DNA of 64,000 nucleotides, from positions 248,001 through 312,000 of IMG/VR virus record IMGVR_UViG_3300018080_008436. One strand, 5' to 3'. Shown here piece after piece: positions 1 to 64,000 of this stretch. The notes beneath the pieces are model-generated. The model had not been told where the DNA came from, made no database searches, and was given only the letters and a program-made list of their open reading frames with translations. How positions within the stretch are numbered: position 1 is the first letter of the stretch; each line of letters begins with the position of its first letter. The position numbers and the translations under genes were made by a program.

Positions 1-1
1 T

Positions 2-289
2 CTCATCGAAATCATTCATCCCTTGATCGAATGCTTCAAGTTTATGTCTGAATTGCTCTTTTTCCATATCCCAGACAATTGGTTTCTTATCGACCAATCT
101 GGAATCAATCCCTTCGTCCAAAAGATACTTATGATTGTCCTCTCCAAAAGTATAACAAACATAAGGCTCGTTCCAGGGATTCATCTTAAGTAGTTTAATG
201 TCATTATCAATTTTAGAACGTCTTTTATAGAGGCGACGACCCTGATGATCATGAATCCCCCATAGACTTCTTACAAAACCTCTCTTCAT
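2..289 (-). CDS. Putative glycosyltransferase, paralog of 300..1046 (runs off window start)
   Basis: Manual translation MKRGFVRSLWGIHDHQGRR...YTFGEDNHKYL...WDMEKEQFRHKLEAF aligns to N-terminus of 300..1046. Confidence 0.65.
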   Translation of the reverse strand, partial: MKRGFVRSLWGIHDHQGRRLYKRRSKIDNDIKLLKMNPWNEPYVCYTFGEDNHKYLLDEGIDSRLVDKKPIVWDMEKEQFRHKLEAFDQGMNDFDE

Positions 290-299
290 TATTTATACC

Positions 300-1046
300 T
301 CATAGTAAATGTAAAAAACATGATTTCTTTCCATCTAACATGGTTTGTGAATAGACGGATTTTCTTCTTAAATTGCAAACCTCTGGCTCAAACAAATTCC
401 AGTAGACTTCTGAACCACACCAACCACCACAGAAATCATCAATGTATTTAGACATTGCAGGTTCATCATCAAAAATCAAACTTTTTTCTCGGAACCGAAG
501 TTCCAATCCTCTTTTCTGTCTTTCCGCCTGCTTTTCGTCAACCCATTTATGAAGGCCATCCCATATATCTATCATCTTTTCTGGGATAGAATCATCTCTA
601 AAATAGGCGAATCCTCCATTACAAACTTTTCTAAGATCTGTTTCTCTCCAAAGGCACTTTTTAGTCCTATATTGGAATAGGTTAGCCTGGAAGGACTCTT
701 TTTTACCCAATTCGTCCCAAACATAGTCGAATTTATCAGTTGGCACACAATCCCAATCGAGAAAAGCAATCTCATCAAAATAATTGAATGCGATATGAAA
801 AATCTCTAGTTTATGACGGTACATCTCCGTTTCAAGATCCCACATGGTTGGGAATGTATTTACGCAGATGGAGTTAAAGCCATTATCTTCCAGCCATTTG
901 TGGTTCTCATGCCCAAACGTAAATATCGTAAACCAATCTCGTTCTTTGGTTTCAAGAATTTCCTTTTGGATTTTACCGTTACGATGTTTCCAAACATCGC
1001 CCCACAAACCTCTTATGAATGCTCTCCTTACAGTGGACATTCCCAT
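300..1046 (-). CDS. Putative GT-A fold glycosyltransferase
   Basis: DxD motif FLDWDC, NGGF motif, glycan-cluster context. Confidence 0.55.
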   Translation of the reverse strand: MGMSTVRRAFIRGLWGDVWKHRNGKIQKEILETKERDWFTIFTFGHENHKWLEDNGFNSICVNTFPTMWDLETEMYRHKLEIFHIAFNYFDEIAFLDWDCVPTDKFDYVWDELGKKESFQANLFQYRTKKCLWRETDLRKVCNGGFAYFRDDSIPEKMIDIWDGLHKWVDEKQAERQKRGLELRFREKSLIFDDEPAMSKYIDDFCGGWCGSEVYWNLFEPEVCNLRRKSVYSQTMLDGKKSCFLHLL

Positions 1047-1834
1047 CCAAGCTCCTCAGATAACTCTTTCAGTTCATCATTTTGAGTTAATTTGACGAAA
1101 CGATTGTCGTCTTTGACAGTTTCCCATCTTTTGAGAACATTCATCGACTGGGCATCCTTCTTTTTCTTCATTCCGTCAAAACTACTTCCCCATGATCTCC
1201 CATGACCTATCTTCATGACTGTATTCAATCGACTATCATCTTCTTTGAGGTCAAGAATTGTTTCCAACAACCTTCTGTACTGTGGATCTGAAAACCATTC
1301 ATCATATTTAAGAACAACCTTATGTTCAAAATTCTGAGTCTTGTTCAGACATTCTTTGGCCATTTTTATCCACATTTTTGAGAAACTATTTGGATTTGAC
1401 AAAAGTCTGTTCCTACCCCAGTTTAATACACTAGCATATTGGTTATATGGGTCTCGTATTACAAGGACATTATCTCTTCGTTTACTAAACTCATCCAGTC
1501 CATATTGTTGACAGAAATAATGTTTCTGCTCTCGAATCTCTGGGTTGAGTCCAATATCGAATACTGTAAACTCCGTTCCGAGAATGATCGCACTTGGCTT
1601 GGAATTTCCAACCTCATCATAATGAGTCAGTTCCTTATATCCCAACTCATCTTTAGTAAAAGCCCAAAAAGGGATTTCAAAACCAACCATCTTGCCTTTC
1701 TTTCTGCCAAGCTGAGACATACAGTTCTTATAAACAACTGAATCAAAATGACCTATAAGCCAAGATGTGATTGCATGCTGTCCAGTTCTCTGTACTCCCA
1801 CTACATGAATTTCTCTATCAGTTGCGTAATTCAT
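1028..1834 (-). CDS. Sulfotransferase-like protein
   Basis: PAPS-loop-like GVQRTGQHAI and IRDPYNQYAS; paralog of 60888..61760. Confidence 0.6.
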   Translation of the reverse strand: MNYATDREIHVVGVQRTGQHAITSWLIGHFDSVVYKNCMSQLGRKKGKMVGFEIPFWAFTKDELGYKELTHYDEVGNSKPSAIILGTEFTVFDIGLNPEIREQKHYFCQQYGLDEFSKRRDNVLVIRDPYNQYASVLNWGRNRLLSNPNSFSKMWIKMAKECLNKTQNFEHKVVLKYDEWFSDPQYRRLLETILDLKEDDSRLNTVMKIGHGRSWGSSFDGMKKKKDAQSMNVLKRWETVKDDNRFVKLTQNDELKELSEELGWECPL

Positions 1835-3681
1835 TTTACCTCACGAATTATGAATATAAAATCTTCCTCTTTGGGTTCAATAACCTCGCACTTAGGGCAT
1901 TCAAAATCATTCTTCTTGTTTATTTTTTCACAAGTATCTGACCCACCATGTTCAAAACATAACATGGGATGAGGTTCTTCCTCAGGCATATTGGCGTTTT
2001 GTTCGACAATTTCTTGATCGATCTCAAACCCACCCTCATGTTCTTCAACATAGTCTTCCATTTGATCATCAGACCCAAAACACTCTTTCTCCTGATTAGC
2101 CGCTTCAACTTGCTTGATCTTCTCAGCAAGCTCACTAATTGGCCTTCTGCTATTGCCTTGAGTAAATCCATGATTTCTCTTAAAATTAGCGACTCCACCA
2201 AGATGAGGATCAAAACGGTTGCAGACAAAAAACATGTAAGTATCCTGACTTGGTACAGGCAATTTTCTCTCTCTTAAAAGTGAAACACAAAAACGAGTAA
2301 ATTTCGCCTTATGCAACTGAATAAAAGAAATAGTTCTTTTTGTGTTGTGATAAAATCTTCTGCCTTTTACTTCTCCCTCATCCATCATGGGTTTAGCGTT
2401 TTTAAGCTTTCGCCTCCAATGCCCAGTGGCCCATTTGTCAAGCTTTTTGATGTGTTCTGGTCTGCTATATGACCACTTATGGCCACAATAAGCGTATTTC
2501 TTCATATCTTCGTTGAATAATGGTTTGTCATTGGTCGCATAACTATCTGCATCCAATTTCAACCAATAATCTGTTTTGACATGTTCTGCTGTTCCAAAAA
2601 CAAACGCACTCAGCATTTCTTCTCTATGATCATCAGCTTCTGGGAAAGACCATGGAATTAATTTCACATTAGGAAGTTTAAGAAACTCTAACCTTTCGTC
2701 ATTCAGTTCCATCCCATTAACAAAAACCATAACAGGATATTTATCGATGTTTTTGTACTTTCTCCAGTTAGGAAATGTCAACCTAAGAAATTCTACATAT
2801 TTCTCATCACAGGCAGTAACAATTGTTACATCATCAATAATCCCATCTCTGACTTTCAAATATTTTCTAAGTCTTTTATCAGCATATTGAAGGTAATGGT
2901 TGATATTTGCTGTATTGTTTTCACACATCTCTTCGAATTCTTTCTTCCAATGATCGCAATTTGGAAAATCCAAACAATGCTTCTTACCATGGAAGTGGAC
3001 AACTCTCTTGTCCTCTACCTTTTCTCCAAACTTTACGCTAACATTGTATTTAATTGGGGCGATGTGGACTTTCAAACCCCACTCGTCAGCAGAGGGATAT
3101 AGAATCTGGAAGGCAACTTCATCTGGAATAAATATCCTGGCTTTAGATCCCTTGTGGGCCAGATTTACCCAATCAGTTACGAATTTCGTCCACTTCTTAG
3201 ACTTTCTGAACGAAAGGATGCCAGTGTTCACTGCTGGATTTTCCTCAAGAGCTTTCTTCATATGTCTTTCTTCAGCGATGCCGTCAAATTTCTTAACTCT
3301 TTTTGCCATTGTTCGGCCATTTGACTTCCATCCACAAAAATGAGGTATTGAAACATCTGCATCGTCAAGATAATCAAACATTTCATCAATACTACCTTTA
3401 AGAACCATATCAGAATCAAGCCAAAGTGTTCTGTCATAAGGAGGGTTAGCAAACATATCTGTTTTTCTGACAAGAGTTTTTAGTTCATGCTTCTCGTCAT
3501 TATGGATAATATCAACATTGTAATGCTTACAAACATCGTCAAATTCATGAGGGTAGGGATCTTCAAGATAAAACGTAATAGGGCCATCCCAGTGCCTTCT
3601 AATCGTTTCGAGAGCGACGATTGCTCGGACAATACATTGATCTCCCCTATTAAACATAATAATTCCGCGTGTTTCTTCCAT
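1831..3681 (-). CDS. Two-domain glycosyltransferase (GT8-like + second GT-A domain)
   Basis: LWLDSD...NTGI...DEVAF...HFHG and second WLKLDAD domain. Confidence 0.65.
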   Translation of the reverse strand: MEETRGIIMFNRGDQCIVRAIVALETIRRHWDGPITFYLEDPYPHEFDDVCKHYNVDIIHNDEKHELKTLVRKTDMFANPPYDRTLWLDSDMVLKGSIDEMFDYLDDADVSIPHFCGWKSNGRTMAKRVKKFDGIAEERHMKKALEENPAVNTGILSFRKSKKWTKFVTDWVNLAHKGSKARIFIPDEVAFQILYPSADEWGLKVHIAPIKYNVSVKFGEKVEDKRVVHFHGKKHCLDFPNCDHWKKEFEEMCENNTANINHYLQYADKRLRKYLKVRDGIIDDVTIVTACDEKYVEFLRLTFPNWRKYKNIDKYPVMVFVNGMELNDERLEFLKLPNVKLIPWSFPEADDHREEMLSAFVFGTAEHVKTDYWLKLDADSYATNDKPLFNEDMKKYAYCGHKWSYSRPEHIKKLDKWATGHWRRKLKNAKPMMDEGEVKGRRFYHNTKRTISFIQLHKAKFTRFCVSLLRERKLPVPSQDTYMFFVCNRFDPHLGGVANFKRNHGFTQGNSRRPISELAEKIKQVEAANQEKECFGSDDQMEDYVEEHEGGFEIDQEIVEQNANMPEEEPHPMLCFEHGGSDTCEKINKKNDFECPKCEVIEPKEEDFIFIIREVK

Positions 3682-3738
3682 AAATGCAAATTCCTTGTGA
3701 GGGTTACTCGATTTTATTATACAGGGATAATTGTGGGA

Positions 3739-3993
3739 TTATATACTTCGGTGCTTATTATTTGCAATCCAAGTTATTCCTTGATAAATCCCAGGTTTAT
3801 AGTAGTCAAATCGGTATTGTCTTTTGAGTTGGGCAAGTTCTTCATCTGTGAGATCTTCGAAAGTTTTTCCTTCTGGCAAAAACTGCTCTTCGGATCTCTG
3901 GAAAACATCCATATCCTTAGACACGTCATCGTAAGTATCTACAGCGTCCCTGGGTTTAGAAATAGCTGGTTGAAAACGTTCCATTTCGAACAT
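3739..3993 (-). CDS. Hypothetical protein
   Basis: ORF with GGAGG RBS. Confidence 0.6.
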   Translation of the reverse strand: MFEMERFQPAISKPRDAVDTYDDVSKDMDVFQRSEEQFLPEGKTFEDLTDEELAQLKRQYRFDYYKPGIYQGITWIANNKHRSI

Positions 3994-4023
3994 AATAACA
4001 CCTCCAAGTATTTATTCAATACT

Positions 4024-4965
4024 CTACTGGAGATACCCTAGTTCTTCCAAAAGTGCCATGGCCCTTTCATTCTTTGTGAATTCATCAATTCTATCTTGAT
4101 GTTCTGACTTCTTCCATTTGCCAACTCTATTGGATGAGATCTTCTTTGCTTCCCCTGCCCAGGCATAATTAGTTTTTACATTAGTAGAATCCTGATAATC
4201 AACCAATTCTTTCTCATATGGGATACCTATATGAGAACATACCCTCTGCAATGTCTCTTCTGGCTTTATTACAAGATCTTCATATTTGACTATCATAGAG
4301 ATATCTTTAAATTCAAGACCCTTTGTAACATCATTAACCCATCGATCTATATCTACCCAATATTGCCCAGGATGATATGGATGAACCGATGTAGTAACAT
4401 CTCTTCCATCTCTTATCAAATGTATAAGCTTTACATCGCCCTTGAATATTTTATGAATTTCATCAAAAACTAAGATATTTTTAGGTGTCTTTTCACACCA
4501 GATCTTCCCATCCATGTCATGTCCGTCAAGCTCTCTTATGATTCTAATAAGTCTTGTTGGATTTGGATAAAAGGCAAAAAGTTCTTCATCAATGGCATGA
4601 ATCTTCTCATGAGCACCAAGTATACTAAGCAAAAGAGTAGTCCCTGATCTACCACACCCTCCAACAATAACTGGAGAACCATATTTCTTGAGAGCCTCTA
4701 CCTCTCGATACATCCAAGTGTTTATTGTACCAGATGAAACCATCTCTTTGAACAACTTGACAAACAACTCTGGATTATTCTCAGCAGGCTTTTCGTAAGA
4801 AACTCTCCATGAATCTCCCCAAAGCCATTTCCCTCCACTCTCAAAATGAACGAACTGCGAAGAAGCCCCTTCCTCTATCTTATATATTGACTCACCAGGA
4901 TGAGTATAATATTTATACGGTTCTATTGTAAGTACTTTGTCTATAGAAGCTTTGGTTATTTTCAT
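4024..4965 (-). CDS. Sulfotransferase
   Basis: GCGRSGTTLL, EKTPKN, LIRDGRDV, VKYEDLV motifs. Confidence 0.85.
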   Translation of the reverse strand: MKITKASIDKVLTIEPYKYYTHPGESIYKIEEGASSQFVHFESGGKWLWGDSWRVSYEKPAENNPELFVKLFKEMVSSGTINTWMYREVEALKKYGSPVIVGGCGRSGTTLLLSILGAHEKIHAIDEELFAFYPNPTRLIRIIRELDGHDMDGKIWCEKTPKNILVFDEIHKIFKGDVKLIHLIRDGRDVTTSVHPYHPGQYWVDIDRWVNDVTKGLEFKDISMIVKYEDLVIKPEETLQRVCSHIGIPYEKELVDYQDSTNVKTNYAWAGEAKKISSNRVGKWKKSEHQDRIDEFTKNERAMALLEELGYLQ

Positions 4966-5663
4966 TGCATCCTCACGAAACTGTCACAGAAGCCCCTTAA
5001 TCTTCTAAGATCTTCACAATCCATAGATCCCAGATGCCCCTTCTCATAATTTGCTTGCAACGATTTATCAAGAGTAAAGTGTTTTTCTACAACCTTAGCT
5101 CCGCGAACAACAGAAGCAATTGCCGCAGTTAATCCAAAAGTATGATCACTAAAACCCATGTATCTTGAGTTTTTAAAATCGCAATTTGGAATATCTTCTA
5201 AACGTGCTGGATAATCTGAGATACATAAAAAATAATGGACGTTATCTCCATCATATCGAAAATCATTCTGGTTAAAACCGTTAGATACATAGACTGGCTT
5301 GTTAGTTGCCATCACTTTATGACATAATGCCATGTCTTCAAAAGTTCGACTTGCTATCTTGTAACTGGAGAAGCTCAACTGTTCGCACCAATAGAATCTT
5401 TCCTCATCAAAAACGGAACAAAGAACCCCAAGGTCAATTGAATCGGCATATCTCTTGATTCTACTTAGCTCTGGTAATGTAATTTCAGCATACTTCTTTC
5501 TGTCATCACCAAATAGTCTTTGTGATGAATATAGTTGGAATTTCACCATATCTGCTCCAAATGTCTTGCATTGAAGCATCATACTAAATATCGCATCAAT
5601 CGATCCGCCATGTTGAGGATGCAGTTCTGCTATGATCTCAATTCTTTCGTTTTTTGGTTCCAT
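4962..5663 (-). CDS. neuB: N-acetylneuraminate (nonulosonate) synthase family, no C-terminal SAF domain
   Basis: IIAE..HGG, ADMVKFQ, YKIASR, GFSDHT, VEKHFTLD motifs. Confidence 0.85.
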   Translation of the reverse strand: MEPKNERIEIIAELHPQHGGSIDAIFSMMLQCKTFGADMVKFQLYSSQRLFGDDRKKYAEITLPELSRIKRYADSIDLGVLCSVFDEERFYWCEQLSFSSYKIASRTFEDMALCHKVMATNKPVYVSNGFNQNDFRYDGDNVHYFLCISDYPARLEDIPNCDFKNSRYMGFSDHTFGLTAAIASVVRGAKVVEKHFTLDKSLQANYEKGHLGSMDCEDLRRLRGFCDSFVRMQ

Positions 5664-6264
5664 TGAGTCTTTCCTCCACTTCTTTTACATTGTCAATATC
5701 ATGCACATCTATATAATTTGTAACATAGACACCACTTCTCGTACTAAGAGACTTTTGATAAACATACTCCCTTCTCATTATTCTAAAAGCGGCATTCATT
5801 ATAAGATCCTCATTAACACTAAATATCTCACTTCGGTCGAACTTTATAAATTTCTCAAGTGCTCGATCTAAATCATCACTATTGATCTCTGGAGAATTCG
5901 CCTGTACTGAAATTACGATGTCTGGAATACCAACTGTATCATAATTAGGGCTAACTATTGTACCTGCCTCTGGATTAACAAGAACATCCGTTGCATGTAT
6001 AATTGCGTCCTGTTTAAATACATGATCTTCTGCCAACTCTTCTGGTCTAACAATAACTCCAGCCCTATGGCCCAAGGCTATGCCCCAAATTTCCTTATCT
6101 TCAGTTGAAACATAAACCCTATCAATATATTCAGACTTTTGGCAGGCATTTATTGCCCAAGCCAACATCGGAACACCACAAACTGGGTAAATGTTCTTTC
6201 TAGGCAATCTTTTAGACCCACCTCTTGCAGGTATTACGGCAACAACTTTTTTCCCATCAATCAT
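5638..6264 (-). CDS. neuA: Acylneuraminate cytidylyltransferase
   Basis: AVIPARGGSKRLPRKN, VSTED motifs; adjacent to neuB. Confidence 0.88.
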   Translation of the reverse strand: MIDGKKVVAVIPARGGSKRLPRKNIYPVCGVPMLAWAINACQKSEYIDRVYVSTEDKEIWGIALGHRAGVIVRPEELAEDHVFKQDAIIHATDVLVNPEAGTIVSPNYDTVGIPDIVISVQANSPEINSDDLDRALEKFIKFDRSEIFSVNEDLIMNAAFRIMRREYVYQKSLSTRSGVYVTNYIDVHDIDNVKEVEERLNGTKKRKN

Positions 6265-6881
6265 ACAATTGTCTCTTTGTACTCTTGGCTCTTCGTTTTG
6301 TTGCTCTTATGCATTCTATATCTATAGAAAGGGAACTTCAAATGATGGATTTTGTATTTCTCTCCGAGTCTCTTTCTCAATTCCTCTTCCTCTCTATGTC
6401 TCATAGCAGGATTGTAACCACCTAATTCAAGGAGCAAATCTCTACGATACATAATCCCACAAGAAATTGGATCTGTTTCTGCGTACTTTCTTTCAATCTC
6501 ATGCTCGAAATTATCAACATGATAATAATCGCAAGAAACGCAGAATGCATCATGATTACTCATCAAATAAGTTCTCATGAAAAAGGCGAGATTCTTGTTA
6601 ATGAAATCATCGGCATCAACTCGAACAGCAAATTGCCCTCTAGCGGCCCTTAAGCCAACGTTAGACGCTTCTGCGACTCCCAGGTTAGTTTCATTCCTAA
6701 TGTAAATGATATCCTTAAGGAATGGCTTTACAACTTCGCTTGAGTTGTCTGTACTGTTATCATCAACCAGAATGATCTCAGGCTCAATATTAGCTTGGTC
6801 AAGACAACTTCTTAGGCATCTTGCCAAGTACCTTCCATAGTTATAGTTAGTGATGATTATTGAAACGTCACTTGTCTTCAT
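6261..6881 (-). CDS. Glycosyltransferase family 2
   Basis: VSIIITNYNYGRYL, VDDNSTD, VDADD; start trimmed to MKTSD. Confidence 0.9.
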   Translation of the reverse strand: MKTSDVSIIITNYNYGRYLARCLRSCLDQANIEPEIILVDDNSTDNSSEVVKPFLKDIIYIRNETNLGVAEASNVGLRAARGQFAVRVDADDFINKNLAFFMRTYLMSNHDAFCVSCDYYHVDNFEHEIERKYAETDPISCGIMYRRDLLLELGGYNPAMRHREEEELRKRLGEKYKIHHLKFPFYRYRMHKSNKTKSQEYKETIV

Positions 6882-7474
6882 GATATTACCTCCAATTGAA
6901 CACCCTCCCAATCAATAACTGTACCAGATCCGAGAGCATTCCAATCCTTTTCTTCTCCAATATATTTTACAACTTTTAGGTCTTCAGATGACTTTATAAA
7001 ATCGATAACCTTATCTCCTTTCTTCGTCACTAACCCATAATCATGTATTACGATGATCGGATTCTGATTGATAGAAACCCCAATGGCATTCTGGATGTCC
7101 ATTCTCAGGTTCTTCTCAGTGTGAATACAATCTATTAAAACGAAACCTATATTTTCTAGGTCCCATTCTTCATTATAAACATCTTTTTCGATAATTTTAT
7201 AATTATCCAACCCAAGTGAAGAACATAATTTGTCAGCATTGCGAACCTGCTCTACTGAATGATCAAAGCCATACACTTGTTTTCCCAATTGTTTCGCTAC
7301 AGTTGCAAGAACAGCAGTTGTATTCCCAGATGAAGTACCCACTTCCAAAATATCTCCTTCAAAAGGACACTCCAACAAAATATCAATAACATCTTTTTTG
7401 AACTTGAGGGTTGTCGTCGCCTTCACTTTATCTTTATGCTGGATCTTACTCAATAACTCTTCAAAACTATCCAT
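6878..7474 (-). CDS. Class I SAM-dependent methyltransferase
   Basis: LEVGTSSG, IDCIH, HDY motifs. Confidence 0.75.
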   Translation of the reverse strand: MDSFEELLSKIQHKDKVKATTTLKFKKDVIDILLECPFEGDILEVGTSSGNTTAVLATVAKQLGKQVYGFDHSVEQVRNADKLCSSLGLDNYKIIEKDVYNEEWDLENIGFVLIDCIHTEKNLRMDIQNAIGVSINQNPIIVIHDYGLVTKKGDKVIDFIKSSEDLKVVKYIGEEKDWNALGSGTVIDWEGVQLEVIS

Positions 7475-8141
7475 TAATATAACCCTCCAATACAGAAAAC
7501 CACTTGCTCCTATCCCCTTTCAGCCCACCTCTTCCTTGATGTAAGAAAAATGGATCATCATTGATAAATGATTGTTCACAATAAACTTCAGGGAATACGT
7601 GCTTCTCTTCCATCTCTTTATTGTTCCTTGAGTTGGGCAATATTAAGAATTCCAGACCATTGTCTTCACAAAATTTCGTAAGATTACCGCCAGTATCTTG
7701 ATGTTCATGAGAAAAAACCAAATTGTTGTCCGTTAGGAAACTCCGACGCATAAACATGAACTGAGGTCTAGCAATACCCAGAGATTCTTCGTATCTTCCT
7801 GATACAAAAGCATATTTGTCTGCCAATTCTTTTAAATCCTTCACCCATTCTCTAACAAAAACCGTATCTGGATCAAGTATGCAAACGTATTCATTCTTGC
7901 AAAACTGAAAAGCTTGATTCACCCCATTCGAATGACTTTCTGAACCTAATGAACCTTTGTAATTACCTGGTTCTATGTGTATACCAGATTGATCCTTGAA
8001 AATTGCATTTAATTCAGATAAATCATTCGAATTGTCAACAATTACGACATTGTAATCACACAAAACGAACCTTTTTATGCTATTGGTCAACAATTTTATA
8101 AACCTGACCGATTTGTAGTTTACTATAACGAAATCTATCAT
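7467..8141 (-). CDS. Glycosyltransferase family 2-like
   Basis: VIVNYKS, IVDNS, ILDPD. Confidence 0.75.
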   Translation of the reverse strand: MIDFVIVNYKSVRFIKLLTNSIKRFVLCDYNVVIVDNSNDLSELNAIFKDQSGIHIEPGNYKGSLGSESHSNGVNQAFQFCKNEYVCILDPDTVFVREWVKDLKELADKYAFVSGRYEESLGIARPQFMFMRRSFLTDNNLVFSHEHQDTGGNLTKFCEDNGLEFLILPNSRNNKEMEEKHVFPEVYCEQSFINDDPFFLHQGRGGLKGDRSKWFSVLEGYING

Positions 8142-9280
8142 GAAACATCCTTTATAACACTATCTAATATTTTCTTTGCGACTCCACCTGGCTTAAACAG
8201 TTGTTTTTCCCTAACTTCATCAAATAGGTCTGAGAAATCTTTTGCCGTAACTCGATTAACAGCCTCTTCAAACTCTTCGAAGTTCACCTCATGATGTAAA
8301 AAGTCCTCAACAGAAGAACTCTTGGAACAAAGTGGACAATTATAAGGTTTGTCATATATCAAACTCGATAACTCTTTTCTTTTCTTATCCCTGATCTGTT
8401 TTTTGCAGAATGGGCAAACAATCCTATCCCCCAAATTAGCACAAAAATCATGATCATACAAAGGTCTAAAATTTCTCTCGTAAGGCTTGCAATTAACATT
8501 AACAATAGGTATACCCATCATAACGGCTTCTTTAATCGTTGAAGAACTGCTGTTAACCAACACATCACAAGCAGTCATTAACTCCATTGTCGGATGAGGA
8601 AACCACTTCTTATCTTCTATGTAGATATCCCCTCTCAGATCCTCTGTTGTCCTCTCTTTCGCTCTCGCTTTAACAACAACACAGTAATCCATCCTTCTTA
8701 GATAGTCAAAAACAACTCTGAAATCCACTATCCCGACATCTCTTAACCTGGGAACAATAACGAGAGCTTTTTTCTGGTCTTTGGGCAAGCCATATTCGCG
8801 GATAACCTCATCTCTATCAATTTTAAGATCATATTTAGGCAATCCACAATAGATATTCTTCTCAGACATAGTATTGTAGTACTTTGCAAAATATTCTCCT
8901 GGCATCACGATCTTATTGGCTCTGTTCTTATATAAATTGTGATATCCAGCATGTTTAAAATCACTCATATGGGTTAAAACTACGGTATATACATCTCCAT
9001 TTAAGAAATTAAGCCCTCTATTCTCTGAAACGAATACAGGAGTCCTAACACCCAATAATGCTCGTCTAGCGTTTTTATTGATGATCTCAAATCCATAAAT
9101 CTCACTCAATTGCCGTAAATTGTCAAGATTATCACATATGTTATTAAACCCTTTCTTACAGATTATATAAAAACGAGATTTTATCCCTAATTTATTGGCT
9201 TCTATTGCCATAGGGATAAAATATTTCAGCATATGAGTTTGTAGAACAACAAAGTTGATGAAATTCATCTTACTCCTCAA
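8138..9280 (-). CDS. GT-B fold transferase (TagF/sialyltransferase-like) with inserted CxxC..CxxC
   Basis: GLPKYD, DVLVNSSSSTIKEAVMMGIP; paralog of 10502..11488. Confidence 0.55.
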   Translation of the reverse strand: MRSKMNFINFVVLQTHMLKYFIPMAIEANKLGIKSRFYIICKKGFNNICDNLDNLRQLSEIYGFEIINKNARRALLGVRTPVFVSENRGLNFLNGDVYTVVLTHMSDFKHAGYHNLYKNRANKIVMPGEYFAKYYNTMSEKNIYCGLPKYDLKIDRDEVIREYGLPKDQKKALVIVPRLRDVGIVDFRVVFDYLRRMDYCVVVKARAKERTTEDLRGDIYIEDKKWFPHPTMELMTACDVLVNSSSSTIKEAVMMGIPIVNVNCKPYERNFRPLYDHDFCANLGDRIVCPFCKKQIRDKKRKELSSLIYDKPYNCPLCSKSSSVEDFLHHEVNFEEFEEAVNRVTAKDFSDLFDEVREKQLFKPGGVAKKILDSVIKDVS

Positions 9281-10505
9281 TGCCTGGAGATTTGTAATAA
9301 AATAACTGCATGTCTTTTCTCTGACATGTCAGCGGAGTCAGTTGAATGTTTTCGTCATATCTTCGATAATCTTCTGGCTCTATGCAATAATCAAACTTCC
9401 CAGTGTTGGTTTTGGCCCCCAACATATCTGATAACTCATAAATCAATACGTGCTTACAAACCCTTAATAGACCCTTCACTAACCGTGCCTTTTCCTCTCC
9501 TTTCGGAAGGTGCATAAGAAATCCCATACTAACGCCAAGATCAAAATAGTTGTCTTCATAATTCTCTAAGCAATATTTCCTCATGTCTCGACAGAAAAAA
9601 TGGGCGTTTCTATCTGAAAAAAGTTCCCTAGCTTGATTTAACGCTTCTTCACTGATGTCGAACCCTACAGCTTCACAATCATATCTATCAACAGCATACA
9701 ATAAATTTCTACCTACATTACACCCAACTTCAACGATATTATTTACATCAGCTTCATTGGAAATCTGATCAAAATAATCATACATAGATTTAGTTCGATC
9801 CTTTTTGACCTTAGAATTCAGATAGTTGCCCTTTATGGTCTCACCTTTGTATTTAACATACAAATTCTCTCCCCAATAATTCGCTTTTTTCTTTCTTAAA
9901 ATATAATATTTGTAAGAGCCATCTACCTCATCAAAATACTCATAATTAGGATTGAATGATTTGAATGATTCATCCACTTTCTTAATATCAAAAAGACTAC
10001 AATCAGCTTCATTAACCTCATGAGTTCCTTTATCAAATCCAATAACAATAATCCCATCTTCTTTTAGTATAGAAAACCACTTTTCTAAAGTAATATTTGG
10101 ATTTGGGGCGTGATCTAAAGAATTCGAAAAAATGATATCCCACTTCTCGTTCCAATCTTTTGGAAAATTCGAGAAATCCATTACGAAATCTGCATTAGAT
10201 TCTGGAGAAATATCAAGAGAACTCACAGAAACATTTTTGTCTTTTAGCCCCTCTCTCCAAACATCTCGTTCATGGTTGTTTCTCGTCCCAAGGCAGATCA
10301 TCTCAGAACCGTCTTCAACCAAATCATATATTTTGTCACAGCATTCTAAGTAATGATTTTTATCTCTCTTCTTGTAGGCTTTGGCCTTATGTCTTTTAAC
10401 CTGAGCATCAACATACTCATCTTGACTTACTCCCTCGTCGTAAAACCTTTTCTTAACAAAGTTAAAATCAAAAGTATTTTTAAATGCTCTTTTCTTCTTT
10501 CTCAT
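9270..10505 (-). CDS. Tandem class I SAM methyltransferase
   Basis: CLGTRN..FSNSLDH domain and EVGCNVG..GFDIS..LMHL domain. Confidence 0.75.
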   Translation of the reverse strand: MRKKKRAFKNTFDFNFVKKRFYDEGVSQDEYVDAQVKRHKAKAYKKRDKNHYLECCDKIYDLVEDGSEMICLGTRNNHERDVWREGLKDKNVSVSSLDISPESNADFVMDFSNFPKDWNEKWDIIFSNSLDHAPNPNITLEKWFSILKEDGIIVIGFDKGTHEVNEADCSLFDIKKVDESFKSFNPNYEYFDEVDGSYKYYILRKKKANYWGENLYVKYKGETIKGNYLNSKVKKDRTKSMYDYFDQISNEADVNNIVEVGCNVGRNLLYAVDRYDCEAVGFDISEEALNQARELFSDRNAHFFCRDMRKYCLENYEDNYFDLGVSMGFLMHLPKGEEKARLVKGLLRVCKHVLIYELSDMLGAKTNTGKFDYCIEPEDYRRYDENIQLTPLTCQRKDMQLFYYKSPGIEE

Positions 10506-11488
10506 AATAATTTCTCCAATATATTTTTAGAAACATCTCCTTTTTCGAATAGGTGTTTTTCACGCGACTCTTGAAAACTACCTTTCAAATCAGTAGACAT
10601 AATTTTTTCAATTGACCTTTTAATCTTCTCAACATCTGCCGAGACAGCAAGATTAATGACATAGTCGTAGTCATATAAAAAATCAAAACGTCTTGACGAT
10701 TTCACACAGAAGTTGATAAAAGGTACATCCATCATAACACATTCTTTTGATGCAGTTGAATCAAAATTAACTACAAAATCGCTAACAGACATAAGTTCCA
10801 TTGTAGAATGAGGATACCAACTAAAATCTTCAACATATGTATCCCCTCTATATAATTCGTGATTCTTCATCCCTGATTGAATTGGATCTTTCCCTCTCGT
10901 TTTAACAATAATGCTATACCCCATCTGATGCAACGACTCATAAGCTCTTTGCAAAACTGTAAATAACTTTCCGTTAAGATATTTTACACGAGGAAATATG
11001 ACAAGAGCATTCTTCTCTCCAACTCTATATCTCCTTCGCACAGAATCTGGATCAATGACTACGTCATACTTTGGACTACCAAAATACAAATTTTTGGGAC
11101 TCTCCTTTTTAAAATACTGCGCAAAAAATTCACTTGGCATACATACATGATCAACATCGTCTATATAATGATCATAATGAACTGTAAAATCTCTCATTGA
11201 AGTGATTGCCACACTCTTTTGGCAGGAAGAGATATTATCAATGTTCACTCCTTCAATAGAAAAAACAATCGAATCTTTGTCTTCAATCTTTCTACGATAA
11301 TTCACTACGAATCCATGATCAAAAGCCATTTCTTCAAGGAGATGCTTGTGTGAAGCTGGGTTGTGGTACTTTTGAGTTTTATAGACATGCAACTGAGATT
11401 TAAGACCCAAACGATTCCCTTCTTTAATAAGGGGAATGTAATATCTTAATGCCGCCATTTGATCTAGTATGAATCTTAGATTGCTCAA
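10502..11488 (-). CDS. GT-B fold transferase (TagF/sialyltransferase-like)
   Basis: GSPKYD, DFVVNFDSTASKECVMMDVP; paralog of 8138..9280. Confidence 0.55.
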   Translation of the reverse strand: MSNLRFILDQMAALRYYIPLIKEGNRLGLKSQLHVYKTQKYHNPASHKHLLEEMAFDHGFVVNYRRKIEDKDSIVFSIEGVNIDNISSCQKSVAITSMRDFTVHYDHYIDDVDHVCMPSEFFAQYFKKESPKNLYFGSPKYDVVIDPDSVRRRYRVGEKNALVIFPRVKYLNGKLFTVLQRAYESLHQMGYSIIVKTRGKDPIQSGMKNHELYRGDTYVEDFSWYPHSTMELMSVSDFVVNFDSTASKECVMMDVPFINFCVKSSRRFDFLYDYDYVINLAVSADVEKIKRSIEKIMSTDLKGSFQESREKHLFEKGDVSKNILEKLL

Positions 11489-12411
11489 ATTATTTCCTCA
11501 TACTGTTTACACATATCTTCTTTCCCATAATCATAAAACGCCATACGATTCTGGCAAATTTTATAATGTATATAGTCACTCTGCAATACTCTTATTATCT
11601 CAAATAACTCTTCTGCATCTTTAAACGTCCTTACAAAATCCTTTGCATACTCAATACAAGCGTCAGCTTCGCTATGAATGAGAGGAATTAACCCACAACT
11701 CAGCCCTTCTGGTATATGGTTGGGGCCTGGTTCAAACAATGATGCTGATACATAAACATCATGCTCCCTTAGTAATTCTGGCAATGCATGATAAGGTTGA
11801 GCCGATATCTTTCGACAATACTGTAAACTACCTTTCATCGGCCTCCCTATAAAAGTGAATTGAGCAATCTGTGGATTTCTATTACAAAATCTATCCAATT
11901 CTTTGTAAATAGGATAACCCTTATATATGTTATCTGAGAAATGGTGAGTTACGATCTTTAGTGGGGACATTGGCCTTCTTGATCTATCCTCTCTATAAAA
12001 AAGAGTTCTATCGCTACCATTTCTAATGACAACCGAATTAGAAACATTCATCCCCTTATCTATAAAATACCCTCTGAGCCATTCACTTACAAATACAGTC
12101 TTGTCAGCAACCCTTTTATTAGATTGAATAATGAGATCATCCAACCCCTTGCTGTTTGGTCTATGAGCATCATTTTCATTGATTCGATGAATGACCTTAG
12201 CCCCTTTCTTCCTTTGCTCTTCAACTTCCTCCAAACTAAATGTAACGCTTCTATCACGAACATCCATCAGAACAATTACGTCAACGTCATTCGACAGATC
12301 AAAAACTACATCATGTCCTTTGCCAGAGAAATAGGCAGACAACATCCTAAGGACTTGATTCCCCCCTCCGTATGGACCATCTACTATTCTTCTGTTAAAA
12401 GCTATTTTCAT
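11485..12411 (-). CDS. Glycosyltransferase family 4
   Basis: GPYGGG, FVSEWL, SLFEPGPNHIPEGLSCG (E-x7-E). Confidence 0.8.
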   Translation of the reverse strand: MKIAFNRRIVDGPYGGGNQVLRMLSAYFSGKGHDVVFDLSNDVDVIVLMDVRDRSVTFSLEEVEEQRKKGAKVIHRINENDAHRPNSKGLDDLIIQSNKRVADKTVFVSEWLRGYFIDKGMNVSNSVVIRNGSDRTLFYREDRSRRPMSPLKIVTHHFSDNIYKGYPIYKELDRFCNRNPQIAQFTFIGRPMKGSLQYCRKISAQPYHALPELLREHDVYVSASLFEPGPNHIPEGLSCGLIPLIHSEADACIEYAKDFVRTFKDAEELFEIIRVLQSDYIHYKICQNRMAFYDYGKEDMCKQYEEII

Positions 12412-13157
12412 TAATCTCTGAACCTACGAACTCTTATGCTACCTTTCTTCGCTAGTTTATAATGTTCATCTATAAGCTTCATAGTTTTCTTTCTTTCGAT
12501 CTCAGCCTCTCTAAGATTAGGACCATGGCCACTATCATCTGGACTATGAACCCATGTCTCAACCATAATTGAACCCTTGTTAGAGTGATTTATGATATTC
12601 TGAGTTACATCATAAGGATTTGGGAGATGCTCATATACATCCATAATACAGACGATATCAAAATTACATGAGAATTTAGGATTCGAATAATCCGCTGTTA
12701 TCTCATGCACTTCGCATTCAACCCCTGCCTTGTTCAACCTCCACTTAGCAAACTCAAGATGTTCTCCAGCTACATCAACCAAAACAAACTTCATGTTCGA
12801 CACATCTTTAGTTTGAGTGACCCAATGAGTAAATGGAGCGATTCCACATCCATATTCCAAAACAACACTGTTATCTTTTAGATATGGATTAAAAAATCTT
12901 CCATAATTGAACCCTCTTCTATAAACCATCTGACGGAATACCTGCCATGCCCCAATATCTTTATAGAAATCCATTTTTGATTGTAAAGATTCTCTAGGCT
13001 TCATATCCCAAAGGTCTTCAAAAGTCATTCCACTTACAGCTTCACATGTATCGGACTCTGGCAAATCAGGCTTACGCCCCTTTGCTCTTGTCCCCAATAT
13101 CTCTGCCTCTTCTGGAGTTACTCCATAATACTCACATAAATCATCACACCAAACCAT
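12411..13157 (-). CDS. Class I SAM methyltransferase
   Basis: LEYGCGIA, DVYEHLPNP. Confidence 0.8.
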   Translation of the reverse strand: MVWCDDLCEYYGVTPEEAEILGTRAKGRKPDLPESDTCEAVSGMTFEDLWDMKPRESLQSKMDFYKDIGAWQVFRQMVYRRGFNYGRFFNPYLKDNSVVLEYGCGIAPFTHWVTQTKDVSNMKFVLVDVAGEHLEFAKWRLNKAGVECEVHEITADYSNPKFSCNFDIVCIMDVYEHLPNPYDVTQNIINHSNKGSIMVETWVHSPDDSGHGPNLREAEIERKKTMKLIDEHYKLAKKGSIRVRRFRD

Positions 13158-13168
13158 GTTAATTCCTC

Positions 13169-13795
13169 TTATTTGTTATAAAGTATGCATAGACCAAATT
13201 TGTCTCTTATAAACTCTATTCTTACATCGTCATCTTCATAAACGTCTTCTGTAACAACTTCAGATCCAAATATCTCTTCAAGAACATAAAGTTCCCATGC
13301 GGCATATACCTTCTTGTTCTGAAAATTGTTTGAAGCTCTCTTAAGAGCCTCATAGACATTCATAGAGATATCATGGGTCATGAAGTTAACCTCATTCTCC
13401 AAAGCTAATTTTACTAAATTCCTGGTCAGTATATATGGATGGGCATCAAGGAAAAGAAGGTCTGGGTTATATTTCTCAAAAAGTCCTTCCTCTTTCCCAG
13501 TTACATCCTCAACATGCAAAGTAAAGTCTTTCTTGTCCATGAACTTCACTTTGTCTTCAATATCCCAAGAGTGAATCTCAAGATCTATTTCCAGGTATTT
13601 TGCAATATCATAAAAAACTCTGGTTGAACATCCATACTGCACTCCAAACTCCAAAAGAACTTTGGGTCTATTCTCTTGGAAATATTCAAAAATACCTCTC
13701 ACTTCTTCTTTAGAAACTGTTTTGGCTTTTTTCAGTATCCTTGGCAATTGACTATTATCAAAAAAATCATCGAAATTCTTCATATTCTTCTCCAT
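13169..13795 (-). CDS. SAM methyltransferase (Methyltransf_24-like)
   Basis: LEFGVQYGCS, FLDAH, HD. Confidence 0.7.
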   Translation of the reverse strand: MEKNMKNFDDFFDNSQLPRILKKAKTVSKEEVRGIFEYFQENRPKVLLEFGVQYGCSTRVFYDIAKYLEIDLEIHSWDIEDKVKFMDKKDFTLHVEDVTGKEEGLFEKYNPDLLFLDAHPYILTRNLVKLALENEVNFMTHDISMNVYEALKRASNNFQNKKVYAAWELYVLEEIFGSEVVTEDVYEDDDVRIEFIRDKFGLCILYNK

Positions 13796-13797
13796 CT

Positions 13798-14676
13798 TTA
13801 AACAAACTCCTGAAATAACTGGTCAAATCTTGGTACAATTACTTCATGTAAAAAATTCTGCACATTTTGATAATTATACATGACATAATCCTTACTCTTA
13901 AATATCTTTTTGGCGATCTCATCAGGCTCACATAAACAATTGGGGTGAATAACCTCAGAAACAATCCCGACATCAGTAGCAACAACAGGTACTTTCCTAT
14001 AAGTAGCTTCTAAAACTGCTTGTGGACCGCCCTCTGTTCTAGATGAAATAATATAAGCATCCAACTTGTCATAAAGAGGATTTAAATTATCAACTTTATG
14101 ATGATATTCATATCGTATACCTCGTTTCTCAAGTTCACCAATGACATACTCTCTACAAAAACCTGCCAAAACTACATTGACCTCGACCGATTTGTTAATT
14201 TCTTCAATAGCGTCGATTAGAATATCTGGTCCTTTCACTAACTTTGCTTTTCTTGTCCTCGTTTCTCCATCCTTTTGAAAAGAACCGATGTTGAAAAACT
14301 TGTTTGGCTCAACTTCATACTTTGGTTCCCTGGCTTTTGATAACACCCAGTAAGGAATCTGCCTAATATTGTCATTTACGCCGAGATCCTGCATCTCTTT
14401 AAAAGTGAATCTGTTGTTGGTTACGCAAGCAACTGCTTTCTTCAACAGATCCAATTTATACATCTTAATCTGTGGCTTATTAATGTGATGTAAATGCGCT
14501 ACTACTGGTCTTCCAAAATTTAATGCTCTACCAAGTGACCAAAAATCAACAGACCAGATTATATCAGGTTGTTTTCTCGGTCCAACAACCTCAAGGCTTG
14601 TATATTTTTGGAAATCTTTCTTGATATTGTCAAGAACCCAATTCGCACCATCAGAAACAACTGCTATCTTTGTCAT
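13798..14676 (-). CDS. Glycosyltransferase family 4
   Basis: KGPDIL, SRTEGGPQAVLEA, VVATDVG. Confidence 0.85.
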   Translation of the reverse strand: MTKIAVVSDGANWVLDNIKKDFQKYTSLEVVGPRKQPDIIWSVDFWSLGRALNFGRPVVAHLHHINKPQIKMYKLDLLKKAVACVTNNRFTFKEMQDLGVNDNIRQIPYWVLSKAREPKYEVEPNKFFNIGSFQKDGETRTRKAKLVKGPDILIDAIEEINKSVEVNVVLAGFCREYVIGELEKRGIRYEYHHKVDNLNPLYDKLDAYIISSRTEGGPQAVLEATYRKVPVVATDVGIVSEVIHPNCLCEPDEIAKKIFKSKDYVMYNYQNVQNFLHEVIVPRFDQLFQEFV

Positions 14677-15707
14677 TCTCCAAGGACTCCCTCTATCAGT
14701 TTAACGAATTCTTTAGCCCTTGCATCGATAGTATGATGATTCTTGAAAGTGTCCTTCGCGTTAGCAACAATTCGTTCTCTTTCCTGATCGTTATCAACAT
14801 AATACTTGATTCTCTCAAGAAAATTGTCTTGAGTTACCGACACATAGTTAAACCCATCTTCCAAATGAAGTTCCTTTTCTCCATATGGCTTCTCACCAAC
14901 GTATAATGTCCCACAACCCATAGACTCGAAGATTTTATTGAAAGCTAAGTGATATCTCCCTCCACAACTTACCAAAATCTTCGATTTACTAATAACTTTC
15001 GCGTACTCATCTCTAACCATAGGAGTATGTTTGAAGTTGAAACCGCAATGTGGATAGTTTTTGTATACAATCCCTATCTTATCTGAAATTCCAGATAATG
15101 CTTTATGCATACCTCTTCTAAACCTGTAAAAATTACCCATGGCACCAAGAGTAATGACATCATGTTCTTTAGGCAGTCCATAATCCTTGAAACATGTCTC
15201 CTCAACACACCTCGGATGAGCTACGAATTTCATATGATCTCGTATTCTCTTGTCAAAAAACGAGTTAAAATCTTTTGGATTTGAATATGGTGGGGTAAAA
15301 CAGCAGAACATATGACTGAATTGCAACCCTCCGAGATCGTTCGAAAATTTCCTCGGTTTTCTTGCCCAAAAATCACTAAGAGCAAAAACCTTCTTTACTC
15401 CCTTTACCTTCCCAAACCCAGTTGGGAAATTCCATAGGTTTTCAGGTATATTGTAGTGATTTATATAAATGTCACCAACTTTCTCATTTGGAGTGAAGTA
15501 ACTGTAAACAATATCAGGTTTGTCATCTCCATATACTTGAGAAATAATCTCTCCCAGGTCGGTATGCTTATAATTTGGCCATCCTGGTCCATACATCTGA
15601 GTATCACATGCCCTATTGACACATTCCATGTCGTAGATCATGTTCCCAGAATGCCATCCCTCCCGATTAACATTCAAAAGCAATACTTTATACTTACTCA
15701 GAGACAT
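14673..15707 (-). CDS. Glycosyltransferase (CgeB / Glyco_trans_1_2-like)
   Basis: KIFESMGCG, ERERIVANA..HHT; start trimmed to MSLSK after AGGAGG. Confidence 0.75.
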   Translation of the reverse strand: MSLSKYKVLLLNVNREGWHSGNMIYDMECVNRACDTQMYGPGWPNYKHTDLGEIISQVYGDDKPDIVYSYFTPNEKVGDIYINHYNIPENLWNFPTGFGKVKGVKKVFALSDFWARKPRKFSNDLGGLQFSHMFCCFTPPYSNPKDFNSFFDKRIRDHMKFVAHPRCVEETCFKDYGLPKEHDVITLGAMGNFYRFRRGMHKALSGISDKIGIVYKNYPHCGFNFKHTPMVRDEYAKVISKSKILVSCGGRYHLAFNKIFESMGCGTLYVGEKPYGEKELHLEDGFNYVSVTQDNFLERIKYYVDNDQERERIVANAKDTFKNHHTIDARAKEFVKLIEGVLGE

Positions 15708-16629
15708 ATTCCCTCCTTTCGAAATACAATGCGAACATAGCCTTAAAACCATAAATCGCCACATCCCAAGACCATCTACTAACTATTTCTGCCTGAAAAT
15801 TCTTCGCCTGTTCAATTCTAAACTCATCATCTTTCATTTTTTCTATTGCTTCACAAAGACTATCAACATTCCTATCAATTAGCAGTCCTTTTTCTCCATC
15901 TTTTATCATATCTGTAGCGGCCCCACTTCTTGTTGAAATAGGAGCCAAACCCATTGCTCCAGCTTCCATGAGGGGGTTATTCAAACCTTCAGTTTTGGAC
16001 ATACAGACATGGATATTGGCTTTTGAGTAGAAATATGGCATTTCTTCAAGTGTCAATTTTCTATTGTATTCAGCGGTTATGATTTCTGCATTAACCTTTT
16101 TACAAGCTTGTTTAACCAGATCAAAACCCTTGTTGGCAGATCCACGACCAGAAACACTTACCTTTATCGGACCTTCCAAAGGTTGGAATGCATTCTCATT
16201 CTTCTTTATGTCAAATACATCTAAATTCACTCCATGTCCAACATTCAAAAGTGGCTTGTCATCCACTATACCACTAAAAACGTCAAACATTCTTGAATTT
16301 ACTACATGGAATATAGAGCATTTATCTTTGATCGAAGCACATCTTCCTGGGAACCCATGTTCATACAATCCTTTGGGACCTTCTGGATGCTCTCTATGTA
16401 GAAATTCACATCTCAACCCCATTATCGTTTTCTCTTTGGGTGGATATCCACCCCTCAAAGGAATTGGATCAAGAACATACACTAAATCGTAGTCTTTAGA
16501 CATATTCTTGATACCCTGCTTTCTATAAGCGATATCTATATCATATTCTGTAATGCGTTTCTGGATCTCATGACAATGTCTGTCAAAAATCCACCCTTTC
16601 TGATCTGCGACTAATAAAATCTTCTTCAT
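15694..16629 (-). CDS. Glycosyltransferase family 4
   Basis: NKGFDL, SKTEGLNNPLMEAGAMG. Confidence 0.85.
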   Translation of the reverse strand: MKKILLVADQKGWIFDRHCHEIQKRITEYDIDIAYRKQGIKNMSKDYDLVYVLDPIPLRGGYPPKEKTIMGLRCEFLHREHPEGPKGLYEHGFPGRCASIKDKCSIFHVVNSRMFDVFSGIVDDKPLLNVGHGVNLDVFDIKKNENAFQPLEGPIKVSVSGRGSANKGFDLVKQACKKVNAEIITAEYNRKLTLEEMPYFYSKANIHVCMSKTEGLNNPLMEAGAMGLAPISTRSGAATDMIKDGEKGLLIDRNVDSLCEAIEKMKDDEFRIEQAKNFQAEIVSRWSWDVAIYGFKAMFALYFERREYVSE

Positions 16630-17441
16630 AAACTACTCCAGTATCTTTGCAGTGGAAGTGTTAGTATGTCAATTGTATTTCTCCCTGCCTTACATGAATT
16701 ACAATCGTAAAATTCGTTAAATCTCTGACTTTGGGGATGACCTCCATACCAATGCAGAGCATAAGATTCCTGAGTGATATGAATAACGTCCTCATATACC
16801 TTATTTATCAGGTAAGACTCAGGAATTGGATAGAAATAATTTGGAGGAGCATTAAAAAGAACATTCTCACTTTCCCACTCTTCTCGATGCTTAGAAAACA
16901 AATCCCGAAACATGAATGGCCCCAAACTATTGTAATCCTTAGGATCATAACAGTCCATCATCTCATTCATAATTTGTTTTACGACAGGACAATACTTCTT
17001 TGCCCCTATAACGCCAACAGGAGCATAAATACCACAAGATTGCGCCCTATATATGCTGTAGATAAAATCAACGTCAGGAAGGCTGTAAAATGGTCTTAGT
17101 ATTATCTGATCTGTATCAAGATAATACCCACCATTATTGTAAAGCCACCACCATCTAAAAAGATCGGATTGATAATTTGGGGCATAAGTGGGGAAAAGGT
17201 TTGATTCGACTACTTTTACACCGAGTTTAGACAAGGCTGGGATGTAGTCAGTAAACAAACGGCCCTCTCGCTGGAAATCCTGCTTCTCTACTCCCCATTT
17301 AATGTCTTTGGCAGACTGCTTGGAGAGATAGAGTTCGATCTCAGCGTCAGGATGGTGTTTCCTTAAAGAAACAAAAGTCAGGAACCGAAGATATGACAAC
17401 TCAGTTCCTGACCAAAAAAGTCCAAATTTTAACGGAATCAT
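16626..17441 (-). CDS. Glycosyltransferase GT32-like (DxD sugar-binding region)
   Basis: SDLFRWWWLYNNGGYYLDTD, LGP. Confidence 0.8.
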   Translation of the reverse strand: MIPLKFGLFWSGTELSYLRFLTFVSLRKHHPDAEIELYLSKQSAKDIKWGVEKQDFQREGRLFTDYIPALSKLGVKVVESNLFPTYAPNYQSDLFRWWWLYNNGGYYLDTDQIILRPFYSLPDVDFIYSIYRAQSCGIYAPVGVIGAKKYCPVVKQIMNEMMDCYDPKDYNSLGPFMFRDLFSKHREEWESENVLFNAPPNYFYPIPESYLINKVYEDVIHITQESYALHWYGGHPQSQRFNEFYDCNSCKAGRNTIDILTLPLQRYWSSL

Positions 17442-17482
17442 TGGGTTGCCTTATAGTTGTCAACAACCCAAATATTATACAG

Positions 17483-18910
17483 TTAATCTTCCCACCATTG
17501 ATCAACTTGCTCTAGTCCAAGACCTTTTAATTCTTGAATAGTTTCTTCTACAGATTTACTGCCATAAATTCCGTATGTGTTCTCCATTTCTTCGCAAAAA
17601 CCCCCAACCATTTTAAAAACTTGACACAAATACTGCCTTTCACTACTTCCAGCATCATAATAAGAGTCTGCTAATTCTCCACTTTCCCTTCTAAAAGCAA
17701 AAGAGAAACAATCTTGGCTGAATTCTGGATCATATGGATCAAGCTTTGAAATACAGAAAACACATGGATCTACTTCATCCGTTTTTAATTCCTGAAGGAG
17801 TCTCGCATTTTCTTCTGCCTTCACCAATACGTTGAGATCAAAAAACATCTTCTTGACCTCTTCCAGGTTATATGTCCCACCTTTGATCGTAACGGTTCTA
17901 TCAGGCTCAATCGTGTAAAATGACTCATCCTCTTCAGGTTCATCTGGAACAACTGGCGTTTTGGCGAAAAACGAATCTGGATACATAAACTGCATCCCAA
18001 GACGCTTCGCAAAAGTCTTATCAGTTGTTTGATCTCCAACCATAATGCATTCACTCACATTCAGCTTGTATTTGTAAATATAAGGAATGGCCATCCCTGA
18101 TTGAGGCTTACGGCAATAGCAACTTACTGGCGGAACCTTATGAGGACAATAAGAGACCTCAACATCATTACAAATTGCTAAAGTTGCATTCGTAACTTCG
18201 AAACACAACTCGGCACCTTTTTCAGTCAACTCGCCTTTTGCAATACCAGATTGGTTTGATACCCCAATAAGGTAATATCCAAGCTTTTTATAGGCCCGTA
18301 AGACCTCTCCCGCCCCTTTCCTTACTTTGATCTCTGTTGGCTTTGTAGGGTACTTCCCATTGCCTCCAACAGTCTCCCTCAAAGTACCATCATAATCAAG
18401 GAAAATTGCTTTGTTTGTAAAACCCTCCCTTGGTTCCCTTCTGAACACTCTTTTCTCCACATTTTCAAAACCTTCGTCTTTCGTCGGTTTTTCAAATTCT
18501 TTCTTCATTTTGAAAAAGACAGAAATAGGGAACATGTTCGGATCTTTCTTAACTTCTTTCAGATCCTCTTTGTCATAAAACACCTTGCCATATCGTTCCA
18601 TCATCCTCTGCAAAGCATTAATCTGACAATCTTCCACAGAAGTTGACATCCAAAGACAACTGATCGGAACATCATGCTTCTTACACATCTCAATAAAAGG
18701 CTTGCGCTTATCTGCTTGCATAAAAGTGCAATCAAGAACAACAGAGTTCCCATTTTTGAGAGAAGCCTCAAGTTTCGGCAACAAATCGAGTGTTCTCCCA
18801 CCCTCTTTATCTCGGCTTAAATACGCATATGTATGCTTCTTCATGATTTCCTTTACTGCCGAGCTTTTCCCACTTGCAGGGAATCCAACCGTCATGATTG
18901 CTTTTTGCAT
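17483..18910 (-). CDS. Polynucleotide 5'-kinase / 3'-phosphatase (P-loop + HAD-IIIA) with C-terminal extension
   Basis: GFPASGKS kinase; FLDYDGTL, SNQSG, CRKP, VGD HAD motifs. Confidence 0.85.
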   Translation of the reverse strand: MQKAIMTVGFPASGKSSAVKEIMKKHTYAYLSRDKEGGRTLDLLPKLEASLKNGNSVVLDCTFMQADKRKPFIEMCKKHDVPISCLWMSTSVEDCQINALQRMMERYGKVFYDKEDLKEVKKDPNMFPISVFFKMKKEFEKPTKDEGFENVEKRVFRREPREGFTNKAIFLDYDGTLRETVGGNGKYPTKPTEIKVRKGAGEVLRAYKKLGYYLIGVSNQSGIAKGELTEKGAELCFEVTNATLAICNDVEVSYCPHKVPPVSCYCRKPQSGMAIPYIYKYKLNVSECIMVGDQTTDKTFAKRLGMQFMYPDSFFAKTPVVPDEPEEDESFYTIEPDRTVTIKGGTYNLEEVKKMFFDLNVLVKAEENARLLQELKTDEVDPCVFCISKLDPYDPEFSQDCFSFAFRRESGELADSYYDAGSSERQYLCQVFKMVGGFCEEMENTYGIYGSKSVEETIQELKGLGLEQVDQWWED

Positions 18911-18928
18911 TGATTTACTCCTTTAATT

Positions 18929-19354
18929 TTAACACAACATTCCATAATCCCATTCTCCCGCTACAGCACCACACTCTTTGCAGTTAATCTGTCCTTTATT
19001 CTCTAGACCAAAACCGAATCTAATTATCGTAGTATAACTTTCTTCAAGGTCTGCACTTCCGCAACTCCAACATCGTATCGGACTTCCCTGGCTGTCCCAA
19101 AAACCAAGCAGTTCTGCTAATAACTTGAATTCTTGGCTCCCAACCTCGTTATTAATAACAAGAAGTCTTCTATAAAGAAGATATTGCTCTTTGTCACTAA
19201 ATCTACAGTAGTTTTCCTGAATATAACAAGACAGATATTCACGTCTCATCAAATCAATTTTGGAAGATGATGTGAACTCCCCATGGAACCCTAGAACAGA
19301 GATAACACAAGGCATTCCTTTCTGGAAACTCGTATAGTAACAGACCTTTGACAT
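18929..19354 (-). CDS. Hypothetical protein, Zn-ribbon C-terminus
   Basis: CWSC..CKEC. Confidence 0.5.
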   Translation of the reverse strand: MSKVCYYTSFQKGMPCVISVLGFHGEFTSSSKIDLMRREYLSCYIQENYCRFSDKEQYLLYRRLLVINNEVGSQEFKLLAELLGFWDSQGSPIRCWSCGSADLEESYTTIIRFGFGLENKGQINCKECGAVAGEWDYGMLC

Positions 19355-19663
19355 TTATTCCTCGAAAACATCCAACTTATCATCGGACCCTTCAAATTGT
19401 TCCATACGAACTTGAATATATGGAGCCTTGTCAAAAGTGGAGAACGTCTTCGCAGTTGCAAGAATCATAAAAACAAACAGGAAAATGCCTGTCATGAAAT
19501 TATTGTAGTTAAGCGCAAGCATCTGACCCAACGTAAACATAAAAAGCATCATAAAGATGATGCAACAAGGGACTATGAATCCCCAGGTAAGATAAATCGC
19601 GGTATAAACTTCCATGAACTCTTGCATTTTCGGGACTCCTTTTCTTAGTTTATACCAATACAA
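19355..19663 (-). CDS. Small membrane protein
   Basis: Two hydrophobic segments. Confidence 0.55.
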   Translation of the reverse strand: MYWYKLRKGVPKMQEFMEVYTAIYLTWGFIVPCCIIFMMLFMFTLGQMLALNYNNFMTGIFLFVFMILATAKTFSTFDKAPYIQVRMEQFEGSDDKLDVFEE

Positions 19664-19715
19664 TAAACCCCCTTAACTAAAAGTCAAGGGGGTTTTCAAA
19701 ATATTTCCGATTTTC

Positions 19716-20213
19716 TTAAAGGTTGACTTTTCGAAGATGTTCAACCAGACCTCTCTGTGATGGAAATACTAGTTTCTCCATCTCATCAAGATCGCACCAT
19801 TTATACTCACAGATCTCTGGAATCTTATTTGGACCCCAGTACGAAGCACATCTCATTTCATGATTTTTCAGCACTCCATTAGTATCGTTGAGTAAATACA
19901 GAATCACATCTTTGTCCTTCATTGAGAAAGTATAGAATGGACTAGTTGATTGGCTCAACTGTAATTCAACACTTCTAAGAATATCGATGCCCGATTCTTC
20001 TTTAAGTTCTCTAGTTGCGGTTGCAATCAAACTTTCCCCATATTCCTGCTGTCCTTTAAAAACTGTCCAGCACTGATCTTTGGGGTATTTGGTTGTTCTG
20101 CCAATTAAATACTTTCCGTCCTGTGAGCGAACAATAAACCCAGCAGAAACCACTCGTTTTGGTCTTCTTTCGTTTCTACTACCCTTTTCGCTATCCCTAC
20201 GAACCTCTGACAT
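19716..20213 (-). CDS. NUDIX hydrolase
   Basis: KGQQEYGESLIATATRELKEESGI Nudix box. Confidence 0.9.
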   Translation of the reverse strand: MSEVRRDSEKGSRNERRPKRVVSAGFIVRSQDGKYLIGRTTKYPKDQCWTVFKGQQEYGESLIATATRELKEESGIDILRSVELQLSQSTSPFYTFSMKDKDVILYLLNDTNGVLKNHEMRCASYWGPNKIPEICEYKWCDLDEMEKLVFPSQRGLVEHLRKVNL

Positions 20214-20222
20214 ACCCTTCTC

Positions 20223-21056
20223 CTACATTAACATTGCGTCTACTGATAAAGATTCCCCAACATCTTTATTATACCCACCTTTTTGTAACAGACACGCCAT
20301 TTTACCAATATATCTGTCACGAATAGGCTCAAAATACATACTTTTTATGAAATTCCCCTGAATCCTGGCATAAATTGTAAACTTTCTCTCTTTATGCTCA
20401 TAATTCACAAAAATATACATGTCTGAAACTGATTCCTTCGGATCGACAAGATAAGTGTGTTGTACAGGAACCTCCCTCATCTCTTCCTCAGTCTGAAACG
20501 GTCTCGTCCTCCCTTTAAATTTCATTCCAGATGTCAAAACCTTGACAGTTCTTGTTCTAAAGCTCTTCTCATCTCTCACTATAAGAATATTGTCATTGTT
20601 TCGAACCGCTTCTTGTAGATTAGTTGAACACTGGTGGTTTTTAATCCATTTATCAACTACATACATCGCCCCCTTGTCTACAAAATCAAAAATCCTTTTC
20701 TTTGCATCTTTGGAGCACCAGTTATCTATCTTCGCGTTATCCTCTTTTGTTAACTCATAAGTAAAATTAATTCTCTTCCCACTCTTAACTTTCTTAGGCT
20801 CTGGCTTAGGCTCTGGCTTAGGCTCTGGCTTAGGCTCTGGCTTAGGATTAGACTCCAGAATCTTTTCCTCGAAACTTTCGATGAACTTAACTTCAACCTC
20901 TGAACACTCTATTGAATGTTCAGCAACTTTTATCGCTCTTGCCACACAATGAGGATTACCTTCTTCCAGAATAAAACAACAGTTTTCAATATCATTATGA
21001 AGATCAGCGAGTTCTTTCTTATACATCAAAGCTATGTCTTTCCAATCGTACATCAA
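20223..21056 (-). CDS. Hypothetical protein with (PKPE)n linker
   Basis: 277 aa ORF coupled to recD2 stop. Confidence 0.65.
   Translation of the reverse strand: MMYDWKDIALMYKKELADLHNDIENCCFILEEGNPHCVARAIKVAEHSIECSEVEVKFIESFEEKILESNPKPEPKPEPKPEPKPEPKKVKSGKRINFTYELTKEDNAKIDNWCSKDAKKRIFDFVDKGAMYVVDKWIKNHQCSTNLQEAVRNNDNILIVRDEKSFRTRTVKVLTSGMKFKGRTRPFQTEEEMREVPVQHTYLVDPKESVSDMYIFVNYEHKERKFTIYARIQGNFIKSMYFEPIRDRYIGKMACLLQKGGYNKDVGESLSVDAMLM
20794..20846. repeat. 12-bp tandem repeat TTAGGCTCTGGC x4.4 encoding PKPE
   Basis: Directly visible. Confidence 0.95.
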
Positions 21057-23350
21057 ACAACCTGCAATATCTTCTTTCCCGTAGATAACTCTTTGATGAT
21101 ATTATTGAGGTTTGTGAATCGCCTCTTAATTGAGCTACGACTTGGAGCTAATCTATACATATGATCATTCCCATATATGTATAAATGTTTCTCGGCCCTA
21201 GTAAACCCTGTATAAACCAATTCTTTGTTCATCATGATAGATGCCTCAGATGACATCAGCATAATGATATGCTTTGACTGAGATCCCTGGAATTTATGAA
21301 CAGTAATCACCCAAGCGACCATGATCTCATCCATCTCCTGTCCATAGTAATATATGATATCATTATCAAACTTGACAAGTATGAACTTCTCTTTTTTGTC
21401 GCTTTTCTTTGGATCTCGAATCCTTTCCCCAAGATCAGTAATTACTCCCATATCCCCATTAAACACACTCTTGTCATAATTATTCTTAATTTGGATAACT
21501 CTATCCCCAATATAGAATTTTTTGAACTCTCGCTCTAAGAATTTAGTGGTCATGTTGTTTTTGGAAGCCATCTTCTGCTGAACAATTTCATTCAACCTAT
21601 GAACTCCACAAGTTCCCTTCTTCATAGGAGAGATAATCTGAAGATCCTCGATATCCTCTTTTTCAGTGTATTTGTCAATAAACTTGATTAATTCATCCTC
21701 AATAGTATTGGAATTCAACTCTTTCCATGTGATATCTGTAGCAGTTTCTGGTATCGCAGTAACAACACCATTCGAAACACTATTAGCTATCAAACTAATA
21801 TAGCTGTTTTCATCCTGCCTATGAATTTTATCAAGAGTCACAACATTTGCACAACCCGATTTGACAATGTCTGCCAGAAAATTACCAGGAGAAACAGATG
21901 GCAACTGGTTCTTATCACCAACAAAAACAATATTGGTTCTAGGGTTACTGTCAACAGCAACCATCAACGCATACATTGTATCAATACCTGCCATACTGAT
22001 CTCATCTACCAGTAAAATCTCTTGTTCAATCCCTTTTCGAGGAAGAACATCATCTGGGCCGATATCCAAGCCTCTATGAATAGTAGTAGCGGCTCCACCA
22101 GTCCTTTCAGACAACACTTTGGCCGCTTTTCCAGTTGGGGACATCATATTCATAGAAAGTTTCTTCTTTCTTGCCAAATAATAGATACATCTACAAATTG
22201 TTGATTTTCCAGTACCACCACCACCAGTTATTACAGAGACCCTGTTATCAAAAACACTTTTGATTGCCTGTTTCTGAGTTTCATCCAGTTTAATATCTCG
22301 CCCCAGGAAAAAAGATATATTTTTCTCGGCATCTTCTATATCTTTGTCACTGCACTCATATCTGGATGGTTTCTGATTTCTTTTATGTAGAACTTCAGCA
22401 ACAAACTGCTCTCTTTCCCAAATATGGGTTAAATATACGAATGACAGACCCTCTCCATGATCTTTTACAGCCGTAAATGGACTGCTGGGATCTTTGACAA
22501 TATGCGGAATCAACTTGGCATAATTGCTATTAAATTGATTACCCAGAGCTTCATCACATTCAGCCAATGTTTTAATTACTGACTTTTTCAAAGTGGTATA
22601 AGGTATACATAAATTCCCATTGGAAGAGGAGTCGTCTTTAATACAATATTCCATACAAGCTGAGATCCGAAACTCAACCTTAACGTTTCTATTGATCTTA
22701 TGAGCGATAACGTCAGCACTCAAAAACCCAATACCTCTCAAATTAGTCAACAGATATGGATTCTCTTGAAGCTTTTCTTTGGTCTTATGTTCCCAAATTT
22801 CATATGCTTTATCAGCAAGTTTAACTGGGATATTGCATTTTATAAACCACTCATATAGATTTCTCTTATGTTGTTTCTTTTGCCACTCTTCCTCAATAGC
22901 CTCAAGTCTGTTCTCTGTAATCCCGTTAATACATAACAACCTTTTCGGGTGATTATCAAGGATATCAATTATCTCATCAACTTCAAAAGTTTTGAGTATT
23001 TCTGTCGCCCTTGACTCTTTGATGTTTGGCAGTTGCATCAGGAAACTTTTCATGGCCTTCTGATTTGTTGGCACATCCTGATAATAACCAGAAGCTTTGT
23101 ACTGTTTCCCTCTTTTCGGATCATCAACAAAATCGCCAACAAAAATATAACTATGCCCTTCTGGCCTATCCCCTTCGGCCATCGTTTCTACAACAATAGT
23201 AAAAGACTTCCACCTTTCATTCATGTATGGTCGGACTAACTTCTGCAAACCTTTATTATATCTTTCACTATATGGATCTAGATTACAGGCAAGAATTGCA
23301 AAATTATCACGACGAAAAGTAACCTTCTCAACAATGCAGGGAAGTTCCAT
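21053..23350 (-). CDS. recD2: RecD2-like SF1B helicase
   Basis: HhH repeats, GGGGTGKS, DEISM, VGDKNQLPSV, TVHKFQGSQ, YTGFTRA. Confidence 0.93.
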   Translation of the reverse strand: MELPCIVEKVTFRRDNFAILACNLDPYSERYNKGLQKLVRPYMNERWKSFTIVVETMAEGDRPEGHSYIFVGDFVDDPKRGKQYKASGYYQDVPTNQKAMKSFLMQLPNIKESRATEILKTFEVDEIIDILDNHPKRLLCINGITENRLEAIEEEWQKKQHKRNLYEWFIKCNIPVKLADKAYEIWEHKTKEKLQENPYLLTNLRGIGFLSADVIAHKINRNVKVEFRISACMEYCIKDDSSSNGNLCIPYTTLKKSVIKTLAECDEALGNQFNSNYAKLIPHIVKDPSSPFTAVKDHGEGLSFVYLTHIWEREQFVAEVLHKRNQKPSRYECSDKDIEDAEKNISFFLGRDIKLDETQKQAIKSVFDNRVSVITGGGGTGKSTICRCIYYLARKKKLSMNMMSPTGKAAKVLSERTGGAATTIHRGLDIGPDDVLPRKGIEQEILLVDEISMAGIDTMYALMVAVDSNPRTNIVFVGDKNQLPSVSPGNFLADIVKSGCANVVTLDKIHRQDENSYISLIANSVSNGVVTAIPETATDITWKELNSNTIEDELIKFIDKYTEKEDIEDLQIISPMKKGTCGVHRLNEIVQQKMASKNNMTTKFLEREFKKFYIGDRVIQIKNNYDKSVFNGDMGVITDLGERIRDPKKSDKKEKFILVKFDNDIIYYYGQEMDEIMVAWVITVHKFQGSQSKHIIMLMSSEASIMMNKELVYTGFTRAEKHLYIYGNDHMYRLAPSRSSIKRRFTNLNNIIKELSTGKKILQVV

Positions 23351-23373
23351 GAGATATCTCTTTCTTTGGGGGA

Positions 23374-24432
23374 TTAAATGGAGATCGTTACATATTCAAT
23401 TTTTGATCTTCCATAAGTATAAACGAGGTGTAGGTTTCCGTCATTTTCTATCATGTAAGGATAGCTCAACTCTTCGGAAACGCATTTGTCCTGATCTTCA
23501 CTATCAATAGATTCTCTGACAACTAATTCATTAGCAACTTCAATATTCATAACATAATCAGGGTCTTCTTCATATGGATTATGTTTATCGTCTAATTTTA
23601 TTTCTTGAATAACTAGTGGTTTTCTATAGAGTTCACTTGGATTGCTTACCAGGAATGCTCTTCCATCAACAGTAACAACATCAACCCCACTATTAGGATT
23701 AGGGAGATTCGTTTTTATCGGAGATATCCAGCCACTACCCATACTATACTGAACACGTCTTGAGTAGTAGATACAATCTAATCCTCCAGAAGATCTGAAA
23801 AAAGCATGAGCATTATTATCTACATCTTTCCATATGGCAGGCTGAATAACCCCCATGCTGACACTTGGTCTTCCATTATATGGGTTCCTATATTGAACTT
23901 TTCGTTCTACTGCCAACGGTTTGCTTCTATAGGCATAATCCCACTTGCCATCTGAGATAATATATCCTTCCATATAGCTTACCCAATCGCAAAAAGTTTC
24001 AACCGAACTCCCACAAACAACACTATGCTCTCCAGTTGGGATGGGTTTCGTCTTTACAGGCCCATTCAAACCAGCAGGCAACGTTTGACTGTCATTTCTT
24101 ATGTCTCTTTCGCAAGTAGAAGAATCCCAATCTGTTACATTATGAATGAAAGTCTGCCACCTATCACAAAACTGACCTGCTTTTTCAAACATCCATAGTT
24201 TATCTTTATGAGCAAAAAGAATTGGATTCCATCTTGGTGTAGGGTCTTGAGCACCAAGAATAATATTTTCTCCTTCATCATTTAAATTGTGAAGAAAAAT
24301 TGCTACATCAGGAGCGCCTTCTCTTGTGCCTCCGAACCAAGCAAAAACTGGATGATCTTCCCAGAATTCTATAGTTGCGGCATGTACGGATCTTGTGGGG
24401 GTGTCTAAAAATCTTCTGTCTGTTATTTGCAT
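23374..24432 (-). CDS. BNR/sialidase-like beta-propeller
   Basis: HAATI, WFGGTREG, GPVKTKP, LPNPNSG, SYP..HLVYT. Confidence 0.75.
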   Translation of the reverse strand: MQITDRRFLDTPTRSVHAATIEFWEDHPVFAWFGGTREGAPDVAIFLHNLNDEGENIILGAQDPTPRWNPILFAHKDKLWMFEKAGQFCDRWQTFIHNVTDWDSSTCERDIRNDSQTLPAGLNGPVKTKPIPTGEHSVVCGSSVETFCDWVSYMEGYIISDGKWDYAYRSKPLAVERKVQYRNPYNGRPSVSMGVIQPAIWKDVDNNAHAFFRSSGGLDCIYYSRRVQYSMGSGWISPIKTNLPNPNSGVDVVTVDGRAFLVSNPSELYRKPLVIQEIKLDDKHNPYEEDPDYVMNIEVANELVVRESIDSEDQDKCVSEELSYPYMIENDGNLHLVYTYGRSKIEYVTISI

Positions 24433-24519
24433 CGTTGATCTCCAATAAAAAACTCTGCTACCCAATAATTATACTATAAGATAGCAGAGTTTTTGAAATT
24501 TTCAAGGAAAAAGACTAAA

Positions 24520-25527
24520 TTAGTCGTAAACTACAACGAACATCTTTCCAGCAGGGCTAAAAGCTACTGCTGTATTTTCATCGTTATAGGTAGTTCCATT
24601 GAAATCGTTAATTACAGCAGGAATACCTTCTGTATTAACTTTAACCAATCTTGTGCCATTGGCCGCATTAGCATCAATAACGTAGAGGTTACCAGATGCA
24701 TCTACGGAGCAGTGACGAAGTTCGTTGTACTGACAGTTAAATGCAGTTGTTCCAAGAGCTTTCCCTGCAACTCCAGATCCAGAATGGAGATAAACCCATC
24801 CACGAGGAGTAATTTTCTTGATTTTGTAGTTGGCAGTATCACAAACAAATACATTACCATTCGCATCACAAGCAACGCCAAGAGGATTGTCGAAAAGAGT
24901 CTTTGCAGTAGTTGCAACATTTTCGCCGTCTCCAGCAGTATCACCTGCATAGGTATAAACCGTACCATCCTTAATTCTACGAATTGAGTCGTTACCTGAA
25001 TCGGCAACATAAACAGTACCACTTGGATCTACATCAACATCCCATGGAGTATCAAACTTAGCGGCTCCACCAACGCCATCAGTATGACCAGCTACGCCAC
25101 CACCGTCTCCAGCGAGAACGCTTACATAACCATCTCTGATAACTCTAATCTGGTTGTTTCCAGAATCAGCAACATAAATGTTACCACTGTTGTCGCAGGC
25201 CAAACCAACTGGAGCATTAAATCTAGCATCCAAAGCTGGGACGTTAGCCAATGTTCCGTTATCTCCTGAGGTTCCATCTTCTCCAGCGTAAAGAGAAACT
25301 CTTCCGCCTTCATCAATTTTGAGAATAGTATGTCTGTCTAAATCAGAGACATAGATATTACCACTATTGTCTACGCAAACACCAGATACAGAAACTGATC
25401 CTTTTGCAGTAAGCTGATTAGGGCCAGCTTCCAACTTAGCGGCAATCTCAGCATCTGTTAAGTTAACACCAAGAGCCGCAGTCGTTGCAAGATCGCTCTG
25501 AGTTATTCTAATTACACTATTAGCCAT
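24520..25527 (-). CDS. NHL-repeat beta-propeller protein
   Basis: Repeated FNAPVGLACDNSGNIYVADSGNNQIR units. Confidence 0.85.
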   Translation of the reverse strand: MANSVIRITQSDLATTAALGVNLTDAEIAAKLEAGPNQLTAKGSVSVSGVCVDNSGNIYVSDLDRHTILKIDEGGRVSLYAGEDGTSGDNGTLANVPALDARFNAPVGLACDNSGNIYVADSGNNQIRVIRDGYVSVLAGDGGGVAGHTDGVGGAAKFDTPWDVDVDPSGTVYVADSGNDSIRRIKDGTVYTYAGDTAGDGENVATTAKTLFDNPLGVACDANGNVFVCDTANYKIKKITPRGWVYLHSGSGVAGKALGTTAFNCQYNELRHCSVDASGNLYVIDANAANGTRLVKVNTEGIPAVINDFNGTTYNDENTAVAFSPAGKMFVVVYD

Positions 25528-25618
25528 TTTTATTCCTCCTAAAAACCATTTAAGGATTCATTCGTTTTCTTATTCTAGAAAACTTTTTGTTCTTCCTTTC
25601 TCACTTTACATTTTTTAT

Positions 25619-26953
25619 TTAGAGTCTGTTAGCCGCCTCTTCAGACAGCAATGATCTTACTCCATCTCTAAGAATAACATGGGCAGAGTTACTTGAATCT
25701 TTGAACGCATCCAATACAACTGAAAGACCATTTGTCCTACGATCCAAATATGGGTTATCTATCTGTTCAATATCACCAGTTAGAATAACCTTTGTATTCT
25801 CTCCCGCTCTTGTTATGATCGTTTTTATCTCAAGTGGAGTAAGATTTTGAGCTTCATCGATAATGATATATTGATTATGAATACTCCTACCTCTTATATA
25901 AGTTAGAGGCTCAATAAAGATTTTATCACTAAGCTCAGCTATCTTTTTCCCACTCATCTTCTTCTGACCCTTTTTCTCAGGTGATTTTGCTTTATTACTA
26001 TGAACAATCTCCAAAGCATCATAAATGGGTTGCATCCATGGGTCTAACTTCTCATTCACATCTCCTGGTAAAAAACCAATATCTCGACCCATTGGTTGAA
26101 CAGGTCTACTAATGAGCATTTTTTCATACCTTTCTTCCTGCTCTACCATATATTCACCAGCGGCTGTTGCAAGCAAGGTCTTCCCAGTCCCTGCCATTCC
26201 TACCAAACATACCAAATGGATATCATCATCTAACAATGCATCCAAAGCAAAAGCTTGCTCTCTATTTTTTGATTTAATCTTTAATGATGGAGGTAAAAAA
26301 TCTAATCTCTCTACCATAGATCTGTCCTTACTGACTCTGGCAAGCATATTTTTGCTTTCATCTGGACTTTGGACCATTAGGTAGTAATTGCCCCAAGGAA
26401 TGTCATCATCATCAAATACCCACTCTACAGGACATTCATCCTTTAGTTTAATTTCAGCATATGTTTTTCTATTAACCTCAACAGTACGGAATCCTTCATC
26501 AAGAATAACACTTTCGCATACTCTGGTTGCTTCATAGCATTCAGCCCTGATCCCAAGAGCATTCGCTTTCAGTCTAACGTTAATATCTCTTGAAATAACT
26601 ATACACTCATTCTCTGGCTCTTGAGCCTTCATAATATCTGCAATATGAAGTACATGAAAATCGACATCCTTCTCCTTTCTATAGGTTCCTAAGTTGCCAT
26701 TATAAATAACTCTTATTTGACCTTCCCTATCATCTCCTAATCTAACCCCTTTTCTTAAATCCCCCAATTCTCTGAATTTGTCGAGTGATCTAGAAACTTG
26801 ACGGGAGTTTCGCCCTAACGCCCCATTGTCTCTTTTGAATGTGTCTAGCTCTTCAATCACTCCGATTGGAATAATCACAGTATGTTCCTCAAAACTGAAT
26901 ATCGCTTCAGGATCTTGCAACAGAACATTTGTGTCAATAACGAAATTTTTCAT
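25619..26953 (-). CDS. phoH: PIN-PhoH ATPase (PhoH2/YlaK-like)
   Basis: VIDTNVLL PIN; GMAGTGKT, RGRS, DEAQN, TGDIEQID. Confidence 0.93.
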   Translation of the reverse strand: MKNFVIDTNVLLQDPEAIFSFEEHTVIIPIGVIEELDTFKRDNGALGRNSRQVSRSLDKFRELGDLRKGVRLGDDREGQIRVIYNGNLGTYRKEKDVDFHVLHIADIMKAQEPENECIVISRDINVRLKANALGIRAECYEATRVCESVILDEGFRTVEVNRKTYAEIKLKDECPVEWVFDDDDIPWGNYYLMVQSPDESKNMLARVSKDRSMVERLDFLPPSLKIKSKNREQAFALDALLDDDIHLVCLVGMAGTGKTLLATAAGEYMVEQEERYEKMLISRPVQPMGRDIGFLPGDVNEKLDPWMQPIYDALEIVHSNKAKSPEKKGQKKMSGKKIAELSDKIFIEPLTYIRGRSIHNQYIIIDEAQNLTPLEIKTIITRAGENTKVILTGDIEQIDNPYLDRRTNGLSVVLDAFKDSSNSAHVILRDGVRSLLSEEAANRL

Positions 26954-26971
26954 TATTCCTCCTTTATGGAT

Positions 26972-27334
26972 TTATTTTGGCGTGTTCTTCTTTTTCTCTT
27001 CTTTCTGGGAAGCCTTCACTTCATCCATAGAAGAGTAAACTTTTGTGACTTTGCCAAAAACTTTTTTGGTCCAACCATTGATTCGACCATGATTGTTTCC
27101 AATTAAACAACCACGTTTATCGTTTTTAGCTTTAACTAGGTGAGTATATAGGTTCCCTCGAACCTTGCAGTATACCATATCCCCGACTTCGGTATCCTGC
27201 CATGTGGTGGGTACAAGCTTTACTGGTTGCTTGCTTTTGATGAGTGGAGTCATGCTGTTTCCAGGTTCTCGACTGATGATCGACTCCCCTTCCAACAACT
27301 TATTGACTTTCCAATTATGCATCCATTCTTCCAT
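26972..27334 (-). CDS. S24/S26 peptidase-like protein
   Basis: GNSMTPLI..GDMVYC..THLV. Confidence 0.55.
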   Translation of the reverse strand: MEEWMHNWKVNKLLEGESIISREPGNSMTPLIKSKQPVKLVPTTWQDTEVGDMVYCKVRGNLYTHLVKAKNDKRGCLIGNNHGRINGWTKKVFGKVTKVYSSMDEVKASQKEEKKKNTPK

Positions 27335-27445
27335 TCAGTGACTTTTGTTGGTCATTAATTCAATAATGATCCGACCTTTTCCTACCGACACTATTTTAGG
27401 AAAATAAAATCAACATTTAAATCACTGTTCTACAACAAAATAGAA

Positions 27446-27649
27446 CTAAGAATCCTTCTTCTCCTGTTCCCTTTGTTTCTTTGCATATGCTAAACGTTTA
27501 TTCCAAGCCTTTCTTCTTCTTTCGCAAGCTTCACAAGGCTTTATGCCAAACGTCTTTGTAATTTTGGCGAATGTATCTCCGAAACCTTCAGAAGGTTGAG
27601 ACCAAATCTTTTTTGTCCTATTCCAAAACCATTTTATCCACTTAATCAT
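27446..27649 (-). CDS. Hypothetical protein (CxxC)
   Basis: ORF coupled to upstream stop. Confidence 0.55.
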   Translation of the reverse strand: MIKWIKWFWNRTKKIWSQPSEGFGDTFAKITKTFGIKPCEACERRRKAWNKRLAYAKKQREQEKKDS

Positions 27650-28116
27650 AACTTCAAAAACCTCGAAAATAATTCCCTTGCCTTAGGGTCTTTTACAATC
27701 TCCAAACCGTGATCTATTATCATCCCATTCGGTCTATGTTTATTTCTGTCAAGTAAGTGAATAGCCCTTTCTGGACCCAAGAATTTGCAACCAACGATAT
27801 AAGCAGTAGCAGAGCTTCTGGAAATGCCAGCCCAACAATGAACCATAAGATTTTTTGGGTTAACTTCTTTTACCCACTGAATAATCTCCTCAACATCCTC
27901 TTTCTTTGGAGAATGGTATCCCCAATCGTCATATCTCTTATATGGAACATCATCCATATATTTGATCAGGATGTCTTTAGCATGCTTTTCTAAACCATTC
28001 AGTGGATGGTTATCCATTCTGTACTTACAATCCCTTAAAGAAATTACATGCCATCTTTTAGAGTGTTGCTTCAACTCTTTTGCGGCTTCTTCTGCACTGA
28101 AAATTTGAATGTTCAT
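27646..28116 (-). CDS. Cys-based (tyrosine/dual-specificity) phosphatase
   Basis: VHCWAGISRS CX5R motif. Confidence 0.85.
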   Translation of the reverse strand: MNIQIFSAEEAAKELKQHSKRWHVISLRDCKYRMDNHPLNGLEKHAKDILIKYMDDVPYKRYDDWGYHSPKKEDVEEIIQWVKEVNPKNLMVHCWAGISRSSATAYIVGCKFLGPERAIHLLDRNKHRPNGMIIDHGLEIVKDPKARELFSRFLKL

Positions 28117-28152
28117 AATTACTTCCCTTATACTTAATTATACAAAGGCTTT

Positions 28153-29064
28153 TTGCCACTTTTACTTGAACAAAAACAAAAACGGCTTACTAATATGGAT
28201 CTAATAGACTTCGGTTCTGGACACCCAAAACATTCAAAGTTTTTTGAATACTTTATCTCACAAACAGAGAATATTAAAATCAAACGATATCTAAGTATCG
28301 GTTCTTATAACCCAAAGAAACTCATTGATAAAAAAGTAGGATACTTTCAATTCAGAATCAATGAAGTGCTATGCTCCATGGATAATGGAGATTTCATAAA
28401 CATAGATCTCGACACCCTTAGAGAACTTAATACCGAAATACTTTTTATCTCTCAAATAAGAAAAGATCAGAAAGAACAGCTATATGAGCTTAACAGAAAT
28501 TATGGGTATCGAATATATCCATTCATCCTGATACCGAGATATCACAAAACGATATATCCCATTTTTGCAAAATATGCTAAAGAATACACATACATGCTAT
28601 CCAAAAACAAAAAATATGTAGCCCATATGAGATATGGACTCAGACATAGGTGGCATAGAACTCCTTGGGTTCGATTTACTAATCAACATAACACCCATTT
28701 TCCTCGCGAAAAACTAATAGGAGAACCTTTCTTCCAAAGATTATGTGACTGCGATTGGGGAGTCAGTCTAAAAGGCTCTGGTGATGATTACAAATGTATG
28801 AGAGAAACTGAGTTTGCAAACTTTGGCATACCAATGGCCCTAAACTTCGAACCATATTATCCTTTCAAATTTGAAAAAAACGTTCACTATAAATTGCTAC
28901 ATAAGCCAGAAGACCTCCAGGACTTAATTTACTCAGAATACTCTGAGCTTTATAAATTCTCACAAGCGTCTAAAAAACTTGGAGAAAAATACTTCTCCCC
29001 ACAAGGTTGTCTTGGATTAATGAAGTCTCTTTTGAATCAAAAGAAGTACAACATAGAATTTTAA
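28153..29064 (+). CDS. Hypothetical protein, possibly GT-like C-terminus
   Basis: 303 aa ORF; SLKG..KCMRETE..GIP. Confidence 0.5.
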   Translation: MPLLLEQKQKRLTNMDLIDFGSGHPKHSKFFEYFISQTENIKIKRYLSIGSYNPKKLIDKKVGYFQFRINEVLCSMDNGDFINIDLDTLRELNTEILFISQIRKDQKEQLYELNRNYGYRIYPFILIPRYHKTIYPIFAKYAKEYTYMLSKNKKYVAHMRYGLRHRWHRTPWVRFTNQHNTHFPREKLIGEPFFQRLCDCDWGVSLKGSGDDYKCMRETEFANFGIPMALNFEPYYPFKFEKNVHYKLLHKPEDLQDLIYSEYSELYKFSQASKKLGEKYFSPQGCLGLMKSLLNQKKYNIEF

Positions 29065-29065
29065 T

Positions 29066-29142
29066 TGGTGGCAACGAGAGGAGTCGAACCTCCGACGCTC
29101 TGCTCTTCAGGCAGACGCTCTTCCACACTGAGCTACGTTGCC
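29066..29142 (-). tRNA. tRNA-Phe(GAA)
   Basis: Cloverleaf, anticodon loop CTGAAGA, CCA. Confidence 0.93.
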
Positions 29143-29145
29143 ATT

Positions 29146-29221
29146 TGGTGGGATGCCTCGGTATCGAACCGAGTTCTCTGGTTTTTCAGACCAGCGCAAT
29201 GACCTCACCTGCTCACATCCC
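29146..29221 (-). tRNA. tRNA-Phe(GAA), divergent second copy
   Basis: Loop CTGAAAA, CCA. Confidence 0.9.
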
Positions 29222-29224
29222 AAT

Positions 29225-29288
29225 AAAAAACCCCGACCAGAAGTCGGGGCCAAAATACACGAAAAAAACCCCGACGAATGTCGAGGTT
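29225..29288 (-). terminator. Two tandem intrinsic terminators of the Phe attenuator
   Basis: AACCTCGAC-ATTC-GTCGGGGTT-T5 and GCCCCGAC-TTCTG-GTCGGGGT-T5. Confidence 0.85.
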
Positions 29289-29326
29289 AAAAAGATCTAA
29301 ACAACACTTTGATCTAACTACCTCGA

Positions 29327-29371
29327 CTAGAGGTGGCTAAAAAATCGAAAGATGTTGTTTAAGTTGTTCAT
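29327..29371 (-). CDS. Leader peptide MNNLNNIFRFFSHL (Phe attenuator)
   Basis: AAGGA RBS, TTT CGA TTT TTT, stop inside 1:2 hairpin. Confidence 0.8.
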   Translation of the reverse strand: MNNLNNIFRFFSHL

Positions 29372-29396
29372 AATGTAAAATCCTTTTGTTGCCCCT

Positions 29397-29427
29397 ATTA
29401 TAGGGTATCATCCATGCTTTTCAAGTC
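29397..29427 (-). promoter_or_regulatory. Sigma70-type promoter GACTTGAAA-N16-TATAAT
   Basis: Same motif at four non-coding RNA loci. Confidence 0.8.
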
Positions 29428-29439
29428 AGAACTGCAAAA

Positions 29440-29691
29440 TTAATCCAATTCAAGCATATCAATAAGATCAGCCTTACTTCTATATCCTGCAAACTTCAAC
29501 TGAGGATCATCCACAAAAGACATAGGAACGGCCATAATGCCGAGTCTTTGAGCTTCTTTGAGGTTATCTGGATCTTCAGTCGGCTTAAGCTCTACTTTTA
29601 CTTCTGGGTACTCTTCTACCAGTTTGTCAAGCTCTTTCTTGAGTCTCTTACATGGGATACAGTGCTCTCCTGTAAAAACTGTTACTTTCAT
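29440..29691 (-). CDS. Thioredoxin/glutaredoxin-like protein
   Basis: CIPC, cis-Pro AVP. Confidence 0.85.
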   Translation of the reverse strand: MKVTVFTGEHCIPCKRLKKELDKLVEEYPEVKVELKPTEDPDNLKEAQRLGIMAVPMSFVDDPQLKFAGYRSKADLIDMLELD

Positions 29692-29703
29692 TTTCTTTCT
29701 CCT

Positions 29704-30486
29704 TTAGGTTAAAAAATCTTTGTCAACGTAATGCACCATGAACTTACATACAGTATCGATAAGTTCATCAGGCATTCTTTTAAAACATTCGTTCACAAAC
29801 TCATCTGGAACGTTTTTGTAATATGCATGAGCAATTGAGCCAGCCATAGCCGCAATGGTATCGCTGTCTCCACCCATCATTACTGCTTCTCTTATTGTAC
29901 TCTCAAAATCCTCAGAATACAAGAAAGCGTATACAGCTTGCGGAACTGTCTCCTGGCAACTACAATTAAATCCTAGATGCTCAGAGGTCAAAATAAGGTC
30001 CGTTCTGTATCCAAACGACTCTACTGCTTCTCTAATTTCTTGCTTTGTCCCTCCATGCCAAGCTATGAATGTTGCCAAAGCAATTGCTTGAGCACCTTTA
30101 ACTCCCTCTTCATGATTATGAGTCGCATCAGCACTCTTTTTGGCCTCTGCTAGAACATCCTTTTTAGATCTGCAATAGAAAGCAACAGGGCTAACTCTCA
30201 TCGCAGACCCATTGCCATAACTATTATACCCTTCTTCTTGCTCACTTAAAGCCCACTCTTTGAAAGCACTACCATACCCTCTATCTTTGTAATTTCTATA
30301 GTATTCACGAATAGATTGTGAATAGTTTCCTGAATTCATCAAAACATCTGCTACTGCGCAGGTTAGAACAGTATCGTCAGTAAAAATACACTTCTTGTTG
30401 AATAGAAGAAAATTTTTGGTTTTGGGGTGTCTTTTTGGGCCTTCCCAACGAGAGCCTATTATGTCTCCTAAAATCGCGCCTATCAC
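29704..30486 (-). CDS. ADP-ribosylglycohydrolase (DraG/ARH family)
   Basis: GAILGDIIG, TDDT, GNGSAMR, GGDSDT; GTG start after AAAGGAGA. Confidence 0.92.
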   Translation of the reverse strand: MIGAILGDIIGSRWEGPKRHPKTKNFLLFNKKCIFTDDTVLTCAVADVLMNSGNYSQSIREYYRNYKDRGYGSAFKEWALSEQEEGYNSYGNGSAMRVSPVAFYCRSKKDVLAEAKKSADATHNHEEGVKGAQAIALATFIAWHGGTKQEIREAVESFGYRTDLILTSEHLGFNCSCQETVPQAVYAFLYSEDFESTIREAVMMGGDSDTIAAMAGSIAHAYYKNVPDEFVNECFKRMPDELIDTVCKFMVHYVDKDFLT

Positions 30487-31502
30487 AATCTTTCTCCTTT
30501 TACTCTTTCCTTTTCGTACCCTAACCAAACTTTCCAACTTTTCCAGCCTCTATCTTTATAAGTCCTATCTGGCACACTTGGTAAACAAACAGGTCTAGTA
30601 TTTTCTTTCCAATATAAACACCATTCTGTTTTGCTTCTTATTCCCAATTTATGAACGAATTTTTCTGCTTCTTTATAAGGCATAAACCCACTTTTTGCAA
30701 CTTTTATACTCCCCAAATCATAAAATTTGTTCTTTTTCCTTATTAAAAATAAATTCGAAGGAGTGTTATACATATATTCTCTTAAAAGTATCGAACTGTT
30801 CTTAGCCACCCTAACTCTATAATACTTCTCTTTTAAACTTCTAACATTCCCCCTAAAACCATTTATATTTTCTTTTAATTTTAATAACAAACCATATGAG
30901 AACTTCTCACTTCCACTAGTAAGAGATGATTCTATGGAGTTCCTAGATATAGATACATTACCGTCTCCGTCCCATAGCCCTCGTATAAAATCTGGCAGAA
31001 ATTCTTCTGGAACATTAGGCATTTCACATGTCAGGCTTTTTCTCTCAGTTCCACCTATTTTTTTAATTGATTCAACTAAATTTCTACAATAAATGTTCAA
31101 ATGACAATATTTGCTTCTTGTCTCTTTAATGGGTCCATCAAAACCCATCGTTTTTGCGATTAACTCTAATAGATATTTATCTTTATTACTTTGCGTAATT
31201 GAAAACAAACTTTCATAAATACACCCATCTGCCCACCAAAAACCCAAAATATACGCCATATCATGAGTCCATATCTCAAAGAAATCCTCATTTATCGAAT
31301 ATTTATCTCTTTTATAGGACATCTTTTTATACCCCATCCAATCCATGTACGAAACCCATTCCGACTTATATACTTGATGAGGACTGCGAGGAATGAATGG
31401 AGGTCTGTTGTTTTTACACCAATCTTCCCATTCTGACTGCTTTTTAAGACCTAATTGACGTACATATTGTCTTGCTTCTTCAAATAACAGGAATTTACTC
31501 AT
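30483..31502 (-). mobile_element. Free-standing LAGLIDADG homing endonuclease with flanking repeat domains
   Basis: AYILGFWWADG and FIRGLWDGDG motifs. Confidence 0.85.
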
Positions 31503-31531
31503 TTCTTACTCTCCTTAAATGTTTTCGTCAT

Positions 31532-31600
31532 TTAATTCAAATAATTATGCACTTTATCCTGCGATTGACCCAACATTTTTCCGATGATTGCTCCGATCAT
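31532..31600 (-). pseudogene. Orphaned original 5' end of the ADP-ribosylglycohydrolase gene
   Basis: MIGAIIG followed by frameshifted NVGS, matching IGAILGDIIGS downstream. Confidence 0.65.
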
Positions 31601-31627
31601 AGTCTTTGTCCTTGTATTAAATCGATA

Positions 31628-31942
31628 TTACCAAGCGGCTTTTATTGTATGATTTCCCTCGGCATCATATGTGATTTGTTGCCAATAACCAGATGAGTCT
31701 GTATGGAGAATAATCCTACCCAAAACATCGTATGACCAATACTGCCATGCTCCATTATAGAAATCAATCCTTACGCATTGTTTCTTATCATTATATGATC
31801 TTCTGTGCCATTCCCCTTTGGAATTATTGTAGGCTATCCAAAGCCCTGCTTTATCATACTCTTTGGTTTCCCAAACTCCATTATCATGGACATCTCGTAT
31901 GATTTGCCCCCCATCTTTCGTTCTTGTTACAAATGAAGGCAT
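31628..31942 (-). CDS. Hypothetical protein with YD-like repeats
   Basis: Repeats W...YDxxG; similar to 38529..38954. Confidence 0.6.
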   Translation of the reverse strand: MPSFVTRTKDGGQIIRDVHDNGVWETKEYDKAGLWIAYNNSKGEWHRRSYNDKKQCVRIDFYNGAWQYWSYDVLGRIILHTDSSGYWQQITYDAEGNHTIKAAW

Positions 31943-32004
31943 GTTGTTACCTCTTTCGTAAAGGCGTTGCACATCATTATTCTAAAAGCCGAATAGGGAA
32001 TCCT

Positions 32005-33108
32005 TTATCGGTGATCAGCCATCTCTTTCAGAATTCTTGAGAACCAAAGTTTTCTTGAAAATTCCCAAGCTTCATTTTGGGTTTCTTCGTTCTCATCTTT
32101 AACAGAAAAAGAACCCATTGGTATCCTTGCGGCTCCTGCACCCATTTTTCCGCCACCATGTTCTTTCCCAAAAATCTTTTTACAGATCTTATCAACATCA
32201 ATGGCCAGTCCGCTACTTCTAACACTGACTTCCAGGTTATCTCCGACAATAGCAACAATAAAAGAAGTGTCAATACCCTCGACTCTAGCTCTTTCTTCAG
32301 CTATACTTGGAAGGGCATCTCTTTTTGCAGGGGTTATGTAACCAATTCCTCCAAGAAACACTCCATTCTCTGAAATAGCATGTCCGTCATGGTCCAATCT
32401 TTTTCTAAGATCAAAATGATATGGTGGAATTGGATAGTTGATGATTTTAGCAAGCATTTTTTGATCTGTAACAACAATCAAGCTCTTATACGCATCAAAA
32501 TCGAGATCTGTAACGACATCTGTAACTAAATCGCACGTATCTGTCTTAATGCCAATTAACAATGCTGTTGCAACATTAGAATCTTCTTCTGACATTTTGT
32601 CGAACTCTATTTTAGCCTGCATCATGTATTCCCATACAATCGTGGAAGCAGAGCCGACACTTCTAATGTCTTTTAATTTTGCCTTCTTTGTATCACCTTT
32701 ATGATGATCAATAACCAAAGTGTAGACTGCATTGGGTATTGCGCTCCTTTCTGGAATGGTATCTACACAAACATATATGTCGGCAAAATTCTCAACATCT
32801 TCAGGAGTTTGAAGTTCCCCCTCAACCTCATCAACATGCGTTAACTGAAGATTAAGAACATTAATCATAGTTTTGTTTTGGGGATGGGAAATCTCTCCAC
32901 TATAAATCAAAGAAACTCTAGCTTCTGGAAGCCAACTTCTGATAAGTCTTTTGAGTCCATATGCAGATCCGATACAGTCTGGGTCTGGACAGGAATGCAT
33001 TGTTATTGCAATATGAAGTTGATGATTTGCCTCAAAAACCTCAAAAAGTTCATCTTTGAACTGATCTGCAATATGGTCAACATTCTTTACTTCTTCTTTT
33101 TCATCCAT
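32005..33108 (-). CDS. DHH/DHHA1 phosphoesterase (NrnA-like)
   Basis: HSCPDPDCIGS, VD, IDHH, DT, SVRS, GGG. Confidence 0.88.
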   Translation of the reverse strand: MDEKEEVKNVDHIADQFKDELFEVFEANHQLHIAITMHSCPDPDCIGSAYGLKRLIRSWLPEARVSLIYSGEISHPQNKTMINVLNLQLTHVDEVEGELQTPEDVENFADIYVCVDTIPERSAIPNAVYTLVIDHHKGDTKKAKLKDIRSVGSASTIVWEYMMQAKIEFDKMSEEDSNVATALLIGIKTDTCDLVTDVVTDLDFDAYKSLIVVTDQKMLAKIINYPIPPYHFDLRKRLDHDGHAISENGVFLGGIGYITPAKRDALPSIAEERARVEGIDTSFIVAIVGDNLEVSVRSSGLAIDVDKICKKIFGKEHGGGKMGAGAARIPMGSFSVKDENEETQNEAWEFSRKLWFSRILKEMADHR

Positions 33109-33180
33109 CTTCTTCTCCTTAATAAATAGAAAACGACTCCTACATTGGTTAATATAGGAGTCGTTTAGGATAAGTCAAGC

Positions 33181-33378
33181 TCAGGAAACAACTAAATTTT
33201 CAGATTCTTCTGACTCGTTTTCAGCCAGTAAATTCTCTTTACACTCTTCGCAAATTCCATGCGACAGCATAATTAGTCGATCCTCTACATAATGATCCAC
33301 TTCATGCGTAGAAATGCTGATAGTTTTTCTGCACCAAGCGCATCCAACTACAATCGTTTGTAAGTATATGTCTTTCAT
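33181..33378 (-). CDS. Hypothetical Zn-binding protein
   Basis: CAWC..SHGICEEC. Confidence 0.6.
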   Translation of the reverse strand: MKDIYLQTIVVGCAWCRKTISISTHEVDHYVEDRLIMLSHGICEECKENLLAENESEESENLVVS

Positions 33379-33575
33379 TTTTATTCCTACACATAGTGGG
33401 GTTAGTTTTCTTCCATTAGGGTATATTATACTACATATTCTGAGGAAGTCAAGTTAAGAAACTTATTTTTTTATAAGTTCGGCTTGACTTTGGCCAGAAA
33501 AGCCTTATACTAAATATTAAGTAATTGTTAACTTGATTAACAATCAGTTTGGAAAATTTCTAAAGGATGTGAAAA

Positions 33576-33668
33576 ATGAAACGTTTAGAAGACATGTTCA
33601 TGACCATGATGGAGAAGTCAACAGAGATCATTATCTTTGCTATCTTCTTGTTAATCATCTTGGCTTAA
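33576..33668 (+). CDS. 30-aa hydrophobic peptide (not in ORF track)
   Basis: MKRLEDMFMTMMEKSTEIIIFAIFLLIILA; AAGGA RBS; TTGACT-N16-TATACT at 33484..33511. Confidence 0.5.
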   Translation: MKRLEDMFMTMMEKSTEIIIFAIFLLIILA

Positions 33669-33684
33669 TACCACTCATCAGATT

Positions 33685-33762
33685 TGGTCGGGATAGCTGG
33701 ATTCGAACCAGCGACTCCTTGACCCCCAGTCAAGTGCTCTAACCAGGCTGAGCTACATCCCG
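33685..33762 (-). tRNA. tRNA-Pro(GGG)
   Basis: Loop CTGGGGG, C1-G72, CCA. Confidence 0.93.
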
Positions 33763-33811
33763 ACAATTATTCCGACACTTATCCCGACATTTTGTCGGGA
33801 TTCAGAAAAAC

Positions 33812-33926
33812 GCCAGTGTATTGCTCATTTATACTACCTCACAAAGTTTAGAATGCTGAATAGAACCTTATTCAAGTTCACTTTTAATAGTACTGTATGG
33901 GTGGGATTCGAACCCACATCTCTGGC
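33812..33926 (-). ncRNA. Permuted tRNA-like RNA carrying CAGCA module
   Basis: GCCAG/CTGGC ends, T-arm first (GTGGG TTCGAAT CCCAC), GAACTT-GAATA-AGGTTC-TATT-CAGCA. Confidence 0.5.
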
Positions 33927-33927
33927 T

Positions 33928-34003
33928 TGGTATCCCCAACGGGAATTGAACCCGTATCTGTTGGTTGAGAACCAACTATCCTAGACCGTTAGACGATGGG
34001 GAC
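33928..34003 (-). tRNA. tRNA-Glu(CTC)
   Basis: Loop TTCTCAA, CCA. Confidence 0.93.
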
Positions 34004-34010
34004 ATTAAAA

Positions 34011-34138
34011 ATGAGTCGGAAGGAATCGAACCTTCATTCCCTGGTTGATTTATTAAACATCAAATAGTTGCTGGAACGAAACTTATACAGTTTCACTTGG
34101 TTTTATGTCCAGGAGTTCTACCATTAAACTACGACCCA
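34011..34138 (-). ncRNA. tRNA-like RNA whose anticodon loop is replaced by a ~65-nt insert with CAGCAA module
   Basis: Intact acceptor, D and T arms, CCTGG/CCAGG stem, no encoded CCA. Confidence 0.7.
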
Positions 34139-34158
34139 AGTTGTATCTCTAATGAGAT

Positions 34159-34235
34159 TGGTCGGGTATGCAGGATTCGAACCTGCGATCTCATCATCCC
34201 AAATGATGCGCCTTACCAGACTAGGCTAATACCCG
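34159..34235 (-). tRNA. tRNA-Pro(TGG)
   Basis: Loop TTTGGGA, CCA. Confidence 0.93.
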
Positions 34236-34239
34236 ATAC

Positions 34240-34406
34240 AGAAGTGTTTTATCCTGTTAAACTATCCCCAACAAGATCGTACTTTAAGTCATCTGACACT
34301 AACTCATTTCTGACCCCAGAATATATTTTATTGTTTTGAATGTCAGTTCGTAACAACTACTTTACACTCTTAAGCCGAGGCTGGGACTCGAACCCAGATC
34401 TCTCCT
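34240..34406 (-). ncRNA. Circularly permuted tRNA mimic (YrlA-like topology)
   Basis: Order AGGAG, T-arm, CCTCGGC, long loop, GTTGGGG, D-arm, CTTCT. Confidence 0.6.
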
Positions 34407-34408
34407 TT

Positions 34409-34499
34409 TGGTGACGCAGACGGGATTCGAACCCGCAAAGGAATCTCTTCCTACCAGATTGAAAGTCTGGTTACTTCAGGCCAATTTGTATACTGCGCC
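34409..34499 (-). tRNA. tRNA-Glu(TTC) with long variable arm
   Basis: Loop CTTTCAA; AGGAA-GAGA-TTCCT extra arm; CCA. Confidence 0.85.
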
Positions 34500-34508
34500 A
34501 TTTTTTAG

Positions 34509-34626
34509 TCAGGACGGCTGGATTCGAACCAACTCCTTTAGCTCCTCAAGCTAAAATAAATATTGCTGTAGCGAACCTTATTGTCAAGTTCATGTTTATA
34601 ACGTGCTACCATTACACTACGTCCTG
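34509..34626 (-). ncRNA. tRNA-like RNA with ~47-nt CAGCAA module between D-arm and anticodon arm
   Basis: CAGGACG/CGTCCTG acceptor, TTAGC-TTGAGGA-GCTAA hairpin, T-arm; no encoded CCA. Confidence 0.7.
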
Positions 34627-34671
34627 ATGGTCTGACCCTCAAAAATCATAAGTCTGATTCTCGAAAAGTCA

Positions 34672-34750
34672 TGGTCTGGATGGTAGGATTCGAACCTACG
34701 CTACTCCTCAGTCCAAGTGAGGCGGGATGACCAGACTTCCCCACATCCAG
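34672..34750 (-). tRNA. tRNA-Pro(TGG), divergent
   Basis: Loop CTTGGAC, CCA. Confidence 0.88.
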
Positions 34751-34780
34751 ATTAAGTCTTCTAAATTTTCAAAGATCATT

Positions 34781-34856
34781 TGGTGACCCCAGTGGGAATC
34801 GAACCCAACCTTCCCAGGATGAAAACCTGGTGTCCTAGCCGATAGACGATGGGGCC
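34781..34856 (-). tRNA. tRNA-Glu(TTC)
   Basis: Loop TTTTCAT, CCA. Confidence 0.93.
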
Positions 34857-34865
34857 ATGGACAAT

Positions 34866-34931
34866 AAAAAAGCCCTCCTAACGCAAGCTAAGAGGGCACA
34901 AAAAAAGCCCTCCCGCTCATGGCAGAAGGGC
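34866..34931 (-). terminator. Two tandem intrinsic terminators of the Glu/Pro attenuator
   Basis: GCCCTTCTGC-CATGA-GCGGGAGGGC-T7 and GCCCTCTTAGC-TTGC-GTTAGGAGGGC-T6. Confidence 0.88.
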
Positions 34932-34953
34932 CAAAATCATAGTTATGATCTAA

Positions 34954-35031
34954 CTACAGATCGGCTGACCTCCTGCCAAAGGCTGGCGGTTCTTCTCGTT
35001 CTGGTTCTCGAATGTACATGTAGTTGTTCAT
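34954..35031 (-). CDS. Leader peptide MNNYMYIREPEREEPPAFGRRSADL (Glu/Pro attenuator)
   Basis: AAAGGA RBS; 4 GAA + 3 CCR within 8 codons. Confidence 0.8.
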   Translation of the reverse strand: MNNYMYIREPEREEPPAFGRRSADL

Positions 35032-35056
35032 AACAAATTTTCCTTTCGTTACCCCC

Positions 35057-35087
35057 ATTATAAACCATCCTAGAGACTTTTCAAGTC
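35057..35087 (-). promoter_or_regulatory. Promoter GACTTGAAA-N16-TATAAT
   Basis: Shared motif. Confidence 0.8.
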
Positions 35088-35168
35088 GAATTTGAAAATT
35101 TTTAGCAAAGTAATAAAAATAAAACGATTATGGCGACTTCCATATATACTGGATTACACCAGAAACAA

Positions 35169-35429
35169 CTAGTCTTGCTTAGAAATTGTCTCAACATCTA
35201 TATAATTCTTCCCCGTTAAAATCCAATTCTTCACTAACTTTTGCAAACATCTTGAGCAAAGAGCCGCTTCCTCATCTTTGACATCAAAATTATTCAAAGA
35301 GATCTGAATACAGACTTTCTTCCCCTTATTGTCCATCTCTATAGTAAACTCTTGGTCACCAAGTACCCCCGTTTCTGGAGTTACTTGGCAACCACAAGAG
35401 TCACATAGATATTCTATCTTAATCGCCAT
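35169..35429 (-). CDS. Hypothetical Zn-binding protein
   Basis: CDSC..CSRC. Confidence 0.6.
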   Translation of the reverse strand: MAIKIEYLCDSCGCQVTPETGVLGDQEFTIEMDNKGKKVCIQISLNNFDVKDEEAALCSRCLQKLVKNWILTGKNYIDVETISKQD

Positions 35430-35947
35430 TACTTCTGAAAAACTCTTGCTCTTTTGGCATGAGATTGTCTAGCGGCAACCATTCGTGGATCATCATCAGC
35501 CAAACTCAATCCTTGTTCTGCTCCCAAAAGGAAAGAGTCAACGACTTCACGGGCCAATTTATGATTTTCTCCCCATTCTGGGTTTGTGGCAAATAGAAGG
35601 TCAATACCATTCAAAAGAGCCAAAGAGCCTGCTAAGGCCAAAGGGCGTTCGTTTGGCTTAATTTTACCCTCTGCAACGGCTTTATCGAGGTAATCCTCAA
35701 CAACAGGGAAAAGAACCTGGGTATAGGTTGCTCCTTGAGAGGTATCAGCGGTTACACCTTTGATAACTCCAATAACTTCTTTTACAACTGCCATTTCTTC
35801 TGGAGTTGGGTCGTCATAAGCAACCCAGGTTACTGAGGCACCTAAACCTGCGTTCAGAGCTACTACTTTTGCTTGGCTTGGTGTACAACCAGTTAATGGG
35901 ATCATCAACATGGCTACGATTGCGGTGAAAAACATACTTCTTTTCAT
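35429..35947 (-). CDS. Putative lipoprotein
   Basis: Signal peptide with lipobox LTGC. Confidence 0.7.
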   Translation of the reverse strand: MKRSMFFTAIVAMLMIPLTGCTPSQAKVVALNAGLGASVTWVAYDDPTPEEMAVVKEVIGVIKGVTADTSQGATYTQVLFPVVEDYLDKAVAEGKIKPNERPLALAGSLALLNGIDLLFATNPEWGENHKLAREVVDSFLLGAEQGLSLADDDPRMVAARQSHAKRARVFQK

Positions 35948-36465
35948 TTCAAGTTCTCCTTATTTTTGGTTAATTTTACTGAAATAAATCTTGGTTCATC
36001 TTTTCTACTAGTGACAGTCGCAAAATCAGAGCATTTTTCTACAATTTCGTCCATTTTGCTCTTCGCAACATTAATATTTACTCTACGTCTGATCTTCATG
36101 GTGAAATGAAGTTCATGGCCATGATCAATAAACTCTTGAGCGTGTTTCATTTTATGCTCAACATCATGATCGTCAATCGAAGGAGTAAAACGTATCTCCT
36201 TCATCTCATGTTTTTGATCTTTTTGTTGCTTCTTTTGTTTTTTACCTTTTTGATATTTCCACTTACCGTAATCAATCAACTTACATAATGGGTTGTTCTT
36301 CTCGGTTTCCCCAGAGAAACAAACTAGGTCTAAACCTTTGTCCTGAGCTATCTCAATAGCATCAAGTGTTTTGATTTCTCTGTGAAATTTGTTATTTTCA
36401 TCAACCAAATCAAGAATGACGAAGCTTTTGCTGTCAACGACCAAGAACGGTTCCATGGACTTCAA
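35944..36465 (-). CDS. infC: Translation initiation factor IF-3
   Basis: GLDLV..PLCKLIDYGKWKY..KEIRFTPSIDDHD..K. Confidence 0.9.
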   Translation of the reverse strand: MKSMEPFLVVDSKSFVILDLVDENNKFHREIKTLDAIEIAQDKGLDLVCFSGETEKNNPLCKLIDYGKWKYQKGKKQKKQQKDQKHEMKEIRFTPSIDDHDVEHKMKHAQEFIDHGHELHFTMKIRRRVNINVAKSKMDEIVEKCSDFATVTSRKDEPRFISVKLTKNKENLK

Positions 36466-36476
36466 TGGTGTCCCTC

Positions 36477-36734
36477 CTATTTTGTGTAGTAATCTTTCAT
36501 TTCTTTGATTAAGACTTCCAATTTCTCCTGATAAGCCTTCATTTCGACTATGTTGTTCCTCAGAAGAACGGCGTTGCCTTTATCTAAATACAACCTATCA
36601 CCCTCTTTTTCAAACGCTGGTTGCGTTAAAACAGGTTTCTCAGGCATAACCCATGCTTTACCAACTGGATTCGTATGATGACATCCAGTGAAGACAAACA
36701 AACTAAAACATGCTATTAAGATCGTCTTGTACAT
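36477..36734 (-). CDS. Small lipoprotein (o-spanin-like)
   Basis: Lipobox FTGC, Pro-rich then helix; paralog of 58376..58633. Confidence 0.5.
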   Translation of the reverse strand: MYKTILIACFSLFVFTGCHHTNPVGKAWVMPEKPVLTQPAFEKEGDRLYLDKGNAVLLRNNIVEMKAYQEKLEVLIKEMKDYYTK

Positions 36735-36921
36735 CGTCTAAATCCTCACTCTCTTTCTGCTCTTCCTTCTCTTCATCAATTTTATCATATTCTTCTTTCA
36801 GTGTCTCTTGAATTTCCTGGGCCTGAGCTTCTTGCTCTTCTTTCTCTTCCTTCTTCTTAGTAAAGAAGTAATCGAGAATAGTTTTGATAAGATCCCATAA
36901 ACTCGTTCCTTTTTTACCCAT
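36703..36921 (-). CDS. Small coiled-coil protein overlapping lipoprotein gene
   Basis: GGAGG RBS; 32-bp overlap. Confidence 0.55.
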   Translation of the reverse strand: MGKKGTSLWDLIKTILDYFFTKKKEEKEEQEAQAQEIQETLKEEYDKIDEEKEEQKESEDLDDVQDDLNSMF

Positions 36922-36971
36922 GATATAGTCCCTCCAAATAGTTCTACCAGACTCTTTCTGAAAAATTGTTT

Positions 36972-37283
36972 TTAATCCTCTGCATTTTCCGACAATTTAT
37001 TCACCTGAAGAACTACAGTATGTCTAGGTCTCCACCCAACAGTTTTTGCCGCCAGAATAGCTGATTTAGCTTTCACTTCAACTATTTGATCAGTTCTTTT
37101 ATTTCTAATAACATAAGAGGTATCTATTTCATCCTTCTTATTATCGTATTTGCTTTTCTTCATGGCTTTGAATTCTTTGGCCCCTACGTGGACTTCAGGT
37201 TCCTTATCGACCTTTTTCGTAGCGTCAAGCAAATCGTTTTTTCTGAGAGAGTCAACAAGTTTTTTCGATACATTCTTATCCAT
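36972..37283 (-). CDS. Hypothetical protein
   Basis: Start trimmed to MDKNV. Confidence 0.55.
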   Translation of the reverse strand: MDKNVSKKLVDSLRKNDLLDATKKVDKEPEVHVGAKEFKAMKKSKYDNKKDEIDTSYVIRNKRTDQIVEVKAKSAILAAKTVGWRPRHTVVLQVNKLSENAED

Positions 37284-37701
37284 CGGTATAAGCCTCAAAA
37301 TTAAGATCTTCAAAGCAGAAGCCAAGAAGGGGTTCAATTAGCTCATCCAGAGGAACATTATTTTTTCTAGCTTTTTCTCTGATGTTATGAGCAAACATAT
37401 TAGCGGACTCAACGAAGTTTTTTAATTCTTCGATATTATTGGATTCCAAAGTGCCAATCCATGTTGCTATTGGCTGATTGCAGGAACATTTGATTACACA
37501 ACTTCCATGAACATGATCTACTTCCAATTCAAGGAACTCAAACTCAGTGCAATCTTCTAAATGTTGTTTAATATCTTCTTCGAAACTCATGAGAATTGAA
37601 CTTTTTTCTTTGAAATAATAGACTTTGTGCAAAAATGTATTTATATCGATAATCCCTTCTGCACGTAATTTAATAAGACGATCTAATTCTTTAGAGTCCA
37701 T
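37276..37701 (-). CDS. Hypothetical protein
   Basis: ORF track. Confidence 0.6.
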   Translation of the reverse strand: MDSKELDRLIKLRAEGIIDINTFLHKVYYFKEKSSILMSFEEDIKQHLEDCTEFEFLELEVDHVHGSCVIKCSCNQPIATWIGTLESNNIEELKNFVESANMFAHNIREKARKNNVPLDELIEPLLGFCFEDLNFEAYTDG

Positions 37702-37723
37702 TATAGCTGTTTTGAAAATGTTT

Positions 37724-38065
37724 TCAAGTTTCGTTGCTTCTTACCCATTCAGGCACTTCGCCTTCTTCCCAACGGATAGCTCTGTCCAAATCTTCTTGAG
37801 TGGGCATCAGAATATTGTTTGATATCATATAATTCTGCCAATCTTCCCCAAACTGTTCTCGGCATAAAGCTTGACCCCAATCAAACAACTCTCCTGAAAT
37901 TGAGTAAACGGTATTCCCATGTTTCTCATTCATTCTCTTGACCCATTCAAAAACACCTAATACTACTTGTTTTTGCTGTTCTTCGAGACTCATTTGATCT
38001 ACTGCTTCTTCTACTACCTCATTTGATTCTTGAGTAATGTCCATTTTTTCCTCAATGGTTTTCAA
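37724..38065 (-). CDS. Hypothetical protein
   Basis: ORF track. Confidence 0.6.
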   Translation of the reverse strand: MKTIEEKMDITQESNEVVEEAVDQMSLEEQQKQVVLGVFEWVKRMNEKHGNTVYSISGELFDWGQALCREQFGEDWQNYMISNNILMPTQEDLDRAIRWEEGEVPEWVRSNET

Positions 38066-38128
38066 ATCAATTTGTTTTTTATTATACAGTCGATTTTCTC
38101 CAAAACAGTTTTTAAACGGTTTTAAACT

Positions 38129-38490
38129 GTTTATAAATGCAATTTCAGGTCGGTTGGTAAGTGTACACTCCCCCTATAGCAGGAAGGAGGAGTAATACAC
38201 TTACCAGAGGCAGTTTATAACTGCAATTTCCAGTATAGGCAGTTTCATGTCACGATAGTGTTGAGGACTGGATTACCTCGGGTAGGTTAGCGGTCACCAC
38301 TACACTATACTCCCAGAATAAAATTCTCTAACGGTCGGCTTAAAGCTCGGTCACTTTTCGTTTTAGCGCCATATTCATTGCTTCCTGGGCTTTACCCGTC
38401 TCGGAACCCAGCCCCTAGCCAACTAACCTAGAATAGTCAATCTGACTGGGGTACAGCGCCCTACCGTATCAATCCATTTCGGTAGGATTT
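38129..38490. other. Structured non-coding region (ncRNA or origin-like)
   Basis: No ORF >=60 aa, several long inverted repeats, 18-bp direct repeat. Confidence 0.4.
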
Positions 38491-38528
38491 TGAATATTTC
38501 TGCTGATTTTAGTCTGGTAGTATTTTAG

Positions 38529-38954
38529 TTATTCAGTTTCTTTGAATAAAAATTTATGTTCAGAAAAGTATTCGTTAATACAACAACATGTTTTTGGATG
38601 TTTGTTGTTCCCATTTCCATGATGAGTCATGATTTTTTTATCATCAAGTAAATATATCCATTCGGCCCAGTACCCATCACTATCGTCATATCTTATTACT
38701 CTTCCTAAATCATCATACTTGTACTCTTCCCAAAGCTGATCCCCATTTTTGTCAATATCGCTGTTCCATCTGGTTAATAAGCCTTTTGTGTAATGCTTTT
38801 CATCCCATGAACCATCGTCATAATCAGTCCTGACAACGCATGCATGAGTTGTCATCTCGGCCCCTTGGAAGTTTACTCGGATCTCTTTGCCGCACCTCTT
38901 GCAAATTTTGGCATAATAGCTCTGGACCTTTCCATTGGGCAGTATTTCACCCAT
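38529..38954 (-). CDS. Hypothetical protein with YD-like repeats
   Basis: WEEYKYDDLGRVIRYDDSDGYW. Confidence 0.6.
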   Translation of the reverse strand: MGEILPNGKVQSYYAKICKRCGKEIRVNFQGAEMTTHACVVRTDYDDGSWDEKHYTKGLLTRWNSDIDKNGDQLWEEYKYDDLGRVIRYDDSDGYWAEWIYLLDDKKIMTHHGNGNNKHPKTCCCINEYFSEHKFLFKETE

Positions 38955-38962
38955 AATTTACC

Positions 38963-39898
38963 TCACTCAAACAGTGGATCTTTAAATTCACAAACTCTTC
39001 CATCATGATAGAAAACTCTGTCATATGGATGGACTTCTTGTCCCCAGAGATGTCTCAGTACTTCTAATGTATAGCTTCCCTGACAGCATTTCAAGTCAAA
39101 ATTTCCGTCAGGGTATCTTTTTACAAAAGCACAGGATGATTTCATCTTAATTGGCTCAATCACAAAGTCTTGAACTCTTGTCTTTATCTCGTAACCATTT
39201 ACGTTACAATTTTCCAGTATTTTTCGCATATCTTGTACTGGCATCGGAATAAGATGGTCTGATTGACGTAAAATAAGCTCATCGGAAGAGATCATACTAA
39301 GATCATAGTTGGCGTTATGGACTGTCAGATGACCCCAAACAGCCCACATGATCTTTTTAGTGATGGTTTGTTGCTTTTTTGGGGACAAATTGCCGAAAAT
39401 TATCTGTCGAATCTTTTTTGATTTCTTGAAGTATTCTAAATCTGTAAAATTCGAGACGAATTCGTCATAACTATCACAATTTTGAACTAACTCAGGGAAA
39501 GTCATCCGAAAAGTTTGAAAATTTGCCGAAACCAGGTCTACAGAGACCATTTGCTTCCCTACATTGTCATGTTTATAGACACATTTATCTGGAACTTTGC
39601 GGTTCAAACTAGTTTGGTGGATCGCATGGTCCTCATCTGTAACAAAATCCTGATATTTACTGTGATCTTTGACTGAATCAATGATACTTTCGCGAGTGGC
39701 CTTCATATATGCCAAGAAATCGCCCTCATTTCCAAATCGAGCCAATGCCTCACCAAGCATATCAACTTTACATAAAGTTTCATACTGCCTATTCAGGGCA
39801 AGTATCTGGTGTTCGAAATAGGGGTCTTGCACCACAGAAATAGGAAGACTGTAGTCTTTGACGAAACTGCGTCTTAGTGAATGAGACCAGTTTTTCAT
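38963..39898 (-). CDS. Hypothetical protein, possible polymerase-palm-like motifs
   Basis: SVDLVSANFQ and SSDELI; function uncertain. Confidence 0.45.
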   Translation of the reverse strand: MKNWSHSLRRSFVKDYSLPISVVQDPYFEHQILALNRQYETLCKVDMLGEALARFGNEGDFLAYMKATRESIIDSVKDHSKYQDFVTDEDHAIHQTSLNRKVPDKCVYKHDNVGKQMVSVDLVSANFQTFRMTFPELVQNCDSYDEFVSNFTDLEYFKKSKKIRQIIFGNLSPKKQQTITKKIMWAVWGHLTVHNANYDLSMISSDELILRQSDHLIPMPVQDMRKILENCNVNGYEIKTRVQDFVIEPIKMKSSCAFVKRYPDGNFDLKCCQGSYTLEVLRHLWGQEVHPYDRVFYHDGRVCEFKDPLFE

Positions 39899-39924
39899 TG
39901 TGTTGCTCCGATAAAATCAGATGA

Positions 39925-40362
39925 TTAGTCGAACAGATCTTGTAAAAAGCCTTTCTCAGGTATATCTTCAGGGTTCTTCTTGGCCCTGGTCATACCGTTG
40001 TTTATTACTGTACTGTTTAATCTAACGACCTTTTCTCGTTTGTCAAGGTCTTTTATCTTAACAAAGTAACTTTTTGCATTTCCAAGTCTGTAGAGCTTAC
40101 CTAAATCCATTACATCTTCAAAATCACAGTATTTGACTTCTTGAATCTTGTTTAGATCACTTTGGGAGAAGAGGAAACATCTTTCATTCTCATCATATTT
40201 GTTCTCAACCCAAAGTGCATAGTAGAATTCGCTTTCTACAGCTTTTTTGTTTTTATTAGGCAGTTTCACCATTTTTCCGTGAACTGCATTGGCATTTCTA
40301 AAGAGTCCCATAATAGCCTCCATTGTTTTAATCAATGGATTTATTCTGGAAAACTTTTTCAA
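39925..40362 (-). CDS. Hypothetical protein
   Basis: ORF track. Confidence 0.6.
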   Translation of the reverse strand: MKKFSRINPLIKTMEAIMGLFRNANAVHGKMVKLPNKNKKAVESEFYYALWVENKYDENERCFLFSQSDLNKIQEVKYCDFEDVMDLGKLYRLGNAKSYFVKIKDLDKREKVVRLNSTVINNGMTRAKKNPEDIPEKGFLQDLFD

Positions 40363-40371
40363 CTACCTTTA

Positions 40372-40713
40372 TTAGTCAGCCAAAACAACCAGCATGTGGT
40401 CATCATCAAAAATCTCAACATTATCTATGACAATATAGTGAGTATCTTGTTTGATAAACTCTTCTAATAATTGAGAAGCGATGTGATGTAGTCCATCGTC
40501 AGTAATGAAATAGGAAAATTCCTGTATTGATCTCACTACATCAATTTCATCTGAGAATTGGATGAGAATTTGGAATAATTTCGGGACATCTTCATGAGAG
40601 ATGTCGAATTCTTGAGTGAGATTTTTCGTTCTGACCCATTTTAGGAACTCAACTTTGAAATTTTCGTCCCTTTTGTGTTTAAGTATGGTGACATGAGGCA
40701 TTTTACCACTCAA
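40372..40713 (-). CDS. Hypothetical protein
   Basis: ORF track. Confidence 0.6.
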   Translation of the reverse strand: MSGKMPHVTILKHKRDENFKVEFLKWVRTKNLTQEFDISHEDVPKLFQILIQFSDEIDVVRSIQEFSYFITDDGLHHIASQLLEEFIKQDTHYIVIDNVEIFDDDHMLVVLAD

Positions 40714-41251
40714 TCGCTTTCGTAAACTTAACGTTGGTCTCTGATTTCAGTCTTTTCCGTAGTTTTGAAAAATCTTCTCTGCCAGTCCCAGGTCTTCTTT
40801 CATAATGATATTCCACAAACATCAAATCGACATAATGAATTGATCCTTCGTTTAGCATATGGTAGAGGATATCGTATTCAGCACCCTCTATATCCATTTT
40901 TACGACAATGTAGTCATCTGGAGAGAAATTATCTTTAATCCATTTGTCAAAATCGATACACTCAATAGTTCGTTTCTTCTCTCTTCTTGGTTTACTTGGG
41001 TTAGGAAAGACACTATTGGCCTGACCATATACCCTTCCGCTTGCATAAAAAGAAATTTCGCCATCAAAAGTCCATAGTGCTTTATTAAAGAAGGTAATAT
41101 TCTTCTTTTTCATCTCTTCATCGTGATTATCTGGCATTTTATTTGGGTCAAATGCAAAGAATTCAAAAGAGTCATCGTATTCTGGCCTTTTTTTAAAAAG
41201 CCTAATACCTTTACCTCTATAATATCCACAATCTATAAAAATTTTTCTCAT
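40703..41251 (-). CDS. FkbM-family methyltransferase
   Basis: FIDCG, VKMDIEGAEY, VEYH. Confidence 0.85.
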   Translation of the reverse strand: MRKIFIDCGYYRGKGIRLFKKRPEYDDSFEFFAFDPNKMPDNHDEEMKKKNITFFNKALWTFDGEISFYASGRVYGQANSVFPNPSKPRREKKRTIECIDFDKWIKDNFSPDDYIVVKMDIEGAEYDILYHMLNEGSIHYVDLMFVEYHYERRPGTGREDFSKLRKRLKSETNVKFTKAIEW

Positions 41252-42657
41252 TGTTTCACCTCTACCTCATTATACAAAAGGTCTTTATATGCCCTCAAAA
41301 GCTTCAGTTTATTTTCTTTGCCTATTGTCCAGTTTGCATGAAACGTTTTTATTGGGTAATCGGGCAAAGGTATTTTACCTCCATCATAATGAACTTCATT
41401 TGTGACTCTCCATACGGAAAAATACTCTTTGGGAAGCTGACAGATTTTAAATTTAGTCTTCATTTTTTTTCGAAAAGTTCTCAAAGCATTATCCATGTTA
41501 TCTTGGTCATCTCTACTGGAATCATAAACCTGTTCATAGTAATCAAAGAAACTCCGAACTCTATCGGTAACTCTTGCGGCGAACAAACCAGTACAATGTA
41601 TGTAGTTAGAATCCATTTGAAACACCATATCACTACCCGTTAAATGTTTTTCAATATCTTTGCGAATACTATTGAGAAATAGTACATCTACGTCTGAAAA
41701 CAATACATAATCATTTTTTGATGACCTGAACTCTTCTATTATTTTTGAAGCTTTTAGCCGAGTAACATCAAACCACCCAGATTTATAATAGTCACCACAT
41801 GAACCTTTTTGATCTATTTCAACAAATTTTAAGTCATATTCATTCGCCAGGAATTTATCGAACGATGGTTTGAAGAAATTTTTATAATAATCTAAATGTG
41901 ATTTTGATGCAACGGCGAATAATATAGGTTTTATTATCTCTCCATCTGAGGTCCTCCTAAAAACGATCCTATGACGGTCCAAGATGCCCTGAGTTCTATA
42001 CTTTTTGCCACAAATATCCTCTTTAATCAATGCCGCTGGCCCTTTATACGAATCGCTCAGCCCTCTATAGTTTCTTATATTGGAAGCATGATGGTGTATG
42101 GCTTTAATATGTGGGTAACCGTTTTTCATTTCTAAACCAGCGAACTGCGCCTCATATGCAAAGGAACTTTCGCAGTTTCCTTTACCAAGAAGAAAGTCAC
42201 AATCGAATTTTATCATGGGAGTCTTAAAAGCCCATGCGTCATGAGAATATCTAGGGTCAACTCGGAAAAGTGAACCTTCTGGAGTTCGATAGTTTTTGGG
42301 GCTGGAAATTTTACCGTTTTTTAACATGTCATGTCTAGTGATAACAACAATCAGATTATTCCAATCCATTTTTTCAAGAAAGTTTAGTGATTGATCAAAG
42401 AAGATGTCATTATTTGCTAACAGGAAGATGTCATTTGTACCCATTTCGTTAGCGAACTTGATAGCATCAGAATATTGCAACCTTTGGCCTATAATTATTT
42501 GACATATCTTGTCTGAGCTAAAGGAATATTTTGTTTCATTTAGCAAATATATCTTTGATATAAATGGATTATCAACATTTCGTTGCAATGTCTCGTCAAT
42601 TTCTTTTTGACGATCAGGATCTTTATCCACATAGTATTGGCAAATGAGATTAATCAT
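41248..42657 (-). CDS. Two-domain glycosyltransferase (C-terminal nucleotide-diphospho-sugar transferase)
   Basis: LANNDIFF; FSDVDV, CTGLF, DDQ, HANW..K. Confidence 0.75.
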   Translation of the reverse strand: MINLICQYYVDKDPDRQKEIDETLQRNVDNPFISKIYLLNETKYSFSSDKICQIIIGQRLQYSDAIKFANEMGTNDIFLLANNDIFFDQSLNFLEKMDWNNLIVVITRHDMLKNGKISSPKNYRTPEGSLFRVDPRYSHDAWAFKTPMIKFDCDFLLGKGNCESSFAYEAQFAGLEMKNGYPHIKAIHHHASNIRNYRGLSDSYKGPAALIKEDICGKKYRTQGILDRHRIVFRRTSDGEIIKPILFAVASKSHLDYYKNFFKPSFDKFLANEYDLKFVEIDQKGSCGDYYKSGWFDVTRLKASKIIEEFRSSKNDYVLFSDVDVLFLNSIRKDIEKHLTGSDMVFQMDSNYIHCTGLFAARVTDRVRSFFDYYEQVYDSSRDDQDNMDNALRTFRKKMKTKFKICQLPKEYFSVWRVTNEVHYDGGKIPLPDYPIKTFHANWTIGKENKLKLLRAYKDLLYNEVEVKQ

Positions 42658-42759
42658 ACGTTTTTATTCAAAACTGGATGCAGTTCTTCCTATTGTGTTT
42701 GGTAGGGTTTCCGGTTTTGGGAAGAGAATTATTTGTGAGGATTAAATAGAGTTTGAATT

Positions 42760-43719
42760 ATGGCAGATAAAATATTTGATGATTATCATGGACCATCTAT
42801 TAAAATAAATGGAGTTTGCTATAAGTGGATAGGCGAAACAACTGCTTCAAAGAATGCAGAACCATCTGATATTGGTGGTTTTTATGATTCCTGTTTAGAA
42901 TGTAATTTAGAATCAAGTTCTTCAAGTTCTGAGGGTCCACCTGCGCAACGGTCAGTAAGGCTTGGACCGTCGCAAACTGGCTGGGGTGGTTATCTGGGAT
43001 ACTCAGGAGGGATTATTTCCCCATATGACGAGCCAGACGATTTGAGCGGCCAGCAGGTTGCATATTCTATTTGGCTTAAGGTTGATGGAGGGGTTGGGTA
43101 TGTAATGAGTGAGTTCGACAGTAGCTCTAATTTTGTCAATGGGATATACGGTGCTGGTAACGGTTGGGGGCCGAGATGGGCATGGCCAGGAAATCTTGAT
43201 AGCGGTATTGGCGGAATCGCTGATAATCTGCCAGGGAACTGGAAACACGTTTTCTGTGGGTTTTTGCCAGACCAACCCCCAGATGTAGACAACAACGCAC
43301 GAAAAGTCTATCTATGGGAAGATGGTGTCCGAAAAACCCGACCTGCACATCAGTATTTTGGGGATGACCAACCTGAAGCCGCCAACTCCTACTTGGGAAA
43401 TTGGGGAGGAAAAGTGATAGCGTGTTGTTTTGGTGTTTGGAAGTTCGCCACTCAATTGACACTGTCTGAGATGGATGACATGGCGAGTTATCTCCGAAAC
43501 AGTGGTGACGCTTTCTTATATGAGGACATGGTTTCAGATGGCGGTTCAGATTTACATCTAACTGATTTAGTCCACTTTTACAATCTGAATGAGTATAGTG
43601 ATGGAAGTACTGCGGTAACAAGAGAAGATAAGGTTGGAAACAAAGATTATATTGCATATGAGGGAGGTGGGTCTATAGAAGGCTATCCAGTATCTTCAAC
43701 CGACTTCCCATCATCTTAA
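42760..43719 (+). CDS. Family A modular protein (conserved N-cap, Ser linker, LamG/lectin-like C-domain)
   Basis: MADKIFDDYHGPSIKINGVCYK..CLEC-ESSSS. Confidence 0.7.
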   Translation: MADKIFDDYHGPSIKINGVCYKWIGETTASKNAEPSDIGGFYDSCLECNLESSSSSSEGPPAQRSVRLGPSQTGWGGYLGYSGGIISPYDEPDDLSGQQVAYSIWLKVDGGVGYVMSEFDSSSNFVNGIYGAGNGWGPRWAWPGNLDSGIGGIADNLPGNWKHVFCGFLPDQPPDVDNNARKVYLWEDGVRKTRPAHQYFGDDQPEAANSYLGNWGGKVIACCFGVWKFATQLTLSEMDDMASYLRNSGDAFLYEDMVSDGGSDLHLTDLVHFYNLNEYSDGSTAVTREDKVGNKDYIAYEGGGSIEGYPVSSTDFPSS

Positions 43720-43729
43720 GGAGTAAATC

Positions 43730-45043
43730 ATGGCAAACAGAATATTTGACGATTATCAGGGACCATCTGTAAAAGTAAATGGTGTCTGTTATAAATTTAT
43801 AGGAGAAACAACTTCTTCTGTAAATTCATACCCAACTCAAATCCAAGGAACTTTTGACTCTTGCCTAGAGTGTGCTTTAGAAAGTTCATCTTCTGAAAGT
43901 ACTGTATCTTCGTCTTCAGAATCATTTGATAATGTAAGTACATCTTCAGAATCAATCAACAATAATTCATCTTCAAGTTCATATATTTGTGAGAACGCAG
44001 AAGTTAATCAAGTTGTTCCAGCTTTTAATCAAATAACAATTACACCTCCAACTTTATGGAGTTCTCAGTTCCCAACAGGTAAAGTTTGTGTTGATGAAAC
44101 TCATGAAGGAAATTATGAAAACCATGGTGCAGTTGATTTAATCACTTTTGATAATGAGGGAGCGGCAAGTACTTTTTCTTCTGGACAATCCATTCAAGTG
44201 TGTGAGGGACCATGCCCTCCTGTTTCCAGTAGTTCAAGTTCTGAAGGATATTCTGAATCAAGTTCTTCAAGTTATGTTCCACCTGATTTAACAGGAAGGT
44301 CGATATATGTGGGCAACGGCAACTCTCTTACCCAATTAGATCCAGTTGTTGGAGATCTTTTGGAAGATCCAGCTACTCAAGGAAATCAAATCGTCTGGGG
44401 TGGATGGTTCCAAGGGTTACAGGGTTCAAGTGGAGCATATTGGTTTTGGATAGAGAATGAATGGAGATTAGGAAAAGATGTCGCTGGAAACTCTCAATCA
44501 TATGTTCGTTTAAATGGAGAGTGGCAATGGTCAAGACCTGCAAGTGGCCCCGCAAGAGGTGGTTGGCAACACTTAATGTGGTCATGGACCCCTTATTCCA
44601 ATGAAGATGGTGGAATAGCTCAATATGCTTCTTATTGGAATGGGCTTGCATGGACCCCATATAGAACTTTTAATGGAACTTTCTCATTCACGAATCCTGG
44701 TGGAGGAACAATATTCTATGATACAGAACCCAATTTTGGGATAAGGGCTACTGGTGTAGGAGTTTGGTCATTTCCTTATGAAAGTCAAATGACCAGAGCA
44801 CAGATAGCCTCTTGGTGTACTAGTATGAAAAACGATTATACAACTATAAATTACTATAATATGAATGAAGCAACTTACAAGAAAAGCAATATTATTCATT
44901 TTTGGAATTTTAACGAACCTAGTGATGGAAGTTCTCCAGTAACAAGATATGATGTTGTAGGAGAAAAACATTGGACAGATAATGACAATGGTAGTGGATA
45001 TGTAACTAGTGCTACAGTAATCCCAACAGAAGTTCCATCTTAA
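43730..45043 (+). CDS. Family A modular protein
   Basis: Same N-cap, Cys-bounded middle module, LamG-like tail. Confidence 0.7.
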   Translation: MANRIFDDYQGPSVKVNGVCYKFIGETTSSVNSYPTQIQGTFDSCLECALESSSSESTVSSSSESFDNVSTSSESINNNSSSSSYICENAEVNQVVPAFNQITITPPTLWSSQFPTGKVCVDETHEGNYENHGAVDLITFDNEGAASTFSSGQSIQVCEGPCPPVSSSSSSEGYSESSSSSYVPPDLTGRSIYVGNGNSLTQLDPVVGDLLEDPATQGNQIVWGGWFQGLQGSSGAYWFWIENEWRLGKDVAGNSQSYVRLNGEWQWSRPASGPARGGWQHLMWSWTPYSNEDGGIAQYASYWNGLAWTPYRTFNGTFSFTNPGGGTIFYDTEPNFGIRATGVGVWSFPYESQMTRAQIASWCTSMKNDYTTINYYNMNEATYKKSNIIHFWNFNEPSDGSSPVTRYDVVGEKHWTDNDNGSGYVTSATVIPTEVPS

Positions 45044-45053
45044 GGGGTAAATT

Positions 45054-46397
45054 ATGGCTAACAGAATATTTGATGACTATCAAGGAGCATCCGTTAAAAT
45101 AAACGGCATTTGCTACAAATTTATAGGGGAAACTACACGTTCTGTAAATTCTCAACCTCAAGAAATTGAAGAAACTTATGATAGTTGTTTAGCTTGTGCT
45201 ATTGAGTCAAGTTCATCAGAAAGTACTCAGTCTTCCAGTTCAGAATCAATTGGAAATACTAGTTCATCTTCTGAATCATTTGGTAATGAGTCATCTTCAA
45301 GCTCTCAACCATGTGTTGATTGCGAGATATCTATTATTTCAATTGCGGGGAATAAATTGTGGATTTCTCCTCCAACAATTTTTATCTCTGGAACGATCCC
45401 CTCACCTAGCCCAGTTTGTGTTGATGATATTTATGAAGCAAATTATAGAAACATGGGAAATGAAGATGAGATTGAATTTGTAGGTGCTGGAGTGGCGAGT
45501 AAATTTTCTGTTGGACAAATTATTGAAGTTTGCGAAGGTAATTGTGTTGGAACTAGTTCTTCAAGCTCTGAAGGATATTCTGAATCAAGTTCTTCAAGTT
45601 ATGAGCCACCTGCACAACGTAGCGTCAATGTTGTAAGAACGGATGGCTCTACAGTCAATCGTGGCAGGATTATATATGATGGTGGACCACTCGCATCACC
45701 GACAGAACATTGGACACAGCAAGGAACGCAGAAGATCTATTCAATATGGTCTCGCTGGACTTACGTATCCAATGTTTGGAACTACACAGAAAGCGGCTCA
45801 GCCCCTTTAGTCAATTTTGGGACTGGAAACTTCTCAGCCCGTCAGATGCGCGTTGGCTTAGCCAACCTTACGATGTATAACTCAGTAAGGATAAGTGGTG
45901 ATAATAGTTTCCAGTGGTATCATGCTCTTTATGCATGGACACCAATAGGCGTTTGGCATGATGACTACATGTTGGCCTACCGTGATGGCAATGTAGGCTT
46001 CAAGTTCCCAGACAGCAGAAATACAGAACTTACATCTCCTGCCGCTACTACGTGTATATTGGGGGCAGGAGGAGGACCTAGTCACTACTGTTGTATGGGC
46101 ATGTGGGACTTTCCATATGGTGATCACCTTTCTAAGGCAGAAGTTCAGGCTTTAGCTGTTTACCTTTATAATGGCGGCACTGCATTACAATATGAGAATC
46201 TGAGTGATGTTCCAGCGTATTTAGACAACATGACACATTTCTGGAATTTAAATGAGTATTCTGATGGCACATCGCCTGTGACTTACGAAGATAAAGTTGG
46301 AAATGCCGACTTCATAGGTGACCTATCGCCAGCATCCCCTGAGTATGGCCCCTTTAGCACCTACCCGATATCAACAACAGACTTCCCATCATCTTAA
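45054..46397 (+). CDS. Family A modular protein
   Basis: As above; ends YPISTTDFPSS like 42760. Confidence 0.7.
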   Translation: MANRIFDDYQGASVKINGICYKFIGETTRSVNSQPQEIEETYDSCLACAIESSSSESTQSSSSESIGNTSSSSESFGNESSSSSQPCVDCEISIISIAGNKLWISPPTIFISGTIPSPSPVCVDDIYEANYRNMGNEDEIEFVGAGVASKFSVGQIIEVCEGNCVGTSSSSSEGYSESSSSSYEPPAQRSVNVVRTDGSTVNRGRIIYDGGPLASPTEHWTQQGTQKIYSIWSRWTYVSNVWNYTESGSAPLVNFGTGNFSARQMRVGLANLTMYNSVRISGDNSFQWYHALYAWTPIGVWHDDYMLAYRDGNVGFKFPDSRNTELTSPAATTCILGAGGGPSHYCCMGMWDFPYGDHLSKAEVQALAVYLYNGGTALQYENLSDVPAYLDNMTHFWNLNEYSDGTSPVTYEDKVGNADFIGDLSPASPEYGPFSTYPISTTDFPSS

Positions 46398-46426
46398 GGA
46401 ATAAATTATGACAAAAGGAATAAATT

Positions 46427-47119
46427 ATGGCTAACAAAATATTTGATGATTACCAAGGGCCATCTATTAAAATAAATGGAGTGTGCTACAAGTTTATAGG
46501 TGAAACTACAGAACCCTTCGACTCTAACCCAAGTGAAATTGAAGGAGAATTTGACTCATGCCTTGCTTGTGCTTTAGAATCTAGTTCTTCAAATTCATCT
46601 GAAAGTATAGGTAACTTTTCAACATCAAGTTCAAGTAGCTCAAGCGAAGTGCCTGTTGTTCTTGGAAATGGAGAAACAGTAGATGTTGATGAAGTCCTTG
46701 GTGCAGGACATTATGGAAGGGTTCAAATCACTTATACTGGAGATCCTACTCCACCCAACGCCGCTGGTGTTGTGACAGTAAACAATGTCAGCTACAACAT
46801 AGCCAATGAAGATCCTGATTTTGCTTGGGATTACGACGATGCACAAAATGGTAGGCATGTGTTCACAGTTATTGGAGAGACTATCCACAGAACGGCTGAT
46901 GGTAAAGAGTTTTCGGTAACTTGGGATGGTACTGGTAGTATAATCTTTACGGTAGATGTTGAAGACATTAACAAGTCAAGCAGTAGCTCAAGTTCTTCAA
47001 GTTTTGATGATTTTAAAGCGTGGAATGATTTCGCTACTGATGGGCCAAAACCTAAGACTTGGGCAGACATGAGTAATAGTGGTGACTATCCAAGAACCTG
47101 GTCTGAACTACAAAGTTAA
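46427..47119 (+). CDS. Family A modular protein
   Basis: Same N-cap, unrelated C-domain. Confidence 0.7.
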   Translation: MANKIFDDYQGPSIKINGVCYKFIGETTEPFDSNPSEIEGEFDSCLACALESSSSNSSESIGNFSTSSSSSSSEVPVVLGNGETVDVDEVLGAGHYGRVQITYTGDPTPPNAAGVVTVNNVSYNIANEDPDFAWDYDDAQNGRHVFTVIGETIHRTADGKEFSVTWDGTGSIIFTVDVEDINKSSSSSSSSSFDDFKAWNDFATDGPKPKTWADMSNSGDYPRTWSELQS

Positions 47120-47128
47120 GGAGTAAAA

Positions 47129-47833
47129 ATGGCACAAATATTAGATACAGATTATGTTGGTGATAGTTTAGATAAACTATTATTGAATTCAAATACAACA
47201 GTAAATTTAACAAGTTCTCAAACTGCTACTCAAATACAAGCTGAGATTAATGCACAACCTAAGAATTTGAATGGTTACGACCTGACATTTCAGTTTGCAG
47301 ATGGGACTTATGCGCTGGATGCGGCATTGACGTTTAAGGGATTCCATGGTGGGACATTTAAAATATATGGTAATGCTTCTGATAATAGTCTATCAACTTC
47401 GAAATCGGTTGATTTAACTTTCAACAACAACACTAGCGGGATAATTGTGGACTCATGTTCGCGAGTAGAAATCTACTACTGTGATATCAGTCATAACACA
47501 GATGTTAATACAACATATGGTGTGCATGCTACAGATATCCCAGATATATATGTCAGGTATTGTTACATTCATGGGAACAGCAATGTTCGTGGCTCAAATG
47601 CTCAGTTTTTACGATCACTCGGCGTATTTCGTGATAACTATGTCAGCAACGTTCAGTATGCCTTATTTGTAGCAAATTCAGCAACAATATACTGTCAAAA
47701 TTGTGACGATACTGGAACTCAGCCTGCGTATGGTTTGTATTCAGTCGGAGCTTCAACAATTGGAAAAAACGGTACTCAACCATCTGGAAGCACCGCCAAT
47801 GAAAGTTCTGCATCTGGCGGCGTAATCCGATAA
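47129..47833 (+). CDS. Family B beta-helix-like protein
   Basis: DYVGDSLDKLLL..QPKNLNG..FADGTY..DDTGTQPAYGL..GGVIR. Confidence 0.7.
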   Translation: MAQILDTDYVGDSLDKLLLNSNTTVNLTSSQTATQIQAEINAQPKNLNGYDLTFQFADGTYALDAALTFKGFHGGTFKIYGNASDNSLSTSKSVDLTFNNNTSGIIVDSCSRVEIYYCDISHNTDVNTTYGVHATDIPDIYVRYCYIHGNSNVRGSNAQFLRSLGVFRDNYVSNVQYALFVANSATIYCQNCDDTGTQPAYGLYSVGASTIGKNGTQPSGSTANESSASGGVIR

Positions 47834-47851
47834 ATAAGGAGATTTTTTCAA

Positions 47852-48553
47852 ATGGCAGTTATACAAGATAGTGATTATGTTGGAGATTCATTGGGGAAGT
47901 TGTTGTTAAATGAGAATACTACAGTAAATCTCAATTCTTCAATGAGTGCTAGTGAAATTCAGGGGTTAATTGATGGTCAGCCTAAGAATTTGAATGGATT
48001 TAATTTAAATTTTCAATTTGGTGATGGAACATATACGTTGGATAGTCAGCTTTTATTTACTGGATTTTTTGGAGGAACTGTTCGTGCATATGGTAACTCA
48101 TCTGACAATTCTTTGAGTACCAGTAAGAATGTAGTGCTTAACTTCAACAGCAATTCAGAAGGTGTTATTGCAAGTAAATGTATGGATTTTGATGTTCGAT
48201 ATATGGAAATCTCAGTACAATCAAGTTCCAATTTTCGCAGATGCACTTATGGGATTGCTTGTCCTAGATTCAATGTTTTGTATTGTTATTTGCGAGGGAA
48301 TTCTACATCTTTAGGTGCCTCAATATATGTAAGTCATGGCACATCATATACTTCAGGCAACTATGTGTCGAATATCCAGAATGGTATTTATGCGGGTTGG
48401 TGTTCGAAAATTGGCAGTGATGGGAATGATGATACAGGTACTCAACCAGCATATGGGTTGTATGCTCTTGGTGGTGGTGTTATAGCAAAAAATGGGACAC
48501 AGCCTTCAGGTAGCACAAATGAAGGAACAGCAACTGGTGGGGAGATTCGATAA
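47852..48553 (+). CDS. Family B beta-helix-like protein
   Basis: Paralog. Confidence 0.7.
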   Translation: MAVIQDSDYVGDSLGKLLLNENTTVNLNSSMSASEIQGLIDGQPKNLNGFNLNFQFGDGTYTLDSQLLFTGFFGGTVRAYGNSSDNSLSTSKNVVLNFNSNSEGVIASKCMDFDVRYMEISVQSSSNFRRCTYGIACPRFNVLYCYLRGNSTSLGASIYVSHGTSYTSGNYVSNIQNGIYAGWCSKIGSDGNDDTGTQPAYGLYALGGGVIAKNGTQPSGSTNEGTATGGEIR

Positions 48554-49251
48554 TGGCTACAATTTCAGAAAGTGATTATGTAGGGGATTCGTTAAGTAAG
48601 TTGCTCTTAAATGAGAATACAACAGTAAATTTAAATAGTTCGATGAGTGCTACTCAAATACAAGCAGAGATAGATGCTCAACCTAAGAATTTGAATGGTT
48701 TTGATTTAACGTTCAAGTTTGCGGATGGTACATACACGCTGGCTTCTGGTTTGACTTTTAGCGGATTTCATGGGGGGCAAACACTCATCAACGGAAATGC
48801 TTCTGACAATACCCTGTCTACCACCAAATCTGTATTTTTGGATGCAGATGGTGCTACTGGGGAGAATGCTATTACAGTTGAAGAGTGTGACCTCGTTTAC
48901 ATCCAGTACTTAAAAATAGAATTTGATAGTGCTACTGGTAGGGGCGTTAGGCTAAGGTCTTCGAATTTCTATGTTGATGCGTGTTACATTTTAGGAGATA
49001 GCACATCAAATGGTGAATGCATACAGGCTGATTATGGCGCAGGAGCGGTAAGGCGTTGCTATTTAAGTAACGCGGAAAATGGAATCAGGGCAACTTATGG
49101 ATCTTGTGGATCAATTGACAACGATGATACAGGTACGGCTCCAGCATACGGTTTATATGCCTTGTATGGAGCAACGATTGGGAAAAGTGGTACGCAACCC
49201 TCTGGATCGACTGCAAACGAGCAAGCTTTCGGTGGCGGCGCAATCCGATAA
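48553..49251 (+). CDS. Family B beta-helix-like protein
   Basis: Paralog. Confidence 0.7.
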   Translation: MATISESDYVGDSLSKLLLNENTTVNLNSSMSATQIQAEIDAQPKNLNGFDLTFKFADGTYTLASGLTFSGFHGGQTLINGNASDNTLSTTKSVFLDADGATGENAITVEECDLVYIQYLKIEFDSATGRGVRLRSSNFYVDACYILGDSTSNGECIQADYGAGAVRRCYLSNAENGIRATYGSCGSIDNDDTGTAPAYGLYALYGATIGKSGTQPSGSTANEQAFGGGAIR

Positions 49252-49269
49252 ATTTAAGGAGATTTTCAA

Positions 49270-49377
49270 ATGGCACAAATATTAGATACAGATTATGTAG
49301 GTGATAGTTTAGACAAATTGTTATTGAATCCGAATACAACAGTAAAAGGAACAGCAACTGGAGGAGTAATAAGATAA
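49270..49377 (+). pseudogene. Family B gene collapsed by in-frame internal deletion (35 aa)
   Basis: MAQILDTDYVGDSLDKLLLNPNTTV fused to KGTATGGVIR*. Confidence 0.8.
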
Positions 49378-50099
49378 TGGGTGGACCAAATATTCAAACA
49401 AGCGATTATGTAGGTGATAGTCTTGATAAGTTGATCCTTTCAAATAACAAGACTGTCAATCTCGACAACTCAATGAGTACAAGTGAGATTCTGGCGTTAG
49501 TGAATGATCAACCTCGCAATCTTAATGGCTACACTCTGACGTTTCAGTTTGCAGATGGCACCTACAATTTGAGCAATACATTGGACTTCCGAGGGTTTCA
49601 TGGCGGAACTTTGTATATCCATGGGAATACAAGTGAAACTGATGCAACCGTTAAGCATACTACTCAGCAAGTCCATCTTAATGGCGCTTCAGTTGATGGG
49701 AATGTCATATTTGTATTTAGTTGTCAAAGTTACATCCAGATAAGGAATTTGAAGGTAACAGTTAAGGATTACAACAATGCAGGTGGGATCGTTGTACAAG
49801 GCTGTTGTCAAATTTTCATCCAATACAATTATGTTGTTGGTAGTGGGAAGTCAAATGCGAGGGCGGCAATTAGAGTTGATACATCGATTGGTGGAGTTTA
49901 TTCGAATTATGTGAGCAATATTCCTTATGGGATTGATTGTAATTTCGGAAAAATTTATTCTTATGACAATGATGACACTGGGACTCAACCTAACTATGGG
50001 CTGTTAGCTGGCTCTGGTGCAACAATTGGAAAAGGAAGTACTCAACCAACTGGTTCAATATCCAATGAAACAACAGGAAATGGAGCAGTGATAAGATAA
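49377..50099 (+). CDS. Family B beta-helix-like protein
   Basis: Paralog. Confidence 0.7.
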   Translation: MGGPNIQTSDYVGDSLDKLILSNNKTVNLDNSMSTSEILALVNDQPRNLNGYTLTFQFADGTYNLSNTLDFRGFHGGTLYIHGNTSETDATVKHTTQQVHLNGASVDGNVIFVFSCQSYIQIRNLKVTVKDYNNAGGIVVQGCCQIFIQYNYVVGSGKSNARAAIRVDTSIGGVYSNYVSNIPYGIDCNFGKIYSYDNDDTGTQPNYGLLAGSGATIGKGSTQPTGSISNETTGNGAVIR

Positions 50100-50209
50100 T
50101 GACACAGATATTAGATACAGATTACGTTGGTGATAGTTTAGATAAGTTGTTATTGAATTCAAATACAACAGTCAATTTAACATTAAAAGCAAAAAGGGAA
50201 AAGACATGA
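50099..50209 (+). pseudogene. Truncated family B 5' stub (36 aa)
   Basis: MTQILDTDYVGDSLDKLLLNSNTTVNLT then unrelated sequence. Confidence 0.75.
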
Positions 50210-50394
50210 ATACATTTATAGCACGAAAGGATAACGGTGATAAAATTTCCTTCTTAGAAGGAAATTTTAAACTTGGTGGATTAAATCCAGAATATGAAGC
50301 AAAGTATTGTGATTGTGATGAGAACACAACCAATACTTCGGAAATCGCAGATTGGGACACCGCTTTGGATGTGTCATATGTAATTGATGAATAA
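50206..50394 (+). CDS. Hypothetical protein
   Basis: ATGA-coupled to stub. Confidence 0.45.
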   Translation: MNTFIARKDNGDKISFLEGNFKLGGLNPEYEAKYCDCDENTTNTSEIADWDTALDVSYVIDE

Positions 50395-50586
50395 GAAGGA
50401 GAGACAATAAAATGGGCGCTTTTATTATTTGTTTATTGTTAATTGGTCTCCTAATACTAATTTGTAATTTATTAACACCAAAACTCATTGTTGTTACAAA
50501 AGCGGCAAAACTAGAAAGACGTTTTAATAATTATAGGCAAATTATTTTTCTTTTAGAGATAGAAGATAATTAATTAGGAATAAATT

Positions 50587-52059
50587 ATGGTAAACAGAAT
50601 ATTTGACGATTATCAAGGACCATCCATTAAAATAAATGGAGTCTGTTATAAATGGGCTGGGGAAACAACTGAACCCTTTAATTCTCACCCCAGTGAAATT
50701 GAAGGAACTTTTGATACTTGCTTGGAATGTGCAATAGAAAGTTCTTCAAGTTTGTCTTCTGAATCTGAGTCCTCTGAATCAATTAATAACTTTAGCTCTT
50801 CTTCTGAATCAATTGAAAATACTTCATCAAGTGAATCAATTGCATGTCAAGAAGGAGATATCCAATTTGTGCTAAGTCAAGCAAACGCATTACAATTCTC
50901 TCCCCCAGTATTTCAAGGAGCCATTGACGAAGGAATTGTTTGTATTGATGGAATTCGAGAGGGAACTTACACAAACTATGGGCAGGAAGATCTTATTGTT
51001 TTGAGTGACCCAGGAGCTTATGTGAATTATACTGCTGGACAAACTGTTGAAGTTTGTGAAGGGCAATGTCCTCAAGTTTCAAGTTCTTCAAGTTCTGAAG
51101 CATATAGTTCAGAGAGTTCAAGTAGTTCGTTCCCTGAAGGTATATTCTTAAAAATGGAATACGATGCAAGTACGAGTCTTACAACACAGCTTCGATTCGA
51201 TAATGTAATTGATTACGGAGATGCTATTATATATTGGGGAGATGGAGATACTACTGATATTAGTGGTACTGGGAACGGTACAGAAAACCATGTTTATGAT
51301 TCTAGTGGAACCTATGAGGTTAAAATAAGTGCTACTGGCAATTTTTGGTTAGGACAATCTACCACTACTTCATATCGAACAGGGTATAAAAAAATTACCC
51401 AATGGGGAGATGTAAAATGGTCCAGATGTGATTTCTCCTTTGCCAACCTTCCAGACCTAGAGGTGACAGCAACAGATTATCCTGATTTATCAAATGTAAC
51501 AGATGTTAGATATATGCTTGCTGGTTGTACGAATATGGTTGGAGACCAGCATGACTGGGCATGGGATATGACAGGAGTAACTGATTTAAGCCACATGTTT
51601 CAGAATTCTCTTGCTTTTAACGGCACTGTTCAAAACTTTAGCAACATGGGAGATGCAGAGAACCTGTCGTTCATGTTTGTGGGGAATGGCAGAAGTAATC
51701 CTGGTTCGTTCAATCAACCGATTGGAGTTTGGGATACATCTAGTGTAACAGATATAACTCAAATGTTACAATATCAGCCTGATTTTGATCAGGATTTATC
51801 AAACTGGGATGTTAGTAACGTGACAGATACTGCTCAATTTATGGAGAATTTTGGTGTTGAAGAGTTATCAAATGCAAACTATAACGCACTTCTGATTTCA
51901 TGGGGTGGACAATCATTAATCTCTCATGGCGATACTATTTCTTTTGGAAAAAGTAAGTATACAGATGACAGCGGAGATTGCCCAAGTTGTCCTATTACAA
52001 CAGGCAGAAGTGCTATAGCGGCGGCATGGGGTACATTACGAGATGGTGGGTCTGTTTAA
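50587..52059 (+). CDS. Family A modular protein with PKD-like and BspA/DUF285 repeats
   Basis: WGDG, FNQPIGVWDTSSVT, QDLSNWDVSNVT. Confidence 0.75.
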   Translation: MVNRIFDDYQGPSIKINGVCYKWAGETTEPFNSHPSEIEGTFDTCLECAIESSSSLSSESESSESINNFSSSSESIENTSSSESIACQEGDIQFVLSQANALQFSPPVFQGAIDEGIVCIDGIREGTYTNYGQEDLIVLSDPGAYVNYTAGQTVEVCEGQCPQVSSSSSSEAYSSESSSSSFPEGIFLKMEYDASTSLTTQLRFDNVIDYGDAIIYWGDGDTTDISGTGNGTENHVYDSSGTYEVKISATGNFWLGQSTTTSYRTGYKKITQWGDVKWSRCDFSFANLPDLEVTATDYPDLSNVTDVRYMLAGCTNMVGDQHDWAWDMTGVTDLSHMFQNSLAFNGTVQNFSNMGDAENLSFMFVGNGRSNPGSFNQPIGVWDTSSVTDITQMLQYQPDFDQDLSNWDVSNVTDTAQFMENFGVEELSNANYNALLISWGGQSLISHGDTISFGKSKYTDDSGDCPSCPITTGRSAIAAAWGTLRDGGSV

Positions 52060-52069
52060 GGAGTAAATT

Positions 52070-52660
52070 ATGGCTAACAGAATATTTGATGATTATCAAG
52101 GAGCATCCGTTAAAATAAACGGTATTTGCTATAAATTTATTGGAGAAACAACAAGACCATTTGATTCTCATCCAAGTGAAATTGAAGGAACTTTTGATAC
52201 TTGTTTGGCATGTGCTGTTGAAAGTTCATCTTCAGAAAGTACCCAGTCTTCCAGTTCTGAATCAATTAATAACTTTAGCTCTTCTTCTGAATCAATTGAA
52301 AATACTTCATCAAGTGAATCAATTGCATGTCAAGAAGGAGATATCCAATTTGTGCTAAGTCAAGCAAACGCTTTGCAATTTTCTCCCCCAGTATTTTTCG
52401 GAGTTATTCCAGAAGGAACCGTTTGTGTTGATGGGGTACATGAAGGAACTTATACAAATTATGGTGGAGAAGATTTAATTGTTTTTAGTGATTCAGGAGC
52501 TTATCAAAGCTATACTGATGGACAAACCATTGAAGTTTGTGAAGGGGTTTGTTTGCCACAAGCAGTTTATAAGTATAGCAATCTACAACTGAATGTATCA
52601 CCAAACACATATAGATATACTCCAGTTATAATTGAGTCAAGTTCATCAAGTTCAGGATAA
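52070..52660 (+). CDS. Family A modular protein (short, mosaic)
   Basis: 5' end like 45054, middle like 50587. Confidence 0.7.
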   Translation: MANRIFDDYQGASVKINGICYKFIGETTRPFDSHPSEIEGTFDTCLACAVESSSSESTQSSSSESINNFSSSSESIENTSSSESIACQEGDIQFVLSQANALQFSPPVFFGVIPEGTVCVDGVHEGTYTNYGGEDLIVFSDSGAYQSYTDGQTIEVCEGVCLPQAVYKYSNLQLNVSPNTYRYTPVIIESSSSSSG

Positions 52661-52675
52661 ATTTTAGGAGGATTT

Positions 52676-53158
52676 ATGGATTTATATTTTTTACAAGACC
52701 AAGGAGACGCTTTGGTTTATAATGACGGAATTGCATATGAGTTTGTTGAGCAAACAGTTCAAGTCCCAAATGCAAGTGGAGCGCAAGTTATTGAAGGAAA
52801 CATCTCTTCATTTAATTTCAGCATTGCTGACGCACAATTAAAAACAGCTTACACTGCTGGTGAACATGCTTTGGCTTTTTATGTTGATGAAAATAAAATT
52901 GAAGTTGACATGCCCCTTGCCAACACTTGGTATACTTTCCCCGATGTTCCAGTTGCAGGAGTTATTCGGGTTTGGCAAACGGGAGCATTTTACCCAAACA
53001 TAAAAATTAATGGTATTGATCAGGCCGTTAACGCAGGAACAAGCAAAGCTAGTGCAATGCCATACAATGTTGCTGTTGGAGATGTAATCGAAATACGAGA
53101 ACCAACTACTAGTGGAAACACTGGGTACGGATATATATTGCCATTTGTTTATCCATAA
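52676..53158 (+). CDS. Hypothetical beta-rich protein
   Basis: AGGAGG RBS. Confidence 0.65.
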   Translation: MDLYFLQDQGDALVYNDGIAYEFVEQTVQVPNASGAQVIEGNISSFNFSIADAQLKTAYTAGEHALAFYVDENKIEVDMPLANTWYTFPDVPVAGVIRVWQTGAFYPNIKINGIDQAVNAGTSKASAMPYNVAVGDVIEIREPTTSGNTGYGYILPFVYP

Positions 53159-53159
53159 A

Positions 53160-53179
53160 TTGGGCGCAAGGATTGAATT
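53160..53179. repeat. Duplicate of tRNA-His 3' end (att-like)
   Basis: TTGGGCGCAAGGAttGAATT vs 53711..53730, 18/20 match. Confidence 0.6.
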
Positions 53180-53217
53180 AAAAAAGGGTGGACTAAGTCC
53201 ACCCTTTAACATTTACT

Positions 53218-53547
53218 TCATTCAGTTAGTACAGGGATCTTCTTCGGTTTGCCCCTACTAGACTTCGGCAAACTAATTTTAAGAACTCCATTGTCTAAAG
53301 CACTTTTTATCTTACTTACCGCAACATCATTTGGAAGTCTGAAGGATAAATCTTTTTTGCCATAAGCTCTCTTCCTATATCCACCTTCTTTATCTCGTTC
53401 CCAAGAAATGTCCAAATAATTGTCCTTTGCATAAACCTCTACTTTGTCCTTCTCGACACCTGGCATATCAACTCTTACTTCATAGCTTTCATCATTTGTC
53501 CAAGTGTCATACTCAACGTCTCTGTTAAAAAAGAAATCAGAATACAT
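53218..53547 (-). CDS. Small heat-shock protein (Hsp20/alpha-crystallin)
   Basis: VDMPGVEKDKV..FRLP..LDNGVLKISLPK. Confidence 0.9.
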   Translation of the reverse strand: MYSDFFFNRDVEYDTWTNDESYEVRVDMPGVEKDKVEVYAKDNYLDISWERDKEGGYRKRAYGKKDLSFRLPNDVAVSKIKSALDNGVLKISLPKSSRGKPKKIPVLTE

Positions 53548-53592
53548 AACTTGTTCCTCCTTTAGTTAGTTTGTTATGCAATTTTACTAAAA

Positions 53593-53609
53593 AGCAAAAC
53601 ACATGCCAA
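53593..53609 (-). promoter_or_regulatory. Sigma54 -24/-12 promoter of hsp20
   Basis: TTGGCATGTGTTTTGCT (GG-N10-GC). Confidence 0.65.
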
Positions 53610-53677
53610 CTCTATTTAAGCAGGAATCTAGGTAAGAAAAGGGACAGTTTGACACATATAAGTGAGACAAATGGGCG

Positions 53678-53706
53678 CAAAAAAGCGCCATCCTAAAATG
53701 GCGCTT
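53678..53706 (-). terminator. Terminator ending tRNA operon 3
   Basis: AAGCGCCAT-TTTAGG-ATGGCGCTT-T4. Confidence 0.75.
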
Positions 53707-53711
53707 GAGTT

Positions 53712-53803
53712 TGGGCGCAAGGACGGAATTCGAATCCGTAGGGGAGATTACCTCCAACAGGGTCACAACCTGTCACGCTAAGCCAATTACGTTCTACCTT
53801 GCG
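53712..53803 (-). tRNA. tRNA-His(GTG) with long variable arm
   Basis: Loop TTGTGAC, GGAG-GTAAT-CTCC arm, C73, no encoded G-1. Confidence 0.8.
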
Positions 53804-53804
53804 A

Positions 53805-53880
53805 TGGGCTACTCGACGGATCTTGAAACCGCAACCTCCAGGGCCACAACCTAGCGCTCTGCCTTTGAGCTACGAGTAGC
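53805..53880 (-). tRNA. tRNA-His(GTG)
   Basis: G-1:C73, loop TTGTGGC. Confidence 0.88.
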
Positions 53881-53891
53881 ATCAAATTGGT

Positions 53892-54563
53892 CTATCCCAA
53901 CCATTTGTCTCTTTTAAATCCACCTATTTCTTGAATGCCTCCCATAATTTTTTGTTTTATTTCAACGCTGTGTAATCTTACTGTGCAAATTCCGTATTTT
54001 AGTTTACCCTGAAATTCGCTAGATTTAAAATAACATTTTCTCAAATTTTCTTTCGTCAAACTAAGTGCATTAAGCCAAAATTCAACAATCTCTTGTTCAG
54101 AAACTCCATTGTTTGTATAGGCATTTATAGAAAGAGCAAATCTTTTTTCTTCAAACTCAAAGTGTTCTCTAAGGAACTTCATAAAAAGAATCATCATGTC
54201 AATATCGCTATTGCAGAATGTCACTCCTTTATTGGATTCTTTTGTTCCTTCTGCCCAATAAAGAATACAGCCAACCCGAAAACTTTCAGATATTTTAGCA
54301 AGTGCTCTTCCATCAGTTTGCCACTTCCTTCTTTTTCTTCTGAATTTTTCCGAATATTTCTCCTGTTTACCAAAATAACCACCTTTTCTTGTTTTTGTCC
54401 TGTGCCGCAATTTTAGGTTTTCTATTTGTTCTTTCGTTAGTTGAATATCTCGAACCCATAAACTAACAGACGATTGAGACACATCTAGAATCTTGGCTAT
54501 TTTCTTTATAGATTGTCCACTTTTTCTTAGTTCTCTTGCTTTGTTTCTTTCGACTTTTTTCAT
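53892..54563 (-). mobile_element. HTH + single-motif LAGLIDADG-like endonuclease inside tRNA operon
   Basis: SIKKIAKILDVSQSSVSLW HTH; ILYWAEGTK..FCNSD; start trimmed to MKKVE. Confidence 0.6.
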
Positions 54564-54621
54564 TTTCGAACCCCCATAGTTATATGTGATATAACATATT
54601 ATACAGCAAGTTCGAACTTTT

Positions 54622-54696
54622 TGGTAGCAGTATCGGGACTTGAACCCGAACGGCACTCCTTATGAAAGAGTCGCACTACCATTATGCTATACTGCT
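54622..54696 (-). tRNA. tRNA-Met or Ile2 (CAT)
   Basis: Loop TTCATAA, CCA. Confidence 0.85.
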
Positions 54697-54750
54697 ATGA
54701 AAGTCTTGGGCTAACCATTGCCCAACCTAGCGTCATTTATCGTATCCAAT

Positions 54751-54825
54751 TGGCGGTGATAAGGGGAATCGAACCCCTGTCCTCTGGGCGACAACCAGAA
54801 ATCCTAGCCATTAAACGATATCACC
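54751..54825 (-). tRNA. tRNA-Asp(GTC)
   Basis: Loop TTGTCGC, G73, CCA. Confidence 0.9.
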
Positions 54826-54831
54826 GATAAG

Positions 54832-54905
54832 CGGAACCGAAGGGACTCGAACCCTCAATCTCCTGATCGACAGTCAGGGGCACTAACCAATTGCGCTACG
54901 GCTCC
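54832..54905 (-). tRNA. tRNA-Asp(GTC), CCA not encoded
   Basis: Loop CTGTCGA. Confidence 0.88.
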
Positions 54906-55023
54906 ATAAAACTGAAAGCTCTAAAGTTTTCGTTAGTCTTTTTGCTTTCGCTCATACTCCTATACTCTTTATTGTCCAATCCAGTTGTCAATTGGCTCTA
55001 AGGAACGATACGAACTTTCAGTT

Positions 55024-55100
55024 TGGTGACGACAGTTGGACTTGAACCAACGCTCTCCAGTGTGTCGAACTGGCGATTTATCCATCTAATCTATGCCGTC
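55024..55100 (-). tRNA. tRNA-Val(GAC), C33
   Basis: Loop TCGACAC, CCA. Confidence 0.8.
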
Positions 55101-55104
55101 AATT

Positions 55105-55182
55105 TGGTTCTGCGAGAGGGACTTGAACCCCCGACCTCCTCCTTATCAGGGAGGCGCTACTTACCATCTGAGCTACCGCAGA
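55105..55182 (-). tRNA. tRNA-Ile(GAT)
   Basis: Loop CTGATAA, CCA. Confidence 0.9.
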
Positions 55183-55187
55183 ATCAT

Positions 55188-55278
55188 TGGTGGGAGTAGC
55201 AGGACTTGAACCTGCGTTTACCTTTCGGCCTCCTGTGTATCAGACAGGCGCTCTAACCAAATACTGAGCTATACTCCC
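55188..55278 (-). tRNA. tRNA-Ile(GAT) with long variable arm
   Basis: Loop CTGATAC; GCC-GAAA-GGT arm; CCA. Confidence 0.85.
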
Positions 55279-55338
55279 ATAACATTCTTTTTGCATTGTA
55301 ACATCATCAATGTTATCGTGCAAATTTGATGTTACAAT

Positions 55339-55413
55339 TGGCAGGGACGAAAGGATTTGAACCCTTACCGCATGGTTTTGGAGACCAGCAGGCTACCATT
55401 ACAACACGCCCCT
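55339..55413 (-). tRNA. tRNA-Trp(CCA)
   Basis: Loop CTCCAAA, G73. Confidence 0.9.
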
Positions 55414-55418
55414 GTTAG

Positions 55419-55494
55419 TGGTACTCCTACCAGAACTCGAACCTGGATCTTCGACTTCGAAGGCCGTTATTCTAATCCATTGAACTATAGGAGC
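55419..55494 (-). tRNA. tRNA-Arg(TCG)
   Basis: Loop CTTCGAA. Confidence 0.88.
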
Positions 55495-55528
55495 ATCTAC
55501 ATATAAATTTTCAAAGAACTCTAATTCT

Positions 55529-55605
55529 TGGTACACCCAGCAGGATTTGAACCTGCAACCTCCTGGTTCGTAGCCAGACGCTCTATCCAATTGAGCTATG
55601 AGTGC
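55529..55605 (-). tRNA. tRNA-Arg(ACG)
   Basis: Loop CTACGAA. Confidence 0.93.
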
Positions 55606-55610
55606 AACTT

Positions 55611-55687
55611 TGGTACTCCTGGCGGGACTCGAACCCACATAGACCTGTTTAGAAGACAGGTGCCTGATCCAGTTAGACTACAGGAGC
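55611..55687 (-). tRNA. tRNA-Arg(TCT)
   Basis: Loop CTTCTAA. Confidence 0.92.
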
Positions 55688-55854
55688 ATCTAAAATTATT
55701 TCAACTTTTCTTTCGCTTTTTTCAAATCCTCAATTAACTGTTTCTTTGAGTAGTTTCTGCCTACCCAAACTAATTCATACATTTTCTCGTCTTTTTGATT
55801 CTGAACACTGTTCAGAACTCGTTCTAAAATCTCTTGTGCTGTTTCTTTCATTTT

Positions 55855-55929
55855 TGGCCTCTCCTATAGGACTCGAACCTATATCTGCGGTTTAGGAAAC
55901 CGATATTCTATCCCTTGAACTAAGGAGAG
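55855..55929 (-). tRNA. tRNA-Arg(CCT)
   Basis: Loop TTCCTAA. Confidence 0.9.
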
Positions 55930-55937
55930 TCAGGCAC

Positions 55938-55970
55938 AAAAAAAGCCCAAGCTCCTTAGAGCCTGGGCTT
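55938..55970 (-). terminator. Attenuator terminator of tRNA operon 3
   Basis: AAGCCCAGGCTC-TAAG-GAGCTTGGGCTT-T5. Confidence 0.88.
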
Positions 55971-55988
55971 CGTAAATCTGCTTATCTA

Positions 55989-56069
55989 TCAGAACATGCG
56001 ATAGCGCAGATCAGAAGCCCTGTGGCTCCAATCGCGTCTAATAATATGCATGTCTCTAACAACGTTCAT
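55989..56069 (-). CDS. Leader peptide MNVVRDMHIIRRDWSHRASDLRYRMF (multivalent attenuator)
   Basis: TAAGGA RBS; codons match the downstream tRNA set. Confidence 0.8.
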   Translation of the reverse strand: MNVVRDMHIIRRDWSHRASDLRYRMF

Positions 56070-56166
56070 TTTTCTTAAATCCTTATTCGATTTAGTTTTT
56101 CAACTTACCCTCATTAGTCACATTTGATTTGAGTTTTTCTCAGATCTGTACCAAGAAGTTATTATC

Positions 56167-56197
56167 ATTATAAGCCTTATTCAGAGTATTTCAAGTC
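56167..56197 (-). promoter_or_regulatory. Promoter GACTTGAAA-N16-TATAAT
   Basis: Shared motif. Confidence 0.8.
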
Positions 56198-56220
56198 GTC
56201 TTTGAAGATTTTCTTGAATT

Positions 56221-56727
56221 TTATCTGAGGGTATCGTACAAGTCCTCATACCTAGCTCTCCACCAGTAAGCTTTAGGTACATTGCCAATGCAGAAATAAT
56301 CCCCTGCATCCTTGGCCTTTAAATAAAAATTATGTGCTTCCTCATATAAGCCAAAGATCCTGGCAGAACGAATAATCCTGGTAATTCTAAGTAAGTTATG
56401 GTTGAACTCTTTACACCAAACCCTTTGTTTATCTTTGTCATCAACATCCAGGCCATAGAAATCGAGCATACGTTCAACAGCATTGGTCATATTCTCTGTG
56501 ATTTCTGGGATATCTCTGCATTCTTCCACTATCATTGGGTTAATAACTGGATATGTCATTGCCCAATTAGATGTTTCGTGCAAAGGGAAGATCCATTGAA
56601 CCTGATCATGACACTTTTCCATTTCTTCATCACTACAATAAAGAATGTCCTCATAAATCCTTCCTTTGTAATCAGCGTGATTGCCTGACAAGAATTTTAC
56701 AATCCAATCTTTATCTGTAATGATCAT
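56221..56727 (-). CDS. Opioid growth factor receptor (OGFr_N)-like domain protein
   Basis: HDQVQWIFPL..MLDFYG..NHNLLRITRIIRS. Confidence 0.8.
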   Translation of the reverse strand: MIITDKDWIVKFLSGNHADYKGRIYEDILYCSDEEMEKCHDQVQWIFPLHETSNWAMTYPVINPMIVEECRDIPEITENMTNAVERMLDFYGLDVDDKDKQRVWCKEFNHNLLRITRIIRSARIFGLYEEAHNFYLKAKDAGDYFCIGNVPKAYWWRARYEDLYDTLR

Positions 56728-56768
56728 TTTAGTCACATTTGATCCAGGTTTTTCCTAGATCTGTACTG

Positions 56769-57515
56769 TTAGAAAAGACCCAAGGCTCTCCCCTGATCCC
56801 TGAAAGCAATTTCGATAACAAGTGAGAACCCTTCTGGAACCAAATATTGCTTGATTACTTGTTTCTCACATTCTTCGCTCATATCCTGTTCTATTCCCAT
56901 TTGACCTTCAAGAACTTTTACAGCCACATTGAATGCTTCATATTCAAATTCCACAATATCAACTTCTCCTTCAAGATCTCGAAGAAGCGCCTGACCTTCA
57001 TTCAAACCAATCATCTCATAGAAATAGATCATAGCTTTATAAAGTTCATGTAATTTATCTGACTCACGCATCTGATCGTGAATCTCAAATGATATATTGT
57101 CCAAAGCCTCTCTACATTCTACAAGTTTCTTGAAGTCTTCGTCTTCAAAAGCATCGTTAAGATTTCCACTTGCCATGATCTCTGCGATCTTATCTCCAGA
57201 AACATATTCGTCGTCGTCAGGAATAGCTCGATACAAATCTTGTAGAAGTTTGATGTTTTCCATTTTTTCTCCACTATTTTCATCAATAACAAGCTCAATT
57301 CTGAATTCGCGCTCTTTATTGTCGATAAAGTGAGATACATTTTCGATCAACCAAGTTAAAACTTCTTCTGCGGCTTTATCAGCATCTACATTTTTACTTA
57401 GTTCATGGATTTCTTGAAGGGTCTTTTTCTCGAATGTCATTTTGACTTCTTCAAATTCGAATTTACCTTCAGCAAGGTTTTGGAATGCTTCAATAATTTT
57501 CTCTTCATCACTCAT
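56769..57515 (-). CDS. Hypothetical acidic protein
   Basis: Start trimmed to MSDEE after AGGAG. Confidence 0.6.
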   Translation of the reverse strand: MSDEEKIIEAFQNLAEGKFEFEEVKMTFEKKTLQEIHELSKNVDADKAAEEVLTWLIENVSHFIDNKEREFRIELVIDENSGEKMENIKLLQDLYRAIPDDDEYVSGDKIAEIMASGNLNDAFEDEDFKKLVECREALDNISFEIHDQMRESDKLHELYKAMIYFYEMIGLNEGQALLRDLEGEVDIVEFEYEAFNVAVKVLEGQMGIEQDMSEECEKQVIKQYLVPEGFSLVIEIAFRDQGRALGLF

Positions 57516-57516
57516 T

Positions 57517-57975
57517 TTATTTCTCCTTAGTAAACCATCTACATTGGTGTAATTTTTCACTACATTTGGGACATTGGATTCCTTTTTGGATAGCTTCTTG
57601 GAAATTTAGCATACTGGAACCAGTAGTTGGGCATTTTTTTGGAAGTCCAGCCTTTTTGATTGCTTCATCTAAAGAATCTAAATCGTCTAAGAACACATCA
57701 TATTGCCATAGACATTCTGCACCAATACTCCAGAGATTTACTCTATAGCATTTGGTTTTGATTCCTTCCTTGTTCGGGAAAGTAATTAGGGCGTATTCTC
57801 TGCCAGTGTTTTTGAGTTCCTGGATTTGTTGTTTTAGCTCAGGAAGTTCTTTAATACGTTCAGAGTTAATAATATCATCAATATCCCCCATAGGCCAGGG
57901 GGCAGTAATAGTGAAACCAGTCCCACAGTATTCGCAGTCGTCGTTTCTACAGGTAAAATCGCATCCAGCAGGCAT
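57517..57975 (-). CDS. Hypothetical Cys-rich protein
   Basis: Multiple CxxC. Confidence 0.6.
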   Translation of the reverse strand: MPAGCDFTCRNDDCEYCGTGFTITAPWPMGDIDDIINSERIKELPELKQQIQELKNTGREYALITFPNKEGIKTKCYRVNLWSIGAECLWQYDVFLDDLDSLDEAIKKAGLPKKCPTTGSSMLNFQEAIQKGIQCPKCSEKLHQCRWFTKEK

Positions 57976-58008
57976 AATATAACCTCTTTTGTTTTTAGAG
58001 ATTATACA

Positions 58009-58296
58009 TTATTTTTTCTTGTTATTCTTCCTTTGCTCTTTCTTCTGTGCTTCAAGGGCCTTGCGATCCCTTTCGTACATCTCTTGCCTGTTCTGAATTC
58101 TTTTATTTCTTGCTTCAATTCGTTTCTTGCGTTGCTGAACTCTTTCTTGTCTTAGACGAATACGTTTTTGTCGAGGAGTCATCCCTTCAAGCTCTTTCTC
58201 AAGCCTCTCTTTTTCACGTTTCTCAATAATACGTCTACGTCTTTCAGCGACTTCTTGTTTGAATTTTGCTTTACTTCTTTTACATTTACATCCCAT
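58009..58296 (-). CDS. Highly basic coiled-coil protein
   Basis: R/K-rich 95 aa. Confidence 0.55.
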   Translation of the reverse strand: MGCKCKRSKAKFKQEVAERRRRIIEKREKERLEKELEGMTPRQKRIRLRQERVQQRKKRIEARNKRIQNRQEMYERDRKALEAQKKEQRKNNKKK

Positions 58297-58375
58297 TTCT
58301 CAGTCTTCCAAGTTAGAACCGATATATATTTCTTCTTGAAATTATACCTGATTTCCTTGCAAATTTGTAGTGGGA

Positions 58376-58633
58376 TTACCGATTTTCAAAATGTTCTTCA
58401 ATTTTTTTATTCTGTTCGGTAGCGTACTCATTATAAGCCTTTATTCCAATCTCAAGCTTGGTAGCATACTTGACCATGGACTCAAAGTCTTTCTTGTCCA
58501 GAGCAGGGCTTAAAACGGGCCTATCAGGCATCGGGATTATTGGATACCTCTGATTTATCATCGTCGTGTGATGACACCCCGTTAGAACCGTCAATCCAAT
58601 CGTCAAGATTAACATCATCTTTATCCACTGCAT
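58376..58633 (-). CDS. Small lipoprotein (o-spanin-like)
   Basis: LTGCHHT..MPDRPVL; paralog of 36477..36734. Confidence 0.5.
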   Translation of the reverse strand: MQWIKMMLILTIGLTVLTGCHHTTMINQRYPIIPMPDRPVLSPALDKKDFESMVKYATKLEIGIKAYNEYATEQNKKIEEHFENR

Positions 58634-58823
58634 TTTGGGCCTCCTGGATTCTTCTTTCTAGTTCGATTGCTTTTTTCATGCTCTGTAACACTTCTTCCAT
58701 TGCTTCAATGTCAGAGCCTTCGGCATGGTCAAGTTTATTGGCAATCATCTTCAGAAGAGATTTGATGATCTCAAGTGCAGTAGTTGCCAATAGCATTTCT
58801 GTTCCTGTAAAACGTGCAGACAT
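58524..58823 (-). CDS. Coiled-coil protein overlapping lipoprotein gene
   Basis: AGGAG RBS; 110-bp overlap. Confidence 0.5.
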   Translation of the reverse strand: MSARFTGTEMLLATTALEIIKSLLKMIANKLDHAEGSDIEAMEEVLQSMKKAIELERRIQEAQNAVDKDDVNLDDWIDGSNGVSSHDDDKSEVSNNPDA

Positions 58824-58916
58824 AATTGATCTCCTTCGTTGCAGAAACATTATTCTATATAGAAAAAGAAAAACCCTAGAGCGGGGAACTCTAGGGCTTT
58901 TCAGGTGGGCCGAATC

Positions 58917-60350
58917 TTAGACGGTGACCCCTTCTGGGACTACGATTTCATACTTCTCGATTGCTCGATCAAGTACTGCCATTGGCGAGAAATCAGTGCC
59001 TCCGAGAACTGCGCCTAAGATTGAAGGACTGAAGCCACTTACAAGAGCAACATTCTCATGCGTACCTCTTGCAGGACTTCCTGCATATCCAGCAGTATTC
59101 CAATATACAATCTTTGGACGACTGTATCCATTTGCTTCCCACTCTTCCATGCATCTTTCAATAGTGGTCTTATCGCAGTTACTAGCGCCAGAGCACCAGC
59201 CTCCACCATTATCGAACTGCATGTCTGAAATGATCAACAGACAGTTTGGAATCTGTTCATCAGTTACGTTGAACATCTTTGCAGAGTTCAGGATCTGATC
59301 AAGAGCCGCCTTGACGTTCGTTGATCCACAATATCCTTCTCTTCTGCAACGCTGAATTCCCTGAACAAAAGTCTTTCCCTTCCAATCGACAAGGTGACTG
59401 TCGTTTGAGAATGGAATGAACTTCCTGTAGAAAGGGTTATCCTTTCCAACCCTGTCAGAGCAGTACAATCCCAAACTGGTTGAGATATCAATAGCTCTGA
59501 TAGAACCAGAGACAGTAACTCCCATAGATCCAGAGAAGTCACAAATTGGCATGATTCTCATGTTGCAGTCTTCCATGAAGTTTGGAAGAGCTTCAAACTG
59601 AGCATTTGCCAACTTACCATCCTTGTTAGCAGTACGAAGAACGTCATGTGGGAACAAAGCACTTGCGTTAACCTTGTTGTCAGAGTCCTCGTCAGTCAAA
59701 GACTCTCTCCACTGATCGTATCTTGCAGGATCATGCTTCAAGAATGCGTTAGCAGATCTTGCCATTGCGACAGAAGGAACAGTGTTGTAGTCAATGTCAT
59801 GCCAGTCGCCTGAGCACATTGCAGTCTCTACAACATTAGTGTACTCAGCCAAGTGCTTTCTGAATACCTTTGGAGACATTCCGAGAGCCTTTCTAAGCTT
59901 TGCGAAAACAACCTTGTTCTTCTTCTCTCTTGGTGCCCACTTGCAAGCAAGACCATGCTTATCAGCAATAGCTCTTGCCCAGTACTGGATTGCAGTATCT
60001 TCGCAAGGAGTATCGATACATGCAGTCAAGTCATCCCAACGTCCAGTCTCTGGAATAAGATGAATATTGACAGTAATCCACTCAGGATGCTTCTCAGCCA
60101 TCCACTTCAATACAGAACGGAATCCGCTTCTGTTACCTGCTCCACCTCTAGCATCACGAAGCCAGAAAGCAAGCTTTGCGGCACGAAGTTGATCGGACTT
60201 GAACGCAGGCTTAAACAAGTTCAGAGCACCTGCCTCCGAACCGTAGTAGCTACCACGCTTCTCGAAAAGTGATCCTGCCTTGGAGAAGAACTCCAAAAGT
60301 GCGTTTCCAGTTGAGTCATACAGAAAGTCGTTGTTGTGTCCTCTTGCCAT
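58917..60350 (-). CDS. TROVE-like DUF2828 + vWA protein
   Basis: WLRDARGGAG, GRWDDL, KWAPRE, VPSVAM, CDFSGSM MIDAS, ISDMQFD, VYWN, VSGFSP. Confidence 0.8.
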   Translation of the reverse strand: MARGHNNDFLYDSTGNALLEFFSKAGSLFEKRGSYYGSEAGALNLFKPAFKSDQLRAAKLAFWLRDARGGAGNRSGFRSVLKWMAEKHPEWITVNIHLIPETGRWDDLTACIDTPCEDTAIQYWARAIADKHGLACKWAPREKKNKVVFAKLRKALGMSPKVFRKHLAEYTNVVETAMCSGDWHDIDYNTVPSVAMARSANAFLKHDPARYDQWRESLTDEDSDNKVNASALFPHDVLRTANKDGKLANAQFEALPNFMEDCNMRIMPICDFSGSMGVTVSGSIRAIDISTSLGLYCSDRVGKDNPFYRKFIPFSNDSHLVDWKGKTFVQGIQRCRREGYCGSTNVKAALDQILNSAKMFNVTDEQIPNCLLIISDMQFDNGGGWCSGASNCDKTTIERCMEEWEANGYSRPKIVYWNTAGYAGSPARGTHENVALVSGFSPSILGAVLGGTDFSPMAVLDRAIEKYEIVVPEGVTV

Positions 60351-60381
60351 CGTACCATCCTCCTATTGTTGGTTTTGTGTC

Positions 60382-60447
60382 AAAAAAAAGACCAGTCAAA
60401 CTTGGTTCCGAGTCCCATCTCGCGTATGGAACAAAGTCTAACTGGTC
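60382..60447 (-). terminator. Long hairpin + T8 between RNA array and TROVE-like gene
   Basis: GACCAGTTAGACTT..AAGTTTGACTGGTC-T8. Confidence 0.75.
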
Positions 60448-60460
60448 AAAGTTAAAAATC

Positions 60461-60818
60461 GGAACAGGTTAGCAATTTTGGTTTTCATTTCAAGTGAAAG
60501 TTTTGGTTGCTGTAACTAACCTTCTATCCTAAATTAAAAATTTGAACAGACTGACTTGTTTTTTTTAGCATAAAAAATTTTGAGTTGCTGAATGCAGTCT
60601 TATATCAAATTGTTTTTCTAAATTTTCCTTTTTCTTGTTTTCAAAGAAACAAGTGAAACAGCTTGGGTTTTCCATCCTTTATTTCAGACCTCGATGAATT
60701 TGGGTCCTCAAATTTATTTTTAAAACCCTCTCGACTGGGTTCTCGTTTTATTTCTGTCAGGGCGACTCTGACGCTCGTTTTATCGTGTTTTTTGGTTGCA
60801 GTAACCAAGCTTTATTCA
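60461..60818 (-). ncRNA. Array of three structured RNA units with helix-(C/T)AGCAA-type motif
   Basis: Units 60461..60529, 60540..60610, 60654..60818 with covarying stems; third has ACTGCAA. Confidence 0.7.
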
Positions 60819-60830
60819 GTTGTTGGTTCC

Positions 60831-60861
60831 ATTATAAGGATTACGAAAAACTTTTCAAGTC
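60831..60861 (-). promoter_or_regulatory. Promoter GACTTGAAA-N16-TATAAT
   Basis: Shared motif. Confidence 0.8.
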
Positions 60862-60887
60862 GGTTTTGAATATTTTTTTTGAATTTT

Positions 60888-61760
60888 TTATTTTTCGATT
60901 TCGAACGGTGGATCTCCGAATAGGATTCTGGAGTATTCAAGCATCCTTTTATCAAGTGTAAGAACTTTCATTAAATGCTTTTTTGCCTTTTCTTCCTTGA
61001 AACTCCTTTCCCATCTATCAAGTGTCTTTAGATTTTGGCCCCTTTTTTTGTTCTCAAAAGTGCTACCACCACCATATTGGGTAATAACATTGAGTCTCCT
61101 GTCAGTGAACTCAACATCTAATTGTTTACAGATATTTTTCCTGTAATCAATGTCAACAAACCATTGGTCATATATAATAGGAATGAAGTTTTCAGGGATA
61201 TGATTTGTGATCCCTAGAAACTCTTCCGCATAACCTATCCAAAGAGATGAAAACGTTTTGGGGCCATTTATGCGGTGCCTCAGACTTCTCCAGAAGAATG
61301 CGCTTGTTATATGATTCCAAGGAGATCTTAGGATAAAGATAAAGAAGCTTTTAGGGCTAATTGAGCGTAAGTTCTCATATTCAGGGTTAGTTTGCTTCAA
61401 TCTTTCTAAAAGACCCTTTTCTTCATCTTTGTAAAACTTATCGTAGATCCTGGCAAAGGATTCTGGAGATGAATTTTCTGATCCAAGAACGATAGCCTGT
61501 CTTTTATCCCTGTAATGATAGTCAAGAACTTCGATATCGCTCTTCTTTTTTTCACCTTTAGCAAAGTGTTGGTATCTCCACTTTCTTCCTGGAGGGTTAT
61601 GGTTAATTTTAAATGACGAGTTCGATGGCTTACAACAACTCAAATTATTTTTGTAGATAGCATGATCAAAAGTTCCTAAAAGCCAAGAGCTAATTCCATG
61701 TTGTCCACATCTATTCATGCCACAAACATGAATGGTTTTTTCAGTCAGATATTCTGTCAT
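60888..61760 (-). CDS. Sulfotransferase-like protein
   Basis: GMNRCGQHGI, LRSPWN; paralog of 1028..1834. Confidence 0.6.
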   Translation of the reverse strand: MTEYLTEKTIHVCGMNRCGQHGISSWLLGTFDHAIYKNNLSCCKPSNSSFKINHNPPGRKWRYQHFAKGEKKKSDIEVLDYHYRDKRQAIVLGSENSSPESFARIYDKFYKDEEKGLLERLKQTNPEYENLRSISPKSFFIFILRSPWNHITSAFFWRSLRHRINGPKTFSSLWIGYAEEFLGITNHIPENFIPIIYDQWFVDIDYRKNICKQLDVEFTDRRLNVITQYGGGSTFENKKRGQNLKTLDRWERSFKEEKAKKHLMKVLTLDKRMLEYSRILFGDPPFEIEK

Positions 61761-61762
61761 TC

Positions 61763-62350
61763 TTAGCCCTCTACTATAGATATCTTTGCTACTCTGTCAG
61801 GCTGTGTTAACGCCATTCCAATCTTACCCCTGGAATCATAAATGATTCCAATGTACTCAGCATCTTCTAATGCGTAGATCTCTTTCTGTGGAATTTTATC
61901 ACTCCAAAAAATCCTAGCACCCTCAAATGATCCTACCGAAGTCACTCCATCAATGATCTCCAGATCCCAGCTAAAGAACTTTCCTGAGGGATCTACTTCT
62001 TTTTTAATGAACATACCCATCATTGGGTTCATGATGATAGCTTTCGGGTCTTCTAAAAGCTTACAAAGCTCATACACACCTTGTATAGTAAAGCCTCCGA
62101 CAGATAAAGCATGTTTCTTTGGTAAAATACTTGCTTCTAGTAAAAGAAAAAATAGTTCATCTTCTTTTTCTTGTCCGACTTGCTCTAAAGGAGGGATCAA
62201 AGCGGAATCTCTGCCAGTTACATGATCAACAGTATGATCAGGCATCATTAGATATCCACCAAGCTCTCTGTTTATTTCATAAACTGGATGAAGTCCACCT
62301 AAGTCATCATTAATTAATAGGATTCTTGCAAGGTTGTTTAATTTTTTCAT
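61763..62350 (-). CDS. Hypothetical protein
   Basis: GGAGG RBS. Confidence 0.6.
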   Translation of the reverse strand: MKKLNNLARILLINDDLGGLHPVYEINRELGGYLMMPDHTVDHVTGRDSALIPPLEQVGQEKEDELFFLLLEASILPKKHALSVGGFTIQGVYELCKLLEDPKAIIMNPMMGMFIKKEVDPSGKFFSWDLEIIDGVTSVGSFEGARIFWSDKIPQKEIYALEDAEYIGIIYDSRGKIGMALTQPDRVAKISIVEG

Positions 62351-62398
62351 TATTTTCCTCCACTAAAAAAGCCCCCGAATTTAATCAGGGGCTTGAGT

Positions 62399-62890
62399 TT
62401 AACATCTCTTGTCTGCGGCCCAGGTTGCGGCCCATGAGTGAGGCTTGTGTTCGCAGTGGAACCCTTGAGCGGCAACCATACCAACCAACTCTGGTAGGTA
62501 TTTTGAGCTTTTGTACTTAAGATTTGGATTAACATCCAAGTGAATGGTGATGATCTTCGCAGGGTCAATCTTACCATTTAGGAACCATCCTACCTCAAGA
62601 GACCTAAAGGCTTCAATCATCAATCTCTGTCTCAAATTACTGATTCTCTCAGTTCTTTCTGAAGATAGGATTGCGCATCCACCTAATCCAAGGGTATATG
62701 CTACGAGGCAAGTAGTAAAGGTGCAGTACTTTTTGCCTTTTCTGGAATAGTTCTGGCTATCTGTACCAATGTAGAACTCCGCATTGGGATGTTCTCCCAT
62801 AAAGTCTATCACTTCGATAGCTGTCCTATCCCCAAACCTTTTCCACTTCCAGTTAATAAAAGGCGTGTACTTCCCCTCGTAGAATCCCAT
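62399..62890 (-). CDS. RNase H-like YkuK (DUF458) family
   Basis: YIGTDSQ, RLMIEA..S, IHLDVN, KP.SWAAT.AAD. Confidence 0.85.
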   Translation of the reverse strand: MGFYEGKYTPFINWKWKRFGDRTAIEVIDFMGEHPNAEFYIGTDSQNYSRKGKKYCTFTTCLVAYTLGLGGCAILSSERTERISNLRQRLMIEAFRSLEVGWFLNGKIDPAKIITIHLDVNPNLKYKSSKYLPELVGMVAAQGFHCEHKPHSWAATWAADKRC

Positions 62891-62907
62891 AATATGTCTC
62901 TCCTATT

Positions 62908-63225
62908 CTATGGTATGATGATCCCTCCTTTTCTTTTGTCGTTAGGAGTGACTATCGTACTCTGTTGTTCTTTCAATTTTTCGATAGCTTCTTGTTGAGC
63001 CTCGTCTCTCAACCGATCATACTCTTCTTCAGCGAATTTCTGAAAATCTTCGAAGCACTGCTCAAGAGTATACCCTTCTGGGAATTCAAAGTTTTGTGGA
63101 TCTCCCCCATATGGAGTTGGAATGATGAACATCCCGATGAACTGAGGTTCACCTTCTCCAACGGGGAATTTGCCAACTAACTGCTTCCCGTCGTCGTCCA
63201 CGAATTGTTTAATTTCGTAGATCAT
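62908..63225 (-). CDS. Hypothetical protein
   Basis: ORF track. Confidence 0.6.
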   Translation of the reverse strand: MIYEIKQFVDDDGKQLVGKFPVGEGEPQFIGMFIIPTPYGGDPQNFEFPEGYTLEQCFEDFQKFAEEEYDRLRDEAQQEAIEKLKEQQSTIVTPNDKRKGGIIIP

Positions 63226-63575
63226 ACCCCAATCCCCAGAGTCTCTTCAAGATCCATGACAACGTCTCCACTGTCATTCCAGGAATTGACGACTTTGCTC
63301 TGGATGTTTCTCAGAGCAGGCAACGGAAGGTTCTCAATGTTGACCATATGAGGAACAACCATTACCTTAACCCCAGTTACTCCTTCGAAAAGTTCGTTTA
63401 CCGTTTCGGCAACTCTTTCCATGTCGGACTTTGTTGCTGGAGTCTTTTCATTGCCAACCGTGACAATCAAAAGAGATCCGTCTTCGACATTTGGGAACAC
63501 CTGGGTTTTGAGTGTTTCCAGATCTCGATCCATCTGTCCACTCGTTTCTTTTTTTACAGTCTCTTTCTTTGACAT
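63222..63575 (-). CDS. Hypothetical protein
   Basis: AAGGAG RBS. Confidence 0.6.
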   Translation of the reverse strand: MSKKETVKKETSGQMDRDLETLKTQVFPNVEDGSLLIVTVGNEKTPATKSDMERVAETVNELFEGVTGVKVMVVPHMVNIENLPLPALRNIQSKVVNSWNDSGDVVMDLEETLGIGV

Positions 63576-63640
63576 TGTCTTGCTCCTTAGTTAGACTTAA
63601 GAACGATGATATTTATAGTATAGACCGAAAAAACAATAAA

Positions 63641-64000
63641 TCAAGGGCGAGTATGCAAAATAACTTGTTCGATCAACCTTTCTATGGAAGTTTCTGGCAA
63701 CCTTCTCCTTTCCTTTTTATAAAGAAAATCAAGGTATCTCGTTTTTGGTGCATTATCTGGACGACCATAAAAGAAGTTCTCAGATCCTACATGTAACCCA
63801 AATTCAACATTGGTTGTAAACGCTGGCATTGTTTTAAGTTCTCTAGGAACCCACGCAAGTATGGCTCCAAATTCTCGACAATGCGCTAAAGCCCTATATT
63901 CCCAATAAACTTGTTTGTGATAGTCAAAGGTGTCATCACCCTCTTTTTCTCGTGGTTCAGGGACATAGAGAACTCCATCGAATTCATGCTGTTTAAAAAT
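63641..64000 (-). CDS. Nucleoside 2-deoxyribosyltransferase-like protein (5' end outside window)
   Basis: Frame extends upstream: YVPEPR..QVYWEYRAL..AWVPRELKTMPAFTTNVEFG. Confidence 0.65.
   Translation of the reverse strand: MFKQHEFDGVLYVPEPREKEGDDTFDYHKQVYWEYRALAHCREFGAILAWVPRELKTMPAFTTNVEFGLHVGSENFFYGRPDNAPKTRYLDFLYKKERRRLPETSIERLIEQVILHTRP

What the first reader, a model, noticed from the sequence alone, without database searches (positions are those of the whole stretch)
55855..56197. Seven-amino-acid multivalent attenuator with codon-level match to a 13-tRNA operon
Seen: codons 3-17 are GTT GTT AGA GAC ATG CAT ATT ATT AGA CGC GAT TGG AGC CAC AGG. Fourteen of these 15 are readable by anticodons in the operon (GAC, TCT, GTC, CAT, GTG, GAT, ACG, CCA, CCT); only AGC is not. 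Every amino acid in the operon is represented. Hairpin 1:2 is GGAGCC-ACAG-GGCTTC. The antiterminator is GGGCTTC..GAAGCCC, extended by ATCTGC/GCAGAT. The terminator is AAGCCCAGGCTC-TAAG-GAGCTTGGGCTT-T5. Known multivalent leaders (ilvL, thrL) sense 2-3 amino acids, so seven would be exceptional. Uncertain: the earliest codons may lie too far from segment 1 to switch it.
Basis: partly seen in the sequence, partly recalled or inferred. Interest (0 to 1): 0.9.

Follow-up and report, generated by a model that had tools for sequence, protein, structure and literature searches.

The report
Leader-peptide attenuators gating phage tRNA operons
A giant phage puts a tiny "test" gene, written in exactly the codons read by the tRNAs that follow it, plus a switchable terminator in front of each of its tRNA gene clusters. 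This probably lets it make its own tRNAs only when decoding of those codons falters, a form of tRNA control I could not find described.

Summary
On the minus strand a near-consensus promoter (56194-56167) and Shine-Dalgarno site precede a 26-codon ORF (56069-55989). A strong terminator (55971-55938) sits 8 nt before tRNA-Arg(CCU), the first of 12 tRNAs plus one sub-threshold tRNA-His-like gene.

Codons 3-17 are as reported, and 14 of 15 are read by the operon's anticodons. No other of 62,576 stop-free 15-codon windows in the 64 kb reaches 14.

It is not a one-off. Two other tRNA clusters in the window (Glu/Pro, Phe) and four more elsewhere in the same megaphage genome (at least 476 kb) have the same layout: Cys/Tyr/Leu/Ser, Gln/Asn, Val/Ala/Ile, Thr/Lys. 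The true leader-to-operon pairing is the single best of 5040 permutations.

Twelve diverged homologues of this leader keep the codon core in frame. They also keep three mutually exclusive structures: a long protector hairpin, an antiterminator and the terminator.

In a ribosome-mask model of all units, a stall inside the cognate run leaves the antiterminator free. One to three codons past the run it is blocked.

Best reading: classical ribosome-mediated attenuation, re-targeted to tRNA genes as a feedback on decoding capacity. Which of the seven amino acids are actually sensed is unproven. Rfam and the literature library showed no precedent.

The parts
56167..56194 (-). Sigma-70-type promoter, TTGAAA-16 nt-TATAAT.
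   Evidence: It is the best promoter match (11 of 12) in 53000-58000. All leader units in this phage and its relatives carry a similar TTGAAA(AG)...TATAAT-like promoter.
56070..56160 (-). 5' UTR of about 90 nt. It holds AAGGA (56084-56080), 10 nt before the ATG, and a roughly 35-nt copy (56150-56114) of the sequence just upstream of the OGFr_N gene start (56760-56729).
   Evidence: Read directly from the sequence. The 15-mer occurs exactly twice in the window. A purine-rich Shine-Dalgarno-like site is present in all 12 homologues.
55989..56069 (-). Leader ORF of 26 codons plus a TGA stop.
   Evidence: The ATG is invariant in 12 homologues. A 3-nt indel (I versus II) keeps the frame. A 1-nt indel after the codon core shifts the downstream frame in L006 and L025, so the peptide tail is not conserved but the RNA is.
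56019..56063 (-). Run of cognate codons 3-17: V V R D M H I I R R D W S H R.
   Evidence: 14 of 15 are decodable by the operon's anticodons. This is the unique such window among 62,576. The core D-M-H-I(I)-R-R-W-D-R-S is conserved in relatives.
55986..56062 (-). Long protector (anti-antiterminator) hairpin P1. Bottom helix: codons 3-8 pair with the 3' end of the ORF. Middle helix: AGACGC with GCGCU.
   Evidence: Folding energy is -29.8 kcal/mol for the whole hairpin and -15.4 for the top part. It is predicted in every homologue and is the RNAalifold consensus of the full-length alignment.
55965..56020 (-). Antiterminator. Segment 2 (GGGCUUCUGAUCUGC, 56020-56006) pairs with segment 3 (GCAGAU..GAAGCCC, 55981-55965) around a small CUAUCG/UGAUAG hairpin. 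It can extend by UUGGAGCC with GGCUCUAA.
   Evidence: Folding energy is -23.5 kcal/mol, or -36.0 when extended. It is the MFE of the transcript cut before the terminator's 3' arm. It is the RNAalifold consensus of the truncated alignment, with 3 pairs keeping pairing through double changes. Compensatory examples are AUCUGC/GCAGAU against ACCUGC/GCAGGU in L025, and GGUCUG/CAGACC against GAUCUG/CAGAUC in L012 versus L021.
55938..55971 (-). Intrinsic terminator: 13-bp stem, UAAG loop, U7.
   Evidence: Folding energy -23.0 kcal/mol. The stem covaries in homologues, for example UA:6 AU:3 at one pair.
55855..55929 (-). tRNA-Arg(CCU), the first gene of the regulated operon. It starts 8 nt after the T-run.
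53718..55687 (-). Rest of the operon: tRNA-Arg UCU, ACG and UCG; Trp; Ile GAU x2; Val GAC; Asp x2; Met/CAU; His GUG; and a His-like sub-threshold tRNA (53801-53718). An inserted 224/254-aa HTH protein ORF lies at 54656-53892. A conserved 51-aa ORF (55851-55696) sits between the first and second tRNA.
   Evidence: No promoter or terminator of comparable quality lies inside the cluster.
34872..35084 (-). Second unit in the window. Promoter at 35084-35057. Leader ORF at 35031-34954 (MNNYMYIREPEREEPPAFGRRSADL*). Tandem terminators at 34931-34907 and 34897-34872. Then the Glu/Pro tRNA cluster at 34856-33685.
   Evidence: It holds the only 8-codon window with at least 7 E/P among 84,589. GGCAGGAGG pairs with CCUUCUGCC of terminator 1. 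The homologue at L007:14571 keeps this pairing with an A-U to U-A swap.
29230..29424 (-). Third unit in the window. Promoter at 29424-29397. Leader ORF at 29371-29327 (MNNLNNIFRFFSHL*). Tandem terminators at 29287-29268 and 29250-29230. Then two tRNA-Phe genes at 29221-29066.
   Evidence: GUCGAGG just after the stop is the exact complement of CCUCGAC in the 5' arm of terminator 1. GUCGGGG of terminator 1's 3' arm is the exact complement of CCCCGAC in terminator 2's 5' arm.

Best explanation
This is a ribosome-mediated (leader-peptide) transcription attenuator that gates a phage tRNA operon. It is one member of a genome-wide set of at least seven such units in a megaphage.

Proposed mechanism:
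1. Host-type RNA polymerase starts at the TTGAAA/TATAAT promoter, and a ribosome loads on the 26-codon leader.
2. If every codon is decoded promptly, the ribosome runs on to the region of segment 2 and the stop codon, which lies in the antiterminator loop. This keeps segments 2 and 3 apart. The 13-bp terminator forms and transcription ends 8 nt before the first tRNA.
3. If aminoacyl-tRNA for any of the leader's codons is scarce, the ribosome stalls on the 5' arm of the long protector hairpin. Segment 2 stays free and pairs with segment 3, the 5' arm of the terminator. The polymerase then reads into the tRNA genes.
4. Because the leader is written in the codons read by the tRNAs encoded downstream, the product relieves the stall. 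This makes a negative feedback on decoding capacity with 'any one scarce is enough' logic.

Likely physiological triggers are loss of host tRNAs during infection (turnover or cleavage by host defences) or codon-usage mismatch. Amino-acid starvation would also trigger it.

Shown here: the anatomy, its repetition in seven units, the leader-to-operon amino-acid match, conservation, and the structural alternatives.

Inferred: translation of the leader, the direction of the switch, which codons are effective, and the physiological signal.
For: Anatomy at the locus: promoter, Shine-Dalgarno site, ATG, codon run, protector hairpin, antiterminator and terminator, then the tRNA 8 nt later.

Repetition:
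- Phe and Glu/Pro units lie in the window.
- On the same contig outside the window: Cys/Tyr/Leu/Ser (L046), Gln/Asn (L087), Val/Ala/Ile (L143) and Thr/Lys (L151).
- A relative has its own Gln/Asn unit (L025).

Leader-to-operon match:
- The true pairing of 7 leaders with 7 clusters is the single best of 5040 permutations.
- Each leader's best cluster is its own.
- The six-frame scans are unique for the seven-amino-acid and Glu/Pro units.

Isoacceptor level:
- Ile is ATT and Val is GTT in the unit carrying Ile(GAU) and Val(GAC).
- Ile is ATA and Val is mostly GTA in the unit carrying Ile(UAU) and Val(UAC).
- The summed codon-level statistic gives P = 0.017 against synonymous resampling.

Conservation:
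- 12 distinct homologues (OGFr_N neighbour 66-77% identical) keep the ATG, the Shine-Dalgarno-like site and the core DMHI(I)RRWDRS in frame.
- The downstream frame is not kept.

Val covariation:
- Leaders without a Val codon (L012, L020, L026, L025) have no tRNA-Val.
- Three of four leaders with a Val codon do have one. This includes Val(UAC) in L018, found by Rfam.

Structure:
- All homologues give a protector hairpin of -22 to -31, an antiterminator of -21 to -28 and a terminator of -18 to -24 kcal/mol.
- The consensus of the truncated alignment is the antiterminator. The consensus of the full alignment is protector plus terminator.

Geometry:
- In 8 units, the probability that the terminator's 5' arm is held by upstream sequence is 0.7-0.98 while the A site is inside the cognate run.
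- It collapses within -2 to +3 codons of the run's end.

Context: tRNA-repair-type genes lie nearby. A polynucleotide-kinase-like ORF is in the window. RNA ligases and RtcB are in the relatives' loci.
Against: - There is no experimental or transcriptomic evidence, and the host is unknown.
- At equilibrium the full-length RNA always prefers the terminator (0.92-0.98 at every ribosome position). The switch therefore has to be kinetic, as in trp, and was not simulated.
- Without a ribosome, the truncated transcript prefers the antiterminator in most units: 0.8-0.98, with 0.40 and 0.59 in the Val/Ala/Ile and Thr/Lys units. The Phe unit is the exception at 0.01. Default termination therefore depends on the protector hairpin forming first.
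- In this leader, W14, H16 and R17 lie where a stalled ribosome would block the antiterminator.
- Part of the codon conservation (GAU AUG CAU) could be imposed by the bottom helix of the protector hairpin rather than by sensing.
- Covariation in the antiterminator is modest: 3 of 13 pairs, with many invariant.
- The isoacceptor 'roll call' is incomplete. The Glu/Pro leader covers 2 of 4 anticodons and Arg(UCG) is not covered here.
- L006 has a Val codon but no detectable tRNA-Val.
Confidence: 0.8

Rival explanations
1. Same attenuator hardware, but only the few codons next to segment 1 are effective sensors: roughly codons 9-13, which are I, I, R, R, D (W in relatives). The early V/R/D/M/H codons and the late W/H/R codons are kept by RNA-structure constraints or drift. 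On this view it is a 3-4 amino-acid sensor rather than a 7 amino-acid one.
For: - A stall at codons 3-8 leaves the 1:2 top hairpin (-15.4 kcal/mol) able to form.
- Codons 14-17 fall in the non-permissive zone of the mask model.
- GAUAUGCAU pairs with the ORF's 3' end in every homologue.
- Positions 2-5 of the peptide vary among homologues.
Against: - In the other six units the whole run lies in the permissive zone and matches the operon over 8-14 codons.
- The variable positions 2-5 are still enriched for operon amino acids, and the presence of Val there tracks the presence of a tRNA-Val.
- With the bottom helix held open, the equilibrium favours the antiterminator (0.92).
Confidence: 0.35
2. 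A general translation-capacity or timing device. Any slowing of ribosomes (host shut-off, ribosome shortage) lets RNA polymerase outrun the ribosome and changes termination. On this view codon identity is secondary.
For: - The no-ribosome state is predicted to favour the antiterminator at the truncated stage in most units.
- All units share one promoter type, which suggests co-regulation.
Against: Seven leaders with seven different, operon-specific codon compositions cannot be explained by a generic sensor. The pairing is unique among 5040 permutations, and the runs in two units are unique in the six-frame scans.
Confidence: 0.1
3. The short transcript or the peptide is the functional product, either as a trans-acting small RNA released by termination or as a micropeptide. 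On this view the position in front of tRNAs is secondary.
For: - Attenuator-derived sRNAs and leader peptides with trans functions are described for rnTrpL/peTrpL (abstracts listed).
- The leader RNA is highly structured (z = -4.8).
Against: - The C-terminal frame of the peptide is not conserved.
- Seven unrelated peptide sequences share only the property of matching their operon.
- Weak Rfam sRNA hits are far below threshold (Spot_42 25.8 versus 80 bits).
- A trans role would not exclude attenuation.
Confidence: 0.05
4. An ordinary terminator that insulates the upstream OGFr_N gene from the tRNAs, with a chance short ORF in the spacer.
For: A terminator after a protein gene and before tRNAs is commonplace. 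The Phe run alone (3 F in 4 codons) is not rare: 153 of 103,088 windows.
Against: - A dedicated strong promoter lies between the upstream gene and the ORF.
- The codon match is unique in the window.
- The layout is repeated in seven units, and the ORF start and core are conserved.
Confidence: 0.02

Closest known systems
ilvGMEDA (ilvL) multivalent attenuator of enterobacteria (from my own knowledge)
   Same: - A leader ORF carries codons for several amino acids spread over about 15 codons.
- Those codons lie on the 5' arm of a long protector stem.
- There is an antiterminator/terminator choice.
- Shortage of any of the sensed amino acids raises read-through.
   Different: - ilvL senses three amino acids (Leu, Val, Ile) and controls biosynthetic enzymes.
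- Here up to seven amino acids (ten anticodons) are written into the leader.
- The regulated genes are the tRNAs that decode the leader itself.
- There is no sequence or Rfam-family similarity.
trp, his, thr, leu and pheA leader-peptide attenuators (from my own knowledge; Rfam leader families)
   Same: - Promoter-proximal short ORF with a Shine-Dalgarno site.
- A run of regulatory codons immediately 5' of segment 2.
- Mutually exclusive 1:2, 2:3 and 3:4 hairpins.
- A U-tract terminator, more stable than the antiterminator as in trp.
   Different: - The target genes are tRNAs, not amino-acid pathways.
- It is a phage element.
- Two units use tandem terminators, in which the first terminator's 3' arm can pair with the second terminator's 5' arm.
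- No Rfam leader family matches at E <= 1.
pheST (pheM leader) attenuator (from my own knowledge)
   Same: A leader-peptide attenuator that controls a component of the decoding machinery (Phe-tRNA synthetase) in response to decoding of its own amino acid's codons.
   Different: It regulates a protein (a synthetase) for one amino acid. Here the RNA adaptor itself is regulated, for many amino acids and isoacceptors.
T-box riboswitches
   Same: A cis-acting leader with a terminator/antiterminator choice that reports on the state of a specific tRNA and controls translation-related genes.
   Different: - A T-box binds uncharged tRNA directly through a specifier codon and the T-box sequence, without a ribosome.
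- Here there is a translatable ORF with a Shine-Dalgarno site and ATG.
- No T-box match was found.
tRNA arrays of large phages (T4, T5, jumbo and huge phages; from my own knowledge)
   Same: Clusters of phage tRNA genes, thought to sustain translation when host tRNAs are depleted or cleaved, often lying near tRNA-repair genes.
   Different: I know of no report that such arrays are gated by leader-peptide attenuators, and six full-text searches found none. The distant huge phage LR756511.1 shows no such leader at the one tRNA examined.

Membership tests
Ribosome-mediated (leader-peptide) transcription attenuator | Short ORF with a ribosome-binding site close behind a promoter and ahead of the regulated genes. 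| tested here: met
   Promoter at 56194-56167, AAGGA 10 nt before the ATG, and a 26-codon ORF. The ATG and Shine-Dalgarno-like site are conserved in 12 homologues.
Ribosome-mediated (leader-peptide) transcription attenuator | A run of codons for the sensed amino acid(s) within the leader. | tested here: met
   14 of 15 codons belong to the operon's seven amino acids, unique among 62,576 windows. The same holds in six other units.
Ribosome-mediated (leader-peptide) transcription attenuator | Intrinsic terminator between the leader and the regulated genes. | tested here: met
   13-bp GC-rich stem plus U7 at 55971-55938. The stem covaries in homologues.
Ribosome-mediated (leader-peptide) transcription attenuator | An antiterminator that shares a strand with the terminator, and a protector (1:2) hairpin that shares a strand with the antiterminator and includes the regulatory codons. 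| tested here: met
   This is predicted in all 12 homologues. Consensus folds are, with a few compensatory changes. It rests on thermodynamic prediction only.
Ribosome-mediated (leader-peptide) transcription attenuator | The position of the codon run is such that a stalled ribosome frees segment 2 while a ribosome at the end of the ORF blocks it. | tested here: met
   Ribosome-mask model on 8 units. For this leader, codons 14-17 fall outside the permissive zone.
Ribosome-mediated (leader-peptide) transcription attenuator | Read-through responds to the supply of the cognate aminoacyl-tRNA. | not testable with these tools
   This needs reporter or in vitro transcription-translation assays.
Amino-acid biosynthetic operon attenuators (trp/his/ilv class in the narrow sense) | The regulated genes encode biosynthesis, transport or charging enzymes for the sensed amino acid. 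| tested here: not met
   The downstream genes are tRNAs plus two small or inserted ORFs. This is the point of departure from the known class.
Rfam leader families (His, Thr, Trp, Leu, Phe leaders and others) | A match to a curated covariance model. | tested here: not met
   No leader family appears at the gathering threshold or at E <= 1 over 29000-56300.
T-box riboswitch | Stem I with a specifier loop and the conserved T-box antiterminator sequence. | tested here: not met
   No T-box match. The leader is a translatable ORF instead.

The most novel reading that the evidence does not exclude
A megaphage runs its whole tRNA complement (at least 48 genes) as a set of at least seven demand-driven operons.
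- Each operon is gated by a leader ORF written in the codons, down to synonymous codon choice, of the isoacceptors it controls.
- The phage thereby detects which host tRNAs have become limiting, for example through anticodon-nuclease defences or host shut-off, and replaces just those.
- Some units use a two-terminator 'domino' to sharpen the switch.

This would be the first described case of tRNA genes regulated by ribosome-mediated attenuation. It would also be a natural library of orthogonal, codon-specific decoding sensors.
Probability: 0.55. Interest if true: 0.92.

Novelty: new variant of a known kind. Interest (0 to 1): 0.88.

Why it matters
Bacterial tRNA genes are thought to be controlled mainly at promoters, through growth rate and the stringent response (from my own knowledge). 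How phages regulate their own tRNAs is little understood.

A leader-peptide attenuator in front of tRNA genes closes a direct loop. The sensed quantity, decoding of given codons, is restored by the regulated product.

If it works as inferred, it bears on three things:
- It explains how very large phages can carry dozens of tRNAs without paying for them constantly.
- It links phage tRNA arrays mechanistically to host tRNA-depleting defences.
- It extends multivalent attenuation from 2-3 amino acids to 4-7 amino acids and up to ten anticodons per leader.

It also yields compact, modular, codon-specific sensors of about 200 nt that could report on the availability of individual isoacceptors in vivo. 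The prediction can be tested directly with simple reporter constructs.

Tried and rejected
- blastn of the locus against cultured and deposited phages found only tRNA-to-tRNA matches and no relative.
- Protein-pattern search in IMG/VR with the OGFr_N neighbour returned only the source phage's two contigs.
- The first leader pattern in IMG/VR also returned only the source phage.
- A 17-mer from the Glu/Pro leader gave only chance hits in high-GC contigs.
- The core pattern of this leader has no match in IMG/VR or in the 185,579 species genomes. This gives no host clue and no cellular counterpart.
- tblastn of the RecD-like helicase gave only distant hits of about 30% identity.
- The huge phage LR756511.1, which has a 30%-identical OGFr_N homologue, has no leader before its tRNA-Lys.
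- Walking along the contig with an ORF from L046 failed because the exact product is not on record. tRNA-Gly, the one amino acid not yet assigned to a unit, was therefore not located.
- Equilibrium folding of the full-length leader with a ribosome mask does not discriminate, because the terminator always wins. I switched to the transcript cut before the terminator's 3' arm, with no pairs allowed across the ribosome.
- Relaxed ARAGORN settings on the odd tRNA-like genes gave inconsistent calls.
- The 'every isoacceptor is called' idea was tested by synonymous resampling. It is only weakly supported unit by unit: Cys/Tyr/Leu/Ser P = 0.10, the Arg triple P = 0.22, the Val/Ala/Ile unit 0.02, and summed 0.017. 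I therefore present it as suggestive.
- The Val presence/absence covariation (7 of 8 consistent) gives about P = 0.07 by my own hand Fisher calculation, which ignores relatedness. It is not decisive.
The permutation result does not depend on them.
Full report
**What is at the locus.** Everything relevant lies on the minus strand.
- Downstream of a 171-aa OGFr_N-domain gene (56736-56221; Pfam PF04664) lies the best sigma-70-type promoter of the neighbourhood. It is TTGAAA-16-TATAAT at 56194-56167.
- A 5' UTR of about 90 nt follows, then AAGGA 10 nt before an ATG.
- The ORF has 26 codons (56069-55989) and encodes MNVVRDMHIIRRDWSHRASDLRYRMF.
- Next come a 13-bp GC-rich hairpin and seven T (55971-55938).
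- Eight nucleotides later tRNA-Arg(CCU) begins (55929-55855).
- ARAGORN and Rfam agree on 12 tRNAs from 55929 to 53805: Arg CCU, UCU, ACG and UCG; Trp; Ile GAU x2; Val GAC; Asp x2; CAU; His.
- A 13th, His(GUG)-like gene with a long variable arm at 53801-53718 falls just under Rfam's threshold: 28.4 against 29 bits.
Fourteen of the 15 codons are decodable by anticodons of the operon.

**More than chance.**
- In the six-frame translation of the 64 kb there are 62,576 stop-free 15-codon windows. Only this one has at least 14 codons for V/R/D/M/H/I/W, whose background frequency is 0.29.
- The leader RNA folds much better than shuffles (z = -4.8).

**The decisive point is repetition.** The other two tRNA clusters of the window have the same layout.
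- Ahead of the Glu/Pro cluster (34856-33685) sit a TTGAAA-16-TATAAT promoter, a Shine-Dalgarno site, a leader MNNYMYIREPEREEPPAFGRRSADL and two terminators. Its EPEREEPP stretch is the only 8-codon window of 84,589 with at least 7 Glu/Pro.
- Ahead of the two tRNA-Phe genes (29221-29066) sit the same promoter type, a leader MNNLNNIFRFFSHL and two terminators.

**Four more units on the same contig.** The window is part of IMG/VR contig 3300018080_008436 (476 kb). An identical protein is on a 524,692-bp contig. Scanning IMG/VR for the shared promoter pattern recovered four more units:

| Locus | Leader peptide | tRNAs downstream |
|---|---|---|
| L046, about 7 kb beyond the window end | MKSLSLSLCSSYLSL... 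| Cys x2, Tyr x2, Leu UAA/GAG/CAA/UAG, Ser GCU/CGA/UGA/GGA |
| L087 | MSVQVQQNNQNNQ... | Gln, Asn x2 |
| L143 | MKKRVEIAIAVVAVAVVA... | Val(UAC) x2, Ala UGC/GGC, Ile(UAU) |
| L151 | MYATTKTTKTTKTTKK... | Thr GGU/CGU/UGU, Lys UUU/CUU |

- The seven units cover 19 amino acids; Gly was not located.
- Scoring every leader against every cluster, the true pairing is the unique maximum of all 5040 permutations.
- Each leader's best-matching cluster is its own.

**Is the match at codon level?**
- The clearest sign comes from Ile and Val, which occur in two units.
  - The unit with Ile(GAU) and Val(GAC) uses ATT and GTT.
  - The unit with Ile(UAU) and Val(UAC) uses ATA and mostly GTA.
- The Cys/Tyr/Leu/Ser and Thr/Lys leaders contain a cognate codon for every one of their 10 and 5 anticodons.
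- The Arg codons of this leader family are AGA, CGN and AGG, matching Arg UCU, ACG and CCU.
- Resampling synonymous codons with the phage's own usage gives only modest significance: 0.10, 0.22 and 0.02 for single units, and 0.017 summed.
- The Glu/Pro leader covers only 2 of 4 anticodons.
- I therefore regard amino-acid-level matching as established and isoacceptor-level matching as suggestive.

**Relatives.**
- The OGFr_N neighbour has homologues at 66-77% identity on metagenomic contigs with the same synteny.
- One metagenome scan with the leader core found more.
- Twelve distinct leader sequences result.
- The ATG, a purine-rich Shine-Dalgarno site and the core D-M-H-I(I)-R-R-W-D-R-S are kept in frame. 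One indel is exactly 3 nt.
- After the core, a 1-nt indel in L006 and L025 changes the frame and moves the stop, while the nucleotides stay alignable. That pattern is expected if the 5' half is read as codons and the 3' half acts as RNA.
- Leaders lacking a Val codon (L012, L020, L026, L025) have clusters lacking tRNA-Val.
- Of four leaders with a Val codon and a readable cluster, three have a tRNA-Val: the window (GAC), L016 (AAC) and L018 (UAC). The L018 gene was found by Rfam and its anticodon was read from the fold.
- L006 is the exception.
- A relative also has its own Gln/Asn unit (L025) and another its own Glu/Pro unit (L007).

**Structures.** Folding energies for the window leader:

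| Structure | Energy (kcal/mol) |
|---|---|
| Whole three-tier protector hairpin P1 (codons 3-16 on its 5' arm) | -29.8 |
| Antiterminator, segment 2 with segment 3 | -23.5 |
| Antiterminator with its extension | -36.0 |
| Terminator | -23.0 |

- The transcript cut before the terminator's 3' arm folds into the antiterminator. The full transcript folds into P1 plus the terminator.
- All 12 homologues show the same three states.
- RNAalifold returns the antiterminator for the truncated alignment and P1 plus terminator for the full one.
- Compensatory changes exist but are few, because most positions are constrained several times over. Examples are AUCUGC/GCAGAU against ACCUGC/GCAGGU, GGUCUG/CAGACC against GAUCUG/CAGAUC, and three pair types at the pair flanking GGGC/GCCC.
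- No T-box or known leader family matches.

**Where must the ribosome stall?**
- I modelled a ribosome with an empty A site as masking 12 nt downstream and forbidding pairs across it. I then asked whether the terminator's 5' arm is held by upstream sequence at the moment the 3' arm has not yet been made.
- In all eight units examined this probability is high (0.7-0.98) while the A site is within the cognate run. It collapses within -2 to +3 codons of the run's end.
- The positions at which the probability first falls below half its plateau are, against the run's end:
  - Phe: run ends at codon 11, drop at 13.
  - Glu/Pro: 16 and 17.
  - Cys/Tyr/Leu/Ser: 15 and 15.
  - Gln/Asn: 13 and 13 in L087, 12 and 13 in L025.
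  - Val/Ala/Ile: 18 and 18.
  - Thr/Lys: 16 and 16.
- For the leader in question the permissive zone ends at codon 13: 0.92 up to codon 10; 0.77, 0.56 and 0.54 for codons 11-13; 0.16 at W14; about 0 afterwards.
- In relatives W sits at codon 12.
- A ribosome at the stop codon sits in the antiterminator loop and keeps segments 2 and 3 apart.
- This is the geometry of classical attenuation.

**How early codons could count (inference).** Codons 3-8 form the 5' strand of the bottom helix of P1. Holding that helix open frees the CUAUCG/UGAUAG hairpin, which nucleates the antiterminator.

**Tandem terminators.**
- In the Phe unit, GUCGAGG pairs with CCUCGAC (antiterminator against terminator 1). GUCGGGG of terminator 1's 3' arm is exactly complementary to CCCCGAC of terminator 2's 5' arm.
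- The Glu/Pro unit has the analogous arrangement.
- One antitermination decision could therefore propagate to the second terminator. In the off state two terminators act in series.
- This is inferred from complementarity only.

**Limits.**
- There is no expression data, and the host is unknown.
- The switch must be kinetic. At equilibrium the terminator always wins in the full-length RNA, as it does in trp.
- In most units the antiterminator is favoured in the truncated RNA even without a ribosome.
- Which of the seven amino acids are really sensed is open.

**Novelty.**
- Six full-text searches of about 8.4 million papers and preprints found nothing on leader-peptide attenuators in front of tRNA genes. 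That library does not include most subscription journals.
- No cellular genome in the species collection carries the leader core.
- A distant huge phage lacks it at the site checked.
- To my knowledge, multivalent leaders sense two or three amino acids and control biosynthetic or charging enzymes.
- I therefore class this as a new variant of a known mechanism: ribosome-mediated attenuation applied to tRNA operons, as a genome-wide, operon-specific feedback on decoding capacity in a megaphage.

**Verdict.**
- Observation: confirmed.
- Interpretation: supported, with the caveat about which codons are effective.
- Confidence that these are functional leader-peptide attenuators of tRNA operons: 0.8.
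- Interest: 0.88.

Noticed in passing
window 34011-34138 (-) and 34509-34626 (-); related sequence near 33850-33900 (-): Two tRNA-like genes in the Glu/Pro cluster match the whole tRNA model, but the anticodon loop is replaced by an insert of 64 and 58 nt. The two inserts resemble each other and a third intergenic copy. They could be small introns or a miniature element that targets anticodon loops. Their anticodons could not be read.
   Followed up: partly
window 29371-29327 and 35031-34954 (-): The only Arg codons inside the Phe run (F R F F) and the Glu/Pro run (E P E R E E P P) are CGA, three out of three, although CGA is 11% of Arg codons in this phage. The cognate tRNA-Arg(UCG) sits in the seven-amino-acid operon and is the one anticodon that operon's own leader does not call. 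This may be cross-wiring between operons or a deliberately slow codon. The relative L007 has Gln codons at these positions.
   Followed up: partly
window 29287-29230 and 34931-34872 (-): In the tandem terminators, the 3' arm of the first terminator is complementary to the 5' arm of the second (exactly so in the Phe unit). A single antitermination event could therefore disable both terminators in a 'domino'.
   Followed up: partly
window 53718-53801 (-): A tRNA-His(GUG)-like gene with a long variable arm and an unusual acceptor stem scores just below Rfam's threshold. Relatives also carry a second, 85-90-nt 'His' tRNA.
   Followed up: partly
window 53892-54656 (-); L026:4583-5495: A 224/254-aa ORF with an N-terminal resolvase-type HTH domain is inserted between tRNA-CAU and tRNA-His. 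In relative L026 a different ORF interrupts the cluster between Arg and Ile. These may be mobile or homing-type insertions inside tRNA arrays.
   Followed up: partly
window 55696-55851 (-): A 51-aa ORF with no Pfam match lies between the first and second tRNA of the operon. A 51-aa ORF is called at the same place in L016, and L028 has an ORF start there too. Function unknown.
   Followed up: partly
window 56114-56150 and 56729-56760 (-): A repeat of about 35 nt (AGATCT..GAAAAAC..ATCAAATGTGACTAA) occurs just upstream of the OGFr_N gene start and again inside the leader's 5' UTR. The 15-mer core occurs only at these two places in the window. It may be a local duplication or a second, phage-specific promoter or operator.
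   Followed up: partly
window about 60350-60858 (-): A consensus promoter (TTGAAA-16-TATAAT at 60858) is followed by about 480 nt without an obvious ORF before the DUF2828/DUF7788 gene (60350-58917). This stretch contains a repeated GGTTAC(T/A)GCAACCAAAA motif. It could be a structured 5' UTR or a small RNA.
   Followed up: no
window 17483-18910 (-); L009/L010/L011, L014/L015, L016: Genes of the tRNA/RNA-repair type accompany the tRNA region in this clade. There is a polynucleotide-kinase-like ORF in the window, and T4-type RNA ligase 1, an RNA_ligase-family protein and RtcB in the relatives' loci. This fits a theme of coping with tRNA damage.
   Followed up: no
L026:6447-6522 (+): A tRNA-like gene appears to have an 8-nt anticodon loop around GAA. 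ARAGORN calls it Phe with a 3-nt 'intron'. It could be a frameshift-suppressor-like tRNA or a degenerate copy.
   Followed up: no
L129 (LR756511.1) 19472-19545 (+): A 595-kb uncultured phage with a distant OGFr_N homologue carries a tRNA with anticodon CUA (an amber suppressor) about 450 nt upstream of that gene. This hints at stop-codon reassignment in that phage.
   Followed up: no
leaders in the window, L007, L020, L026 and L028: Many leaders begin Met-Asn-Asn (ATG AAC AAC) or Met-Lys-Lys/Asn, whatever operon they gate. This may be an A-rich start context for efficient initiation.
   Followed up: no

What the first reader, a model, noticed from the sequence alone, without database searches (positions are those of the whole stretch)
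58917..60861. TROVE-like (DUF2828-vWA) gene preceded by a promoter-driven, terminated array of structured RNA repeats
Seen (minus strand): three units share outer stem, ATA/AGA bulge, helix, 3-4 nt, CAGCAA (ACTGCAA in one), variable loop, helix complement, GT, outer stem. The helices are AGCTTGG/CCAAGCT, AGACTG/CAGTCT and AGGTTAG/CTAACCT, so they covary. The loops hold 5-bp hairpins resembling anticodon arms (TTTCA-CTTGAAA-TGAAA; GTCAG-AGTCGCC-CTGAC). A T8 terminator separates the array from the CDS. Known: Ro60/Rsr TROVE-vWA proteins bind Y RNAs encoded next to them and act in RNA decay/repair. Inference: these are cognate ncRNAs of the protein, possibly displaying anticodon-like decoys, and/or an autoregulatory leader.
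Basis: partly seen in the sequence, partly recalled or inferred. Interest (0 to 1): 0.85.

Follow-up and report, generated by a model that had tools for sequence, protein, structure and literature searches.

The report
Phage Ro60-like protein with partner RNAs
A giant phage encodes a ring-shaped Ro60-like RNA-binding protein just downstream of three small structured RNAs that share a hallmark (short helix plus UUACAGCAA), and this undescribed RNA family sits beside the same protein gene in very diverse phages, so it is probably their version of the Ro60/Y-RNA particle.

Summary
On the minus strand, a near-consensus promoter drives three structured units (60650-60821, 60538-60611, 60456-60532). 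A 20-bp hairpin plus T8 follows, then SD/ATG of a 477-aa DUF2828+DUF7788 protein. There are three units, not six.

The protein models confidently (pLDDT 92). Its only full-length structural matches are Ro60/Rsr/TROVE, and its vWA MIDAS motif is invariant.

Each unit is a frame: outer stem, AUAA bulge, 6-7 bp helix (AGG.../...CCU), UUACAGCAA, variable interior, GU(U). Helix covariation is decisive (97% paired, 7/7 pairs with double changes).

A covariance model finds the frame next to DUF2828 genes in:
- 39 of 80 distant viral loci
- many of 65 genome loci
- cultured Felix O1-like, Listeria P100-like, Campylobacter, Staphylococcus and Enterococcus phages (manually in a mycobacteriophage)

Every hit is on the gene strand, and 61 of 63 lie within 800 nt. 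No Rfam family reaches threshold.

19% of interiors carry anticodon-arm-like hairpins (0.6% in shuffles). One mycobacteriophage interior matches YrlA.

Best reading: a new Y-RNA-like class partnering a divergent phage Ro60. Binding and function are untested. The frame also resembles Dictyostelium Class I RNAs.

The parts
60831..60858 (-). Sigma-70-type promoter of the RNA array: -35 TTGAAA 60858-60853, -10 TATAAT 60836-60831. The predicted start near 60824 is about 3 nt before unit 1.
   Evidence: 11 of 12 matches. The same TTGAAA-17-TATACT/TATAAT is present in L098, L100 and L101.
60650..60821 (-). Unit 1, a long frame. Outer stem CAACTGAA/TTCACTTG, TAA bulge, helix AGCTTGG/CCAAGCT, TTACTGCAA (60804-60796), and a ~115-nt multi-hairpin interior, then GT.
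   Evidence: R1 scored it 34.4 bits although it was not in the seed. R2 scored it 47.8 bits. Orthologous units in L098, L100 and L101 carry compensatory helix changes.
60538..60611 (-). Unit 2, a short frame. Outer stem AATTTGA/TCAAATT, TATA bulge, helix AGACTG/CAGTCT, CATT-CAGCAA (60590-60585), AU-rich interior, then GT.
   Evidence: R2 69.5 bits. Rfam Dicty_Class_I_RNA 20.6 bits.
60456..60532 (-). Unit 3, a short frame. Outer stem GGA/TCC, TAGA bulge, helix AGGTTAG/CTAACCT, TTACAGCAA (60515-60507), then GT. The interior holds the anticodon-arm-like hairpin TTTCA-CTTGAAA-TGAAA (60499-60483).
   Evidence: R2 57.2 bits. Anticodon-arm test. Rfam Dicty_Class_I_RNA 22.9 bits.
60382..60447 (-). Intrinsic terminator: a 20-bp hairpin (60447-60390) plus T8 (60389-60382). 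It ends the sRNA transcript. Read-through is the only evident route to the CDS.
   Evidence: -28.3 kcal/mol, z = -5.9. Relatives have a hairpin plus T-run of unrelated sequence at the same place. The Rfam Y_RNA hit here is only 16 bits, E 2.3.
58917..60364 (-). SD AGGAGG (60364-60359) and the CDS 60350-58917: a 477-aa Ro60-like protein with an N-terminal helical DUF2828/TROVE-fold part and a C-terminal vWA domain (DUF7788). MIDAS residues are D271, S273, S275, T344 and D376.
   Evidence: PHROG 850 'RNA-binding protein', 1.9e-103.
58868..58902 (-). Terminator-like hairpin plus T-run directly after the CDS stop codon.
   Evidence: 15 pairs, 6 G-C, T-rich tail.

Best explanation
The 477-aa gene encodes a divergent phage Ro60 (TROVE-fold ring plus vWA/MIDAS). 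The roughly 440-nt unit upstream is its partner-RNA operon.

How it is laid out:
- A strong sigma-70 promoter starts transcription about 3 nt before unit 1.
- Three RNAs follow, each built on one frame: a 6-7 bp closing helix beginning AGG and ending CCU, a single-stranded UUACAGCAA directly 3' of the 5' strand, and GU(U) after the 3' strand. This sits inside a weaker outer stem with an AUAA bulge.
- A stable terminator ends most transcripts. Read-through supplies the protein's mRNA, so RNA is made in excess over protein.

Inferred steps:
- The invariant frame is the protein's recognition site. It would be the analogue of the bulged helix of Y RNAs, but with a different sequence.
- The variable interiors are effector modules: AU-rich loops, anticodon-arm mimics, T-arms, and in one mycobacteriophage a YrlA-type tRNA-like domain.
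- The modules would tether or decoy enzymes that recognise tRNA, in tRNA/RNA quality control or in countering host tRNA- or RNA-directed defence.

Shown here: the fold, MIDAS, RNA covariation and genomic linkage. Inferred: binding, processing into separate RNAs, and function.
For: Protein:
- AF2 model pLDDT 92.2, pTM 0.91.
- The Foldseek top 12 are all full-length Ro60/Rsr/TROVE, E 5.7e-9 to 1.6e-6, TM up to 0.62, including phage phiLo Ro60. The next hits are vWA domains only.
- Invariant DxSxS..T..D.

RNA:
- Inner helix 92% paired with 6 of 7 double-change pairs in 11 seed units.
- 97.4% paired and 7 of 7 in 39 units, covariation 0.545 against 0.158 shuffled (0 of 500), slid controls at or below 49%.

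Linkage:
- 79 R2 hits in the DUF2828 loci, all on the gene strand.
- 63 hits fall in 39 of 80 distant loci. 61 of 63 are within 800 nt of the gene against 17% expected, P about 3e-44.
- 27 hits, all on the gene strand, in 65 independent genome loci.
- With R1, 89 control loci gave nothing above 21.4 bits.
- L071 was found by the RNA motif alone, and turned out to hold a DUF2828 gene flanked by at least 6 units.
- Cultured phages: Felix O1-like VpaE1 has 4 units in tRNA-array gaps, Listeria LMSP-25 and cka15 have 3, Campylobacter CPX 1, Staphylococcus 2, Enterococcus 1.

Bridge to Y RNAs: in a mycobacteriophage, three CAGCAA frames follow the gene, and the middle interior matches Rfam YrlA at 39.8 bits, E 1.2e-6.

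tRNA mimicry:
- Anticodon-arm-like hairpins in 13 of 67 interiors against 0.6% in shuffles.
- T-arms in 3 units.
- An Rfam tRNA hit inside L071 unit 4.
- tRNA genes are 2.7-fold enriched nearby, and 117 of 118 are co-oriented with the gene.

Expression and phenotype in relatives:
- CKA15's most transcribed non-coding regions lie within 2 kb upstream of its homolog. The units fill one of only two unannotated gaps there besides ROOL, behind a TTGACA-17-TG-TATCAT promoter (PMC12282133).
- Bas63 gp130 is Ro60-like and needed against the Ppl defence (preprint 10.1101/2024.10.10.617714).
Against: - There is no binding data for any member.
- No RNA run was listed for this locus.
- The CM finds units in only about half of the distant DUF2828 loci. 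KVP40 and phage OC show nothing convincing within 3 kb, at most 14 bits.
- Some units (L086, L060) have no DUF2828 gene in the fetched piece.
- Thermodynamic z-scores of single units are weak.
- The frame does not resemble the known Ro60 site (bulged helix, GNCGAA). Pfam TROVE is not matched by sequence in any of 36 family members.
- In the mycobacteriophage unit, the YrlA-type stem and the frame helix are mutually exclusive, so the frame might not be the binding site.
- The mapping of CKA15's 'highly transcribed regions' onto the units is inferred. The paper gives coordinates for only one region, and that one is the ROOL RNA.
Confidence: 0.62

Rival explanations
1. Cis-acting autoregulatory leader. 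The frames are operator sites in the 5' leader of the protein's own mRNA. The protein binds them to control terminator read-through or translation, and no trans-acting RNP function exists.
For: In the window there is no promoter between the T8 terminator and the SD, so the CDS depends on read-through from the array promoter. L105 and L108 carry one minimal unit immediately before the SD with no terminator. In cka15 no terminator separates the units from the gene.
Against: 38 of 63 hits in distant loci lie downstream of the gene. Felix O1-like units sit among tRNA genes after the gene. There are up to 6 units per locus (L071, L114). The interiors are elaborate and variable, with tRNA-like, YrlA-like or anticodon-arm-like modules. 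A strong terminator precedes the CDS here. This rival could coexist with the main model.
Confidence: 0.15
2. Independent phage small RNAs or tRNA-operon-associated elements (processing signals, tRNA-like decoys, sRNA regulators with a CAGCAA seed). They share an 'RNA module' neighbourhood with the DUF2828 gene but do not bind it.
For: Units are embedded in tRNA polycistrons in Felix O1-like phages. tRNA genes are enriched near the gene. L086 and L060 have units without a nearby DUF2828 gene. ROOL RNA, RtcB, RNA ligase and CCA-adding enzyme genes cluster in the same regions.
Against: 64 of 80 DUF2828 loci have no tRNA within 5 kb, yet many of them have units. Adjacency to the DUF2828 gene persists across phages of unrelated lineages and hosts while the rest of the neighbourhood changes. 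Precedent: Ro60 orthologs bind the ncRNAs encoded beside them (PMC4201824, PMC12135203).
Confidence: 0.15
3. Type III toxin-antitoxin-like module. A promoter-driven array of RNA repeats, separated by a terminator from a protein gene, acts as an antitoxin that neutralises the protein.
For: The layout promoter, RNA array, terminator, protein gene is the ToxIN layout (established knowledge). It would also make RNA in excess over protein.
Against: The units are not sequence repeats. The protein has a Ro60 fold, not a ToxN/AbiE-type endoribonuclease fold. There is no PADLOC hit. In most relatives the units lie downstream or lack the terminator.
Confidence: 0.03
4. Chance stem-loops or a repeated DNA element (such as a miniature mobile element) with no RNA-level function.
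For: AT-rich intergenic DNA folds easily, and the single-unit z-scores are only -1.4 and -1.9.
Against: Compensatory changes occur in all 7 helix pairs across 38 distinct sequences, and the slide controls collapse. Strand polarity relative to the gene is absolute: 79 of 79 and 27 of 27 hits. There is no DNA repeat identity between units.
Confidence: 0.01

Closest known systems
Bacterial and phage Ro60 (Rsr) with Y RNAs: YrlA/YrlB, D. radiodurans Yrn1, Thermus phage phiLo Yrl1/Yrl2
   Same: A ring-plus-vWA Ro60-fold protein. One to several ncRNAs are encoded adjacent to it on the same strand. The RNAs are modular: a conserved closing stem plus a variable or tRNA-like module. One mycobacteriophage unit contains a YrlA-type T-arm/acceptor/D-arm module. 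Links to tRNA genes, RtcB and RNA ligase echo the rsr-yrlBA-rtcBA operon (PMC4201824).
   Different: The protein belongs to Pfam DUF2828/DUF7788, and none of 36 family members matches TROVE by sequence. The conserved RNA element is a 6-7 bp helix plus a single-stranded UUACAGCAA and CCUGU, not the bulged helix with the GNCGAA motif. The Rfam Y_RNA and YrlA models do not detect the window units. Most units are only 58-96 nt and lack a tRNA-like domain.
Dictyostelium Class I RNAs (Rfam RF01414)
   Same: A short covarying stem joins the ends, the motif (CC)UUACAGCAA follows the 5' stem strand directly, the interior is variable, the 3' end is a conserved CUGU, and the length is about 60 nt (PMC7919456). 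The dictyostelid-only Rfam model hits four phage units and nothing else in the searched DNA: 22.9, 20.6, 32.3 and 23.1 bits.
   Different: All scores are below the gathering score of 41.5. Class I RNAs are eukaryotic genes with a DUSE promoter and are described as restricted to Dictyostelia. The known direct binder is the RRM protein CIBP/Rnp1A. The phage units are polycistronic and embedded in an outer stem. No link to a DUF2828/Ro60-like protein is known in dictyostelids, and I could not test for one.
Type III toxin-antitoxin loci (ToxIN-like)
   Same: The gene order is promoter, array of structured RNA units, terminator, protein gene, which gives an excess of RNA over protein.
   Different: The units are not sequence repeats. 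The protein is Ro60-like rather than an endoribonuclease toxin. The layout is not conserved in relatives.

Membership tests
Ro60/TROVE protein family | Alpha-helical (HEAT-like) ring domain followed by a vWA domain | tested here: met
   AF2 model pLDDT 92.2. The Foldseek top 12 hits are all full-length Ro60/Rsr/TROVE, E 5.7e-9 to 1.6e-6, TM 0.50-0.62.
Ro60/TROVE protein family | MIDAS motif (DxSxS...T...D) in the vWA domain | tested here: met
   D271, S273, S275, T344 and D376 are invariant in 36 homologs.
Ro60/TROVE protein family | Sequence match to Pfam TROVE (PF05731) or to solved Ro60 sequences | tested here: not met
   None of 36 family members matches TROVE at E<=1. phmmer against the PDB finds nothing. 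The profile against 1yvp gives E 0.53, on the vWA part only.
Ro60/TROVE protein family | Binds Y RNA and misfolded RNA | not testable with these tools
   This needs RIP or EMSA.
Y RNA / YrlA (Rfam RF00019, RF02553) | Encoded next to, and on the same strand as, the Ro60-type gene | tested here: met
   Window. 61 of 63 hits lie within 800 nt of the gene, and all are on the gene strand.
Y RNA / YrlA (Rfam RF00019, RF02553) | Long 5'/3' stem carrying the conserved Ro-binding bulged helix or GNCGAA motif, and a covariance-model match | tested here: not met
   Rfam Y_RNA scores only 16 bits (E 2.3), and on the terminator. There is no YrlA hit in the window array. The conserved element is UUACAGCAA beside a short helix.
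Y RNA / YrlA (Rfam RF00019, RF02553) | A tRNA-like domain (T-arm, D-arm, acceptor-like stem) in at least one RNA per genome | tested here: inconclusive
   The window units have no T-loop and no ARAGORN call. Relatives do: YrlA 39.8 bits inside a frame in L188, a tRNA hit of 35 bits inside an L071 unit, and a T-arm in a Felix O1-like unit. Anticodon-arm-like hairpins occur in 19% of units, including window U3.
Dictyostelium Class I RNA (RF01414) | Short terminal stem, an 11-nt CCUUACAGCAA motif after the 5' strand, and a 3' CUGU | tested here: inconclusive
   9 of the 11 motif nucleotides, the stem and the CUGU are present. Rfam scores are 20.6-32.3 bits, below the gathering score of 41.5.
Dictyostelium Class I RNA (RF01414) | Dictyostelid gene with a DUSE promoter about 60 nt upstream | tested here: not met
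   This is a bacterial-type promoter in a phage genome.
Type III toxin-antitoxin | Tandem near-identical RNA repeats upstream of an endoribonuclease toxin | tested here: not met
   TRF finds no repeat across the units. The protein has a Ro60 fold. There is no PADLOC match.

The most novel reading that the evidence does not exclude
The helix-UUACAGCAA...CUGU frame may be a recognition module shared from phages to social amoebae. On this reading, dictyostelid Class I RNAs (abundant, developmentally regulated, mechanism unknown, reported as unique to Dictyostelia) are the eukaryotic counterpart of these phage RNAs. They would work as Y-RNA-like partners of a Ro60-like/DUF2828-type protein, or of another shared binder. 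One candidate is the uncharacterised pull-down protein DDB_G0281243. The shared module could have arisen by ancient homology, by transfer from a phage or giant virus, or by convergence on one binding site.
Probability: 0.12. Interest if true: 0.92.

Novelty: new variant of a known kind. Interest (0 to 1): 0.74.

Why it matters
Ro60/Y-RNA particles are known from animals, about 5% of bacteria and a few phages. Their RNA partners have been found only where the protein is recognisably TROVE.

- **Scope.** A much larger phage family (Pfam DUF2828/DUF7788, PHROG 850; about 700 cultured phage genomes and thousands of metagenomic proteins) has its own conserved partner-RNA signature, absent from Rfam.
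- **Published puzzles it may explain.** One is the extremely abundant non-coding transcripts next to the Rsr-like gene of Listeria P100-like phages. Another is the unannotated gaps and spurious small ORFs in the tRNA regions of Felix O1-like, Staphylococcus and other therapeutic phages. A third is where the 'Y RNAs' of Bas63 gp130, a counter-defence factor against Ppl, should be sought: in the spacers, not in the tRNA genes.
- **Function.** The anticodon-arm and tRNA-like interiors point to tRNA mimicry in the phage-host conflict over tRNAs.
- **Tools.** The motif gives a handle (a covariance model and point mutants) for direct tests in tractable phages.
- **Class I RNAs.** The resemblance to dictyostelid Class I RNAs suggests a new hypothesis for a long-unexplained eukaryotic RNA class.

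Tried and rejected
- **Megablast of the locus against cultured phages:** no match. The window is an uncultured jumbo phage, identical to two IMG/VR contigs of 296 and 476 kb.
- **A 16-mer motif scan of viral contigs:** 93 hits, almost all chance. Only L071 and the window's own genome passed the structural filter.
- **Single-sequence and profile HMM searches of the PDB:** uninformative. Only the fold comparison worked.
- **First structure job:** I rebuilt the alignment without those rows.
- **The long terminal hairpin as a Y RNA:** rejected. The Rfam hit is 16 bits, and relatives have unrelated hairpin sequences followed by T-runs.
- **PF04308 RNase H-like gene as an obligate partner:** rejected. 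Only 2 of 80 distant loci have it.
- **tRNA adjacency as obligate:** rejected. Only 16 of 80 loci have a tRNA within 5 kb.
- **Pairing between ACAG of the motif and the 3' CUGU:** I considered this by eye on the alignment and dropped it, because there is no consistent covariation.
- **Transcript evidence for the window:** none was listed.
- **Whether dictyostelids encode a DUF2828/TROVE-like protein, and what DDB_G0281243 is:** not answerable with the tools or the library.
- **Bas63's own sequence:** not examined. I only showed that the unit-bearing stretch is at least 94% identical in over 200 Felixounavirus genomes, including Felix O1.
Full report
**1. What is in the window**

The window is part of an uncultured jumbo phage. 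It is identical to IMG/VR contigs of 296 and 476 kb, has no close cultured relative, and carries about 20 tRNA genes in two minus-strand clusters.

On the minus strand, the 537-nt gap between two ORFs holds the following elements:
- A promoter-like site: TTGAAA (60858-60853), 16 nt, TATAAT (60836-60831), 11 of 12 matches.
- Three structured units.
- A 20-bp hairpin (60447-60390) followed by T8 (60389-60382), at -28.3 kcal/mol and z = -5.9.
- AGGAGG (60364-60359), then the ATG at 60350 of a 477-aa ORF that ends at 58917. That ORF has its own terminator-like hairpin at 58902-58868.

A full-sensitivity covariance-model scan finds exactly three units in the 64 kb, not six. TRF finds no DNA-level repeat across them.

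**2. The protein is a divergent Ro60**

- Pfam gives DUF2828 (1.7e-26) and DUF7788 (5.3e-31). PHROGs gives phrog_850 'RNA-binding protein' (1.9e-103). PADLOC gives nothing.
- Sequence searches of the PDB fail, and none of 36 family members matches Pfam TROVE at E<=1.
- An AlphaFold2 model built on 36 homologs is confident: pLDDT 92.2, pTM 0.91.
- The 12 best Foldseek matches are all full-length Ro60/Rsr/TROVE structures, including Xenopus Ro60, D. radiodurans Rsr and Thermus phage phiLo Ro60 (E 5.7e-9 to 1.6e-6, TM up to 0.62). Everything below them is a vWA domain alone.
- The vWA MIDAS residues D271, S273, S275, T344 and D376 are invariant.
- The family is large: 4264 proteins at E<=1e-10 among the scored candidates, and tblastn hits in 695 cultured phage records. 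These include KVP40-like Vibrio, Felix O1-like, Listeria, Staphylococcus, Enterococcus, Campylobacter, Bacillus and Mycobacterium phages. Some are annotated 'Ro-like' or 'RNA-binding protein'.

**3. The RNA units are a conserved, covarying family**

Relatives at 65-80% protein identity (L098, L100, L101) keep the same layout: promoter, three units, hairpin plus T-run, SD and ATG. Their orthologous helices carry compensatory changes:

| Unit | Window | Relative |
|---|---|---|
| U1 | AGCTTGG/CCAAGCT | AGATTGG/CCAATCT |
| U2 | AGACTG/CAGTCT | AGACTAG/CTAGTCT |
| U3 | AGGTTAG/CTAACCT | AAGTTAG/CTAACTT |

Pair counts:
- On 11 short units, the two-helix structure is 84% paired against 69% in shuffles (0 of 500). 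The inner helix is 92% paired, with double changes in 6 of 7 pairs. Slid controls fall to 25-49%.
The covariation score is 0.545 against 0.158 (0 of 500). This alignment was fitted to the model, which favours the structure, but the slide controls and the seed result agree.

The consensus is ..UAA-AGGNNNN-UUACAGCAA(A/C)-interior-NNNNCCU-GU(U)... The middle four helix pairs take at least 15 different complementary forms.

**4. The RNA family travels with the gene**

- A scan of viral contigs for a 16-mer from the motif returned mostly chance hits. The one locus that passed my structural filter, L071, turned out to encode a DUF2828 protein (33% identity) flanked by at least six units and interspersed tRNAs.
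- Model R1 gave 55 hits (E<1) in 895 kb of DUF2828 loci, all on the gene strand. In 791 kb of unrelated viral loci it gave 6 hits, none above 21.4 bits.
- Model R2 gave 79 hits (E<0.1), again all on the gene strand. In the 80 distant viral loci (35-54% protein identity), 63 hits fall in 39 loci. 61 of the 63 lie within 800 nt of the gene, where 17% would be expected (P about 3e-44, though some loci are near-duplicates). 25 lie upstream and 38 downstream.
- In 65 loci from an independent genome collection there were 27 hits, all on the gene strand and next to the gene.
- Reading by eye shows that the model misses minimal or very AT-rich units in L105, L108 and L117, so these fractions are lower bounds.
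- Exceptions: KVP40 and phage OC show nothing convincing within 3 kb. L086 and L060 have good units but no DUF2828 gene in the fetched piece. Both were pre-selected for the motif and are partial contigs.

**5. Cultured phages**

With filters off, R2 finds the following:

| Phage | Units | Position |
|---|---|---|
| Felix O1-like VpaE1 | 4 | unannotated gaps of the tRNA array directly after the gene |
| Listeria LMSP-25 | 3 | directly before the gene |
| Campylobacter CPX | 1 | directly before the gene |
| Enterococcus VRE9_4 | 1 | directly before the gene |
| Staphylococcus S-CoN_Ph10 | 2 | directly after the gene, under two tiny 'hypothetical protein' calls |

- Rfam at gathering thresholds sees only tRNAs in these loci.
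- The VpaE1 stretch is at least 94% identical in more than 200 Felixounavirus genomes, including Felix O1.
- tRNA genes are 2.7-fold enriched within 5 kb of DUF2828 genes, and 117 of 118 are co-oriented with the gene. Only 16 of 80 loci have one, however.
- RtcB, an RNA ligase and a CCA-adding enzyme gene lie nearby in some phages.

**6. A bridge to known Y RNAs**

In mycobacteriophage OhShagHennessy, three frames follow the gene and precede a terminator:
- TGAGCGC-AGA-CAGCAA...GCGCTCA-GTT
- GGACTC-TAG-CAGCAA...GAGTCC-AGTT
- GGTCAC-GAA-CAGCAA...GTGACC-AGT

The interior of the middle frame matches Rfam YrlA at 39.8 bits (E 1.2e-6, gathering score 69), with a T-arm, an acceptor-like stem and a D-arm. 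So a recognised tRNA-like Y-RNA module can sit inside the CAGCAA frame.

In that unit the stem used by the YrlA model (ACUCC/GGAGU) and the frame helix (GGACUC/GAGUCC) exclude each other. It is therefore open which one the protein reads.

Chen et al. 2014 searched only genomes annotated as TROVE. They describe a GNCGAA-type Ro-binding motif (PMC4201824). The phiLo Ro60 paper uses a CGAA bulge (PMC12135203). Neither motif is the one found here.

**7. The interiors**

- Of 75 units, 58 are 58-96 nt long and 17 are 116-274 nt.
- ARAGORN calls no complete tRNA inside any unit.
- Three units carry canonical T-arms. One L071 interior scores 35 bits with Rfam tRNA.
- Hairpins with a stem of at least 4 bp and a 7-nt loop with U at position 2 and a purine at position 6 occur in 13 of 67 interiors, against 0.6% of shuffled interiors. 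The loops read CUUGAAA (three times, including window U3), CUCAUAA (twice), CUCAAAA, CUUGUAA, CUUCUAA and CUGAAAA. Seven nt is the most common loop size.
The plain MFE of U3 prefers a 4-bp/tetraloop alternative, though, and the U1 hairpin does not fit the rule.

**8. Expression and phenotype in relatives (literature)**

*Listeria phage CKA15.* Three non-coding regions have the deepest RNA-seq coverage of the genome. They have strong sigma-A promoters and lie within 2 kb upstream of CKA15_055, in the same direction. CKA15_055 was matched to Rsr by HHpred and was also detected in virions. The authors suggested 'Y RNAs' but defined none (PMC12282133).

I mapped their only stated interval (26,236-26,727) to a ROOL RNA hit. 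I also found the three units at about 25,280-25,560, in the 395-nt unannotated gap directly upstream of CKA15_055, behind TTGACA-17-TG-TATCAT and with no terminator before the gene. That the units are one of the other two regions is an inference.

*E. coli phage Bas63.* gp130 is structurally Ro60-like and is needed to overcome the Ppl defence. The authors guessed that some annotated tRNAs downstream are its Y RNAs (preprint 10.1101/2024.10.10.617714). My results point to the unannotated spacers instead. I did not examine Bas63's own sequence.

No RNA run was listed for the window itself.

**9. Mechanism**

Shown here:
- A Ro60-fold protein with an intact MIDAS.
- A covarying RNA frame.
- Obligate polarity of the frame and its adjacency to the gene.
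- A promoter and a terminator bracketing the window array.
- No room for a promoter before the CDS.

Inferred:
- The frame is the protein's binding site.
- The array is processed into three RNAs.
- The terminator sets an excess of RNA over protein.
- The interiors act as tRNA-mimicking effector or decoy modules in RNA quality control or counter-defence.

The main rival is a purely cis-acting autoregulatory leader, which fits L105 and L108. It does not fit the majority of units, which lie downstream of the gene. The two models may coexist.

**10. Resemblance to Dictyostelium Class I RNAs**

At permissive thresholds, Rfam's only recurrent non-tRNA hit on the units is Dicty_Class_I_RNA:
- window U3 22.9 bits and U2 20.6 bits
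- L101 unit 2 at 32.3 bits, and a Listeria phage unit at 23.1 bits

All four coincide with units, none lies elsewhere, and all are below the gathering score of 41.5.

Class I RNAs are defined by a short covarying stem joining the ends, an 11-nt motif after the 5' strand (CCUUACAGCAA in the Rfam consensus), a variable interior and a conserved 3' CUGU. They are described as restricted to Dictyostelia (PMC7919456). The phage frame shares the stem, UUACAGCAA and CUGU.

The proteins pulled down with Class I RNA are GuaB, NdkC, CIBP and the uncharacterised DDB_G0281243. I could not determine whether any dictyostelid protein is DUF2828- or TROVE-like. This is a lead, not a finding.

**11. Verdict**

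The Ro60/Y-RNA principle is known, and two papers had already guessed at Y RNAs near homologs of this gene. So this is a new variant of a known kind: an undescribed, widespread partner-RNA family with a distinct recognition signature for a divergent phage Ro60 family. It is directly testable in several model phages.

Noticed in passing
L186:2401-2952 (Listeria phage LMSP-25), equivalent to cka15 record 26,236-26,727 (L193 about 2737-3228): A ROOL RNA hit (Rfam RF03087, 88.5 bits, E 2e-16, just under the gathering score of 99.1) lies about 1 kb upstream of the DUF2828 gene. It coincides with the most highly transcribed region reported for phage CKA15, which is annotated there as three tiny CDSs (CKA15_059-061).
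   Followed up: partly
window:62399-62890 (-): A PF04308 RNase H-like (DUF458) protein (E 7e-25) lies 2 kb upstream on the same strand. The same family neighbours the DUF2828 gene in KVP40, L100, L101, L103 and L140/L142, but in only 2 of 80 distant loci. The association is therefore restricted to certain lineages.
   Followed up: yes
window:29066-34856 and 53805-55929 (-): Two clusters totalling about 20 tRNA genes, all on the minus strand, with several duplicated isoacceptors. Rfam reports a 128-nt tRNA match at 34011-34138 (46.7 bits) that ARAGORN does not call. It may be an interrupted or unusual tRNA.
   Followed up: no
L189:5450-5703 (Staphylococcus phage S-CoN_Ph10); Felix O1 AF320576.1 23534-24856: Tiny annotated 'hypothetical protein' or 'unknown' CDSs lie over the RNA units. 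They are probably mis-annotations of non-coding RNA genes.
   Followed up: partly
L086:9733-9810 and 2836-2954; L060:975-1248: Good matches to the unit model (40.2, 33.1 and 33.9 bits) on viral contig pieces where tblastn finds no DUF2828 gene. Either the gene lies outside the fetched piece or the units can occur apart from it.
   Followed up: partly
L105:about 4930-4985; L108:about 4915-4990: A single minimal unit sits inside the 5' leader, ending a few nucleotides before the Shine-Dalgarno sequence of the DUF2828 gene, with no terminator. This layout suggests autoregulation. The covariance model missed both units.
   Followed up: partly
window:60864-60889: A 13-nt AT-rich unit (TTTTGAATATTTT) is repeated twice immediately upstream of the -35 hexamer of the array promoter, in the position of an UP element.
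   Followed up: no
window:56221-56736 (-): An ORF with an OGFr_N (opioid growth factor receptor N-terminal) domain (E 3.5e-13) lies between the DUF2828 gene and the tRNA array. It is syntenic in L098 and L099.
   Followed up: no
L185:6826-7009 (Escherichia phage VpaE1): A weak match to permuted tmRNA (32.5 bits, E 0.008, below gathering) in a gap of the tRNA array near the units.
   Followed up: no
L193:196-1716 (cka15 CKA15_055): According to PMC12282133, the DUF2828/Ro60-like protein was detected in purified virions (20 peptides, 57% coverage). It may therefore be packaged and delivered with the genome.
   Followed up: no
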